DNA from: Sphyrna mokarran
Lineage: Eukaryota
Direction of reading: 5' to 3'
Length of the DNA stretch: 64,000 nucleotides
Assembly: GCA_024679065.1 (NCBI GenBank)
Contig: JAGIQG010000007.1
Span: 76,632,001 to 76,696,000, forward strand
Below, one piece after another: positions 1 through 64,000 of the stretch; position 1 is the stretch's first letter; each line of letters opens with the position of its first letter. The notes beneath the pieces were generated by a model. It was not told where the DNA came from, ran no database searches, and was given only the letters and a program-made list of their open reading frames with translations. Made by a program: the position numbers and the translations under genes.

Positions 1-597
1 TTTAATAACAGCTGAAGTGCATCTTCTGTACAATCAACATCTACAACATTTGCATTCACCGCAATACCTGAAAAATAAATCTATTGCCAGGGCCTCTCCC
101 GCTGCTATCCAACAGGGCTGATAGGATACTTCAGGTCAATGCCTTTAATTTTTCTCCCCTTTGTCATGGGGATATGTTGGGTGCTTTCCCTGAAGAGTTT
201 GAACACCTACCATACAAGCAGTAATGGCTGCAATGTAACAATATACCAAACCCCACATTCCATTTGGCTTTTTCAGTGTACCACACTATCATATGGTATT
301 GGCTTTGTTTCCAAACTGATTTGGGAAGCATTTGATTGAGTAACCCTCAAATAGCTATCATTATGCTATATGGACTTCAACAGCAAAGACTTTAGGGAAT
401 GCTACTTGTATACTAGCAACATAGGACTTAAGAGCAGGAGTAAATCATTCAGCTTTTTGAATCTGCTTTGCTATTCAATAAGATCACTCCACTTTCCTGT
501 CTGCCCCCCAATAACTATGCCCATCAAAAGTCTGCCTAACTTTGCCTTGAATAAATTCAATGACTCAGCCTCCACAACTAACGATCCACTAAGAGAA

Positions 598-1305
598 AAA
601 TATTCTCCATCCATTGACTGTCTACATTTCCCGCTGCCTCGGAAAAGCAGCCAGCATAATCAAGGATCCCATACATCCTGAACATATTCTCTTCCATCTT
701 CTTCCATCAGGGAAAAGAGACAATATCTGAGGCCATATACCAACTAATTCAAGAACGGTTTCTTCTCTGCTGCCAGCAGACTGTGAAATGGACCTATCAT
801 ATATTAAGCTGATCTTTCTCTACACTTTAGCTATGCTTACAACATTATGTTCTGCACTTTCTCCCTACTTTCTCTGCTATCTATTCTACAAGTGGCATGT
901 TTTTGTGGAATCATAGATCCTTACAATGCAGAAGGAGGCCATTTGACTCATCAATTCTGCACCAAACATCATCTCACCCAGGCCCTATTTCAGTAACCCC
1001 ACATATTTACCCAGTTAATCTCTCTGACACTAGGGTCAATTTAGCATGGCCAATCAACCTAATCTGAACTGTGGGAGCGTGAGAGGAAACTGGAGAACCC
1101 AGAGGAAACCCACGCAGACATGGAGAGAGTGTGCAAACTCCACACAGACAGTGACCCAAATCCGGAATTGAACCCGGGTCCCTGCGGCTGTGAGGCAGTA
1201 GTGCTAACTAATGTGCCACCATGTGGTGTCTGTATAGCATGCAAGAAACAATAATTTTCATTGTATATCAATACATGTGGCAATAATAAATCAAATGAAA
1301 TCAAA
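598..1305 (+). mobile_element. Rex1/Babar-clade LINE 3' end, interrupted by a SINE at ~905-1225
   Basis: Decayed frame reads ~RKAASIIKDPIHPEHILFHLLPSGKR...FKNGFFSAASRL, typical of the Rex1 C-terminus. The 3' UTR resumes at ~1226 and ends in an aataataaatcaaatgaaatcaaa tail. Confidence 0.7.
905..1225 (-). mobile_element. HE1-like tRNA-derived SINE
   Basis: Minus-strand A-box (ggtggcacattagttagcac), B-box (gggttcaattcc), V-SINE-like core (tgtgtggagtttgcacactctctcc) and a CR1-like tail. Confidence 0.85.
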
Positions 1306-1869
1306 AGACTTTTTGTTCTTAAACTGAGATCTTCAGTTCTAATCTCCCCCCACTGTGGAAACATCTTCCCAGCATGAAACTTATAAACTTCAGGTCTTAT
1401 AAGTTTCAATAAGATCAGCTCTTATTCTTCTAAATTCCCCTGAGTATGGACTCAACCTGTTCAACTTTTCTTCATAAGGTCAACCGTTCATCCCAGGATT
1501 GAGACAAGTGAACCTTCTCTAAATTGCTTCAAATGTAATTTTTATTGCGCAAGTGAAATTAATTTGTCTGCTATTAAAGTCCACTGTTTACCTTCGCTGT
1601 TTATGCAGTAAAATGATGGAGCAGAAAACGATTTTGATTTCAATAGAAATGAAAATCTAACAAATTCTATAGCAATTGAGCAATCCGTTCCACCAGTTTA
1701 TCATCCAAATAGAATGGAAGAGATGGGTCAATTTTAAAGAGTAGAAATGGAGTTTCATTTGAACAAACAATGCATTCATACACTAAGATTCAAATAGCAT
1801 CATTTAATGGCTTAAGATTTGCTTTTGGGCCAGAATGTTATTCATTTAAATTCCCATCCAGGCCTTGAG

Positions 1870-2220
1870 CTTAATCTAAATTGACAATCTGGTGCAATCT
1901 GAGGGAATGTTACACTGATAAAGGTGTTGACCTTTAGATGACACCTTAAAATGAGTTTCTATCTGCCTGTTCAGATGGATGTAAAAGATTCTATAACACT
2001 TTTTTGAAGAAGACCAGGGAATCCTTCCTCTGCCATGGTCTAAATACAATCCTCGACCAACATCACAAATTAATCCACCTATTGCTATTTGCAAGTCTTT
2101 GGTGTGTGCTAATTGGATTCTAACTTTGACTGTGAGACATTGGTGATTGAAGTAATTAAAAGCTGCAAAGTGCATTGGGGCACCAAAGATCATGACAGGC
2201 ATTGTATAAATCCTAATTTC
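1870..2220 (+). mobile_element. Deu-domain SINE (SacSINE1/AmnSINE-like), decayed
   Basis: ctttagatgacaccttaaa...cagatggatgtaaaagattctataacac..gaagaagaccaggg resembles the Deu core. It ends in an L2-like tail (gcattgtataaat). Confidence 0.65.
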
Positions 2221-2732
2221 TATACCTTTGTGGAACTCCTTATGTCTTCTATACTTGCACATTAGTACAGGTGAGAAACAGCTACAAATGACATAATACC
2301 CCCTAGGCTGAATTTTCATAGCTCAGTGGTCATTAGAACGCAGGTGATTGCTTTTAGAAAATGAACTGTCAAGTGCAACAGATTCCTGAAGTGGTTCCGA
2401 AGCTCCACAATTTTAGACAAAGAGTGGGAACGTGGGAAGCCACCCATAAATGGCATATCAATTGTTCTGATGATCACAAAGTCCAAGGAGGATTGTCGAT
2501 AGATCTCTTCAAGGACTTTTGGAGTACAAGCTCCCTTATTGAGCAAGTGGTGGCTTGCTCTAGAGGAGACACTGAGCGGGGGCTTTTAAACCTGTTGCTT
2601 CATTGGGACCATTGTTCCCAAGGTATTGAACTGCCCAGCTGTAAGCCACGAGAATGGCATCTTCCTTGATACACGATAAAGAGTGTTCAGTGATGGGAAA
2701 TTGGCATTTGGCTGAATTACTGCATTGACAAT

Positions 2733-3053
2733 GGCATGTGGTTAGCACTGCTGCCTTACAGCACCAGTTCAACTCCAGTCTTGGCGACTGTGCAGAGTTT
2801 GCACATTCTCCCCATGACTGCATGGATTTCCTCTGGGTGCTTCAGTTTCCTCCCACTGTCCAAAGATATGCAGATTAGGTTGATTGACCATGCTAAATTG
2901 CCCCTTAGTATCCCAAGATGTGTAGCGTACTGAGGTTAATGGAGTAAATATTTGGATTTATGAGGATAATGCCTGGGTAAGATATTCTGCCGGAGACTGA
3001 GTGCAGACTCGATGGGCCAAATGTCCTCCTTTTGCACCTTAGGATTCTATGAT
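2733..3053 (+). mobile_element. HE1-like SINE
   Basis: gtggttagcactgctgcc head, gagtttgcacattctccc core, ggattctatgat tail. Confidence 0.85.
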
Positions 3054-5473
3054 AATTTGATAAGCAAATGCGTTACTTTGGAATTTCTGGGAGGAGGCAT
3101 GGAAAACACTGAGGACATCAAATTCATCCACAAAGCATAAAGTGTTGCATTGGGGGTTACTCATGCGCATGAGCATGACTCAGAACATTGTATAGAGAGA
3201 GAAGGCTCAGAGATCACCTCATGTATAGGTACACAGCAGTCAATGCATGGTTAGTGCTCCCTGAGAGTTTGACCCGTGAATGCTGGGGTAATTGTTAGGT
3301 AGGTGTATCAGGAGACATATCCGAAGGGTTTAGAAAGCCATGATCATCCAGCTGGAGGCAAGTAAGCCAATTCCTGGAAATGGGGACTAGCTATTTCAAA
3401 TTAGAAATGAGTGGCGATGAAGAGAAGTCTCAGCATCAGCAGATGCCGACTCTTGGTCATGAGCGATGTAAGATTAGGGATGAGGGTTTGGGAGACAAGA
3501 AGATAATCCCTGATAACAAGGTGCACTGATAAAAAATATGTTTCTTAGAAATATCAGAGTATCAGTCCTGCAGGAGCCTGCATCTATCTAGGCAACTGAT
3601 TTCTCACCTGTGTACTCTCACTGAGGATCATCTCAGGCTTAGCAAGTCTTGTGAATACAGTCTTCTACATAATAATTGTCACACTGATTCCAAACTTCCT
3701 CACAACTTAGTCTTTCAAAAGATTAGCTGCTGACCTGGGTGGCATTTCTCAAATGAATGTTCGAGGGGGACGCATATTATATTGAGTTCCAAATGGAAGC
3801 AATCACCAGTTAAATAGTAGTCTCCAATATTCTCCTTCTATGATCTGTTACATTGTTATTGTCTGCTGTGTTCTCCACATCGTGATGCTCTGGAAAGCAA
3901 GGAGAAGCAGAGGAACAGCATGTTTTTCAGAGAGAGAGAGGAGGAAGATATGGCGGAGGATAGTGTCCATGAGGTGATCCTCATCTGGTCAAGGTGATGA
4001 AGATAGGAGGGAAATTCAGGCTATTCTAATTGAAGCAGGTTTTTCCTCAGGGGCCTTCGTTCTGAAATACACTCAGCTCTGATGCTCACCTTCATTCGAA
4101 TAAGGTAATGCATCCATCATGCACACAACACTGAATATTTCCATTGTTCCCCACATCTATTGAGGCACAAGTCTCCACCAGCTATACATTGGTTCAAGCA
4201 TACACTAGTTTCCCATTCCCTCACTTCTTCCATTTTTGCTTTGAATGTCAAGGCAAGTATTGAAATTACTCAGATTTGGGTTCAACCAACACTTCTATTG
4301 CATTGTGTCTGAATTACCTAATACAATCATATGTCACCCCAGTGATGCACAAAGTAAAATTACTGATGAAGAATCTTTGCTGGTGATCACTTCCATGTGG
4401 CCTAACCACTACCACTGACTTGCAAAAGCCCATTGCCATTTTATACTCGTTTGAGCATTGATTGGTTGACTGATAGGATGGAGACAGGGGGCTGGGGTGG
4501 GGTGCTGTGGGTAGGTGCAGGAGTGACTGGAACAATAAGATTACTGCAACTCTGAGGGAGCATTTGAATTGAGGTAATCCAACTTCCCCAACCCCCGCTT
4601 CCCACCCGTGATGGAGAAAAGTTTTTTCCTCCCACTCTATCCACTCCCACCTGCCTAAAAATTGAGGTTGGGCTAGAAAAGGCCCACAAGTGGCCACTTA
4701 AGTGTTTAATAAGTGAAAGGACTTTAATAAGTCCTGCCCAGGGCTCTGCCTGCCAAATGTGAAATTGCATCTGAGTGTGGGATCCTAGGGATATCCTGCT
4801 GATTCAATTTTATTGCCCCCCTACAATAACCTCCACAATACCCCATACCTCAGTACAAAATGTCTCATTATACTCTTCTGACATTCATTTGTCTATGAAT
4901 CTAAGTCAATCAATGATTAAACCCTTTTAAAGGAGTGCTATAATTTAACTGTGACTTAAAACAAAAACTTCAACGGAAAATTATCAAATTAAAATGCAGT
5001 GTCTTTTTATATGTGCACAAGTCATTATTCAAAGTATGCCCTCAAACCGTATGCTATATGCTAACATGTATTTAAATAATTAACAGAATCACTCACTTCT
5101 TTCCCATCTACAGATGATGGTGTCTGCTCCTGTCTATGTTGGTTCTCCCTGTATCATTGGGCCTGTGGGAAATGTAAGAGGGTGGTTACAAAAATCACCT
5201 CTGCCATTATCTGTTTCTGCAAAGTTGAAGCAGCTGCTCTGACACGACAGAAACCGGGGAGGCCTGAGCTCCATCCTCGTTACCTGGAGATGATCAGATC
5301 ACTTCACCCTGTCTTGCACGAACTCCACTTTCGCCATTGCCCACTCTCTCATGTACTTCCACCCTGGGCAGGTCCAAGGTCATCCTCTCCATAGCCACCA
5401 GAATCACTAGATGGAGCACTCAACCACCCAACTCAAACTAGTTTTCTTGCACGATGCGCTCCTGTAAGATCAC

Positions 5474-5835
5474 GGCATGATGGCACAGTGGTTAGCACTG
5501 CTACCTCACAGCTCCAGGGATCTGGGTTCAATTCCAGCCTTGGGTGGCTGTCTGTGTGAGTTTATGTGTTCTCCCTATGTCTGCATGGGCTTCCTCTGGG
5601 TGCTCCAGTTTCACCCCACAGTTCAAAGATGTGCGGGTTAGGTGGATTGGCCATATTAAATTGCCCTTGAGTATACAAGGATGTGTAGATTAGAGGAATT
5701 AGTGAGGTAAATGCATGGGGCTATAGGGATAGCACCTGAAGTGGGCTTGAGTAAGATGCTCTGTCAGAGAGTTGGTGCATACTCAACAGATCATTTAGCC
5801 TTTTTTTGCAGTGTAGGGATTCTGTGGTTCTATGA
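5474..5835 (+). mobile_element. HE1-like SINE, near full length
   Basis: ggcacagtggttagcactgc (A-box), gggttcaattcc (B-box), core, and tgtagggattctgtggttctatga tail. Confidence 0.88.
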
Positions 5836-6399
5836 TCAAAAGGTGAGATGTAAGACCATATTGATCTCCTTTGGTACTTGGAGCTGGGTTAAGACATGTA
5901 AGCCTGAGTTCTCTGACCTTTCCCGCAGTTGAGATTCTTTGGTTCTGCTGCTATGAATGGAGATTTGGCTGAGTGCCATAATTTTCCGTTCTCTCTGGCA
6001 ACAGTAGCATTCAAAGAATTCTGATTATGATGTTAATGTCTTCAGTTAAACTTCCTCCACTACTGCAAGTGTTGCGAGCTTTCCCCCTGGATCTGTAATG
6101 CTACTGAACATACATTTTTTCCATGCTCAGGAAGATTGTGGGTGTGATTCACTAGCCCTGCATGCTTACGCACAGATAGTGCTGGGGCTGCGCAGAACTG
6201 GAGAATCACGTGGGAGGGGCCATAGTGCATCTAGTGGGATTCCCCATAAGACCAGAAATTCCCACCCTGGGGTCAGTGGACCTTCAAATGCTCATCAATT
6301 TTTCTGTCCCACCCACTACAATTTCCATGGAGAATGGAATGCAAAATTTTGGTCATTTTTAGCAGAATTCCGCTCTATGAGACCTAAGGCTGGTCAGCT

Positions 6400-6780
6400 T
6401 ATGAATTTGCTTGTGACTGTTGAACTGGAGGAGTGTAGTCTCAGTGTTCCATTGCATTAATCAGCTGGTTCTCAGAAAGTTCTTTGCAGTGCTTCCAAAC
6501 CTATACCCATCTCCTCCTTACAATGTTGTGACCATTCACTTCCAGAACCACCTCCAGTTATAATCTGTTTCTCTGTCTGGCCATGTTTCTCTAGACACTT
6601 TTCAAAAACAGAATGTTCTGCCAATGATGCCATTGCTTCTAAAAGGTCCTCAAATGAAGCATCAGAGACTGAGTGCCTTAGCTGCTGCTGAGCCGCTAAC
6701 TTCCTCTTTCGTTCATTGTGAATGAAATTGACAACTACAATAATGACCGCCAGCTCCCCTTGAGCCGACATGTTCCTTGC
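6400..6780 (-). mobile_element. Harbinger Myb/SANT-like ORF remnant
   Basis: Minus ORF contains SDASFEDLLEA, resembling the FSDxxLExL start of Harbinger-associated Myb/SANT proteins; heavily decayed. Confidence 0.4.
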
Positions 6781-9104
6781 CTACTTACTCTGTGCCTGCT
6801 ATGGCCCTAATTGGATGCCAAGTATACCATCTTTTACTAATAACCCATAGTGCTAGAACCCAGAAGGGCTCCTGATATCAGAGTCCTCACCCGGAAACAA
6901 AAACCAAGCCCTATGATTCTGTCATTGCTTCAGAGAATTCTCACTTTATTTCTCAACATCTTCATCTGTAGGATTAAGATTACCCTTACCTCGTTAATGT
7001 GGTGAGGGTATGTTTGGAAAACATGTTCTGGAGGATATTCCCATTAAAAGTCCTCCCTTGTACCTTTTCTCTGATGTTGTTTGTACTACCTGTTCGGGTT
7101 GCCTCAATATAAAAGATAAAAAGGATGCTGTTTTGTGAGAAGGCCGGTTTGCAATCAGGAAACACTGATTATAGCTTCACAATACTATTCATTGCCTTTG
7201 AGTGCCCCTTTTATTGTGGAGAATGCAGGCTGCAACTTTCACCCTTGACTAGTGCAATTTGCATATGGATTCCTGCTAACAAGAATCTCCAGGAAAATTC
7301 TGAAATGGTCGCTGTCTGATGAGGCCTTCAAGTAAGTGGCATTGAAGTCTTCAGGAAAACAAAAATAAGAAATAGAAGTTGCAAGATACAAATTGCAATC
7401 TTTCAACGAGAAACTTTTGTCAGTAAAGCATAGAAATGATTTTCATATTGTCTTAATTTTTCCATAAAGAAGTTCTGTGCCATTGAAGGTATGATAAAGC
7501 CAATACTATCAAAACAGAAATTAATATCTTGAGTTAAAAATAAAGTTTTTTCTCTACAATATCCATGGGATAGAATGGAACCAAATCAGAGTATGGATAT
7601 TAAAAAGATACCTCCCTTAAGATCTCACTCATAACTCAAGTGGTTGAAAAGAATGATTAACTTCAACATCTTTTGGTGTCTTTTTTTCCATTTCAATTGA
7701 CGCTTCTTTGCATATTTTGTATAAATCAGGAATATACTGCTCAAATTCCAATTCTGACCAATAGAGTTCAATTCAAATCAATTGATCTTCTTAAACTGGC
7801 ATACACTGATTTTAACTGATGGCAATTGGAATTTAGAATCTGGATTTAAGGAGTAACCAAATCTAGCAGTTTGACAGATCTGAATAAATATCAGCTCAAA
7901 AGATACCACAATTGCTACAGAATATTTTTACGATTGTATAGTTTTAAATATTAGTTAAATCCTATCCCACGGTTGTACTCATTAACCTGTCCAAACTAGT
8001 TCACCAATCATGCATTATGAATTCAGCACTCAAACATATGTTGCAGCATGAAAACAAAAGAGCAAATGTCAAAGCTAATTTAACTTCTTTCCAACATTTT
8101 CTGACTTAAACATGACACTCCTTGATTGAGTGGTTAACCACAGTGGGCTCTGACCCAAAATTTTCCAGCATGTTCTCAACTTCAGTCAAATTCTTTCCTG
8201 ATAGAAAGCACAGCTCGTCAGACAAGTAATTAAGTGTCCTGTGTGTTCTTTACAGGTTTGCAAACAGAATTATCTTAACCAGGGAATGGTGTGTTTAAGC
8301 TGGTGACCAAGGAGTAATAGAAAACAAATAAGAGAGGAATGCATTGATAAAGTATTACAAATTATAAATTGATTAATTATCAGCTTTGCAGATTGAATTG
8401 AGGGAGAGAAGGCTAAAGCAAGGAAGGCCCAAAGGCCCAAATTTTCATGATGGAACTTAAAAATGTGTCCCTGCTCCTCTGACCCACAAGGAAACCTAAA
8501 ATAAAAGATAGGTTATTACTCTGTTTGTCTGTCTTCCTTGGGCATAATTTTGCATTAGATGCCACAACTGTTATTCACATCACTGCCTGAATTCTATCAT
8601 CTGACCCCACCTCCCCCTCCTCCCCTCCCATATCTGAATATTAAAAAAAACCACTGTCTGCTCCAGAATTGCCAAAAATCAGGAATTGAAATGGGAACAA
8701 ATGTGAATGCATTGGATATGCAGAAGGAAAGGCTCAATTTTAACGTCCACTTATCCATTTCTAACAGCTGGACAGGTTTAAAATAGGCCCCATATCATTC
8801 TCACAGCAGAATTACAGATTCCTTTCTTCTTAGCATTCGCCAAAGAAATATCAATCAAATTAATTAAAAGGTTTGTAAGTCAGTGAGTGGGAGAGAAGTG
8901 GAGGGAGGAAAGTCTGTAGCAAGCTAGGTACTGGAAATTCGTTTCTCTTCCCTCTGGCTTACATGGAACATACATTTTTTTAGTAAAAATCTCAACTTTC
9001 TTTGACAACCCATCAATAGTATATTCAGCACTGGACAAAATGGTCTAACCTATTGAGAAATACGAAACTGTAGACGACGAGAGAGATTTAAGGCAATGTG
9101 TATA

Positions 9105-11480
9105 AAAATCACAAAAAGATAATGAGGTGTGTGAAGGCCTTGTAGAGTGGCCCGTGCTGTTCATGGCTCTTTTCCTGTAACTGTTGAAAGAATAAAATCA
9201 CCTCAACTGTTAATCTACCAACTCTGAAGCCACAATTGGACTCAGGATAGGTGTGTGATGCCAGTGTTTGCAATCTGGTCAGAGCAACACAAGGAAAAAT
9301 CTTCTCCACAATAATTCACAAGGAGATGCTCAGTAATTGTTTCAGTCATTGCAATTCCATTTGTTTTGTGACATGGTGACTCTATCATGAATGTTTTGAG
9401 GCACAAGTCTTTCTTTCCAGCAGAGACAAGATGACCATGGAGCTACTGCAACAGTGCCGGTTTTCCACTCCTAATAATTTCAGATGAAATGTCTTCATTT
9501 CCTGGGACTTTACCACTGGCAAGACAGTCATTGGCCTTTTTAAGCTCTTTGATGGTGGACTCACTGTTCAGCTCCTCCATGGCAGGAAAGTCTGAGATGG
9601 CAATGGGGTGAATTCTCCAGCCTCCCATTCATGTATTTCTCGGCGACAGAAGTGGCACGTTGTTCACTGGCAGCGGGATTCTCTGGTCCCACCGCTGTCA
9701 ATGGGACCTCCCATTGATGTCACCTCACATCGCTCAGAAGAAGATGCCAGTGGGAATGGAAAATCTCGTCGGCGTGACCGGCTGGAGAATTCCCCCATTT
9801 GAGGTAATGCTTTACACATTTTCCCACCTGCTTGCTAGATTTAGTGATGATCATCCCTGTCTTTGTCTTCAACAAGACCAATTTGGTTGCTGCTGCCTTC
9901 TTGATCCCTTTATGCATCTCTCTAGCATCCCTAGGTTCAGCAGCAGATTGAATATTGTTGCAAATTTTAAGCCAATATTGATTTGCGTAGTGTTGAACAG
10001 TCTGCTGAGACTCAATTCCAGCAGCTCTGAAAACATCATGAACTGTTTGCATTATTTACTGGGGACTTGTGTTTATGAGAGCTGTTCGCATGGTTGCAGC
10101 AATTGGCTCCATTTCAGTCCATTTCCTGTATACAGTGAGTGCAAGGTAATGAAGATTGCACACATGGTCCCACTTTGAGATCACGCTCTGGCCTTGGGCA
10201 TTGTTGTTCCAAAAAGCCTGATTGAGGAAGTTGAGGAAGTCACAGGTCTTTTCTGGGTCACTGGTGTGGCACGTGTTGATCCGGAGAGGACCTTTTTTCT
10301 TGGAGTGGTATAGTTTCCTTAGTTGAAGCCCGACCTTGCTACACCCCAGTGAGTGATCAGTGTCACAGTCAGCACTGCAGTAGCTTTTGGGGCTTAGATA
10401 CACATGAGATTAACTGGGCCCTTGCTTCTTAACAAGTGAAAAATAAGGAGTTTTTCAGAGCCTTCTGTTATAGGTTCATCATCATGAGGAGAATGTCTTT
10501 TTACAGCAAAACCCACTCCACTCTTACATGTTGCCATTTGGGCTTTCCGTTGACAGAGGAAAATGTAATCTTTCGTTTTAAGGGATTTCCTTTGAGTAAG
10601 TCCAATTACTTGCAGCACAGAAATGTCCACATTGAGCTTTGTAAATTCTTTGTCAATCATAATTGTGCATCATCAACATGCAAAGACTCATCATTAAGGC
10701 CAGAGTACACAGCCTTAATGTTCCAACTTGCAATGCGCAAGACTGGTGTCTTCTTTATTGAGTTTGTCTTGCCTGGTGGATAGATTAGAGACCAGTTAAT
10801 TAAAAGAGACTCACTGAGTTCCATGCACACATTGAAGCAATCTGGTTGTGGTGGGACACCATCAAATTGACAGAGGGTTACCCAATTTGATGTGAGTAAT
10901 AGCTATCTATTGTTGGAAGTAATTACTAGCTCATGTGCTGTATGTCAACAGATTAAGAGATTATAAATGATAACTGTTGCTTCCTTTGTTATGTCAAAAT
11001 AAACCTTGAAGCTGGAATACAGGACAGACCGGAGATCTAGAATTGTCCAAGCATCAGGGCCCCTTCCTGGCATTGCTGGTATTGTCCATAGGAAAGGGTG
11101 AAACCAATGGTATTTAGTATTTGCACTACTGCAGGACTTGCTGCAAAGTTGCCCAATCAACAGATTACTATCTTACAGGATGCCACTCCAGATTTTCTGT
11201 CAGACTTTATCCCTTAGTTTTCTTCTCTTCAAAGGCACCCACAAAGGCAATGGGATTACATGCTCATAGCGGGGGGTCTTGTCTGTGGCCTCAGAGCATA
11301 GCTACACATCGGTGGATCTTTAAATCAAATGTCTGGAGACCAAACCTCCTCTGAATCCCCTTTAGTTGAGCCTCTATTCACGAGGGACATAGTTTACATA
11401 TGTCACCATGGAAAGCAATACATAGGCCTTGTAGGTGAAGAGGCTTTGTACAGGAAGGAATGATTTACACACTCAGCTTT
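9105..11480 (-). mobile_element. RTE-clade LINE remnant (putative 5' UTR, APE endonuclease, start of RT), pseudogenised
   Basis: Minus ORFs give IDKEFTKLNVDISVLQ..YIFLCQ..GVGFAVK and SADCDTDHSL (APE), LASGKVPGNEDISSEII, and YPESNCGFRVGR..QQLQEKSHEQHGPLYKAFTHL (RTE RT domains 1-3). The 5' UTR extent (10780-11480) is less certain. Confidence 0.85.
9605..9796. mobile_element. MITE inserted in the RTE element
   Basis: Terminal inverted repeats ggggtgaattctccagcc ... ggctggagaattccccc interrupt the RTE reading frame. Confidence 0.75.
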
Positions 11481-11609
11481 CTTTTCACAATAATTAATCC
11501 AATGGAAAGAGCTAAAAGCAAGGGGTAATAAGGAGCCATCCTCTACATAAATACATTTAACAGATCACATCATCTGGAGGTGTACACCGTTAATATAAAA
11601 CTTTGCTCG

Positions 11610-12110
11610 GGATGATATGTCATTTCTAGGCACTCCAACCCTGGAAAGATTATATTGGCCTTAGAGGCTGTGCAGCACAGGGTCATCAGAATGACACTGG
11701 AACTAAAAGGGATAAGGAATACTGGTCTTGAATTCTCTTGAATATGGAAGATTAAGGGTGATTGCATTAAGTTGTTTAAGATGATTAACCAATATAATAA
11801 GATAGAGAGAGAAACAACTGCTCCTGGTGAGGTAATCCAGAACAGAAGTGTCATGATCTTAATATTAGAGTTAGCCAGTTCACTGATGTCACGGAGCACT
11901 TCTTCAGACAAGCACTGGTAGAAATACGAAATTTCCTTCCCCCAGAAAACCATTGCAGTTTGGCATTGAAAATCTTCAAGCTGAAATGGATAGATTTTTG
12001 TGAGGTCAGAATATCAAGATCAAAGTGGGTTGGTGGAGTTATGAATACCGATTAGTTGCAATCTCATTGAACAGCAAAATAGGTCCGACTGAATGGCCCA
12101 CTCATTTCCC
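11610..12110 (+). mobile_element. Old CR1 LINE 3' fragment
   Basis: Plus strand reads ~ILALEAVQHRVIRM..LKG and R.RGDCIKLFKMI, followed by a CR1-type 3' UTR (gactgaatggcc). Confidence 0.65.
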
Positions 12111-13426
12111 TGTATAATCACAGAATCATTCTTTCTGGAGCATGCATTTGGTGATGTGAAATCCGAGATTGATCCATATATCAAGCGCAGTCCCTGCAAT
12201 TAAGCTCAGGGAAAAAGGGCAAAGAGAATTTTTACTTCTTGACTTCACAGCAGACACCACTCTCAAATTTGTTAGACACCTGTCTTTATTAAGATTGTCT
12301 CCAGCTGCAGCCTGTTGTCATGCCATCTAATATTAAGAAAAGCACTAAAAGGTTTCTCCTCCAGGTTGTGTTAACAGCCCTGAGGAAATGATAAAGTAAC
12401 GGGGAAGAGAGGCACTGGCTGCTGTAGCAGCTTCAACAGGCAAGTGCAATTAACATAATGATACATCATTTTACATGTAAAGGAAGCCCGAGTTTAGGCA
12501 TCAGTGTCAATAAAATGATTAAAGTCACAATTTCTTTCTGGTGGTGCTGAGACTAGCTGCCAAAGCCGCTGAATTGAATGCAGTATGGGTATAAATAGAG
12601 TCATAGCCCCAAACCTGCATGTTTTTCATTAAAACCAGAAGTGATGTTATCAGGGCACCTTGACACTATTTGGAACAAAATCAGTTATCAGGAAAAAAAA
12701 AGCAAGAAAAAATATTGTTGAAGGAGATTTGACAGAGTACGTCTCTGACACGGTACGAACTGTGACTATCAGAGATTGAGGGACCAAGTAAATATTTACT
12801 GTGGTAATATTCTGTAGCCTGTTTAAGATTCATTTTTTACGTGCATGGCAATTGTCACTTTTTCTGATACTTCATCACTATATCTATACTTCATATAAAT
12901 ACCAATGAATGAAATTAAGTGGCTATACCATGACAGAATTGATTCTTTGCTTTAGCGTCCACTTTAGTCATGTTATGGCGGATGTTGTATAAAGTCGATA
13001 AGTGTGAGGTTATCACTTCGGTAGCAAAAATAGGAAGACATTATTATTTGAATGAGTGTAAATTGAGAGGTGGATATTCAACAAGACTTTGGTGTCCTTG
13101 TGCATCAGTTACTGAGAGTAAGTAAGCAGGTGCAACATGCAGTAAAGAAGGCAAATGATTGGCCATTGTAGCAAGAGGATTGAGTATAGGAATAGGGATA
13201 TTATGCTGCAATTATATAAGGCATTGGTGAGGCCACACCTGGAGTATTGTGTGCAGTTTTGGTGTGCTTATCACACCAAAGATGTCCTTTCTTTAGAGGG
13301 AGTGCTGCAAAGGTTTGCTCTGCTGGTTCCGGGGATGATGTAGAGATGCCGGCATTGGACTGGGGTAAAGACACTAGGAAGTCTGACAACACCAGGTTTA
13401 AGTCCAACTGATTTATTTGATAGTAA

Positions 13427-13470
13427 ATTCACAAGCTTTCGAGGTGTTTCGACCCCTTCGTCAGGTGAAT
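13427..13470 (-). ncRNA. Minimal type-I hammerhead ribozyme motif (intact core)
   Basis: Minus strand: AUUCAC-CUGACGA-A-GGGGU-CGAAAC-ACCUC-GAAA-GC-UU-GUGAAU. This gives a 6-bp stem I, the conserved CUGANGA and GAAA boxes, stem II, and a palindromic AAGCUU minimal stem III. Confidence 0.75.
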
Positions 13471-13818
13471 GAGGTGTTCTAGTCTCAAACAGCACATATA
13501 ACAGCACAGACTGTTTACAGATTACTGATTAGAATGCGAATCTTTACATTAACCTGCTATTCAAGCCTTAAAGTGGTTAACAATGTGAGTGGAAGGTGCA
13601 CTGAGCACAGATTAAAGAGATGTGTGTTGTAGCCTCACTTACTGTGCTGTCTGGAGACAAATGCACATCTCTTTAACCTGTGCTCAGTGCTCCATCCTCT
13701 CACATTGTTGGCCACTTTAAGACTTGAATAGCAGGTTAGGTGTAAAGATTTGCATTCTAATCAGTAATCTGTAAACAGTCTGTGCTGTTATATGTGCTGT
13801 TTGAGACCAGAACACCTC

Positions 13819-13862
13819 ATTCATCTGATGAAGAGCTCGAAATACCTCGAAAGTTTGTGAGT
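13819..13862 (+). ncRNA. Minimal type-I hammerhead ribozyme motif
   Basis: AUUCAU-CUGAUGA-A-GAG..CUC-GAAA-GU-UU-GUGAGU; both boxes intact, stems weakened by G-U pairs. Confidence 0.65.
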
Positions 13863-14424
13863 TTACTATCAAATAAATCGGTTGGACTTAAACCTGGTGT
13901 TGTCAGACTTCCTACTGTGATTCCTGGGATGACAGGGCTATCATATGAGGAGAGAGTAAGTTGGGTAGTATCATATTCATTGGAGTTTAAAATAATGAAA
14001 GAGGAACTCATAGAAACTGATGAAATTCTAACAGGATTGGGCAGAGTAAATTCTGAAAGAATGTTCTTGATGGTGGAGGAGTCCAGAACTAGGGAATCAT
14101 AGTTTAAGGATAAGGGGTAGACATTTTAAGATTGAGATGAGGAGAAATGTCTACCCAAGAAGTATCAATCTGTGGAATTCATTACTATTGATAGTTCAGG
14201 CCAAAACATTGTGTGATTTCAAGAAGAAATTAGATATAGCTCTTGGGCCAAAGGGATCAAGGGATTTGGAGGGAAGGGGGCAAGCAAATATTGACTTTGA
14301 AGATCAAAATGAATGGTATGGCAAGCTCATAGAGCCAAATAGCCTAATCCAGCTTCTATTTTCTATGGTTCTGTGTATTTTATTAGAAAATATGGTAAAG
14401 TGTAGGGATCCCATCAAACATAAA

Positions 14425-15333
14425 AGTGGTGATTCTCTTAGCCCAGCACAGTGGGCCATGAGACATCACCGGATGCTGTTTTATGGGTGCCCAGTGGGAA
14501 GATTCTGGCGTAACCAGCTGCATGCCGGAAATTGGTGTGGAGCTGATTACAATATGGAAATCAGTATTTCCATATCATTTAGAAGACCCAGCACTGAAGT
14601 CTCTGGTCCCATTAGCATCTCCCGCCCCCTACCAGTAGTGGTTCTTTCCAGCAGGTTTACAAATGTTTCCCACTAATGGGGAACAGGTGGCCCAACCCCA
14701 CTGGTGAGAAGGATGACCATTGAGACTCCTTCTGGGAGGTCAGGGCTAAGGGGGGATTGCCCCTTAGACAGCCAAGCTGTCCTCCTGGCGCTGCACAAGG
14801 GACAAACTGGCAATGCCCAAGGAGCACCTTGGCACTGCCCACCAGGCATTGAGCAGTGCCAAAAGGATGGGGCCTATCGAGTTTGCATGGGGGGGTTCCA
14901 CTGCCATTCTGCATTTAGAATTGCAGGCAGAGGGAAGAATAGATTGGGACTAACCATTCGGATGGGGGTTGTGGGTTGAACCGCCAGCGGAGGAGTCAGG
15001 GAGACCAGGAGTAGCCAGGAGAGCTCCAAAAGGCCAACAATCATGGAGTGGAGGGAGTCAGAAGGCCAATGATGTGGGGTTGCGGGGCAGGCCTGTGCAA
15101 TGCAGTATCTCTGCTCTGATAGATTGGCACGTGCGCAGTGGCCTGCTCAGCAATGTGCTGCCAGCCTCTATGGCAGGGATAGGCTCCACCCCCTGATTTT
15201 CAGAGGGAATCCCACTTAGGCACTCTGCAGTGCTTAGAGTGTGGGAGGTTGAATCTGAAAATCCCGTTAACCGGAGTTACTCCAGTTTTCATGCGAACTG
15301 GGGACTTAGAAATTTTTTGGAGAATCCTGGCCA
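14425..15333. mobile_element. Non-autonomous TIR DNA element with G-rich interior
   Basis: Left ggtgattctc and right ggagaatcctggcc resemble the TIR type seen on other MITEs here; no coding capacity; subterminal similarity to 41500-41690 and 63850-63970. Confidence 0.5.
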
Positions 15334-15349
15334 AAATGTTTCCTTCATT

Positions 15350-16605
15350 CATAGAACATAGAACATAGAACATTACAGCACAGAACAGGCCCTTCGGCCT
15401 TCGATGTTGCGCCGACCAATATAAAAAGCAATGCCCCTCCAAACTAAACCATTCCTTTCTCTTCCATATACTTATCAACTAACCTCTTAAACGCCACCAA
15501 ACTTGGCACATCTACAACCGCTGCAGGCAGGGCATTCCACTCCCGAACCACCCTTTGGGTAAAGAACCTGCCTCTGATATCCGTCCTATAACTATCACCC
15601 CTTAATTTAAAGCTGTGTCCCCTCGTGCTAGCTTTCTCCATCCTAGGAAAAAGGCTATCACTGTCCACCCTATCTAAACCTCTAATCATCTTATATGTTT
15701 CGATTAGGTCCCCTCTTAGCCGCCTCCTTTCTAACGAAAACAACCTCAAATCCCTCAGCCTCTCCTCATAAGACCTGCCCTCCATACCAGGCAACATCCT
15801 GGTAAACCTCCTCTGTACCCTCTCCAATGCCTCCACATCTTTCTTATAATGTGGGGACCAGAACTGCACACAATACTCCAAGTGCGGCCGCACTAGAGTT
15901 TTGTACAGTTGCAACATGACGTTGCGGCTCCGAAATTCAATCCCTCTACCAATAAAAGCCAAGACTCCATATGCCTTCCTAACAACCTTCTCGACCTGAC
16001 TGCCTACTTTCAGGGATCTATGCACATACACACCAAGATCCCTCTGTTCATCTAGACTACTAAGAATCCTACCATTTGCCCTATACTCTACACATTTATT
16101 ATTTCTGCCATAGTGCATTACCTCACACTTTTCCACATTAAACTCCATTTGCCACCTCTCGGCCCAGCTCTGCAACTTGTCCAAGTCCCTCTGCAAACTA
16201 TAACACCCCTCTTCACTATCTACCACTCCACCGACTTTAGTGTCATCTGCAAATTTACTAATCCATCCTTCAATACCCTCATCCAGATCATTTATAAAAA
16301 TTACAAACAGCAGGGGCCCCAAAACAGACCCCTGAGGTACACCACTTGTCACCGAACTCCACGATGAATATCTCCCATCAACCACCACCCTCTGTCTTCT
16401 ATCTGCTAGCCAATTCCTAATCCAATTAGCTAAATCACCCTCTATCCTATACATCTGCATTTTCTGCAGAAGTCTTCCATGGGCCACCTTATCAAACGCC
16501 TTACTAAAGTCCATATATACCACATCAACCGCCTTACCCCCATCCACCTCCTTAGTCACTTTTTCAAAAAACTCAATGAGGTTAGTAAGGCACGACCTAC
16601 CCTTC
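15350..16605 (-). mobile_element. Young 5'-truncated CR1/HER1-like LINE
   Basis: Uninterrupted ORF2 fragment, short 3' UTR and (TTCTATG)n tail (catagaa x3 at 15350-15372 on +); truncated just 5' of GRSCLTNLIEFF. Confidence 0.95.
15444..16559 (-). CDS. CR1 ORF2 reverse transcriptase, C-terminal portion (partial; no true start)
   Basis: Motifs YMDFSKAFDKV, SGVPQGSVLGPLLF, FADD (catalytic), LVRPHLEYCVQFWSP and LERRRLRGDLIE, with no stops over 371 codons. Confidence 0.9.
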   Translation of the reverse strand: MTKEVDGGKAVDVVYMDFSKAFDKVAHGRLLQKMQMYRIEGDLANWIRNWLADRRQRVVVDGRYSSWSSVTSGVPQGSVLGPLLFVIFINDLDEGIEGWISKFADDTKVGGVVDSEEGCYSLQRDLDKLQSWAERWQMEFNVEKCEVMHYGRNNKCVEYRANGRILSSLDEQRDLGVYVHRSLKVGSQVEKVVRKAYGVLAFIGRGIEFRSRNVMLQLYKTLVRPHLEYCVQFWSPHYKKDVEALERVQRRFTRMLPGMEGRSYEERLRDLRLFSLERRRLRGDLIETYKMIRGLDRVDSDSLFPRMEKASTRGHSFKLRGDSYRTDIRGRFFTQRVVREWNALPAAVVDVPSLVAFKRLVDKYMEEKGMV

Positions 16606-17049
16606 TTCTACATTGAACAAATACTATTGGAAGCATTGCACTGGTTGAGCCTTACCATGCCTCATTGTTCTGTTCTCACATGCAGTGCTGTAGAATTGTG
16701 GAATGTGAAACACAGCTTCAGATACTCCCATGATGAATCCTGTTATCTGGGCAAATGTCTCCTCCCTGCAATGGAGCTGGCCAGGTCAGGAATGCAGGTT
16801 ATGAGTTCATCACCCCCATTCTTATCTTGTGCAGCACAAATTGGGGGCATCGAGAATTAAGTCAAGCCCACCGTTTTGAAATGTGGGATCATGTTACACA
16901 GAAAGTTACAGTGAAAATATGTAAGAAGTATCACTTGTACTGACCAACTTAACACCACCACTCACTTTCATTTGGCTTTGGATGTATTGCAGTGCCCTAA
17001 TCAAAGTGTTCTCAAATTTTAGGACTGATATTCTTTCCATCGTAAGAAA

Positions 17050-17900
17050 AGGACCTGAGTTGGCACCCATCAAATATCCCTTCAAAACAAACACTCTTGT
17101 TAGCAGGCTGCCTGTTATTGGACCTGTACTGTTTAACACATAGAGTTATATCCATTGTGTCAAGGTATCTGAACATTATCTTTTGTCGACAAACATCATG
17201 TTCAATTAGTGTCCTTGTGTAAAGGTGGCTCTTGTCTTCTCTGCAGTTGGGTTAATGGTTGGCAGAGGAATGTGAGAAGTCAAGGGGATAACCCTTATCC
17301 ATTCACCTTAGCTGCCAGTCAGAATATTTGTGAAGACCCAGTTTGCTTTAAGATGAATGAATTGTGTCAACTGCCAAAGTAGCAGGTGCATCAATGCAGA
17401 TATTTCTTGCGATGGTAACAGGTATTAGACATTTAAAGAGTGGTGCCTTTAGTTAATATATTTCTCCAAATTTTGCTTGGATGCCCTTATTACCACTTGA
17501 ATGTAGGGAAGCTTCCCAACGAGACAAATTCTGTCACCCTCCTTATCTGCAATAGAGTGTTAGTCTTCAACAAGATAAACTGCCCCACCTTGGCAAATCA
17601 TGCACAGATGACTTAATGGATTTGTCGTGTGCTGCTGACTGGGAAATTCCACAGAGAATGGCTGAGGAGACATGGAAAGACACATTAGCAAGAAAATACA
17701 GGGTCACTTTCAAGACTACTGGGAAGATTTGCCTTTGATATCCTTTGGCTGCAGGTTTTGTTGCAGGTCTGAGTACAGCCATTAATCCTTGGGACAAGCA
17801 CAGCCTCTTCTGACATTATTCTTCCTTATGTTCAGCTAAAATACCCTGTTCCTGTACATCCTTTCAGTTGGGTATTGCTATGCTATTCTATATCTTCTTC
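17050..17900 (-). mobile_element. PIF/Harbinger (HARBI1-like) transposase remnant
   Basis: Minus strand FPVVLKVTLYFLANVSFHVSSAILCGISQSAAH (HTH region), DKGYPL at ~17281-17299, and RTLIE..MFRYLD near 17160-17220. Confidence 0.7.
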
Positions 17901-19879
17901 TTGTGGGAACAATGTTTTGTTCCTCTCACCATTGGATCTATACATGTATAGATGAATGAGACATTTCAGGCTATTGCTACTGCAGTACCCATGCAAAGCA
18001 CCATGAAAAGGAGCTATCTGACTACTGAAGACTCTAAGGCTGCAATGAAGATCTGGCAGTGGTGGGTCAGGCCTGCAGGGATTCCCCTCCCTGGCAGAGA
18101 ATCTCTTGGCATGCAGTCAAACCACCCAGTTCTCAAAGCTGAGAAAAATCGCTGGAAGAAAGCTGCTCCACTCCAATCCTGGAGTGTCCCCAACCTGGAA
18201 GAACTGGGTTAGCCTCGAATGAGTAGAAATGTTTTTCAAAGGTTTCATGAAATGTGCAGAAGGGGAGAAAAATATCAGGACAAACAATTTTCCTCCACTT
18301 CTTATCATCCCAACATACATCAGAAGTGCACACAAAGCCTTCCTGACCTAGCAAAGACCACACCCTAAAAAAATTGGATGGGACTAGGAAAGCACAGGAA
18401 TTTTTTTTTTCCTTGTGAAACAAAATATTATGAGCCGAATCCCACTTCTGAGGAGGTGAAAATCCATCCCTATATTTGCTCACCTCCTGCTGTGCCAAAA
18501 ACATCAGAATTTTTCATTATTTTTAATTAAATTCTTTTGACTCTTGCAGTTAGATTCCAATAAATGTATTCCTTCAGATAATTTCAAACTCAAAATACCT
18601 GTTTTAAGGATTAAAAATGGACTCTGCATCAGTCAAGCATCTTCAAAATGAAATATGTTTCTACTGAGCTGTGCAGTTTCAATTCATTTCCAAGCCTCAA
18701 CAAGCTGACAGGAGATTCAATACAGCTTGACCCATTACTGATAGAAATTCCTCCATTAGAATCTCTGCATCGCTTCCCATTAGCATACACTGCATCGAAA
18801 CCTTTAAACCTGCCTACAGGTGGTTTACCGTCAATTATGTAAGCGTTTTTAAAAGAATTGCTGAGAGAATTATGAACATAAAACAATTCTTCCGTCCAGG
18901 TAATAATGTTGAACTTGTCATTTGTGTTGGAGTTTTTGAAGTTTGAAACCTACCATTTTTTATTATGTTCCACAGCGAACCACTCAGCTAGTGTTGGCTA
19001 CAAGGTAATCATACAGATTGCCATCCTTTCATGTCCCATGTCAGTCAGCGAACATCTAAATGCACGAACCAGAGGAAGACACAGGAATATGGTTTCTTCA
19101 GCCCGCTGCTGAGGTTTTGCAGCTTGGACACTTATGACTCAACATTCAGCAAAGGAAAGAAAGGCCAGTTAGTAGGATTTTTGATGAGATTACTTGCTGT
19201 TTGAGTTTGACACTGATGCTGGCTGATTAATACCTGCTTGAGTGTGGAAACTTTAAACAAGTAATATTCCAGGTGTCAAGAATTCTTTCTGCTAGCAGAA
19301 CAACACCTGGAAACCATTGTGCCGCACAGGCTAAATATACTTCTTCCATGGTGACATATTTCCTACACCTGTTTCTGAGATCAAAAGTTGGATGGTTAAG
19401 ATATTCAAAAAGCAGGAATTAAGGTCATCAACCATGTATTTTGATCTGGCTTACAATACTGCTTTGCAGTTTTTCCACACTTAAGGGAGTTTCAGGGCTG
19501 TTGCTTACAAGTCAATGAATAGCATTGGCACTCTGGCAAAAGCCAGAGCCTTCATCAAATCCAACAACAACAGAACACTGATGTTTGATCTCTGGACTGC
19601 CATCATCCTTTCAGGTCAGGGGTAGCATAAATGTGTAATTTATCAAAAACTGGCTGCAACCCATTTCAATCCAGGGAATCCTGAGACAATTTGATCGTCA
19701 TTTGGTGCTGATTAGTCTGATACCCGGTGACGTACAACAAACATTCAAAATAGCCTAGATCCCTTAGGGAATATCACAAATAAAACAAAACAGTAGAACC
19801 AAAGAACTTCCATTCAGCCTGAAACTGGATAAATATAAACATTCTTCACAGTTCTATGCTTCAACAAATTTCTGGCTTC

Positions 19880-20276
19880 CTTTTTTTATTCATTTGTGGG
19901 ACATGGGCATTGCTCACTGGTCAGCATTTATTGCCCACCATCATTCAGAAGTGCACACAAGGCCTTCCTGGAAGGCCTTGCCCTTGGAAGGCAGTTGAGA
20001 TTCAATAATATTGCTATGGCTCAGATATCACATATAGGCCAGGCCAGGTAAGGATGGCAGACTTCCTTCCCTTTAGGACACTAGTAAACTAGAATGGGTT
20101 TTTCTGACAATCAACAATGGTTTCATGGTCATCAGTAGATTATTAATCCCAAATACTTTTTATTGAATTCAAATTCCACTATCTGCAGTAGTAGGAATTA
20201 ACCTGTGTCCCCACAACATTAGCTGAGTTTCTGGATTAATAGTCCAGCAATAATACCATTAAGCCATCACCTCCCC
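19880..20276 (-). mobile_element. Second tRNA-derived SINE family (A-rich tail)
   Basis: Minus-strand head ggggaggtgatggcttaatggtattattgctggacta; body shared with 36000-36312 and 54495-54850; tgaataaaaaaa tail. Confidence 0.75.
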
Positions 20277-21144
20277 TTGGAAAAGATATTTCGTCATTCA
20301 GGATTAGTTCAAATATGATTGCACATGGAAGGCTTGATTTTCCTTTGCATTCTCGATTGAAGTCGACTGGAGAATGTTCGAAAATTCCTGCTATGAAGCG
20401 AATGTGCAACCTACTCCCCAGCCGTTCACTTCACCCTCACTTGCCAGATGCAGATGGTGAGAAGGCTTGTTTCTCAGGTCTCAATGGATTTCCCCACCTT
20501 CTGCCCCAGTTATCATTGATGCCCCGGCTGATCAAGGGGTGGTTGGCCAGGGAGCAGGGAGACAATGGCAGTGGGTAAACCTTCATAAGTATCACCCTAA
20601 ATAGGAATTAATTTCAGACTGAGTTGCACCTCAAAACACCCACTCACGGAGTCAGCAAAAATTGTGAAGAATAACTTGTTCAGCATTGCATACTCCAAAT
20701 ACTGGCACAACTCAATGTTCTGCTTTTATTTTGCTGAGCTACTGGAGATTTTAAATTGCTTAGTACTTGATTTATTGTTTCACTTTCCTTGCTTCATTGG
20801 AAGTGAATGCACATTTTTGTTATGATCACATTTCCTGCTCCTTGGGGACATTAACTTTTGTAGGTTACACAAATTTTCAACAGTAATGACACTAAGGTCT
20901 TCCCATTTCGAGGGAGAGAGAGAGCCTTATGGAAGCCTCCCCTCCTTGTATTCTAGTCTCCACTTGCCCTGCTGTGTGGATCAAGGTCTCCCATTTTAAC
21001 CTAACCTACCCAATAGAAACAGGTAGATTTGATTTAGTCCAACATTTTACACCACGTATTACGCTTCATTGACCTCAATGGCAAGGAGGGCATCTGACCC
21101 AAATCCATCTTTCTACCACTAGATGAGTTAGATTACAATTTAAA

Positions 21145-21660
21145 AAGAAAGACTTGTACATTTAACTAGTACTTTTCCTGACTGCCGGACGTCTTAAAGC
21201 ACTGTACAGCCAGTGGAATACTTTCCAAGCATAGTGACCTTATTGTAACGCAGGAAAGAAGGCAGCTAATTTGCACACAGCAAACTCCCATAAACAACAA
21301 TGCGACCATGACCAGATAATGAGCCTTTTATGATATTGTTTGAGGAATTGGCCAGGACAGAAGGGATAACTCCCCTGCTCTTACTTCCCATAAAGGGGGC
21401 GGAATCTTACGTTCACATCAGCAGGATTTTCTGGGTCCATTACAGTGAATAGAGATATGGGGGCCACCGAATTCTTTGTCCTCGCTGTATCAGCAATGGA
21501 GTTTGAATGGCCAGTCAAATTACATGGAGGATCTTATATATCCACCAACTAAATGCATCCAAACATCAGCACCTCCAACAGTTCCCTCAACACTGCACTG
21601 ATGTGTCAGCCTTGATTTTTGCACCCAAGAGTGGGACTTGAAGTCAGAGGTGAGAGTGCT
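21145..21660 (-). mobile_element. Deu-domain SINE, interrupted by a small MITE (~21394-21527)
   Basis: Reverse-complement similarity to 1870-2220 (gcagctaatttgcacacagcaaactccc, ggccaggaca..ctcccctgctctt). Confidence 0.65.
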
Positions 21661-21675
21661 GACAAATGTCACAAG

Positions 21676-21795
21676 GGGCAGGATTTTCCAGTCGTCCCCA
21701 GGCTGAAATTCCTCCTCCCAAGGTCAATGGGTTTTTGCATGGTCCACACCCACCCACTATAATTTCTGTGCAGTTGACATGGGAAAATTTCACCC
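21676..21795. mobile_element. 120-bp MITE with 14-bp TIRs and 3-bp TSD (AAG)
   Basis: aag|gggcaggattttcc ... ggaaaatttcaccc|aag. Confidence 0.75.
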
Positions 21796-21884
21796 AAGGT
21801 TTTATCAAAGCTTTGATTTCTGCTGCAATCTATTGGTTTGACAATCTTCTGTTCTCTTTAATTGCCTGACCTCCTCTCCTGATA

Positions 21885-21995
21885 GAGCTATAGAGTCAGA
21901 GATTTACAGCAGGGAAACAGACCCTCCAGTCCAACTTATCCATACTACTCCTTTTTTAACCCTTTAAGCTAGTCCCTATTGCCCGGGTTTGACCC
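21885..21995 (-). mobile_element. CR1 3'-UTR fragment
   Basis: Reverse complement of the CR1 3' end at 60290-60395 (ctgtttcc..gctgtaaatctct..gactcta). Confidence 0.6.
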
Positions 21996-22297
21996 AAAAA
22001 TCATCAAAATCCTCTTGTTGAAGAAGCCCTACTGCAAGATTTTCTGACCAGACACTGATGGAATCGTTGTTGGTGATAGGAAGTGGCTGGGAGATAGTGG
22101 TTCTGTGATGATGTTTGACTCAGGAAAGTTGGTCAGAATTTTATTGATGTCTTAGGAGTGGGTAAAAGTCTTCCCCTTGCACCTGGGAGGTGAATTCCAG
22201 TGAATTTTCTAACGGGGACACCTCGAAACATGTTTTCATTCTGTCTCATATAATTACAAATTGCAATTAAATATAGATTTTCACTGCCCATAATTAT

Positions 22298-23312
22298 ATG
22301 GTGGTACAGTGGTTAGCACTGCTGCCTTACAGCGCAGGGACCAGAGTTCGATTCCCGGCTTGGGTGACTGTGCAGAGTTTGCACATTCTCCCGGGTCTGC
22401 ATCGGATTTCTCTGGGTGTTCTGGTTTCCTCCCACAGCCTGAAAAACATGCTGGTTAGTTGCATTGGCCATGAACAATTTGATTAGGGATAGTCAATACG
22501 GTTTTGTGAAGGTAGGTCGTGTCTCACAAACTTTATTGGTAATGTTGATGAGCAGAGAGATCTCGCTATCCATGTGCATAGATCCCTGAAAGTTGGCACC
22601 CAGGTTGATAGGGTTGTTAAGAAGGCGTACAGTGTGTTAGCTTTTATTTGTAGAGGGATTGAATTTCGGAGTCATGTTGCAGCTGTACAAAACTCTGGTG
22701 TGGCCACACTTGGAGTATTGCGTATAGTTCTGGTTGCTGCATTATAGGAAGGATGTGGAAGTATTGGAAAGGACGCAGAGATTTACCAGGTTGTTTCCTG
22801 GTACGATGGGAAAGTCTTATGAGGAAAGGCTGAATGACTTGAGGCTGTTTTCATTAGAGAGAAGAAGGATAAGAGGTGACTTAATAGAGGCATATAAGAT
22901 GATCAGAGGGTTAGATAAGGTAGACAGTGAGAACCTTTATCTTCGGATGGTGATGGCTAGTATGAGGAGACATAGCTTTAAATTGAGGGATGATATAGAA
23001 CAGATGTCAGAGGTAGGTTCTTTATTCAGAGAGTACTAAGGGCATGGAATGCCCTTCCTGCAATAGTGATGGACTCGTCAACATTAAAAGGTTATCGAAT
23101 AAGCATATGGATGATATTGGAATAGTGTAGGTTAGATGGGTTTTAGATTCATTTCACAAGTAGGCACAACATCGCGGGCTGAAAGGCCTGTATTGTTCTA
23201 TGTTAAACTCTTCCTCAAAAAGGTGCCAAAGTGTGGGTGTCTAGGGGATTTTCACAGTAACTTCATTGCGGTGTTAATGTAAGCCTACTTGTGATACTAA
23301 TAAATAAACTTA
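22298..23312 (+). mobile_element. tRNA SINE (V-SINE type) split by a CR1 insertion
   Basis: Head ggtggtacagtggttagcac and gttcgattcc at 22298-22470. The tail cagtaacttcattgcggtgttaatgtaagcctacttgtgatactaataaa resumes at ~23205-23312. Confidence 0.7.
22480..23185 (+). mobile_element. CR1 LINE 3' fragment with internal deletion
   Basis: Closely similar to the 15350-16605 copy (YRKDVEVLER..FSLERRRIRGDLIEAYKMIRGLD); the SQYGFVK/RSCLTN block is joined directly to NVDEQRDL. Confidence 0.9.
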
Positions 23313-24242
23313 AAAGTATAACTCATGAAAACTGGATGAAAATGGTTAATTTAAACTGGGTTTAATTATTGCCAATTAGAAATTAAATCAGGTCAGTGAA
23401 TACCTTCACAGCTGCCTGTGACACAAAATTGTTCAGATTGTGTACAATGCTTTATCAGCCTTGTGATTGCTCACACTAGTGACATGCTGAAATAGTGCCA
23501 TCACTCCTCACATAACAAGGTATCTTGTGACTGAGGTGCTGAATTGCAGCTCACATTTCATTTAAACTGAGGCATCTTGAAAACCGTGTCAGCATGAAGC
23601 CAACCTCATAATGTCGTTGGAGAGTGCAATGCCAAATAAACTCCACAACAGAATATTTGCTGCATCCAGCATATAAGTGAGGTCTGAAAAGCAAGCTGCT
23701 ATACAACGATACAGTGTTTACTGTAATTTTGGATGTTGCTATTAAGATTTGCTGTCCATGTATTGTAATACACTCTATACAAGGAGAAAGCTGAAGTTTG
23801 AGATATGCTTAATCAACTGTCTGACAACCTGCTGGGTTCTCGATCCTATTGTATTGGAAGTGTGTTTAGATCAATTTGATTCCAATTTCCTGAATCTAGT
23901 TAATCACTGCACAGCAAAGTTGCAAAGAGAGAACTTTTATTTATATTGTACTTTATATGATGACCTTACATCCACAAAGTAAAAATACCTTTGAATTTGT
24001 ATGGAGTGTATTCAAAATCTTGATATGGACAAATTGTAGGTAAAGGCCTGCTGTGTGTGAATTATATTAAAGCCCTACGTTATCTTTAAACACAGTTGAT
24101 AGCTTGTCCTCTTCCCCATGCATGAAAATACAACGGGACTCTTTTGAAAAGAATCTTCTGACTCAGTGTACTTTCACAGCAGGAGGAGTAAATGTGTGAT
24201 GCAGCTATTAACCTAGAGGCAAAATAAGGTCAATATTTCTGA

Positions 24243-24545
24243 AACAAAAGCAAAATATTGCGAATGATGGAAATCTGGAATAATAACGGAAAATGTTAGT
24301 CAGGCAGTTACTTCAGATGGATGACATTTCATCAGAACCATCAAACATTAGAGATGTAATAGATTTTAGAAAAGTAGAGAGGCAGGCGAAGGTAGTGGAG
24401 TGTAGGGTGAAAGGGAATGTCTGCGAGAGGATGGAGGGTAAGACAAAAGCAGATGGTAATAGAAGAAGTAAACAAGAAATGGATCTCAAGGAAATGTACT
24501 TGGAAATAGCATTTAATCTGGAAAGCTACAAAGTGCCTATCTGAA
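24243..24545 (-). mobile_element. Penelope-like 3' fragment (second family) with degenerate hammerhead
   Basis: Minus strand gtt-ctgatga-aatgtcatccatct-gaag-taac followed by ccagatttccatcattcgcaatattttgctttt; same family as 42300-42430. Confidence 0.5.
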
Positions 24546-25399
24546 AGATAACTGTTTAAGTTGAGATTGATTTCTGAAATAATTTTATGTCCCCCCACCC
24601 ACCCTCCAATGGGTTTTTTTAGGGAGGGAAGAGCAGAGACGGGATAGGTGCCAACATCAAACAGATTTTACATGAGGGTAGGCAAGGTCTCAGGCAGGGA
24701 GTTCATCCTTGTCCCCCTTGAGGCCTTTAAGTAGCCAATTAATAGCCTCATTTCCCATTCGGCTCAATTTTTAGATTGACAGTTAGTTTGAAGCTGTCTG
24801 GAGAAAAGCCAAAAATAAAGACATTTTAAATTTTGAACAAGTGTTTCCATTAAAAGTGCTCTTCAGACTGGGGGTGCCTTCCCCTCAAAGTCTCCTGATT
24901 CTGGTCATCCCTTCCTTTCCCAACCTATCTCCCATGATCCCAATCACCTTCCTTGTAGTTTCCCTCCTACCCCATTTCTGGCCTTCGCTACCCTCTTCAC
25001 CTTAGAACCTCTTATACTTACCTGAGCTTCTCGTTCTTGGGACTTGGGCAGCTCCATGCAATGCTTCTTCTGGCCACTGCAGCGCTATTGCTCCAAGAAA
25101 TTCAGATTGGCTGGCAGCTCTCCAAGGTGAGACTTCCTCCTGAGTAAGCCTTGCCTACTGCCAATCAACACTCATTTGAGCATGAATTCGCTGTGGGATA
25201 GCCAGAGTCAGTGGGGAAGTATTCCTCATTGATATTTCAAGCCCCTGCCATCCTAAAAAAAATCAGGGCAAATTCTCCTGCAGTGTCCACAATGTTTTTT
25301 ACCATTTAGCTTCAAAGGATTTCCCAGAGCAGTACTAACCAGTGTATGGATCCAGAGGTTTGGTGCTTCATGCCTGGAGGCAATGGTTTTCATGAATCT

Positions 25400-26200
25400 G
25401 GAATGCTATTTTGTCAATTCATTCAAGCTAACCATTGGAAGACAGTATTCCAACTATCTTTGCAAGCATGTAGTAACTCAATACATGCCTCTTGACATGG
25501 TTACACAATTTTGGGCAGTTTTTATAACTATGAGCTGCTGTGCTGTGACAATGGTTGAATGTTAGTACCACGTTCACAATGAAAATAAGAACAATGCAAC
25601 TCTGAGAAACACAAAAATGTGCACTTCCAGGACATGAGTCCTGGAAAACATTAAATATCTGCCTTCTGATGCCACCATAAGTTGTCATAGAAATTTCAGA
25701 AAATATTGATGACCTTTGTCAAAATAACCTTCAGTGGAGGTGAAAGTGTCACACATTAAGTCTGTTCAGGACTTTGGTATGATGGAACAAAATGAAATTC
25801 CTTATTAGTATTTTCATAGGGCATAGCTTCAAATCAGCAATGCTCCGCACACAGTAAAAGACTGTCACTGCATGTGAATCAAAACGCTACAGACAAAATA
25901 TGTCTGGGCAGAAAATAACCTGAAAACATTCAGAGGACAAGCTGTGTCTGATGCAAAACACAACTGTATCAGCAATATCACGAAACACTTCTCATACCAT
26001 TAATTAGTTTAAATGAAAGTGGCTGCCGTTATTAAGGCAAACGCAGCAGCCACTTGGTGCATAGAAAGAAAGATCCTGCAAACAGTAATGATGTAGCCCA
26101 GTGAAATTGTTTAAAGTTGTCCAGGAGATCAGGGCCCCGAACTCCTCATTGCCTTCAATACTTTCATCCTTCTTGTATATTATTGCACCTAAAAGATCAA
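25400..26200 (-). mobile_element. Very old Harbinger transposase remnant
   Basis: RRQIFNVFQDSCPGSAH (cf. YPGSxHD) and LSFYAPSG (cf. LNFYASGS) occur on the minus strand in the expected order. Confidence 0.4.
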
Positions 26201-26405
26201 GGAGGTTTACTTTTTGATTAATTACACTGATATGGTCCATAAATGTGTTGAGAATGTTTTTCTGATTACAGACTTCAGAAAAAAAACTTTTTAACCCCCT
26301 TTCTTCACATTTTCCATCACTGACATCTGCACTTCATTTTATTGTAGTGCTTTCCATAGAAAAACATCTGGTGATCCCAACAACCAGCGCAATAACCCAC
26401 ACTTG

Positions 26406-27038
26406 AGGCTGGATTTTCTTAGCACTCTAGGGATGGTTTGGAGGGTGGATGGAGCCTTTAAATATCATGAAAGGTGGACTGTTACATGTCTATTGTGCTC
26501 CCATCATCATACCATTTTATCAGTGGGGGCAAACGGCTGATAGGTCCTCCACCCTGAGATCAATTGAGCTACCTATGAGCCTCTTTTCACCATCACTAGC
26601 GGTTTGCAAATTATTTCGGGTCCCTCTGCCTCATGAGGTGAACAACAAGAGATACCGCTGGCCTCTCAGGGAGGAAAGGTGGGTCATCTTATTCAAACAT
26701 TCTTTAGTCTGAGGAGGGATATCCAGCAGCAATACAAATCCAACAACAAAAGCACTGCCTATCCTCACCAAACATTTACCCTTGCTAGAGCCTGTTCAGC
26801 CTGCCTCGAATGCCCTCAGATGCCACTTGCTGATTTGAGATGTGCTCTTCTTCCAGGTGCAGTCCCAGTAATGGCCACCATTCCCAGCTGCACTGCTGAG
26901 GCTGCGAAGGTGCTAGCTAAGGGTAGTCCCAGACTAAACTTTGTAAAATCCACTTCAGCTCCCACTGACTATTGAATCCCCTGACCCCTACTCCTCTCCA
27001 TCAGGAGGGAACCTTGATGCCAATGTAAAATTCATCCT
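26406..27038. mobile_element. Non-autonomous TIR element
   Basis: aggctggatttt ... aaaattcatcct termini; interior similar to 24600-25260 and 57400-58150. Confidence 0.45.
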
Positions 27039-27304
27039 TATATTGGAATTATGTAGATGTTGGCCTTCCCCATGGGCAACCAATTCCTGCAATCATTATA
27101 GAAGGAGACTTGCAGAAGCCTTATGTTCAGGCCAAGAGGATCAGGCAACAGGATCAAGGACAGCAGCCCATTCGTTACTAATAGCCCAACATATGTACAC
27201 ATGTACCACCTCGGCTTTACAAGGGTCTCACTGGGGATCTGTGGATCCAAAGGCTATGTGTTACTAACTTCATCGCACCTCCACTATCATGGCTATCATG
27301 CCTC

Positions 27305-27400
27305 CCCACTTACCTGACAAAGGAACAGCGCTCTGAAAGTTCGTGGCGTTTGCTACCAAATAAACCTGTTGGACTTTAACCTGGTGTTCTGAGACTTCTT
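27305..27400 (+). mobile_element. Penelope pLTR fragment with mutated hammerhead
   Basis: tac-ctgacaa-aggaacagcgctct-gaaa-gt-tc-gtg then taccaaataaacctgttggactttaacctggtgtt..gagacttctt; the CUGANGA box is mutated to CUGACAA. Confidence 0.75.
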
Positions 27401-28794
27401 GCAAGAAGTACAGCAGTCCACAATTTTTACAGTTTCACATCCTTCCGAGCTGCCACAGAATCCCTGTGTAACATTATAGGGAACAGTCAGAGTCTGATTT
27501 GTGGCTCCTTTTTTGATGGAACATTCAGATTAATCCATTTGAATGTAATCCCAGATGACTGAAGCAAAGAGCTATGGAATTCTGCCGGACAATTGATTGT
27601 CCAGAGTGGAGAATGCCAAAATATCAGGCATGTATCACAGAAGGCACCAAAGCAAGAATTCAATGATGTGTGAGAATCAGATGGGTTCCATTCCTAACTT
27701 GTCAAACTGGGTCATGCCGTCTCTCACTGCTGCAAAGTGCAGTTTCTGCAGGGTCTCTTCATTGGTTGGTCGATTGCAGTAGCAGCACCTCTGCCTTACC
27801 TTCTGCACATCCTAGCCGATCGTACCACAGCCAATGTTTTTAGTACGTAGGATCTAGTCAGGATCTCACTGATAGATGAAGAGCTGCAATCCAACTGAAT
27901 AGTATATATCCTGACCTCTTACAATGTGCAAAAATAACAAAGTGTATAACAAGTGCCCAGTGTATTTCAAAGCAAATATTTCCTTTATTGTAAGCTAAGG
28001 GAGTAAAAGCTGGTTTGTAGGGGATAGAATTGTCAGTTTTAGAGAGGCTAGGAATTCTGACAAGTGGGATATATGGCTGTGTTAGAGGTGAGTGAGCATT
28101 TGTGGACCATATAAAGCAGTCGGGGCGTGTTAGTGAAGTTATAGGTGCTCTCACCCTGATTGCAGTGCGAAGGATTAGTGGTGTGAGTATTGCTTTAAAA
28201 GGGTAAAGAGTGTTATAGTGTCCAGTGTGGGTAGAGAGAGGATATTATCCTTACCTGCCCTGATGGCCAGTGCAGATTGCAAGGAATTGGGAGACCATAC
28301 TGTGCCAGCTTCCTACAGATAACATCACAGATAATGATGTTTCAGTTAGTGAAAGGAAGACCCAGGAGTGGGAGGTTCCTGTCTTATGTTTCTTGAGGAG
28401 TGTTTGGATGTCTTTCTCAGGCAGGTTAGATAGGCTTCTTCAATCAAGTGGCTGGCATGGTAACCAGTAGGAGTATCTGGCACCTAAGTGGGCATGATAT
28501 CTGAACTGATCTTCACAGGGGAGGAGCAACTTTGTGGAAACTTATAGTAATACCATTGCAAAGCTCTTTATCTATTTGTCAGACGGTGTTCTGCCATGCT
28601 TCTCAAAGTATTTAAATAGTTGCAGAATCATTGTACAGAGTTTGTGGGGTTGCAGATGTTTATTTGGAAATGTTCACAGCTCTTAACAGTCAAATTACTA
28701 GAGATGCTGTACAAATGTTTAAGCTAATTCAACCAGGAAATGTGTGTGACTTTGTTGGTCAGTCATGTGGTTCTCCAGCGTTGCAAAGACGTCA

Positions 28795-28970
28795 GGGAAA
28801 TGTAGGGCACAGAAGAAGAAGTCTCAGATCTTTTTAAAATAGCATCATGGAATCTATAATAACTATCATGAACATGCAGTCATGATCATGAAAGTATCAT
28901 CTAAAGGATAGCCTATCAAACAATATATTTCTCTATATTGTTGTGCAATATCAGCCTACACCTTGGAGTG
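28795..28970 (-). mobile_element. Deu-domain SINE fragment
   Basis: Faint similarity to 21350-21620 (aatagcatcatggaatct..tcatctaaaggatagc). Confidence 0.4.
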
Positions 28971-28971
28971 C

Positions 28972-29950
28972 AACAATAATGACAACTTATATTTAGTTCA
29001 CATCTTCAAAAATGACAAAATATTTCAAGGTGCTTCATGGGAGCATCATAAAACAACATATGGTTCAGTAGTATGGGTGGCATGGTGGCACTGTGGTTAG
29101 CATTGCTGCCTCACAAAGGCAGCAACCAAGGTTGAATTCCAGTTTCAGGTGACTGTGTGGAGTTTGCATATTCTCCCCATCCCTGTGTGGGCTTTCTCCA
29201 GGTACTCCAGTTTTCTTTCACATTCCAAAGATGGGTAGGTTAGCTTATTTGGCAATGCCAAATAGCCACAAGATGTGTGGGTTAGGGGGATTAGAGAGGT
29301 AAATACATGGAGTTATAGGGATAGAATCTGGATGGAATGCTGTGTTGAAGAGTTGGAGCAGAGATTTGAAGGGCCGAATAGTCTCTTCCTGCACTGCAGG
29401 AGTTCTATGATTTTATATCATATGAACATATATAAGTCAGATGATGGAAAGCTTGATTGAAGATGTAGGTATTAAGAAGTGGAAAGGAGGAGAGCAAGGT
29501 GTAAAGTCAGAGAGGTTTGAGGAGGATATTCCAAAGTTAAGGGCCCAGGTATCTGAAGGACAATCATTGATTGTACAGCAATCAGGAATGCACAAAAAGC
29601 AAGAACTAGGTTAGTGTAGATATTTTGGAGTTGTTGGATTGGAGAGAATACAAAGGTAAAGAGGAGACTAGGTCATGGAAGGAATTGATAGCTAGGATGA
29701 GAATTTTAAAATCAAGGCTGGACTAAGAACCAATGTAGGCCTGCAGGCACACGGGGCATAGGTGAACAGGACCTGTTAGGAATTAGGACATGACCAACAG
29801 AACTTTGGGTGACCTCAACTTTGCAGAGGAAAGATTATTGGAAGCCCGCTAGGAATGTATTGGAATAATCAAATCTCAAAGGAACAAAGATGTAAATGAA
29901 TGCTTCAGCAACAAATAAGCTGAGGTAGTGGCAAAATTGGGAAATGTTAA
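28972..29950 (-). mobile_element. L2 LINE 3' remnant, interrupted by a SINE
   Basis: L2 tail (caacttatatttag..caaggtgcttca) and the reverse complement of the AETLIHAFV..LDYSN region (ttggaataatcaaatct..gcttcagca), matching the plus-strand L2 at 38290-38710. Confidence 0.65.
29077..29412 (+). mobile_element. HE1-like SINE
   Basis: ggtggcactgtggttagcattgctgcctcac head; ctgcactgcaggagttctatgat tail. Confidence 0.85.
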
Positions 29951-29989
29951 CAGAAATTTGTCCCTTAGTGGCCCAAGATGTGTAGATTA

Positions 29990-30306
29990 TGGTGGCATAG
30001 TGGTTAGCAGTGCTGCCTCACAGTGCCCAAGACCTGATTCGATTCCCGGCTTAGGTCGTTGTCTGTGCAGAGTTTGCACGTTCTCCTCGTTCTGCATGGG
30101 TTCCCTCTTGGTGCTCCGGTTTCCTCGCACAGTTCAAAGATGTGCAAGTTAATTAGATTGGTCATGCTACATTGCCCCTACGCGTCAAGTGGATTAGAAG
30201 GGTAAATATGTGGGTTTGCAGGAATAGGGTCTGGGTGGGATTATTATCAGTGTACCTTTGTGAGTTAAATTGCTTCCTATTGCATGAGGGATTCTCTGAT
30301 TTCTAT
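29990..30306 (+). mobile_element. HE1-like SINE
   Basis: ggtggcatagtggttagcagtgctgcctcac, attcgattcc B-box, core and gggattctctgatttctatga tail. Confidence 0.85.
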
Positions 30307-32767
30307 GAAATAAAAATAGGTGATACTTGTGCTTTCAGATGAGGTAACTGAGATATTAGAGAGGCCAAGGATCAATCTTCAGAAATGTTATGGACGGGAA
30401 AGAACTTTAGAATAAATTCTCCCCTTTTCCCATTTCTCAATTGACTGCAACAAGATGTATTTTAAAGAAGTGTTCCAACCCTTTTTAGTGCTATGACTTT
30501 GAAGAACAGACACAAAACAGAATGTCTGGTAAATTTAAATGAAAAGGAAGGGTAAATGTTTATTTCTTACAGCACCTGAAAAGATGCTCAATGAACATTC
30601 GCATCTCATTCATCGACATACACAAGAAAAGATCATTTCCAAAAATGTGACATGCACTGAAATTACTTAGAATCCTGAAAGTTAGTATTAGTCTATTTTT
30701 CCAAGAAGATTGCCAGAAGTGTTAGAGAAAATTCACATGGAACTTCTTTTTCAGTTTTATTTGAGTTTCTCTAAATATCTAAACATCAATATTATAAATT
30801 CCTTGAGTTATCTTGATATTTCTTCAATGAAAGGTCCTCCACAAGGACATTTACATTTTAATGACCTTCCAGAGGCATGTGCAGACATGGGTTAATCTTT
30901 ATCTGTATTGCAACTAGAAAAAGGTCACCTGACCATTTGGAGTCCATTTTGTCATGATAATTGTTCACAGTATCTTTAACAAGTAAAATGATCATCTTCT
31001 TTGCAAGTTTTGTAGGCATCTGATATAACTTTGACAGGAACAATGGTGATAACAGCAAGATGGTGGGTGGTAGGGGTGGGGGTGGTTGGGGCGGGGGGAT
31101 TTGTGGTGGGAGAAGTAATTGCAAATTGTACTCTTGCTTTTATTTTAATCTGCAATACATTGGTTCATTGAATTATCTGCTTTAAACTAAAACATCCTAA
31201 TTTATTAATAGAAAATACTTTCAGAAGAGGGAATGATTTTTTCATGTGAAGGATCTTCTGTGATATATGGGAAGTCAATTGGTTAATGAGCAACTCCAAG
31301 ATGGTATCCAAGAGAATAAATTTTTCAGAACAAATATGTTATGACGAATCAGAAGTAATATGTTAAAAGCAAACAATAAAGATGAAATATGTCTGAAAAG
31401 AACTTGTGAAATTACAAAGGGGGGATTTTAACAACCAAAAACTTTGGGCAATTTCAGCTAGTTTTCCTTTGTACCTACAGCAGAGTAAGGCCACAGCAAT
31501 ATTAATCAAAGACATCAATCATATGCCACTGTTTCATTTCTCACTCATCAGTGGACAAGAAGCCACTGCTGGCCTTCAGAAAATCAGGCAGTGCTTGGCC
31601 ACGCAAGGGTACTTAGATGGGTTTGGGGGAGGGAAATTTGGGGACTATGGAGTGTTGAGGAGGGTGCTGGTATGTCTGGTGGTAGAAGATGGCAAAGAGG
31701 CAAGGATGGTGCGGAGTGATCTAAACTTTCCTTGTGGAGCCCTGAACAGGATTCCTGCTGCTCTTTGTTTCAAAAGCAAAAGTTAAAGGACTTACTTGCA
31801 GCACTGCATCTTCCTATAATCCTCACTGCAGTTTAAAACTGAACATTGTTTATTGGTAAATAACATTCAGGAGATTACTGAGATGTAAAGTCTGCCCAAC
31901 ATATTTGGCATGCTATGCTAATAGCAGTGCCTTTGTGATTGATGTCAATGGCACTGGCTAATAGTTTGTGGCATTTGTTTGGTTGCCCATGATGAGTGTG
32001 AGTAGTCTGAAGTAGAGGCATAGTAATATGTAATTGAGCAGATTAGATAGATAAAGCTGATTAGTTTTTAGTCAGTTTGTCCAAATGCTGCTGCAGTATT
32101 GATAATGCTGCTCCCATGTTGTTGTGTCACATTCCTGGAGCTTCCCAGACCCTCTGGAGACTTTACCATTCATACTCTTGGGACATCATCCATTTCTATG
32201 CATACCATCCTCTTGAGCATCCTCCAATGGGCTGAGTCTCCCAGTGATCAGCAGCTAATTGTTCAGAAATCTGTAAATAGAAATAGAGTCATGTTTAATA
32301 AAATGATTGTGCAGATCTATAATGGACATTGACATGGCAATATTGCTGTATTTCCTCGACTGTTCATATTTTGCATCTATTGAACTTATATTGCACAGAA
32401 TTACTGTCACATTGCAGATATTGCACAATTTGTTTCATATTTATAATCCAGTCAATTAAAGTTATTGCATCAGATTGTACTGGAGATGAAAATGATTATT
32501 GACTTATTAATTTTAAATTCTAAGGCATTAACAGCAATATTTTTCCTATTACTAAAATATATTTTCAATTTTTTTTAGAACTTTTCTTTTTCTCAGTGCC
32601 TAATTGATCCTAATTGATATTTAACTCTGGCTGATTATCCTCGTAGTTGTACCTTTTCCTCAAATATCCAATCACATAAAACACTTTCAGCCTATATGTC
32701 TAGTTGACATTAATTATCATTGGTGTTTTTTTCTACAAGCATATATTTTGCTTTCTTCATAAATAAT

Positions 32768-33402
32768 GGGCAGAATCTTACTGCATTTGAAAACATTCCA
32801 CCAAGGACAAATGTGTGTCTCAAACCCAATGGCCTATGAGTCCTGTGCACCTATACAAATTAATATCTTTAACAATCTCAATCAGAAATTTGACAGCCCC
32901 ATTCAGATAGATGGGTGCTCCTCAGGTAGCAAAGAGATTGAAAAGGCCCCTCAACATGGACTAGGCCTTGGAGTTCAGCAAAATTTGAAGAATGATGAGG
33001 AACAAAGGCAGTAGACTGCACAGAACTGAGAATCCTCTCCACTGGATTAACCCTGGTTGCAGGCATGACCTTTCCTGCCTATGGCTCTATCATTGGATAG
33101 TGGAGCCTCCGGCTTTGATGGGCAGCTGACCTGCCTCTGGGTATCAGCCCCAATGGAATCAGGCTCAGACCCCCATGAGATCTCTCCATTGCTGGAAAAC
33201 TCCTAGCAGAATCCTTTCTGTACCCTCATTAGACTTCTAATTGCTAATTCTTATCTACACACATCTGCCAGAGAGAGAATCACTTTTATTGCTCTCCCAC
33301 TGTTGCAAGATTGCCAAGAGATGGGAAACAAGTCAGTCCGCCAACATGACACCCTGATCCCGCCTTTAAAGCAGTCTCTACACTACCTGAAAGATTCTGT
33401 CC
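32768..33402. mobile_element. Non-autonomous TIR element with 3-bp TSD (AAT)
   Basis: aat|gggcagaatcttac ... gaaagattctgtcc|aat. Confidence 0.6.
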
Positions 33403-35999
33403 AATGTGTGCATTCAGTAATTTTGAACCAAAGTGACTTCATATGAAGAAAATTTGTTGCACTTTTTGCAGCACACAGCATGACATAGGAGGGTGATCAT
33501 TAATTCATCAAGCTTCCAATTGTATCAAAACAACATGCACATTTCATCTTACCACCGTACAGTTCCAAATGACTTTAGAATGTAATTTCAATAATACCGA
33601 CATCTAACGTTTCCAATAGAGACTAATGATTAGTCCAATCAAATACAACTTAGAATTTCTCTTTGTACAGCACACCCTCCAGAATTTGCACTGAGTCCGT
33701 TTATGAAGCCCATTCTAAAAATTGGCTAATTGAGATTTTCACCAGCACTCAGTATTTACCTCCATATTAAACTGTGTCAAAAATTGCAAACTGACTTTAA
33801 TACTGACCAAATGGAAGTTAATATTCAAGTCACCATCTTTTTCCTATATGTCAGCAGCAAGACTTAGTTCCTCTCTTTGTGATGGACAATCTGTTTGAAA
33901 CCTGCTTTCAAAATGGATTCCTCTTTACATTTAAATTCGTCTTGGAATAAGTTACATGTGAACAGGGAAGAATAATAAAAAACCTGCTGCGGTAGATAGA
34001 ATTTCATTGACTATCATGGTTCGCGTTGTTCGCGCTGCTCAAACTGGCGCACATTTGCTTTGTAGATAATTTGGAGTTCTTCTCGCTGTGATGTATATAA
34101 AAAAATCAATTTTCTTACATCAATCATTGCACTTGGAAAAATCACAGAGAAAGAAGAGAATATTTTACTTATTTTATCCAAGTGTTGAATTTCATCAAGT
34201 TAACTCATAATCTCGATAAATAATCAAACTATGCAAGAATCGTATACAGGGAATGTTCTGCAGGCAATGTATACAGGCAATGTACATGCTTATTTTCAAC
34301 ATATTTACACTGAAGTCAGGCTCAGTCTCATAAGAACATTCAGCAATTTTGATAAGTTTTCCAATAATATGAAATGAAGATTAATGTATGGAATAACCTT
34401 AATACCACAGAAAATGTTGTTATTCTAATGTGGGAATAATAGCCCGGTGATATTTGTGGGCTAGCTCTGTGTAGACTGGCAATGATATGAAAACAGGTTT
34501 TTTTTTGCATACCCTCTGAATCTTCTGATAAGATAATCATTTCATTGTGTGCTTATGTTTATAGCACTGATGCACACTTTCGTCACGTTATAGGTTTCAT
34601 TCTCCTTAAATGTGGCTATGTCTCTAAATATTTATCCAACGTTTTTTGCCAGTGATTAGATATTGAAGCGAGAAGTTAATTTTAATTGCAAACTTGACCT
34701 TTAGTGTAGCGAAGCTTATCTTTCTTACATGCTCCCTCTTCACCATGCCATGACACAACCGCAGTAAAATCCCATCTAGTGCATTGAATCCTAAATACTT
34801 GCTAAGCAGCTATGATCTACCTGCCACATCAGAGTTGTAAATGAAGGTTCATGCATTGCAGAAAGCAGCCATCCATTGCAGTGTTTACGTTACATAGATA
34901 AGGCAAAAGTCAGTCCCTGTTATTGTAAATGTACACTGGCAAACTTGGTTCTGCCTCACTGGGAGTTCACATGTATTTTTAACTCCCTTCAATTGTTAAT
35001 GTATTCCTCAAATGAGATGTATCACCTTGAAGAATGACTTTTTACCCCTTGGGAATGAGGCAAACAAGTATTTCATTCACTATGATAATCAGTTCTACCT
35101 CCAGCCATATATGAAACCTAAATTTAATAGGCACCAGTGATTAGGTTTTAAGATGTCGAATCACCATTGTCCATTGCAGGGAGAAAAGAAAGGACTGAGG
35201 CCATGGCCTATGTCTCATTCAGGAGAAAATTGTGATGTTTCGGATCATCTGTATCAACCTCAACTTTTGCCCTTAATCTAAAACTAAATGCAGCAAAAAA
35301 TTAACAGCTATATTTGACACTGAAGAAATGTTTTGGTATGATTCTGCATGAACCCATTTGAAAATTATTTCCAGAGCTGAATGAGGAGGAGTGGATGTAA
35401 TTATTGTGTACAGCAATTTATATCTTGAACTACGAATAAAAAAAAGCTAATTTTTTTATTAAAATAAAAATAACAAAGCAGACATTCGTGCATAAAAGTA
35501 ACAAATTATCTCTTAAATCACAAACGTAGCATGTGGACAGTAAATTATATGGTGGTTCCACATTCCTGGCACAGCAAGTAGAATTAAATGAAGAAAGATG
35601 CTTCTGACAGACCAAGAATGATGCAAGCAGGCAAAAGTTGCAAATGATATGTCAAATGGTTGTTTCAGATGGGATTGTGGGATTTCCGCTCAGTGCTGAC
35701 TTGGATTTTATACTGTGCCTTATCTGTTTGTGTATTGCGATGACCCACAGTTTCCTGATGCATACAGCATCAAATCCCATCTGCCTTATGACCTCCTAAC
35801 ACTAACTAAGGTGGAAAACAAAACAGGTGAAATCTTGAAAAATAGATTGAGGTAGTGGTTGACTGCATGGTTTTGGGCTTTAAAAGGGGAATTATTCACA
35901 ATTCTAACATCTTGGAAATGGAGAGAAAAAAAGACCGAAAAATAATTTGACTTTTGTTTTTAACCACAAGCTTAGATAACCTGGCTAATGTTAAACTTT

Positions 36000-36312
36000 T
36001 TTTTTACATTTATTCATGGGATGTCACTAGTTGGGCCAGCATTTATTGCCCATCTTTGAGGGAATTTAAGAGTCACCCACATTGCTGTGGATTTGGAATC
36101 ACATGTAAGCCAGACCAGGTAATGATGACAGATTTCCCTCCCTAAATGACATTAGTACACCAGATGGGTTTTTATAATAATCAACAAAGGTTTTACGGTC
36201 ATCATAATTCCAGACTTATTTTGAATTCAAATTTCACCTTCTACCATGGTGATATTCGAAGCCAGGTCTCAGAACATTGCCCTCGGTATTGGAATTACTA
36301 GTCCTGTGACAA
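36000..36312 (-). mobile_element. Second SINE family copy
   Basis: Aligns by eye with 19880-20276 (ccagcatttattgccc, cagaccaggtaa, gacattagt). Confidence 0.75.
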
Positions 36313-36504
36313 TATATAATAGGTACATTTATGCTGCAGTATTCTTAATTTCAACTGAACATATTATAGCAAGTGAAATGTGTGGAGTATTATCATTGCC
36401 TTTACAAATCTGTTTTAGCAATAAGCATTCTCCTTTCTTTAAAGAAAAATTAAAATCAAGGATTAAGGCATAGAGCCTTAGTTGTTAGTCCAACTGCGTA
36501 GTTG

Positions 36505-37405
36505 GACCATACCTCAGCACCTGTCCTTTGTGGAGAAATTTTTCTGGAAACACACGTTTGACCACATGGCAATCAAACAGTGGTAGGCACATAATGTCCT
36601 CGAGGCCCTGAGAGAAAAGGAGATGGTTCCCTGAGAGATTGTTAGTGTCATCTGGCAGAATGCCTCATCACCAGATCTCATAAACAAGCACCAAGACCTG
36701 ACTTGGCTGGTGGTGAGAAGGGCACTCTTTGTTAGATCCTTTATGCATGCTGCCCTCGAAATGGCTGCGAGGGTGATGAAACAGTTACACACCTCCTTGT
36801 GGAATGTGCCTTTGCAAAGAAGGTCTGGAGTGAGATGCAGTTGTATTTGTCAAGGTTCATCCCGAGCAGCTCGGTGACGCAGGACTTTGTGCTCTATAGG
36901 TGTTTCCAGAAATGCACGCTGAGACAAATATCAACTGCTGCTGGAGGGTCATCAACTCAGTGAAGGATGGACTTCGGTCTGCCCGAAATTTGCTGATCTT
37001 CCAGTTGAAAGAATTATCCTTGACTGAGTGTTGCAGACTGGCACATTCCAAGGTCCAGTGCTGAGGGACTCGCTGAAGCTTGGGGCAGTCGCCACAAAGG
37101 TACAATGGGGAAAGACCATAATGTAAAGCCTTTCAATCAAGGCAGACCGAGGACCTGGTAACTGCAGAATACCTTTGGCCTGCTTAACTGTGCGCAATCT
37201 GAAAAATAACAGCACATTCTAAAATCTGATATTTGTGTATAGTTTTAAGTAATGAAATGTAATGAATGTAATGTCATGTAAATAAACATCGTATTGCACT
37301 GTAAAAATGTTTTTTTTGCACTGTTTGTAATTTTTGGATCTGTTGTTTTACAGTTGTTTACTTGAGAGCTTTTATATGAATAAGGTATATTTTTGAAATA
37401 AAAGA
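36505..37405 (+). mobile_element. Tx1/L1-clade LINE 3' remnant with zf-RVT-like region
   Basis: Plus strand SPDLINKHQDLTWLVVRRALFVRSFMH..CPRNGCEGDETVTHLLVECAFAKKVW (CxxC..H..C), followed by an AT-rich 3' UTR ending in an A-rich tail. Confidence 0.8.
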
Positions 37406-38034
37406 AATTAAGACATGGAAGCCAATAGATAATGGAATTCCCTTTATTTTCTTTTTTTTTGCTTCTATGCTTTAGATATTCTATAGTGCACAAGAGCTAC
37501 ACATATCTACTATTATGTAGACAAAGCATCCTCCATAATGTTAAGTGTTGCTCAACTGAATGAAAGTTCAACTAGTTAAAAATCAGTAAACCTTTGGAGA
37601 TTTTTGCTTTGAAATTGTCCTTCCTGAATAATTGAGGATGAATATTTAATCATAGTGCATTCCCAAAAAATTATTTTATCCGTTATTTTGATAAGATCAA
37701 TGTTCAAAGAGCCAATCTTTGTTGGCCAATCTTTGATCCAATATTTGGATCACTTCAGTGCCTCAGGTTTGGCATTATATTGTCCAACTTCCCAATATTG
37801 GATGAACAGAAATGTATCCAACTAATTATTGAGAAGATTGAATCCATTATCTCTAGCCCCTGCCACAGCTCCTATTCCTGAACATTGTTTCCATGCCTGG
37901 CAACTGCTGAAAGCTGAGCAAAACCATTCACAACCTTGATGTTGTGTTGGAACTCCAAAATCAGTTTCTGACCACATGTACACACCATGACCAAGACTGT
38001 TTACTTCCACTGCTATAATGTTACTCAGTTCTAG

Positions 38035-38275
38035 CATACCGGTTTAGCTCAGTGAACTGGACAGTCTATTCATAGTGCAGAGCAACATCAACAGCACAGG
38101 TTCAATTTCCATACCGGCTCAGGTTATTCATAAAAGCCTGCCTTCTTAACCTTACCCCTCGGCTGAGGTGTAGTGATCCACACCTGATCAGGAGTCAGCT
38201 CTCCAACCCTCCCCCTCAAAAAGGTGAGCAGCCTACGATCATCTGAGGCTATGGTAACTTTATCTTACCTTATTC
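38035..38275 (+). mobile_element. Third tRNA-derived SINE family
   Basis: A-box tagctcagtg, B-box ggttcaatttcc, tail ctatggtaactttatcttacctta; inserted in L2. Confidence 0.65.
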
Positions 38276-38721
38276 GACTCTAACCCTGCTGCATCCAAGC
38301 TGCTGCTGAAACACTCAACCATGGATTTGTTACTACGGGACTTGACTATTCCATCGCTCTTCTGGCTAGTCTCTAATCTTCCACCCTGTATAAATATGTT
38401 CATTCAAAACTCTGCCGCCCACATTTTAACTCGTTCGAATGTCATTCACCCAATTATGTCTGGGCTTGCTGACTTTCACTCATTCCGGTCTGTCAATGCT
38501 TCAATTTTAAAAGTCTCATCATTCTTTTGAATTACTTCTATGGCTCTCTGGAGCTTCCTCCCCCATCCTTACAAGCCTTTGAGATATCTATGCTCATCCA
38601 ATTCTGAATTCTTGCACATCCTGGATTTTAATGATTCCACTGTTGGCTGTTGTGCTTTCAGCTGTTTTGATCCTAAATGCTGGAATTCCCTCCCTGAATG
38701 TCTTGGTCTCACTACTACTCC

Positions 38722-39030
38722 AAGAAACATAAATAGAAGCAGGAGTAGGCCATTCGGCCCTTTGAGCCTACTCCATCATTCATTATGATCATGGCTCACC
38801 ATCAAGTTCAATATCCTGATTCTCCCCTTCCCTCATATCCCTTGACCCCTTTAGCCCCTAGATCTATATCTAATTTCTTCTGAAAATCACAATGTTTTGG
38901 GCTCAACTACATTCTGTGATAGTGATATTCATTCATTCACCAGTTTCTGGCTGAAGAAAATTTTCCTAACCTCAGTTCTAAAAGAGATTCAAAATCCCTT
39001 TGTTTTCAAACTATGACCCATAGTTCTTTT
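38722..39030 (-). mobile_element. CR1 3' end
   Basis: aagaaacataaatagaagcaggagtaggccattcggccc is a typical reverse-strand CR1 3' UTR. Confidence 0.75.
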
Positions 39031-39964
39031 ACAATTTATCTCAACACCTGTCTCCTTGATGTATCTATTATCAGTTTGAAGATCTCTTTCTGTGGGTCAA
39101 TGTTACTACTATCAAAAATAATTTTCTTGATATCGCTCTTGTTAAGCAGTTTGAGGTGTTTACCATTCAGTGTAACTGTAATTTATTGACAGTGGTATAA
39201 ATAGAAATACAATGGCTCTGTAATTTTATGCCATATTAATTAGTTCTTGGACATTAAACTGGGATACATCATTTTTGCGGCCAGGAAAGAAATCGTCTTC
39301 ACTGGCTCTTGCCCCAAATTCAATACTCATGAATCCCCTAATGTGATTTGGACCTTCCAGCAATCTGCACATGGAACATCCATGCATCTAATTTAGATAT
39401 ATTTAAGTCAGGGTCAGTGGCACTGCAGTTTCAGATTTCTATTGTTTGAACTTACAATAATGGAACTTCGGAAGAGAATCTGAGTCATAGCTGTCGGCAG
39501 GATCTTCTGACACTGACTGGAGTGAGGAGATTGCTGAAAATTTGGGTAGCGATTATTGCAAGTAAGAAAAGCCTTCCAACTGCATTGTTTTGCATTGTGT
39601 ATGGTCAGCCTGTAGACAATGTTCTGTTAGAACTTAGCGTTTTGAAGTAAAGTCGTCTTTTGATCAAAATTTTGAAATTCTGAGTTTTTAATTTTGAAAA
39701 TTAATGTCCTCAGTTGTGCTTGATTTAACAAAGCACAAATAATTATTATATATGAATCAAGCAGAATGTATTAGAAAATATTTTGCTTATACTTAACACA
39801 AAGCTGTGAAGACAACATGGAAGTTTTTCATCCCTCAAACTTTGAAAAGACCTTGAATGTTGCCAGCACAGTGATGTCTTTCTTTTCTCTGTCTTTGAAG
39901 TGATGTAGAAGAGTCATACCTGAAAAGCCATGGGAATGTTGTGCCAACAGAGATTCCTATTTTC

Positions 39965-41400
39965 CAACTCTGCAGAGACAGCAATCAGGGGAATTGGGAG
40001 AATTCTGCAGAGGTAGTGATCAGGGGAGTGGGAGGAACTCGGCAAGGGCGGTGATGGGGGGAGTAGGGGGATCTCTGCAGGGATGGCAAACAGGTGAATG
40101 GGGGAGATCTGCAGGGCTGGTGATCGGGGGAGTGGTGGAACTCTGTAGGGGCAGTGCCCGGGGGAATAGGGAAAGTCTGCAAGAGCGGTGATTGGGGGAG
40201 TGGGGAGATCTCTGCAGGGGTGGTGATTGGGGAGTGGGGGGACCTCTGCATGGCTGGCGATCGGAGGAATGGGGGAATCTCTGCGGGGGTGGAGTGGGAT
40301 GGTGTGGGGTGGAGCGGTGACCAGGGAGTGAGGGGAATTTTGCAGGAGGAGCAGCTGGTAGAATGGAGAGATCTGTGCAGGGGTAGTGATTGGGAGAGTG
40401 GGGGAATCTCTGCAGGGGGGAGGTCGGGGGAGTGAGGAGAACTCTGCAGAGGAGTGACCACGGGAGTGGGGAGATCTCTGCAGGGATGGTGATTGGGGGA
40501 TCTCTGCATGAGTGATGATTGGAGGAATGGGGGGGAATCTCAGCGCGGCAATCGGGAGACTAGGGGAACTCTGCAGAGGGGTGACTGGCGGAATGGGGTA
40601 GATTTCTGCAGAGACGGTGATCAGGGGAATGGGGGTATCTCTGCAGAAGCAACAATTAAGGGAGTGGGAGGGTATCTCTGCAGAAGCAACAATTAAGGGA
40701 GTGGGGGGGTATCTCTGCAGAGGCAGCGATTAGGGGAGTGGGGGATATCTCTGCAGAGGCAGCGATTAGGGGAGTGGGGGCGTATCTCTGCAGAGGTGGC
40801 GATCAGGAGATGAGGGGAACTCTGCAGGGGAGTGGGGGGGTATCTCTGCGGGGGCAATGATCGCGAGAGTCATGAGATCTATGTGGGGGGGGGCAATTAG
40901 GGGAGTGGGGGGATTTCTGCTGGGGGGGCAATTGGGGGAGTGAGAGGATCTGTGCAGGAGTGATGATCTGGGGAGTGGGGGGATCTCTGCTGGGGGGGCA
41001 ATTGGGGGAGTGGAGGACCTCTGCTGGGGGGGTGATTGGGGGAGTGAGGGATCCCTACAGGAGTGACAATCTGGGGAGTGGGGGGATCTCTGCGGGGGGT
41101 GGGGGGGCATTAGGGCAGTGGGGGGATCTCTGCAGGGATGGCGATTGGAGGAGTGGGGGGATCTTTATGAGGATGGCAATTGGGGAAGTGGGGCTTTCTG
41201 CAGGGTGGCCACTGGGTGAATGGGAGGATGTCTGCAGCGGTGGCAATTGGGGGAGTGGGGGATCTCTGTGGGGTGGCGATTGAGGGAGGGAGGATCTCTG
41301 CGGGGGTGAGAATTGGGGGAGTGGGAGATTTCTCCGGGGGTGCAACTGGGGGAGTAGAGGAGCTCTGCAGGGGTACGATTAGTAGTGAGCGATCTCTGAA
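39965..41400 (+). repeat. G-rich minisatellite, ~36-37-bp unit (approx. ggggagtgggggga(t)atctctgcagaggcagcgatta)
   Basis: Recurrent (ga)tctctgcag and ggggagtggg motifs; near-identical consecutive units at 40641-40790. Confidence 0.9.
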
Positions 41401-41781
41401 GAGCTTCAAGGGATGGCAATACAGCATAGGGAGCGGTCAGCCATGGGTCCTGATGTCTGTGGAGATAGTGGGGTGATGATACGGGATCTCTCATTGCCTG
41501 GGAGATCAGGGCACTTATACAATGGTACCCCTGGAGCTCAGCAGCTGGCTTCACCAGCAAGGTTTGGCTCCATCATGCTCCTATTGGTGAGAATTGTATC
41601 TGGGCTTTTTCTTAACTAAGTGTTGTAAGATTGCAACTGGCAGCTTGCCCAAAAAATTGACACAATTCTCTCCCATTTTCATGCTTATTCAGCATTTTGA
41701 ATTTTTCTCATAAAATTCCTCGCGAAGTGTCATCCAAAGAACAAATTACTTTTCACCATTCCTTCGTCTAATTGCATTCGT

Positions 41782-42240
41782 AGAATCATAGAATCCCTGA
41801 ATTGCAGAAGGAGGCCTTTTGGCCCATTGAGACTGTGGTGACAACAATCCCATCCAGAGCCTATCCCCATGTATTTACCCTGATAAGCCCCTGACAATAA
41901 GGGACAATCCACCTAGTGTGCACATGTTAGGAGTAAGAAGTCCCTCAACACCAGATTAAAGTCCAACAGCCTCAAGCTCCTCACCTGATGAAGGAGACTC
42001 CAAAAGCTAGTGTTGCCAAATAAACCTGTTGGGCTTTAACCTGATGTTGTGAGACTTCTTACAGTGCTTACCCCAGTCCAATGCCAGCATCTCCACATTG
42101 GACTGTGAAAGGAAGCTGGAGCATCCAGCAGGAACCCACACAGACATGGGGAGAATGTGCAAGTTCCACATAAACAGTCACCTGAAGCCAGAATTGAACC
42201 CAGGTCTCTGGCGCTGTAAGGCAGCAGTGCTAACCATTAT
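41782..42240 (-). mobile_element. HE1-like SINE split by a mini Penelope fold-back
   Basis: Tail agaatcatagaatccc at 41782; head gcagcagtgctaacca at ~42221-42236. Confidence 0.85.
41933..42098 (+). mobile_element. Mini Penelope-derived fold-back with one hammerhead motif (GAAA mutated to AAAA)
   Basis: 41933-41969 is the inverted copy of 42026-42062; between them lies cac-ctgatga-a-ggag-a-ctcc-aaaa-gc-ta-gtg. The element ends ccccagtccaatgccagcatctccacat. Confidence 0.8.
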
Positions 42241-42299
42241 TGTAGTCAATTAAGGCAGCATACACTCAAGGCTCTCATTAAAGAATTAAGTCATCATTG

Positions 42300-42432
42300 G
42301 GTTCCAATGAAAGATCAACAACCTGAAACATTAACTCTGCTTCTTTGCACATACTGTCTGATCTGTTGAGCATTTCTAGCATTTTCTGTTTAAATTGCAG
42401 ATTTCCAGCATCCATAGTATTTTTGCTTTTGC
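42300..42432 (+). mobile_element. Penelope-like 3' fragment (second family), dead hammerhead
   Basis: gtt-ccaatga-aagatcaacaacct-gaaa-ca-tt-aac followed by the tail shared with 24243-24340. Confidence 0.5.
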
Positions 42433-45400
42433 ATTTTGTAAGATATCACCTCTCCATTTCCTCCAAGGAATATACAGGCAGCACACTCTATAAAGACTTT
42501 AAAATGAGCAGATGTGAATTGGAAGAGTGCACTTGACCATACAATAATAGTGGAGCTTTGAAAATTACAAACTGTGGGCATGTAGCCCCATTCATCCGTC
42601 CTCATTATTCTGGCCCTGATCTTTGTTGCCAGTTCAGTGCATAAAGATGGAGAATTCTCAGTTCCATAAACCCAATCTTTAAATCTGACTGCCTGGTCAT
42701 TGGATTTCTAGTCTATTGAGGTGGGGGCTGAGAGTTGGCCAGATTGGAAGTCTTCCATATTTAATTCTCTGTTTGGCTTTCCTGGATTTAAATGATGTCG
42801 ATGGATGATATTTAGGTGATATAGATTACATTCCCATTAGAAATTGTTCCAAGGGTCAATATAAAGAAGTAGATAGCCATGTGTGTGTTGCAAGCAGCTC
42901 CAGGATTGAGGTGACCCTCTTCTCATTGGAGTTTGGATCTTCAGGTGGAGTATTGCTGGATGAACCTTTTATGGTTGTACCTGAGCAGTCTGATGTTGCT
43001 TCCAGTTTCTTATTGTTAAGGAGAAAGGTCAGAAACCAAGCTCAGGTTTCTGCTCTAAGCAGCCTTAAAAAAGTCAATTCTTTCACTCACTGGACTCTCA
43101 ATCATATCCCCAAATATTGGTTTCAAATTGGTTTAATGTCAAATCAATGAAAGTCCTATAAGACTATTTCCTGCAGTTAAGATCGTGAATTATGCATGCA
43201 GGAAGACCTAGGCTCTCTCTTACTGTCATCACAGCATCATCTATGTTTCCATAGAATGGGTTAATCCCTGAGTGTTTCTGAAATGTGGTGGGGCAGGTGA
43301 CTGAGAACATTTCCACAAAGCTGTCACATTCTGCACTGATGCCTCAACAAAGTTTCCCAGGCATTGCCACTATTGAGAGGTGTAGAGTCAAATCAAAGAC
43401 ACACATTCCAGAGATTGTTTTCAGAATTTACACATTGATACAACAGTTCCTTTGAAATTCTTATCAAGTAAGTAGTGAGGAGTCCCATAATTCCAAAACC
43501 ATAGAAACCTTCTCCTTGTTCTCTGCTAGGCATGTGACAGATTTCGACCCATTCCCAATTCCTTTGACTCCTTTATATTGTGACAATCCAACATCCTCAC
43601 TAAAAGTACATAATTCCTCTTGGAGGAAAATATCTGAGTTAATGTTTGAGAATAAAAAAGCAAGTACTGCGCAGGTTAAAATCAAACATGTTTTCCAGAG
43701 GAACAAAGGGACAAGATATTGGTCCATATATTTATATCCTCTTCCTCATGATCATCATCCTCCTCAGTGCCGTCACTGTCACATGGCACAAGGATGAAGT
43801 TCTTGCCCTCTTTCTTATCAACATCTTTCTTCTCTACCTCAGCATCTGCATCTGATCACTCTCAGCTAGATATCTGCAACAACGAATGGTAGCAGTTAAG
43901 AAGAAAGACATTGGAATGTTGAGAAGGTTTACTATTGCATGATGCTTCACACAACTACCTATGTAGATATGTAGCCAGTAAGTTGACTCCACAATTAAGC
44001 CATCAATTATCTGTCTCCAGTGCTAGAACAGAACTTCAGCCCAACAACCCCGTAGCCTGCTTTTTTAAAGGGTTTATACCCCTCAGGTCAGGCTGCCTAC
44101 TTCTCAAGGACATTTTGTGCAAATTTCTTCTGCAATAAGATTAGAAGCATTTGACTGTCTCTCAGGTGACATGGGACAGTTTATATAAGGTACTCTCTGT
44201 TAGAATGGTGGAAGGGGCTTGCAGATTATATATGTAAACAATTGCTTTTAGGGAGTTATTGTCAAGTGCCATAAGATATTGAGTTTTTGACCCGGCCAAA
44301 CCTGTGTTCAAAATGAAAGATTATGTGGACATTTCTTCATTTTAGACAGCAATCAGTGTACTGATGCTGAAGTGAAAACAGAACAGCATAATATTGCCTG
44401 AAAGCTTTGTTCAATCTCTTTGAGTAGAGTTTGGAGATGGGTTTTGCTGGAATTGAGAGCTCTTCTTGTGTTCTTCTTCACACTGCTTTGTCCTTTATTG
44501 GAAGACTGATCATGAGTGAGGTTTCAACCCACCGTCCTTTGAATCAGAGGCAGAAGTGCTATTAAACTAGCCAAGGTGAAAGAAAAAAAAGGCTTGCTTT
44601 GATATCAGCACCTTAAGCATTCTTAAACGTATCAAAACACTTCACATTCAATGAATCATTTTCCTGAATTTTTTGTTCCACATTCTCAAGTATTCTGATT
44701 TCATCAGCAAAACCCGACGTGAACGAAAGAATCCAAATGCGAATACACAAACCAAATGATTTCAAATTCAGCCTGAGCACTGGGAATAATCAAACTTATG
44801 AAACGAATTCATTTAGGACATTAGCTACATTTTTCAAGCAAACACCAAATGGGAATCAGTTTTCTTTCAATCACCCAATAACAATGCAGCATGATTAACT
44901 GAGAAGACTAATGTCTTTCTCCCATCGCTGCCCATGTGGTTCAATAATGTTAAATGTGCACCATGATTCCTGCTGATTGCAAATGATCTTACTTGTCTGT
45001 TCTGTGAGTTGTGATTATAAGTCAACAAGTTTTAAATATCTGCAGTGCCAGTGTAAACGTTAAAACTACAGCTGTGTACAGCTTCACCACCAAATGTATA
45101 ATGTATCCACATTGAATTTGGCCAGTGAATAATTAAGTGAATTCATCATATCGCCTCCCATTTGGCAGGCGCTGGTGGGGAATTAATTGGCCTCAATCAT
45201 AAGGAAGTGGTTTAATTAAACTTAACAAACTTTTGTAAACTTTGTGAAATAATTTAAGTCCAACTTGATGACTGCTTAATTTTTTGGAATTTGATCGTCA
45301 AATATTTTAATAATGCATTATCCCTATGTGGCTGTAATGAATTAACATGCTGTGAGAAATCTAGTGAATGCTTTTGATTGAATAATAGAATAATGATCAA

Positions 45401-45464
45401 CATTAGATTATGTAACCTTGAAAAATAGGTTAATTGAAAGAAAGCATTTTAATTTTTTAGTATC

Positions 45465-45760
45465 TTATCACATCCGCACACGTTTCAGCATTTCAAAGCA
45501 TTTCATGTCCAGTGATTTACTGTTTTTAAAGTGTAGTCATTGTTTCACTGTTGTTATGTAAGCAGATGTAGCAGCTAAATTGAACACAGTAAGGTCCCCA
45601 AAACAGCAAATGAGATAAATTACTATTTAATCTTTTTGTCATTGGCATTGATTGAGAGTGAAATAAAAAAAAACTAATAATGCCATGGGATCTTTTATTC
45701 AGGATTTAAATAACACCTCATTCAACTGTAAAAAATACAGCAATTCCTCAGTATGATGAC
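45465..45760 (-). mobile_element. Deu-domain SINE remnant
   Basis: gcagctaaattgaacacagtaaggtccc and aatgccatgggatctttta match the other Deu copies. Confidence 0.5.
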
Positions 45761-46449
45761 ATTTTAGCTGAAACTATAGGCTGGATTTAAACTTTGAGCT
45801 GCAGTTCGAATGACAGTTTGGTACAGGGAGGGAGAAGGAGGGAGAAAGGGGTGGGTTGGTGGATGGGATGGGGGTAGGATTGGCGGAGGGTCCAGTAACA
45901 CCCTGGAAACCCAGAAGAGAATGCAACACAACAATCAATGCTCTTTTAACTCAGTCAATGAATTACAGGGCAAGAGTTTTCAGTTCATTGGCTTCCCATT
46001 CTCCCAGTGAGAAAGGTGATTGCAAATTCAGTCTCACTCAGTTAAGTGACTCTGAGTAAGAATCCTGCCCCCTTCTGGGGAGGAGGTACTACCTCCCTGA
46101 GCTGCCAACCTAACAGATGACCAGAAAATCTCTGGTCACAGGAGAGCCTCGGGAGTGGTAGCCACTTCAGACAATGCACCCAGTTCCTAACAGATCCTCA
46201 CTGGAGTCAGATGGAGATGTAAACTGGGGGGAAGTTTCTGGAATGCCAGGACCCTGACAAGGTAATTGGGTATGGAGGCTTGGATAACATGGGGTGAAGA
46301 GAGGAAGACCTAGGGGATCATGGGGTAGTCATTGGGGGTGCTTCCATGATGCCCTTAAAGGAAGTGCCCCTTCTTTCCAAGCTATAGCCCTAGGATTTAT
46401 ATACAAATTTATTCATGTTGACTTAATGAAAGTGGAAAGATGAAATACG

Positions 46450-49400
46450 ATCAAAATTATCACAAAGTATTTTTACCTTGACAGGTTTAATTGATGTTTT
46501 TAATTTCACACTGAACATTCACTCGTTTAGCAAGAGATGATGTAGGAGGATGATGAAGACTCTTCTGAGGGTGCAGCATCAGCAGACTCATTCAAATTGC
46601 ACCTTAGCTCAGATATTCACCCCAAAGGTAAGGAAAATGTTCATCTGAAGACTCACACATCACAAGTGAGAAAGAACAGATGGCGAAGACAAGGAAAGCA
46701 ATGGAGAGTCTGTACTGGAGGCCACAGAACCCTCCAAGATCTGCTCAGCTGCTGGGACATGGTGTACCTCAGAGGCCATTAATGAATAGGATCCTTCAGG
46801 AGCTGTAGCTGAGAAGGCATGATGGTGTTTCATCTGCAGTATACATGCTTTTGGAAAGATGGAGTCCGTCTCAAGGATGAATGGTATGATTGGATATCTC
46901 CATCGTGGAGTTGCCTTTAGTTGCTTGGACCATTAAATATAGCAATCAGAAGTGCAAACAGGCCTTCATCATTAGCTTATATCTTATACATGCCACTGAT
47001 AGACTGATTGATACCTCAGCCTTGGCCTTGGCCATTCATCTCCAGTGCATTGCTTGCAGAGCAGGTAGCTGGACCATGGGAGTATGTTGATGAAAGGGGA
47101 CATGGAAGTGGGAATAGATTAAAATGTTTTCCCTTCTCACCCATTGTTCTCCCACCACCCCAATCAATATCCACTTATTGCTGTGTGGCCTGCTAGTAGT
47201 CTCCTTTTGCAGAGGTAATGGTGAGTCACTCTTTAATGGAACCCTCATGAGCATCAAAAGCCAAAGAATTTTGGTTTCAATTGCTCCCATCCACACCATC
47301 CCAACCTTTCCGATGTCAGGTCCATAAATCAGGGCATTAAGTGCCTTTCGAAGAGGGACGCCCTCCACCCCGACTCCGTCCACCCCAGTAGGCCATTAAC
47401 AAAGTGATTGGGTTTGTTGGACAGCTTGTAGCAGGAACTGGTGCCACTTTGTCATGTTGCCCATTTTTGTTTGCTTCTTGACAGCTGGCTTTTTCACTTA
47501 TGATGAATGTTGAGATGAGGCATACATAATAACAGGGTCACTGAGAAGCTTACTTGCTTGCAGAACTTATTTTTGGCAGTGACATTTGTTGGGGATGGGT
47601 TGGTGATGGTCAGAGTGTGGGAGAAATGATATCGGATGGATGGGCTACTGGAACATAATTGATTCTCCTAAGAATGAGGCATTGTGGTTGTCAAAGTGAG
47701 CAGTTACTCTTATCACATTCTGCTTTTCCCTTCATCTTAGGCTCGTGTGAAGAGACTCTGTGCCCTGTTCTTCCTACAGGTCCAAGCCGTGCTACTGTGT
47801 CACATTGTGCAGCTCACTATGAGCATTCTGGTTGGTGATACTGTAGGGTGTTTCCAGATCTGCCCAGGCATTTGAAGCACATCTCCAGCACGTCAGCCAC
47901 TTGCTCAGTGACACATTATTTGGTTGTCACATGTATTAATTTCTGGGCCTCGCTGAATGGGTTCCTCACAGGTGTCAGGGGCCACATTTAAAGTGGGTAT
48001 TCCTCCTTATCTCTGAGCAGCCAGCCGACAACTCTGCTTCAAGTTGCAAAGAGATCAGGGAAGATGAACTGCTGCAGGGCGAAAGCATCATGGCAGCTGC
48101 CTGGAAATGTTAGACAGAGCTGTGTCAAGGTTGCTCTGTGTTTGCACACCAGCTGCACACTGATGGAGTGGAAGCTCTTTCTTTTGATGAACATTGTCAG
48201 GTTATCATTTAGTTGCCCTAATTTATCACATGTATGCAGTGGCTAATGCCCTGCATCTGTGGGAAGCCTGTCAAAAATATCAACCCCAATGTCCACACAT
48301 TCTGAGTGGCAGCATCGCTGGCAACGTTGACATAATTGTTGGCCCTGTAGAACAGACAGCAGTCATCTCTTTAATCCATTTGTAAGTCTCTGATTGAAAT
48401 CCTTTAACGGACTGCTGGAAGATGGAAAGAATAAATGTTGAGGGGCAGTGGTTACTTTAACAACCACTGGTAAAGCATGGCTAACCAGGTCCATGTCTTA
48501 TCCCAGCAAGTTGCAAATACCTGCCACCATCAGAAACCTCCTGACTGACTGCTGCTGTGGTGTGTGGAGGAAGCTCATCCTCAGGTATGAGCGTAGGTAT
48601 GGCGTCCTGCCAACCTCAGGCTCTTTGTTCATCCCCTCCATCCTATGGAGCTGCCAATCTGTGATTAGCAGCCTGTTGGTGTTCTGGATGATGTTGGGAT
48701 TATTCCTGCTGCTAACTCTGCTATTGCTGCTGCTGCCTCCTGTCACACACGTTTGCAAGCGATCAGCTGTGAACTTTCAGGTCTTATTGGCACAATTCCC
48801 CGTCGTGTCTTCAGCACTCTCAATGGCCACTGTGTTCTCATTTTGCTTTCATTGCTGAGTTCCAGCAATGTCAGGAAACCAGTGAACCCACATTTAAATT
48901 GGAAAGCCCATGTTAATATTACTGTAACTGACTGATGAAGGTATTGAAATTGACAACCATCTTTCTGGAAGGGGTTGTACACATTCAACCTAAACCCCTG
49001 GAGTTAAATGTGCCAGTTGGCAGGTCAAAGCAGGCTTTCCATTGCTCATACATTTTTTTCACAGCTTAATCCTGCACCCATGTCCATTTTCAATGAGCTC
49101 TCACATGTTGAAATTCACCCTGATGTTCTCGATCTCTGGAGAGAGACTGAACCTATACTTTTCTGGTTCAGAGCTGAGAATCCTACCAACCAGACTAGCC
49201 TCAGCTAAAATGAGAATCAAAGCAATGTCTTTCTCCCCAAAAAAAGCATTTACACTAAACATTCAAGCTGGAGTAAAATTGCGCAAAGAAGCAAAATTTA
49301 ACTCAGCTTTTCTGACCCTGAATGAGGACAAAAATGGAACTCATGTGAAACAGCCCAGAGGGTGATAGGGGTGGAGTGAGCTTTGTGGAGCGGTGGGAGG
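46450..49400 (-). mobile_element. Decayed PIF/Harbinger transposon: transposase (-, ~47750-48660) with a possible second gene (+, ~46520-47300)
   Basis: Minus strand RTPYLRSYLRMSFLHTPQQQSVRRF (N-terminus), PGSCHDAF-like, GWLLRDK..YPL and TEQVADVLEMCFKCL (DDE motifs). The second gene and the outer limits are inferred. Confidence 0.7.
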
Positions 49401-50059
49401 TGATGCTGGATGGTTGGGAGTCTCATTCCCTTTTAGCTGAAGTCCGTATCACTGCTATGAAGTTTGACTTTGAAATGTTTGAGCAATCTACTGAACGCCA
49501 TTAAAATTTTAATATTAGAAAATAACCAACGGGCTGTTGAAAAAAGCTCTGTGAGTATGTTTAAGCTTTCTAGCTTTGTATACGCTTATGATGAATAGCA
49601 AATTAAAATAAATGAAAATCAAAACACAGATGGAATTGTGGTCAGTACAGACTTAATGGGCTGAATGGCCTCCTTCTGTACTATGATTCTATACCCTGAC
49701 TGTAAACAACCTCTTGGGACACACAGGATATAAATTACATTCCTGATTCTAAGTGAGTCTCTTTCGGCAAATCATACTGGGTAGAGAAATAGGGCTCAAT
49801 CACTGCTTTATTTGTGATTTTCTTGAGGAGAATAGCCTGTGAGAATTTAGTGACCAATTCCATTATAGTGAGGAGGTAACTGAGCCAGCATCTGCAGCAT
49901 TTTGCTTTCATTTTGTTCCAGCATTTGTAAAGTTTACTATCAGTAGTAAAGCTCATTAGCAGCAACAGCATTGTCAGTTACAAAATAGAAAAATAGCAAG
50001 ATTGCTCGAGTCTTAAAAATGCTCATCCTTTGCTATGTGGGAACTCCAGGATGCTCCAG

Positions 50060-50500
50060 AGTAGAAAAATGACGATAAAGCACATGAATGCATTGTTGTG
50101 AAGATAACGCAGGAGGGAGGGTATTAGATTCTTGGGACATTGAGACTGGCTGTGGGGAGATAGGACCTGTATAGGCTTGTTGCAATTAAATTGAACCAGA
50201 ACTGAGTTCCTTGGAGGGCGACTTGCTCATGCTATCGGGGAGGATTGAAACAAACTTTGCAGGGGTGTGAGCACCAAGGGATAGTATCAGAGAGGAATGC
50301 CAAGGGGCAAAATATGCTGGGAGAAAGCACTAGAACAGGGAAGAGGTTAATAAGTAGGGTCAGAGTACGTAAGAAGTAATAAAGTCTAAATCAGGATTAC
50401 TGTGCAAGTGTGGGAAGTATGAGGTGTGGTTAATAAGATTGGTGAATTACAGGCACAGATTGACATATTGTGGCTATAACAGAGACTTGGCTCAGAGAAA
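50060..50500 (+). mobile_element. CR1 ORF1 (esterase/SGNH) to ORF2 (APE start) junction remnant
   Basis: RREGIRFLGH*D..WG..DLYRL (CR1 ORF1 esterase), then NKIGELQAQI..IVAITETWL (APE). Confidence 0.7.
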
Positions 50501-53500
50501 GCCCTCTGGGGTTCTTCCCTAGGCAGTTTAGGGAAGGCAAGAGGTTATTTTTCTGAAGAGGGAGTAGGAGGTCATCTTACCTTCAGAAAGAGGACACCTT
50601 ATCTTCCCACATAACTATGCTGGCCAGGTAGGTCAGTAACCATGGCATCCTGCAGTGCAGGGAATGAATGAATGATCTGTAAGTGAAAATTCTACTCACT
50701 CAAACTCTCACACTCATAACGGCATCAGTAGCCTAATGTTTAGAGTCAACAGGGGGTCAACAGCACTGAACATCTGCCAGCAACTTTAAGGTCACCATCT
50801 GATGTTGAATCCTGCACAAACAACTCCTTAATCCTTTGCTGGGGAGGGGTCAGGAGACACAACATGCACACAAGTTTCAGAACTGCTTTTTCACAGTGAT
50901 GTTCACAAGCAATCCAGTTGTCTCTATGCAGAGCAAGACTGCCGACAATGGATGGGAGAGATCCAAGACTGGGGTGACTCAGACTTCCCAGAGCTCAGGA
51001 CATTCTCCTCATATGAGGAGCAAGCAGCAGAGCTTGCTGGAAAGAATGGTGAATCAATTCTGCATGAAGGTGAGATCAGCCACCCCGACTAAGCTAGTGA
51101 GGGTCTAACCAACGTACATCAGACAAATGTGGACGATAACTTTGAGTGACGTACAGAGTAGAATCCTGTGGAGTAAACCACTAACTATATGTTCTCTCTA
51201 TTCCAGCCACTGCAAAACAAGGCAAGCACCTCAGCCCCAGATCCCAGAGCACAATGAGGAGACAGAGTAAGCATCTGAAGAAGATCCGTCACTGCGTTCA
51301 CCTGTACTTTGAACCAGCACCTCAGTGTCCTGGTTCTAGAGTAGGTCACAATCAGGTGATCACCTCACTGAGACAGATCCACAGCTGGTGAAGGCAATGA
51401 AAGTCCAGTTCTCTGATAGTCGGAAGACTACTGAAGAGTCCAACAAACTTTGGAGTTTTTTCGCCCAATTTCACTTTGCAATTCCTATAATTATGTGATA
51501 TAAATTTTTGATTAAAGTTGTATTCATTGCTGGGAGTTATAACCTTTCATGCCTCCACGCATATGATTACATCTTCAGATTAAAGACTGAACCTTATTCC
51601 TTTATTAGTCACCACTATCCCCATGCATGACATTGAGATCTGACAGTTGGTTCCACTCAGTGACATTTGAAATGTTTGTTCGAGGGGAATAAGTGTGTGC
51701 TGTCAGAGGTGTGTGCTCATCCTGATGAACCCGTCCACCTCGCTGTGAAGTTCATAGCTTGCTTCTTTGCGACTGCTTAATGGTGCTTCATGGGATATCT
51801 TTGAGGTCACAGACTGCAAAGCGTCACGTAAATCATGGCATGACCATGGACTTATGGACTTAGGATTCCAAGAAATTATTGGCCTTTATGAGATGGACAG
51901 TGTGTTGGACTGTAATGGGATGGAAGTGATGCTCTAGTGCACCTTCTGAATGCTCAGCAGTATTTATGAATTGAATAAGTTATCACTGACTGCTGTGTCC
52001 AAACTGACTGGGCCATGTTTCGCCAAAATGCCGAAGAAATGCAGGGCGCAAAGTAGGTTTATGAGTGTTTGTCAACAATCATACAATGGTCCTGTTGATC
52101 TACCCTCTATGTGGACACTGCTAATTGAGCTCGCAGCTTTGGCTGTATGATGTTGTGTTATAGATCAATGAACCCTGATGTCCAATGGCATCATGGGGCT
52201 CGATTTCAAGATGCAGCCTCTGCAATAATCATATTTGAGAGTCTGCGTTTGGAGAGATGGTGCTGTCCAGATGTAACTCCTTTTGGTGATGGCCCAATGC
52301 TAATCACTGATAGATGTTTTTCCTCTTCAAGTCACCTTGTTAAGCTGCTGTCATGCAGACATGAATGCTCCCATGTGTTTCAGCCTTTTGAAGGATGCCA
52401 TAGTCATTGATTTGTTGGCACCGCAGTTGCAAGTTGTTTGAAGATGTATGCTTGTGGGATATTAAACACATCCCAATATGGCCACATGGTTCCTTCGCTA
52501 TTGTGTCTTATAAGGATGACCCCCGTGCTAGGGTTGAAGGTGATTGATGCTTCCTCAGTTAACATGGTGAGATTGTTGACATATTTGTGGCATATTAAAG
52601 ATGAAAGTGAAGATGTTGTAGTATCCCCCTCATGAAAGTGAAAACAACTGCACTTATAACCATTTACTTTCACTTTATTCTTTCTGGAATCTTGTAGCTT
52701 TGAGTTGTCACGGACATGTCTGCCACATTGTGCAATGCAATGTCATTTTCCCAAGGGATGTCTAGCTCCTCCGTGTCTCCCTTAATGCACACCATTAGTA
52801 AAGGAGCCACGTTCATTCGTTATGCAATACACCCTCAAGTTCAGCACTCAGTTGAGCTGTGCTCTCCATGGTTTGAACAGGATAATTATAGGGCACCCCT
52901 TCAATCAGCCAAGATTAGCTATGTTCAACACCTCGAGATTGTTCTCTGGCCATCATTTTTTTCCAGCTTGTTTTCCGAGTGGTATTTTTGTAAAGTCAGC
53001 TCAAAAATAGTGCTTCTGATCTTCATTCAGAAGACCAGCTTCCACCTTTCCCTTATCACCCAACAAGTCTCTCCTACACTCCTCCATCTTCACCAGTTTC
53101 TAATTCCACTTTGTCCCATCACTGTCCAGCTTCCTTCATTATGCTTGAAACCATCACCATCCACATGGATATTTCTGGTCTTCCGCCTGAACCCTTTAAT
53201 GTTGTTGTTCCCCCCGTATCCTTAATCAACCCGACCGCTTTCCTTTTCAAAGCTTTATATCTCTTGGCATTCTGGAACCCCTCCAAAATGAGACCACTAC
53301 TCCCTCAAGACTTTTCAGCTATTAGAAGGTCCCCTGACAGTGCCTCTACCATCTGCCTCTAATGCCCAAGACCAAATTCCTTAGGTGACTGACCATGCCC
53401 TGCATGTCATACTGTGCTTGGCCATCATCACACAAGGTTGTGCCACGCCAAGCCTTCTTACATGGCCTGCACAGCTTCAGGACAGCATCTTCAAAAGAGT

Positions 53501-54104
53501 AGCCTCAGCCCCCTTTCCCATAATCTCCCAAAAACCTCCCTCCTCACCTCAGCCTTCTTCCCTATTCTCCCACGCCTGATCCACACCCCATCCCGTAAAT
53601 CCTGCCTATGCCTTCCCCCTTCCAGCTGGTATTGTCTCCCATGCTCAGCCTTGGCACAGTTTGCAATATAGACACCTGAAATCTTGCCTCAATGTTCTTA
53701 AAGCAGGTGAAAGTAAAGTCTACATGCCTAAAAGTTGTTGGTGAACTAAAGCTCACCATGTGCACATACAATTGGGAAACAGATCATTCCCATTATCCAT
53801 TGGTGGATTACATAATTTGGAGGGGTAATTCCAGCATGTTGGCCTTTACATGAACATTCATCAGATGCAAATGAATGCAACTGTGGTTCCTGATATAGAT
53901 CAGCGGGAAACTCAAACTTTATTCCACCTTCTTTAATCCACCTTCAAAGTCAGAAGATAAAAATTCCAAACTAATTTCTTGTTGGAGTGATACTGATCAC
54001 ACCAGAATTTGTGCCCCTATTCCACCATCCCCCAATCCCCCACCATGATTTCCAATGCTGATAAGAGTGGAAAATTCCTCCCACCAATCCTGGATACTTC
54101 TTGA

Positions 54105-55435
54105 ACTTGAGGAAGATTTGTGGTGGAGTACCCTGGAGTAAATTGTTGGGACTCTTACTTTTCCTAATGTATATTAATGAGACAGAACTTAGTGCACAGA
54201 GCATAATTTCAAAGTTGCAAAACTTAAAAGCAGAGTGAACTGTGAGGAAGACAGTGTAAAACTTCAAAAGAACATAGACATATTGATGGGATGGGGGGGA
54301 CAGTTGGCAAATGGAATTCAATGCAGAGAAATGTGAAGTGATTTGTTTTGATAAGAAAAACATAGAAAGACAATGCAAAATAAAGAGTACAACTCTAAAG
54401 GGGGCGCAGGAGCAGAGGGACCTGGATGTATGTATGCATAAGTTATTGAAGATGTTAGGATCGGTTGAGAGAGTGGTTAAAAAACTGTCTGTACTTTTTA
54501 TTATTAATTCGTGGAACATGGGCGTCGCTGGCTGGCCAGCATTTATTTTCCATCCCGAGTTATCCTTGGAGAGCAATTGAGAGTCAATAACATTGCTGTG
54601 TCTCTCGAGTTACATGTAAGCCTGACCAGAGAAGGATGGCAGAATTCTTTCCCTAAAAGACATTAGTGAACACCCCATGTTCAATCAGCAATGGTTTCCT
54701 CGACATTAGTAGATTCTTAATTCCAGTTTTTTTTAAGTTGAATTTAGATTCCACCATCTGCCTTAGTGGGATTCGAACACAGGCCTCCAGAACATTAGCT
54801 GAGTTTTTGGATTAATAGTCCAGCGAAAACGCCACTAGGCCAACATCTCTGCATTCCAGCCTTTAGTAATGTTGAACTTTTACAAGACACTAGTTCGGCC
54901 TCAGTTAGAGTATTGCATCCAATACTGGGATTCAGATTTTAAGAAGGATATGAACACGTTGGAGAGAATGCAGAAAAGATTAATGTGAGCGAGTGCTGGG
55001 ATGAGGATCATCGGTTATGAAGATAGTTAGAGAAGTTGGGACTGTTTTCCTTGAAGAAAAATGTCTGAGAAGAAATTTGATGGAGGTATTCAAAATCATG
55101 AGGGCACTTGGACAGAGTACATGGGAAGAAACTGTATCCACTCACGAAAGAATCAAGAATAAAAAGCACAGATTTAAAATAATCAGCAAAAGTGAAAGAG
55201 ATTTTATTTCGTGAAGTGAGTAGTTAAGGTCTGGAATGTACTGCCTGAGAGTGTGTCGAAAGCAGGTTTTTTTCAAGGCTTTCCAAAGGGAATTAGACTT
55301 ATTCGGAAAGAAACAATTTTCAGGGTTTTGAGGAGAAGACAAGGGAATGGCACTAAGTAAATTGCTCATTTGGACAGCCAGTCCAAACAAAATGAGCTAA
55401 ATGGCCTTTGCACTGTATAATTTCTGTAATTCTAT
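54105..55435 (+). mobile_element. Decayed CR1 ORF2 3' part, split by a SINE
   Basis: GVP..LLGLLLFLMYIN, WQMEFNAEKCEV, LYKTLVRPQLEYCIQYW and LRRNLMEVFKIM; tail ctgtaattctatga. Confidence 0.85.
54495..54850 (-). mobile_element. Second SINE family copy
   Basis: Minus B-box gttcgaatccc and A-box ggcctagtgg; body matches 19880-20276. Confidence 0.8.
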
Positions 55436-56433
55436 GAGGTAAGTATTCTGTCAAAATTCCGTTAAAGGGTTCACCAAACGTCAATATGGGTTGAGTGGGG
55501 CAGGCTTAATTTTGAATTTTGGATAGCGTGCAACCTGACAGGTGTGACTGGTCTTGCAGAATTCGGCCACGTTGGACTGCAGGTGAGACTAGAAAAAAAA
55601 AGCCTACTTATTTGGGTGAGGGTCTTGTGGACATCCACATATGCAGCTTTTGGAATGGCATAGGCAATTTGTAAGAACCTTATAGTACTCTGGGGCGATA
55701 CCAGGAGTGGAGAACTGCTCACTCCTCTTCTGCAGGTCTCCCAGTCTCCATCTCTGCATTACTACCTAGTCTCTCAGGTAATAGCACTCTGGAATCTGGC
55801 CAACTTTTGCCTCAGAGCAGTAAGTCTGTATTTTAGGTCAGAATCTGTCTGCTGCACTCTAATTAAGGAAGCTCAACTGAACACATTTTCCAATTTCTTT
55901 CAAGTTCTCAAAAAAGGATTCATCTAGCAAGATTTCTGGTTTGATTAACTCTGACTTTCTAATATTGAAACATATCTGTCCAGTTTCTGATTGGATCACT
56001 ACAAAGTTTGGGAAGATCCTCAGGACTTCCTCCTATTATTGTTTTGCTTCTCCTTTCTCACACGGTTGGTCCAGGATTATGGTGGGTACTACCACTTTAC
56101 AGTCAGCCAAATCATTACGCAGCAAGGAATCTATCCTGGCTATCAGTAACTCAGGGACAAATCCTAAAGGGCTGTCCCAGAAACTAGATAACAAGAAGAT
56201 GGAAACTGACATGTACCCTGCTCTAGATCTGATTAGCACCTTGATATTCCTGGAGCTTTCTTGGAGAAGTATCAGGTACTTCTAATCCCATCCCCAACCC
56301 TTCCCCCATCTCCCCAGTCCCACCCCATAGTTATTTAATAAAGAATTTTCCAGAGGCTCAAGGCAGGAATTGCAAAGGTTGCCTGGTTTTTGGCAGCCAT
56401 AATAGCAGTCTGGTTGGAATCCATTCTAAAATA

Positions 56434-56878
56434 AGGGTAAACGTTCTCCAAGGAGGCCTTCAAGACACATGATGACACAGAATCGCCAAGCAGAAACTGA
56501 TAACCAACCTCCGCATTCATGAGGACGACCTCAATAGGGATCTCAGATTCATGTCACACTACAGGTAAACCCCACCATTTGTCCCAGGCTTGCAAAATCC
56601 TAATAACTGTCCTGGATTGAGACAATTCACGCCTCTTTACCCTGAGATTATCCTTCTTTCCACTCATACTATCTGTACTTGAAAAGACCTGACTCACATT
56701 CCAATCATTATCTTGCAATTGTGTCTCTGTTTATATATCGTGAACCCACTTCTCCACCCACCTGATGAAGGACCCGTGCTCTGAAAGCTCGTGATTTCAA
56801 ATAAACTTGTTGGACTTTAACCTGGTGTGAGACTTCTTACTGTGACCACTTCAGTCCAACGCAGGCTTCTCCACTTCA
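56434..56878 (+). mobile_element. Penelope-like element 3' end: GIY-YIG endonuclease C-terminus plus pLTR with hammerhead
   Basis: 56443-56568 reads VLQGGLQDT**HRIAKQKLITNLRIHEDDLNRDLRFMSHYR* (cf. E..LI..F...GLN of PLE GIY-YIG). The pLTR follows, with an aataaa signal. Confidence 0.8.
56759..56793 (+). ncRNA. Minimal type-I hammerhead ribozyme motif (intact core)
   Basis: CAC-CUGAUGA-A-GGA-cccgugc-UCU-GAAA-GC-UC-GUG. Confidence 0.7.
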
Positions 56879-58509
56879 TCTAAAATAAAAGACAGTTATA
56901 GAAAATTGAAAACTAAATGCAGTCCATGTTTAAGTTTATGATTAGGAAATCATTATTTCCATGTCAGGAAATGCTTTCAATGTGCCTAACATCGAGGCCC
57001 CCTTCAAGTGTACTTCCCCACTGTGATGCATTTAGTTTTGCAGAAAGACTCCTATCACATAACTGTGATCCTAGACCACATCCCCAGGTTTTTGGTGAGA
57101 CTTGATTAGGAGCCAGACGTGTTTTGTTTAAAGTGAGCAAAGTTTGAGGTTGATAAGAGAATCAAGCCACAAGGTTCCACATGCTTTGAGCGTAAAAAAG
57201 ACTTTACTATGGCCTGAACTATTAGCACCCGCCAATTTTACACTCCCCCACTACCTCAGAACTGCCAGGAGTGAAATGAGGTAGCATAAAATGCTGACCG
57301 ATATGTCAGAAAGATAAAATAATTCACAATATCTATCTTATAATCTGACATTCAGTGTTAATATGAGAATTAAAAGGTAAACTGTGGCCAAACGCATAAC
57401 ATTGTACGAGTGACCCCCCAAGATAGATTCTACAGATTTTTCAAAAACCCTCCCAGACATCAGTAACCAATGAGAGTAAACCCACCTCAATTGGTCTGTC
57501 TTCCTCATGGTTGGTGTCAAACTTTTCACTTGTGATTAGCACCTACCCACCATCCTGCAAGTCAGTGGCTAATGAATCCCTGCCAGCTCTGACAGACCCA
57601 CTGCCATTTTGCACTCAATTGCCATTAACTGGCAACAGGCAGTGTCTATCCTTGGACAGAATTTCTGCCTTGGAGAGCTGGCAGCCAATCAGATGGACAG
57701 GCAATCTCCAACCCCTTCAGTGGCCAGAAGATGCATTGCAGCACAGGACCTGAGCCTATGTCCCAGGACCACACTTCAGATAAGTATCAGAGCTCCTGCG
57801 GATGGGAAGGTGGGGAATTCCCTGGAGGATATGGAAGGGGAAGCAATCTCAGTGTCAGGTAATAGCTCCCAGGCCCCTGAGAGAAGGATAACCTAAATCT
57901 GAGAGACCTTCAGATTGAAGCACCCGCACACCCCCTCTCTGAGGGTGAAATTTTCTTTTATGTGGCACTCTGATCTAACTATGCCTGTCAGCCTGAAGAT
58001 TGAAGCTGGATGGAAAAAGGTCCTCAAACGGCCATTTAAGGATGTTAATAGGGCATGAACAAGATTCCCATCGTAGGCCACACCTACCCTACCAGTAAAT
58101 CGAACCTGAGTTGGGTTGGGATTATAGAATGAATCTCTTCCATGCAAATTCACCACCTCTTGGCACAATGAAGCCACACTGGTGATAGGTGGAGAGAGGA
58201 ACACTGTAGAGTTGCAGGGGGTGAAAATGAATTTAACTGAACCAGATATAACCCAACAAGTGTCCCCTTTTGCAAAAGACTTCGGTGGATCCCCGGTTAT
58301 TATCTACATAATCCTCAAGGGAAACCATGCCTCATGTGTGAATAAAATGTTCTGTATCAAATGCCTTGCTCATCTTATTCCACAGAGACTGAATGCATCT
58401 ATTCGCTAATCTGCTCACATATAAATAATGTTTTCATCAGGAACATTTCAGCAAATATTCAGTAAAGGCTGCATGTGAAAGTTTTTGTGAATCTGACATT
58501 GTCTTTTTT

Positions 58510-58625
58510 TTTTCATTTGTAAGTATCACTGGCTGACCAGCATTTATTGCCCATCCCTAGGTCCCCTTAAGAAGGTAGTGGTGAGCTATCTTCTTGAAAT
58601 ACTGCAGTCCAGTGTTGACCTACAA
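58510..58625 (-). mobile_element. Short SINE/LINE tail fragment
   Basis: ccagcatttattgcccatccct matches the tail of the second SINE family. Confidence 0.5.
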
Positions 58626-58639
58626 TGCCAGGAAATTGT

Positions 58640-61460
58640 GCTTGGCAGAGTCTATTGTTTGAATGCTACACGTTTTGTTCGGGAGCCAAAATGGTGACTC
58701 ATGTACATGTATGTGCACATCATCTGAGAAATGCACTGGCTAACAGTTTGGTGAGGGCATGAGTTGTCTGCAGCTAACATCACTGAAAATATGCAGAGCA
58801 GACAGAATGATTTCAATCACTGTGTAATCAATGCTATTTAAATGAATCACAGATTAATTACTGGATGAGTTCTGTTGCCAGGATTCGACATGTGTTTGGT
58901 GCTTTCCACGGCTCTTTCATGTCACAAAGATCTACAGGAAGTGGTATGACAGGTGCAAGGGGACATTTTGCTGGTTCAAGATTGCTATATAAGCAAATTG
59001 CTCACAGACATGGTTGCATGAGTTGGCATTCACCTTGGAATACAGAATGAATGGGAGACTAAACAGAGGCCAAGAGGGCAGGATAATCTGCTAGAAGGTC
59101 AAGATCAGGGGTGGTGTGGATGAGAAGGGAGATGTGTTCTCAGCTGGAGACCATGTCCACAATGATTGCTCAGGAAGTAATTTTCTTAATAATACTTCAG
59201 CACTGATCAATTCTTGAGACAGCGGTGCTTCTCTGACCCGAAACTCAGTGATGGACAATGTGCGAGACATCTGTGCTCAGTAAGGACATTTAGCTGAAAT
59301 CTAACTGTTATAACTGTTATCTTGCAGTGGCTATGAAGGTGACTATGGCTATGAACTTTTATGTGCCTGAATCCTTCGAGGCTAGTGCTGGAGATATTTA
59401 CAACATCTGACTGGCTGACAGGCGACAGCAAAAGCATTGGCACTGTAGCTGTCGCAGGGATTTGAACATTGTAATCTGACAGACAACAGGTCCATGCTCC
59501 AGTAAACCACTGTCATTGGCCTGTCATGATGCCTCAGAAATCCTCGTAATCTGTGTAAGGCATGCAGACGTTACTGGACTCACTGAGAACCTCTAAATCC
59601 TTTTGAGAATTGGCATCTGCAGACCTGGCGGCAGCAGTTCAAGTTTTCATGGAAGCAAGTTGATCTTGTACAACCTCAATTTTACCTTCTACTGCGTGAC
59701 TCAGATATTGGGTGCTGCAGTGGAAGCTGTAACATTGGCCATAAGACGTTGCATTGTGGCGGCATTCACAATGCTGCTCATAAAGTTGGTCACAACTTCC
59801 AAAGTGGAAAGGTTGGGCTCCAAGCTCTCCACAGAAATCTGTGTCATATTGGTGCCAACTCTTTATGCACTTTAAACATGACAACGGGCCTTCTGATGGA
59901 CCTAAAAATGCACCAAATTGTCCACGTCCATCAGCTTTCTTCAATACCTTGTCTCTTTGAAGCTCTCATCTAAGTTCTCTACAGCAGCAATGTTGTGAAA
60001 CCTCATCTTCTGGGAGGCAGATATCTGCATGATTCTTTCTTCTTTGGCTGTAAGCTACTTGCACCCAGTGATCAGTGACTTACTAGGTCCAATCTCTACG
60101 CTACATTCTAAAAAATACTGTGTCAGGAGCTGAGCAATTTAATTCAGATCGAGTAAGTGATCTTCATCATTTACTCTTGTCTGAAACAAGCTGTCAGATG
60201 TAGTAGTACATCTGGTGGGTACAATTTTTCTTTTAAAAAACATTTAGGCAGTTACATGGATAAGATGGGTATAGAGGGATATGGGCCAAATGTGGGCAGT
60301 TGGGACCACATTAATGGTTAAAAAGAAAAAGGTGCCATGGACAAGTTGGGCCAAAGGACCTGTTTCCATGCTGTAAATCTCTATGACTCTGTGATTCTAC
60401 TCTACTTGGACTTCATACCCCCAGTCCATTGCCTGGCCTAGTGGCAGCTCTTGAGTATCTGAAAAGAGAAATGCACTGGAGTGGATCTGTGGTGAAGGGA
60501 TCAGGGTAAGGACCAGGACTGGGTGGAAAAGGGATATAAGAGATGGATGCTTCCGTCATCTGCAGCGTGTAGATTAGAAGGGAGTGTAGGATGAGGCACA
60601 CTGATGTCAATAGCATCATCTCTTCCCTTGGAGGTAATGATATGTGGCTGTGCCTATCTCCCATCCACTGGGTGTTGCAGTCTGTGGTTATGTCCTGCAG
60701 AGGAGGGAAGGGTGCAGTGAGTCTGGTGCAATGCTCTTGGTTGCTCTAGTTGAATAGCTGGCAGTATGTGCAAACTTTGAGTTGCAGATGTGAATCACCC
60801 AGCTGCATGAAGTGTGTAAGGATGAGATAAGACAAGGAACATTGGGAATGAGTTGTAACTGATAGAGAATGTTAGTAAGTGAGTTTGGAAATAGTGAATG
60901 GAGTTGTGTATGAGGCTAGTAGTTTGTTTGTAAAGATTTGACATTTGAAGATGCATGCTCTTGCCCTGACCACTCATGTGAGGTCATTGAATTTCTTCTT
61001 GAATTTCTTACATCAAGGTCCTTGGGACTTGATTCCTTGCATTGACACAGATGGCTATCAGCTCCCATCTCCTTCCCAGCATGTGTTTGTGGAGCCCCTT
61101 AGCTCTCTTTGTCCAGACAACCTCTATCCTTCTCTTCACACCAAGGTCTCCAGCATTGCATTGGAGAATGTTGGAGTGTATCCTCTTCCCTGTGGAGCCA
61201 TTCTCACATTTCTTCCTGCTCAGAATGTCTTCCAAAGCCAGTGGCAGTCAAAATGCAGTGTCCCTTTAAGAGGTACAGGCAACTTTTAAGTAGTGAAGGT
61301 CTTTCACGTAAACAGGGGCTCCTGCTGAGGTGTGCAGCCATTCAGCAGAATGTTTAGCACAAGGTTGCATGCTGCTGCCACTTAAATTAACAGTAAGCAT
61401 GAAGTTTGTGAGCAGACACACATCACAATCCACGTGCCCGTATTCAGGCCTTGTCCAATT
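58640..61460. mobile_element. Decayed Harbinger transposon with Myb/SANT-like ORF (-, ~60965-61240)
   Basis: Minus strand ..RRWELIAICVNARNQVPRTL..KKFNDLT*VV is the trihelix Myb/SANT signature. Possible transposase residue lies on + near 59100-59450; outer limits are uncertain. Confidence 0.6.
60230..60398 (+). mobile_element. CR1 3' end
   Basis: ttaaaaaacatttaggcagttacatgg..gggatatgggccaaatg..ctgtaaatctctatgactct. Confidence 0.75.
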
Positions 61461-62231
61461 TTTTTTTGTTCCATGGATTTTTCAGCACTCAATGAATTAA
61501 ACAAGCTTACTGCAATCCAACTATTTATCGATACTGCTTGCATGTCTACATGTTAGTGAATAGAGGACAAGTCCGTTAATCATACATTAGCAAATATAAT
61601 ACTAACTTCTTTACAAAGCCCATGCCAAATTTATCATATGCTGCGCATAATATGAAACCAGAATTAATTTCCTTCCCTTTCATCATTTGAATGATAGTCA
61701 AATCAACTCTATTTATAATGATTTTAACCAACTAACATAAATGTCTAGCTAACATGTTGTAATTTTGTTTTGGACAGTCCTATAAATTTCTGCTGCCAAA
61801 CTATATTCAGATTATCTGCAATGATTTTTGAAATGTATTACATAATAATTTAAAACAAGTCGCTGAAGTGAACATTCCCATCCTGGCTGAAGGTTTAGTT
61901 TTGTTAGAATTAACCCCAAAATGCAAGATGAAACTTTTGAACTCCACTGACTGATAGCATAACTGACTAAAAATGGAGAGAATCCTTTTGGAATTTCCAA
62001 ACCTTAATAGGTATTATTTTTGATCTTCAAATGATAGAACTATAGGTATGAACAGAATAGAAGTGAGATCTGCAGGGGTTCTTCCATTAACCTGCTATAA
62101 TATCCAAAATATTAATCTTAAAATATTATATTTAACCTTACACTTTAAACCCTGAAACATAATTGTCCCCTTTCCTGCTTAATACTATTATCCTAGTTTC
62201 TTGCATTGGATGCATTTCCAACATGTTAAAA

Positions 62232-62968
62232 AAACAAAGAACTAAGAACAAAGAAAATTGCAGCATAGGAACAGGCCCTTAGGCCCTCTAAGCCTGCACC
62301 AACCACGCTGCCCATATGAACTAAAGCTCCTATCCTTCCGAGGATCATATTCCTCAATACCCATCCTATTCATGTATTTGTCCGACACTCCTTAAAAATA
62401 ATTGATTCTTCTACTCCAGGAGAAAGCTTCTGACTATCCATTCTGTCCATGCCCCTCATTATCTTGTCTACTTCTATCAGGTCGCCCATCAACCTCCATC
62501 ATTTCAGTGAGAACAAACCACATTTTTCCAACCTCTCCTCGTAGCTAATGCCCTCTATTTCAGGCAACATCCTGGTAAATCTGTTCTGTACCCGCTCCAA
62601 AGCCTCCATATCCTTCTGGTGGTATAGTGACCAGAATTGAACACTACATTCCAAGTGGCGTCTAACCAAGGTTCTATAAAGCTGCAACATGGTTTGTCAA
62701 TTTTTAAACTCAACGCCCCACCCAATGAAGGTAAGCATGCTATATGCCTTCTTGATTACCTTCTGCACCATCGTTGCCACATTCACGACCTCTATATCTA
62801 TACCCCCATATCCCTCTGCCTATTAATGCTGTTAAGGATTCTGCCATTTACTGTATATTTCCCATTAGTATTAGATCTTCCAAAATGCATTATCTCATAT
62901 TTGTCCGGATTAAACTTCATCTGCCATTTGTCTGCCCAAGTCTCCAACAAATCTATATCTTGCTGTAT
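62232..62968 (-). mobile_element. CR1 LINE 3' fragment
   Basis: MLQLYRTLVRRHLECSVQFWSLYHQKDMEALERVQNRFTRMLP; tail (aacaaag/aactaag) repeats at 62232-62255. Confidence 0.9.
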
Positions 62969-63304
62969 AGCATTAAGGACTTTTAACTCATAAACAAATC
63001 AGTGAATTAAAGCTTCGGAACCAGCGACGTAAGTACACTTATCAAAACTTTCGTCATCACATTTTGCTACATAATCAATCCCATTACTTTCAATATTTAT
63101 CCAACAGACATTTAGTTGCTGAAAACGCGCTTAACTGTTCTATATGTATTGAGGTACTTTCTGATTGTAGTTATATATTTTGGCCTTGTATTTGCATAGG
63201 GTTGGGGGAAACTGATGTAGTAATAGGGTCTTTTCTTTGATTAACACATATGCTGATTAAAAAGAAACGTATGTGTATGTGTTTGGCACATGCAGAAAAA
63301 CATG

Positions 63305-64000
63305 CGGGGGAGGGGGAGCAATCTTATTAGCTTGACCCGCTAGTCAATTGGTGTGGCAGGCTGACAAGATCGGGCAAGAGGTGAAAAATCAGGTTCGTGC
63401 CCAGTTTTTCATCTCTTGCAATGTTACCGGCACTGAATGGCTGCCAAAATCAGCTTTTCTCCTTTGATTCTAATATTCATTGCTAATTTAAATATAATTA
63501 GTGCCAAGGCATGGGGCCTGAGAGGTGGGGCCTGAATGTGTGGGGCCTGAAGGAGGCAGGATCTGAAGGGGCAGGGCCATAATGAGGGAGACAATGTGGC
63601 GCTCTGTAGAGGAGTAATCTGCATCAGGGTTGGGGGGGGGGGGGGGGGGTGGGGGGGGGGGGGGGGGGGGGGGAGGCGAGGGAGGATTAGCGATAGCTGG
63701 AGCAGTGATCAGGAGGCAAAGAGGAGGAGATGATGTCCAGGGTGGTGATTGATGGGGAAGGGGCAATGTCTGAGTATAATCAGGGGGCGGGAGGTGATGC
63801 CTAAGGAGGGTAGGGATAGTGACAAATCTCCTAGTGCATTGTATACACTCTATACTTGGAGATTGTGGTTCCTTGCCACTCCTAGAGCTCAGCAGCCGGT
63901 TTCCCTGTGGGAATAAACTCCATCCTTCCCACTACTGGCGAGAATCACATTGTAGCTCTTTTTTCTCGAAGTGCTATATGAGCGACTGGGAGCTCACCCA
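63305..64000. mobile_element. Non-autonomous element with G-rich interior and a poly-G run (~63632-63673)
   Basis: Subterminal similarity to 41530-41610 (gagctcagcagc..ctccatc..ggcgagaat); long G homopolymer. Confidence 0.45.

Follow-up and report, generated by a model that had tools for sequence, protein, structure and literature searches.

EN+ Penelope-like elements (PLEs), which like their clades are used here as defined in the Introduction of PMC8557442, have been described as leaving a distinctive insertion: the scheme in the legend to Fig. 2 of that paper has an inverted 5'-truncated copy, a one-sided tail of 30-40 nt and a TSD, and an inverted-pLTR insertion of an EN+ PLE, Pen2a_Av, is described from Adineta vaga in PMC3846280. 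The mechanism that produces the inverted copy together with its one-sided tail is given as undefined in the text of PMC8557442. Pairs of minimal type-I hammerhead ribozymes (min-HHRs) lying 100-700 bp apart on opposite strands are reported from metazoan PLEs in PMC4209133, where in vitro assays gave no activity for monomers and weak activity for dimers. The protein of the anole element Poseidon cuts and extends both strands in vitro, initiates at two positions on either side of the tail and is a predicted dimer; its start site was equal between strands, no homology between the RNA start and the cut DNA was seen, ribozyme cleavage was dispensable, and inverted insertions are not treated in that study (PMC11167929).

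The locus described here comes from Sphyrna mokarran (GCA_024679065.1) and lies in a window of 64,000 nt, the whole stretch of DNA that was analysed (JAGIQG010000007.1:76,632,001-76,696,000, forward strand), within which all positions of the locus are counted. Very probably a high-copy Penelope-like retrotransposon inserted here once, leaving two 5'-truncated 3' ends placed head to head; the pair was likely twin-primed on one RNA and is likely inert now. In common with the EN+ PLE insertions outlined in PMC8557442 and PMC3846280, it has adjacent inverted truncated copies, a one-sided tail of 30-40 nt, a TSD and a hammerhead in the pLTR region. It differs from them in that both copies are reduced to the 3'-UTR only, so that no ORF is left in the insert, and TSDs are of 12-15 bp here against 8-10 bp in Adineta (PMC3846280). 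The layout itself is already published, and what is added here are family-wide counts. The locus alone is ordinary transposon debris, and it is as a set that these insertions bear on how Penelope-like elements, which are relatives of telomerase, make an inverted copy and a tail.

Structure of the insertion

The insert occupies positions 13339-13917 (about 580 nt), bounded in this way because the ORF2 frame of the interrupted LINE is continuous across both flanks. With a frame from the same window (15447-16607, minus strand) as tblastn query, ORF2 amino acids 215-275 match 13154-13336 on the left (56%, E 3e-20) and amino acids 267-340 match 13904-14125 on the right (E 5e-12). The host LINE, which we take to be CR1-like, runs on the plus strand through 12976-13338 (C-terminal part of ORF2, located by tblastn with its start from a DNA match) and 13918-14361 (end of ORF2 and 3' part, located by tblastn with a DNA match to another copy reaching 14361). 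The query frame itself is a LINE ORF2 piece of 387 uninterrupted amino acids with an RVT_1 match (E 1e-25), inverted relative to the host LINE. Within the host LINE, the fold-back with two oppositely oriented arms that the initial annotation had claimed is borne out by an inverted repeat, 13371-13624 against 13664-13918, of 254 aligned nt at 92% identity, a divergence of about 8% that is like that at other loci (mean identity 92%). The 15-bp TSD with two mismatches that had been claimed to flank it is likewise present, at 13324-13338 and 13918-13932 (plus strand), and the last four nucleotides of its left copy, ATGA, also match the element end and so represent microhomology.

The arms are thus inverted as claimed, but they are neither symmetric nor set apart by a separate spacer. 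On a ruler that places the ATG of the element ORF at 0, the tailed arm (13339-13630, minus strand) covers about -295 to 0 and includes a 32-nt tail (13339-13370, minus strand) that is found on this left arm only and that in tandem copies runs into the ORF start codon. The tail-less arm (13631-13917, plus strand) covers about -320 to -33, and the next two nucleotides (TG) are common to the element and the TSD. The 39 nt between the paired regions (13625-13663), formerly taken as spacer, are element sequence with the head-to-head junction within them at 13630/13631, and this unpaired loop consists mostly of the extra 5' sequence carried by the tail-less arm. Shorter pieces of the same or a related element, with matches on both strands, lie elsewhere in the window at 27335-27398, 41932-42097 and 56783-56874 and are probably small fold-backs. 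Positions 40001-42000 are unlike the remaining window in their GC content of 0.56 and strong G skew of 0.43.

The parent element

Copies retrieved with the insert centre as query extend upstream into the end of an ORF, and by the definitions in PMC8557442 their sequence points to a parent that would be an EN+ Penelope-like element of about 3 kb, of Neptune/Nematis type. A near-full copy (L180) measures 2,999 nt from ATG to tail end, with an upstream partial copy present, and its frames match RVT_1 (E 3.3e-5), while a frame of a second copy (L048) matches GIY-YIG (E 0.0021; Atlas 0.96); both Pfam matches score under the gathering cut-off, which weighs against this identity. The order in the parent ORF, in copies that are broken, is RT and then a C-terminal GIY-YIG endonuclease, and VYLIxC..C..AWYIG followed by His residues can be read in it by eye. 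A PDB search with the RT piece returned nothing relevant. Upstream of EN the ORF has a Cys-rich linker, C-x4-C-x2-C, which is described as common to Neptune and Nematis (PMC8557442) and so cannot separate the two. The tail followed by ATG has 774 matches in a pattern search, with continuation into the ORF in many of 20 loci read, and partial tandems form a pLTR whose 3' end reaches the ORF start, which together with the inverted 5'-truncated copy, one-sided tail and TSD is what is expected of an EN+ PLE. The family is abundant, an exact 31-mer of the arm having at least 3,178 matches in the genome and its reversed control none. Contigs of four other organisms hold relatives of the family with loose ends at the tail boundary; none of them spans the locus, and they have no bearing on its expression, editing or circRNA.

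As far as Poseidon PAc of Anolis carolinensis is described in PMC11167929, it resembles this family in having a tail delimited by two fixed 3' ends, two usable target strands and a hammerhead near the pLTR-ORF junction. The start sites of PAc are placed more than 100 nt inside the ORF, and its hammerhead overlaps the start codon, whereas the ends of the family studied here lie at about 0 and -35 and its predicted cut at -96 (PMC11167929 for PAc). The Cys-rich linker before EN (Neptune/Nematis type) is a further difference from PAc. At one locus of the family (L178), ORF starts at 1510 and 7325, 5.8 kb apart, fall within a repeat of about 2.7 kb at 91% identity, which judged by its sequence would be either a tandem or a segmental duplicate.

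Frequency of the head-to-head layout

An initial genome search used the junction as query, which enriches similar junctions, and counts were therefore not drawn from it. They come instead from a junction-blind sample, the first 100 matches listed on one contig (C1), which required one exact 31-mer and gave 95 loci. Direct head-to-head pairs make up 62 of the 95, a lower bound given that the partner search spanned about 1.15 kb upstream, that one locus (L118) was fetched with 366 nt upstream and that the partner at another (L141) is 2.2 kb away; 5 more loci are pairs spaced by 200-430 nt and 28 are other. The head-to-head pair is the commonest footprint of this Penelope family among the sampled copies. 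These pairs have a median length of 216 bp, with 8 of 62 longer than the window insert, and their junctions are scattered, with both inner ends coinciding to within 3 nt in 4 of 1,653 pairwise comparisons of junctions. TSDs, mostly of 12-14 bp, were found at 56 of 69 loci (67 pairs, the window locus and a locus termed L002) against 0 of 84 swapped flanks. Two loci (L066:1551-1842 and L134:976-1251) have the 3' end of another LINE, with ATAGAAC repeats, between their arms, either as a later insertion or through junction capture by template switching. The 211 nt between the arms at L085:1231-1441 are unique among the fetched loci, lie inside one 12-bp TSD and are possibly captured host sequence.

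The initial annotation had offered a retrozyme-like unit as an alternative to a truncated Penelope insertion, and proposed that a junction shared between loci would imply mobilisation as a unit. Such a unit, non-autonomous and transcribed and re-inserted whole, has some precedent, as PLEs can carry unrelated sequence between pLTRs in trans according to PMC3846280 and animal retrozymes are proposed as PLE derivatives in bioRxiv 10.64898/2026.07.22.740005. A genome-wide search with the window junction pattern, allowing up to two mismatches, did return one other locus beside the window locus, L002, with different flanks and its own 14-bp TSD. However, stem II is 13 nt long and position -41 is T in both L002 arms, as against 17 nt and C in both window arms, which argues for another template RNA and a separate origin, and rules out the common junction as proof of unit mobilisation. 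Had one locus descended from the other, its two arms would have had to switch in concert to a different variant that already exists, and the arm-specific substitutions common to the two are confined to junction-adjacent bases. Against separate origin, the tail-less arms of the window locus and L002 are 95.7% alike, compared with within-locus values of 92.5% and 94.0%; each of these arms has only five private changes from the ruler, so that similarity to the family average can account for this identity. Arms at two loci of the junction-biased sample (L003 and L007) begin at the same A-run as the window junction, which makes a recurrent junction plausible.

Retrozymes as presented in bioRxiv 10.64898/2026.07.22.740005 are similarly non-coding, with a type-I hammerhead and kinship to PLE pLTRs; in contrast to the head-to-head window insert, which has no amplified unit, they are head-to-tail tandems in which every unit has its hammerhead on one strand. 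At the window locus the arm is neither arrayed in tandem nor directly repeated, and the two junction matches in the genome, built from different template variants, do not amount to a family of the unit's own, with junctions elsewhere scattered. Judged on these sequence comparisons, transcription and re-insertion of the fold-back as a whole appears largely refuted, and we regard it as very unlikely. It is the truncated Penelope insertion that stands, with its parent element and the same layout in 62 of 95 loci.

Formation of the pairs

Twin priming on one RNA is probably the route by which the window insertion formed. In L1 twin priming, the two nicked strands each serve as primer on the element RNA, giving an inversion inside one TSD; the two parts are non-overlapping and the second site is variable. 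The family described here differs in that its arms cover the same sequence and its second site is fixed. Literature searches, excluding older subscription papers, turned up none in which twin priming is applied to Penelope elements. In the proposed sequence of events, the element protein, probably as a dimer, would nick both target strands 12-14 bp apart. Reverse transcription from one nicked 3' end would begin at the ORF start codon and so give the tail, and the other end would prime at a site about 35 nt further upstream in the same RNA molecule. The two cDNAs would each terminate prematurely, at positions unrelated to one another, before being joined at their inner ends.

The outer ends of the pairs follow a simple rule. 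Among 67 pairs, 63 have one tailed end (at about 0) and one short end (at about -35), some 35 nt apart, and the exceptions to be set against the rule are one pair scored with two short ends (L136) and three that are unclassifiable. None of the 64 classifiable pairs has two tails (excess of one-tail pairs, binomial against 0.5, p 7e-18), so that exactly one arm is tailed in 63 of 64, compared with a tail that is 'optional' or 'often' one-sided where the published text describes it. The inner ends are close to symmetric: among 54 non-palindromic direct pairs, 18 have a tail-less arm that extends 20 nt or more beyond its partner in the 5' direction and 12 have a tailed arm that does so, and where both arms span the search anchor (n=43, difference of at least 8 nt) the counts are 18 and 15. 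Stem-II edit distance is 1.7 within and 4.5 between loci (0 of 10,000 permutations; 23 loci, including the window locus and L002), and a hypervariable stem II common to partner arms points to one template or one source locus. Microhomology at the outer ends is 1.6 and 1.5 nt against 0.46 and 0.38 in the control (42 clean-TSD loci), a one-sided control for which a fair null would be about twice as high, at about 0.8-0.9. Taken together, the end rule, the inner ends, the common template and the microhomology fit RNA priming of both nicked strands. Several points weigh against twin priming: the evidence comes from dead copies, strand displacement or sequential use would be required for two primers to share one RNA, and common stem-II variants could also stem from two RNAs of one source locus. 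The slight microhomology seen here also contrasts with the anole study, which as reported in PMC11167929 found neither strand bias in the start site nor start homology.

The same insertion could instead result from snap-back self-priming, on cDNA or antisense RNA, into a hairpin that EN resolves with a stagger of about 35 nt, which we consider improbable, and at the most generous still unlikely. Palindromes at Adineta junctions led to a proposal that an antisense template primes itself (PMC3846280), the tail has been ascribed to EN resolution of an intermediate in PMC8557442, and arms of one template would follow directly. A palindromic centre is present in 4 of 58 direct tail/short pairs, two of them at the ribozyme AAGCTT, but most junctions are non-palindromic. 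Snap-back of one polarity would moreover put the loop always on the same arm, in contrast to the 18 tail-less and 12 tailed arms that extend further. A folded-back cDNA leaves the loop on the arm made first, and since a tail-less first arm cannot supply the tail, the window insertion is of a kind that snap-back has no simple way to produce.

For the family as a whole, we think it somewhat probable that head-to-head pairs are the default product of twin priming, recording cuts by a dimer 12-14 bp apart and two cDNAs made on one RNA from fixed sites separated by 35 nt, in every case one for each strand. If true, dimer action and two-site priming would account jointly for the inverted copy and for the one-sided tail, which are unexplained according to PMC8557442. 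Predictions for the in vitro Poseidon system also follow from the one-tail rule, the symmetry of the inner ends and the common template.

Hammerhead motifs and folding of the insert

The two hammerhead motifs of the initial annotation are present by sequence pattern at 13427-13470 (minus strand) and 13819-13862 (plus strand), as is AATAAA in both arms, at 13412-13417 (minus strand, 16 nt downstream of the predicted cut) and 13872-13877 (plus strand), a candidate signal in each case. Both motifs consist of CUGANGA, one extra A, stem II, GAAA and GYUU, with a stem I of 6 bp. An Rfam search at E<=10 returned no hammerhead model, only hairpin-type miRNA matches far under gathering scores, and the hammerhead call rests on the pattern together with the published description of min-HHRs. 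In line with that description (PMC4209133, as far as its motif is detailed), they have an extra nucleotide between 9 and 10.1, a G10.1-C11.1 pair, a palindromic 15.2-16.2 without loop 3 and a highly variable stem II; the differences lie in a stem II of 4-5 bp and the 6-bp stem I here, in a motif known from sequence.

The left motif looks intact and has the core, stems I and II and palindromic 15.2-16.2 of a minimal type-I hammerhead, and its cleavage is predicted to fall between 13433 and 13432. Folded in isolation, the motif has stems I and II in its MFE structure (-11.4 kcal/mol, z -1.1), and the AGCU palindrome is kept, with a predicted self-dimer of -6.5 kcal/mol. In the right motif, which by these features is no longer a minimal type-I hammerhead, the AGCU palindrome has been lost through C>T at 13854 (self-dimer -0.6 kcal/mol), G>C at 13836 gives a C-C mismatch that breaks stem II, and no hammerhead appears in the MFE fold. 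The claim of two hammerheads therefore holds for the motifs and fails for the right ribozyme, which has decayed.

When the whole insert is folded, the cores are predicted to be 94% (plus strand) and 86% (minus strand) paired with the opposite arm, in line with the annotation's long hairpin able to mask the ribozymes; a read-through transcript is predicted to form a hairpin of about 255 bp that would mask both motifs. Thousands of such hairpins could, to judge from sequence, be a source of dsRNA in the Sphyrna mokarran genome. The long predicted hairpin and the left ribozyme that still looks intact would suit an ordinary insertion later co-opted by a host gene as a cleavage/polyadenylation or dsRNA cassette. 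We nevertheless regard such co-option as extremely unlikely: the arms have diverged by as much as at other loci, the right ribozyme has decayed, both cores are predicted to be locked in the hairpin, and min-HHRs showed the weak in vitro behaviour noted above for PMC4209133. No host exon was recognised among the 84 frames scanned with Pfam, out of 149 of at least 75 aa (the other 65 and all shorter frames lay outside the scan), the one match being the LINE RT, which leaves the host-intron setting named in the initial annotation a supposition. The orientation-independent cleavage/polyadenylation cassette that had been suggested is accordingly not borne out, with no host gene located, and the ribozyme motifs and AATAAA would rather be passengers of the element 3' end.

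A pile-up of 5' ends at the ribozyme cut (-96), considered as a sign of in vivo cleavage, was rejected, with counts of 5 and 8 ends in the bins around that position. In the 95 sampled loci the 5' ends peak at -145 to -126 on the ruler, the 5' edge of the hammerhead, which may reflect stalling of the RT or an edge of the alignment at which subfamilies diverge. There was no support for a special fold at the two element end sites (z -0.8). A strict count of intact ribozymes (38 of 161) misses 3-bp stem-II variants and is left out of our results. Stem II is hypervariable in the 161 hammerhead copies of the fetched loci, with apparent compensatory changes, judged by eye, in variants such as GAGG/CCTC, GGGG/CCCC, GGC/GCC and GGCAC/GTGTC. 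At two loci (L063 and L086) the centre of the hairpin is a near-perfect palindrome centred on the stem III AAGCTT, beside the predicted cut.
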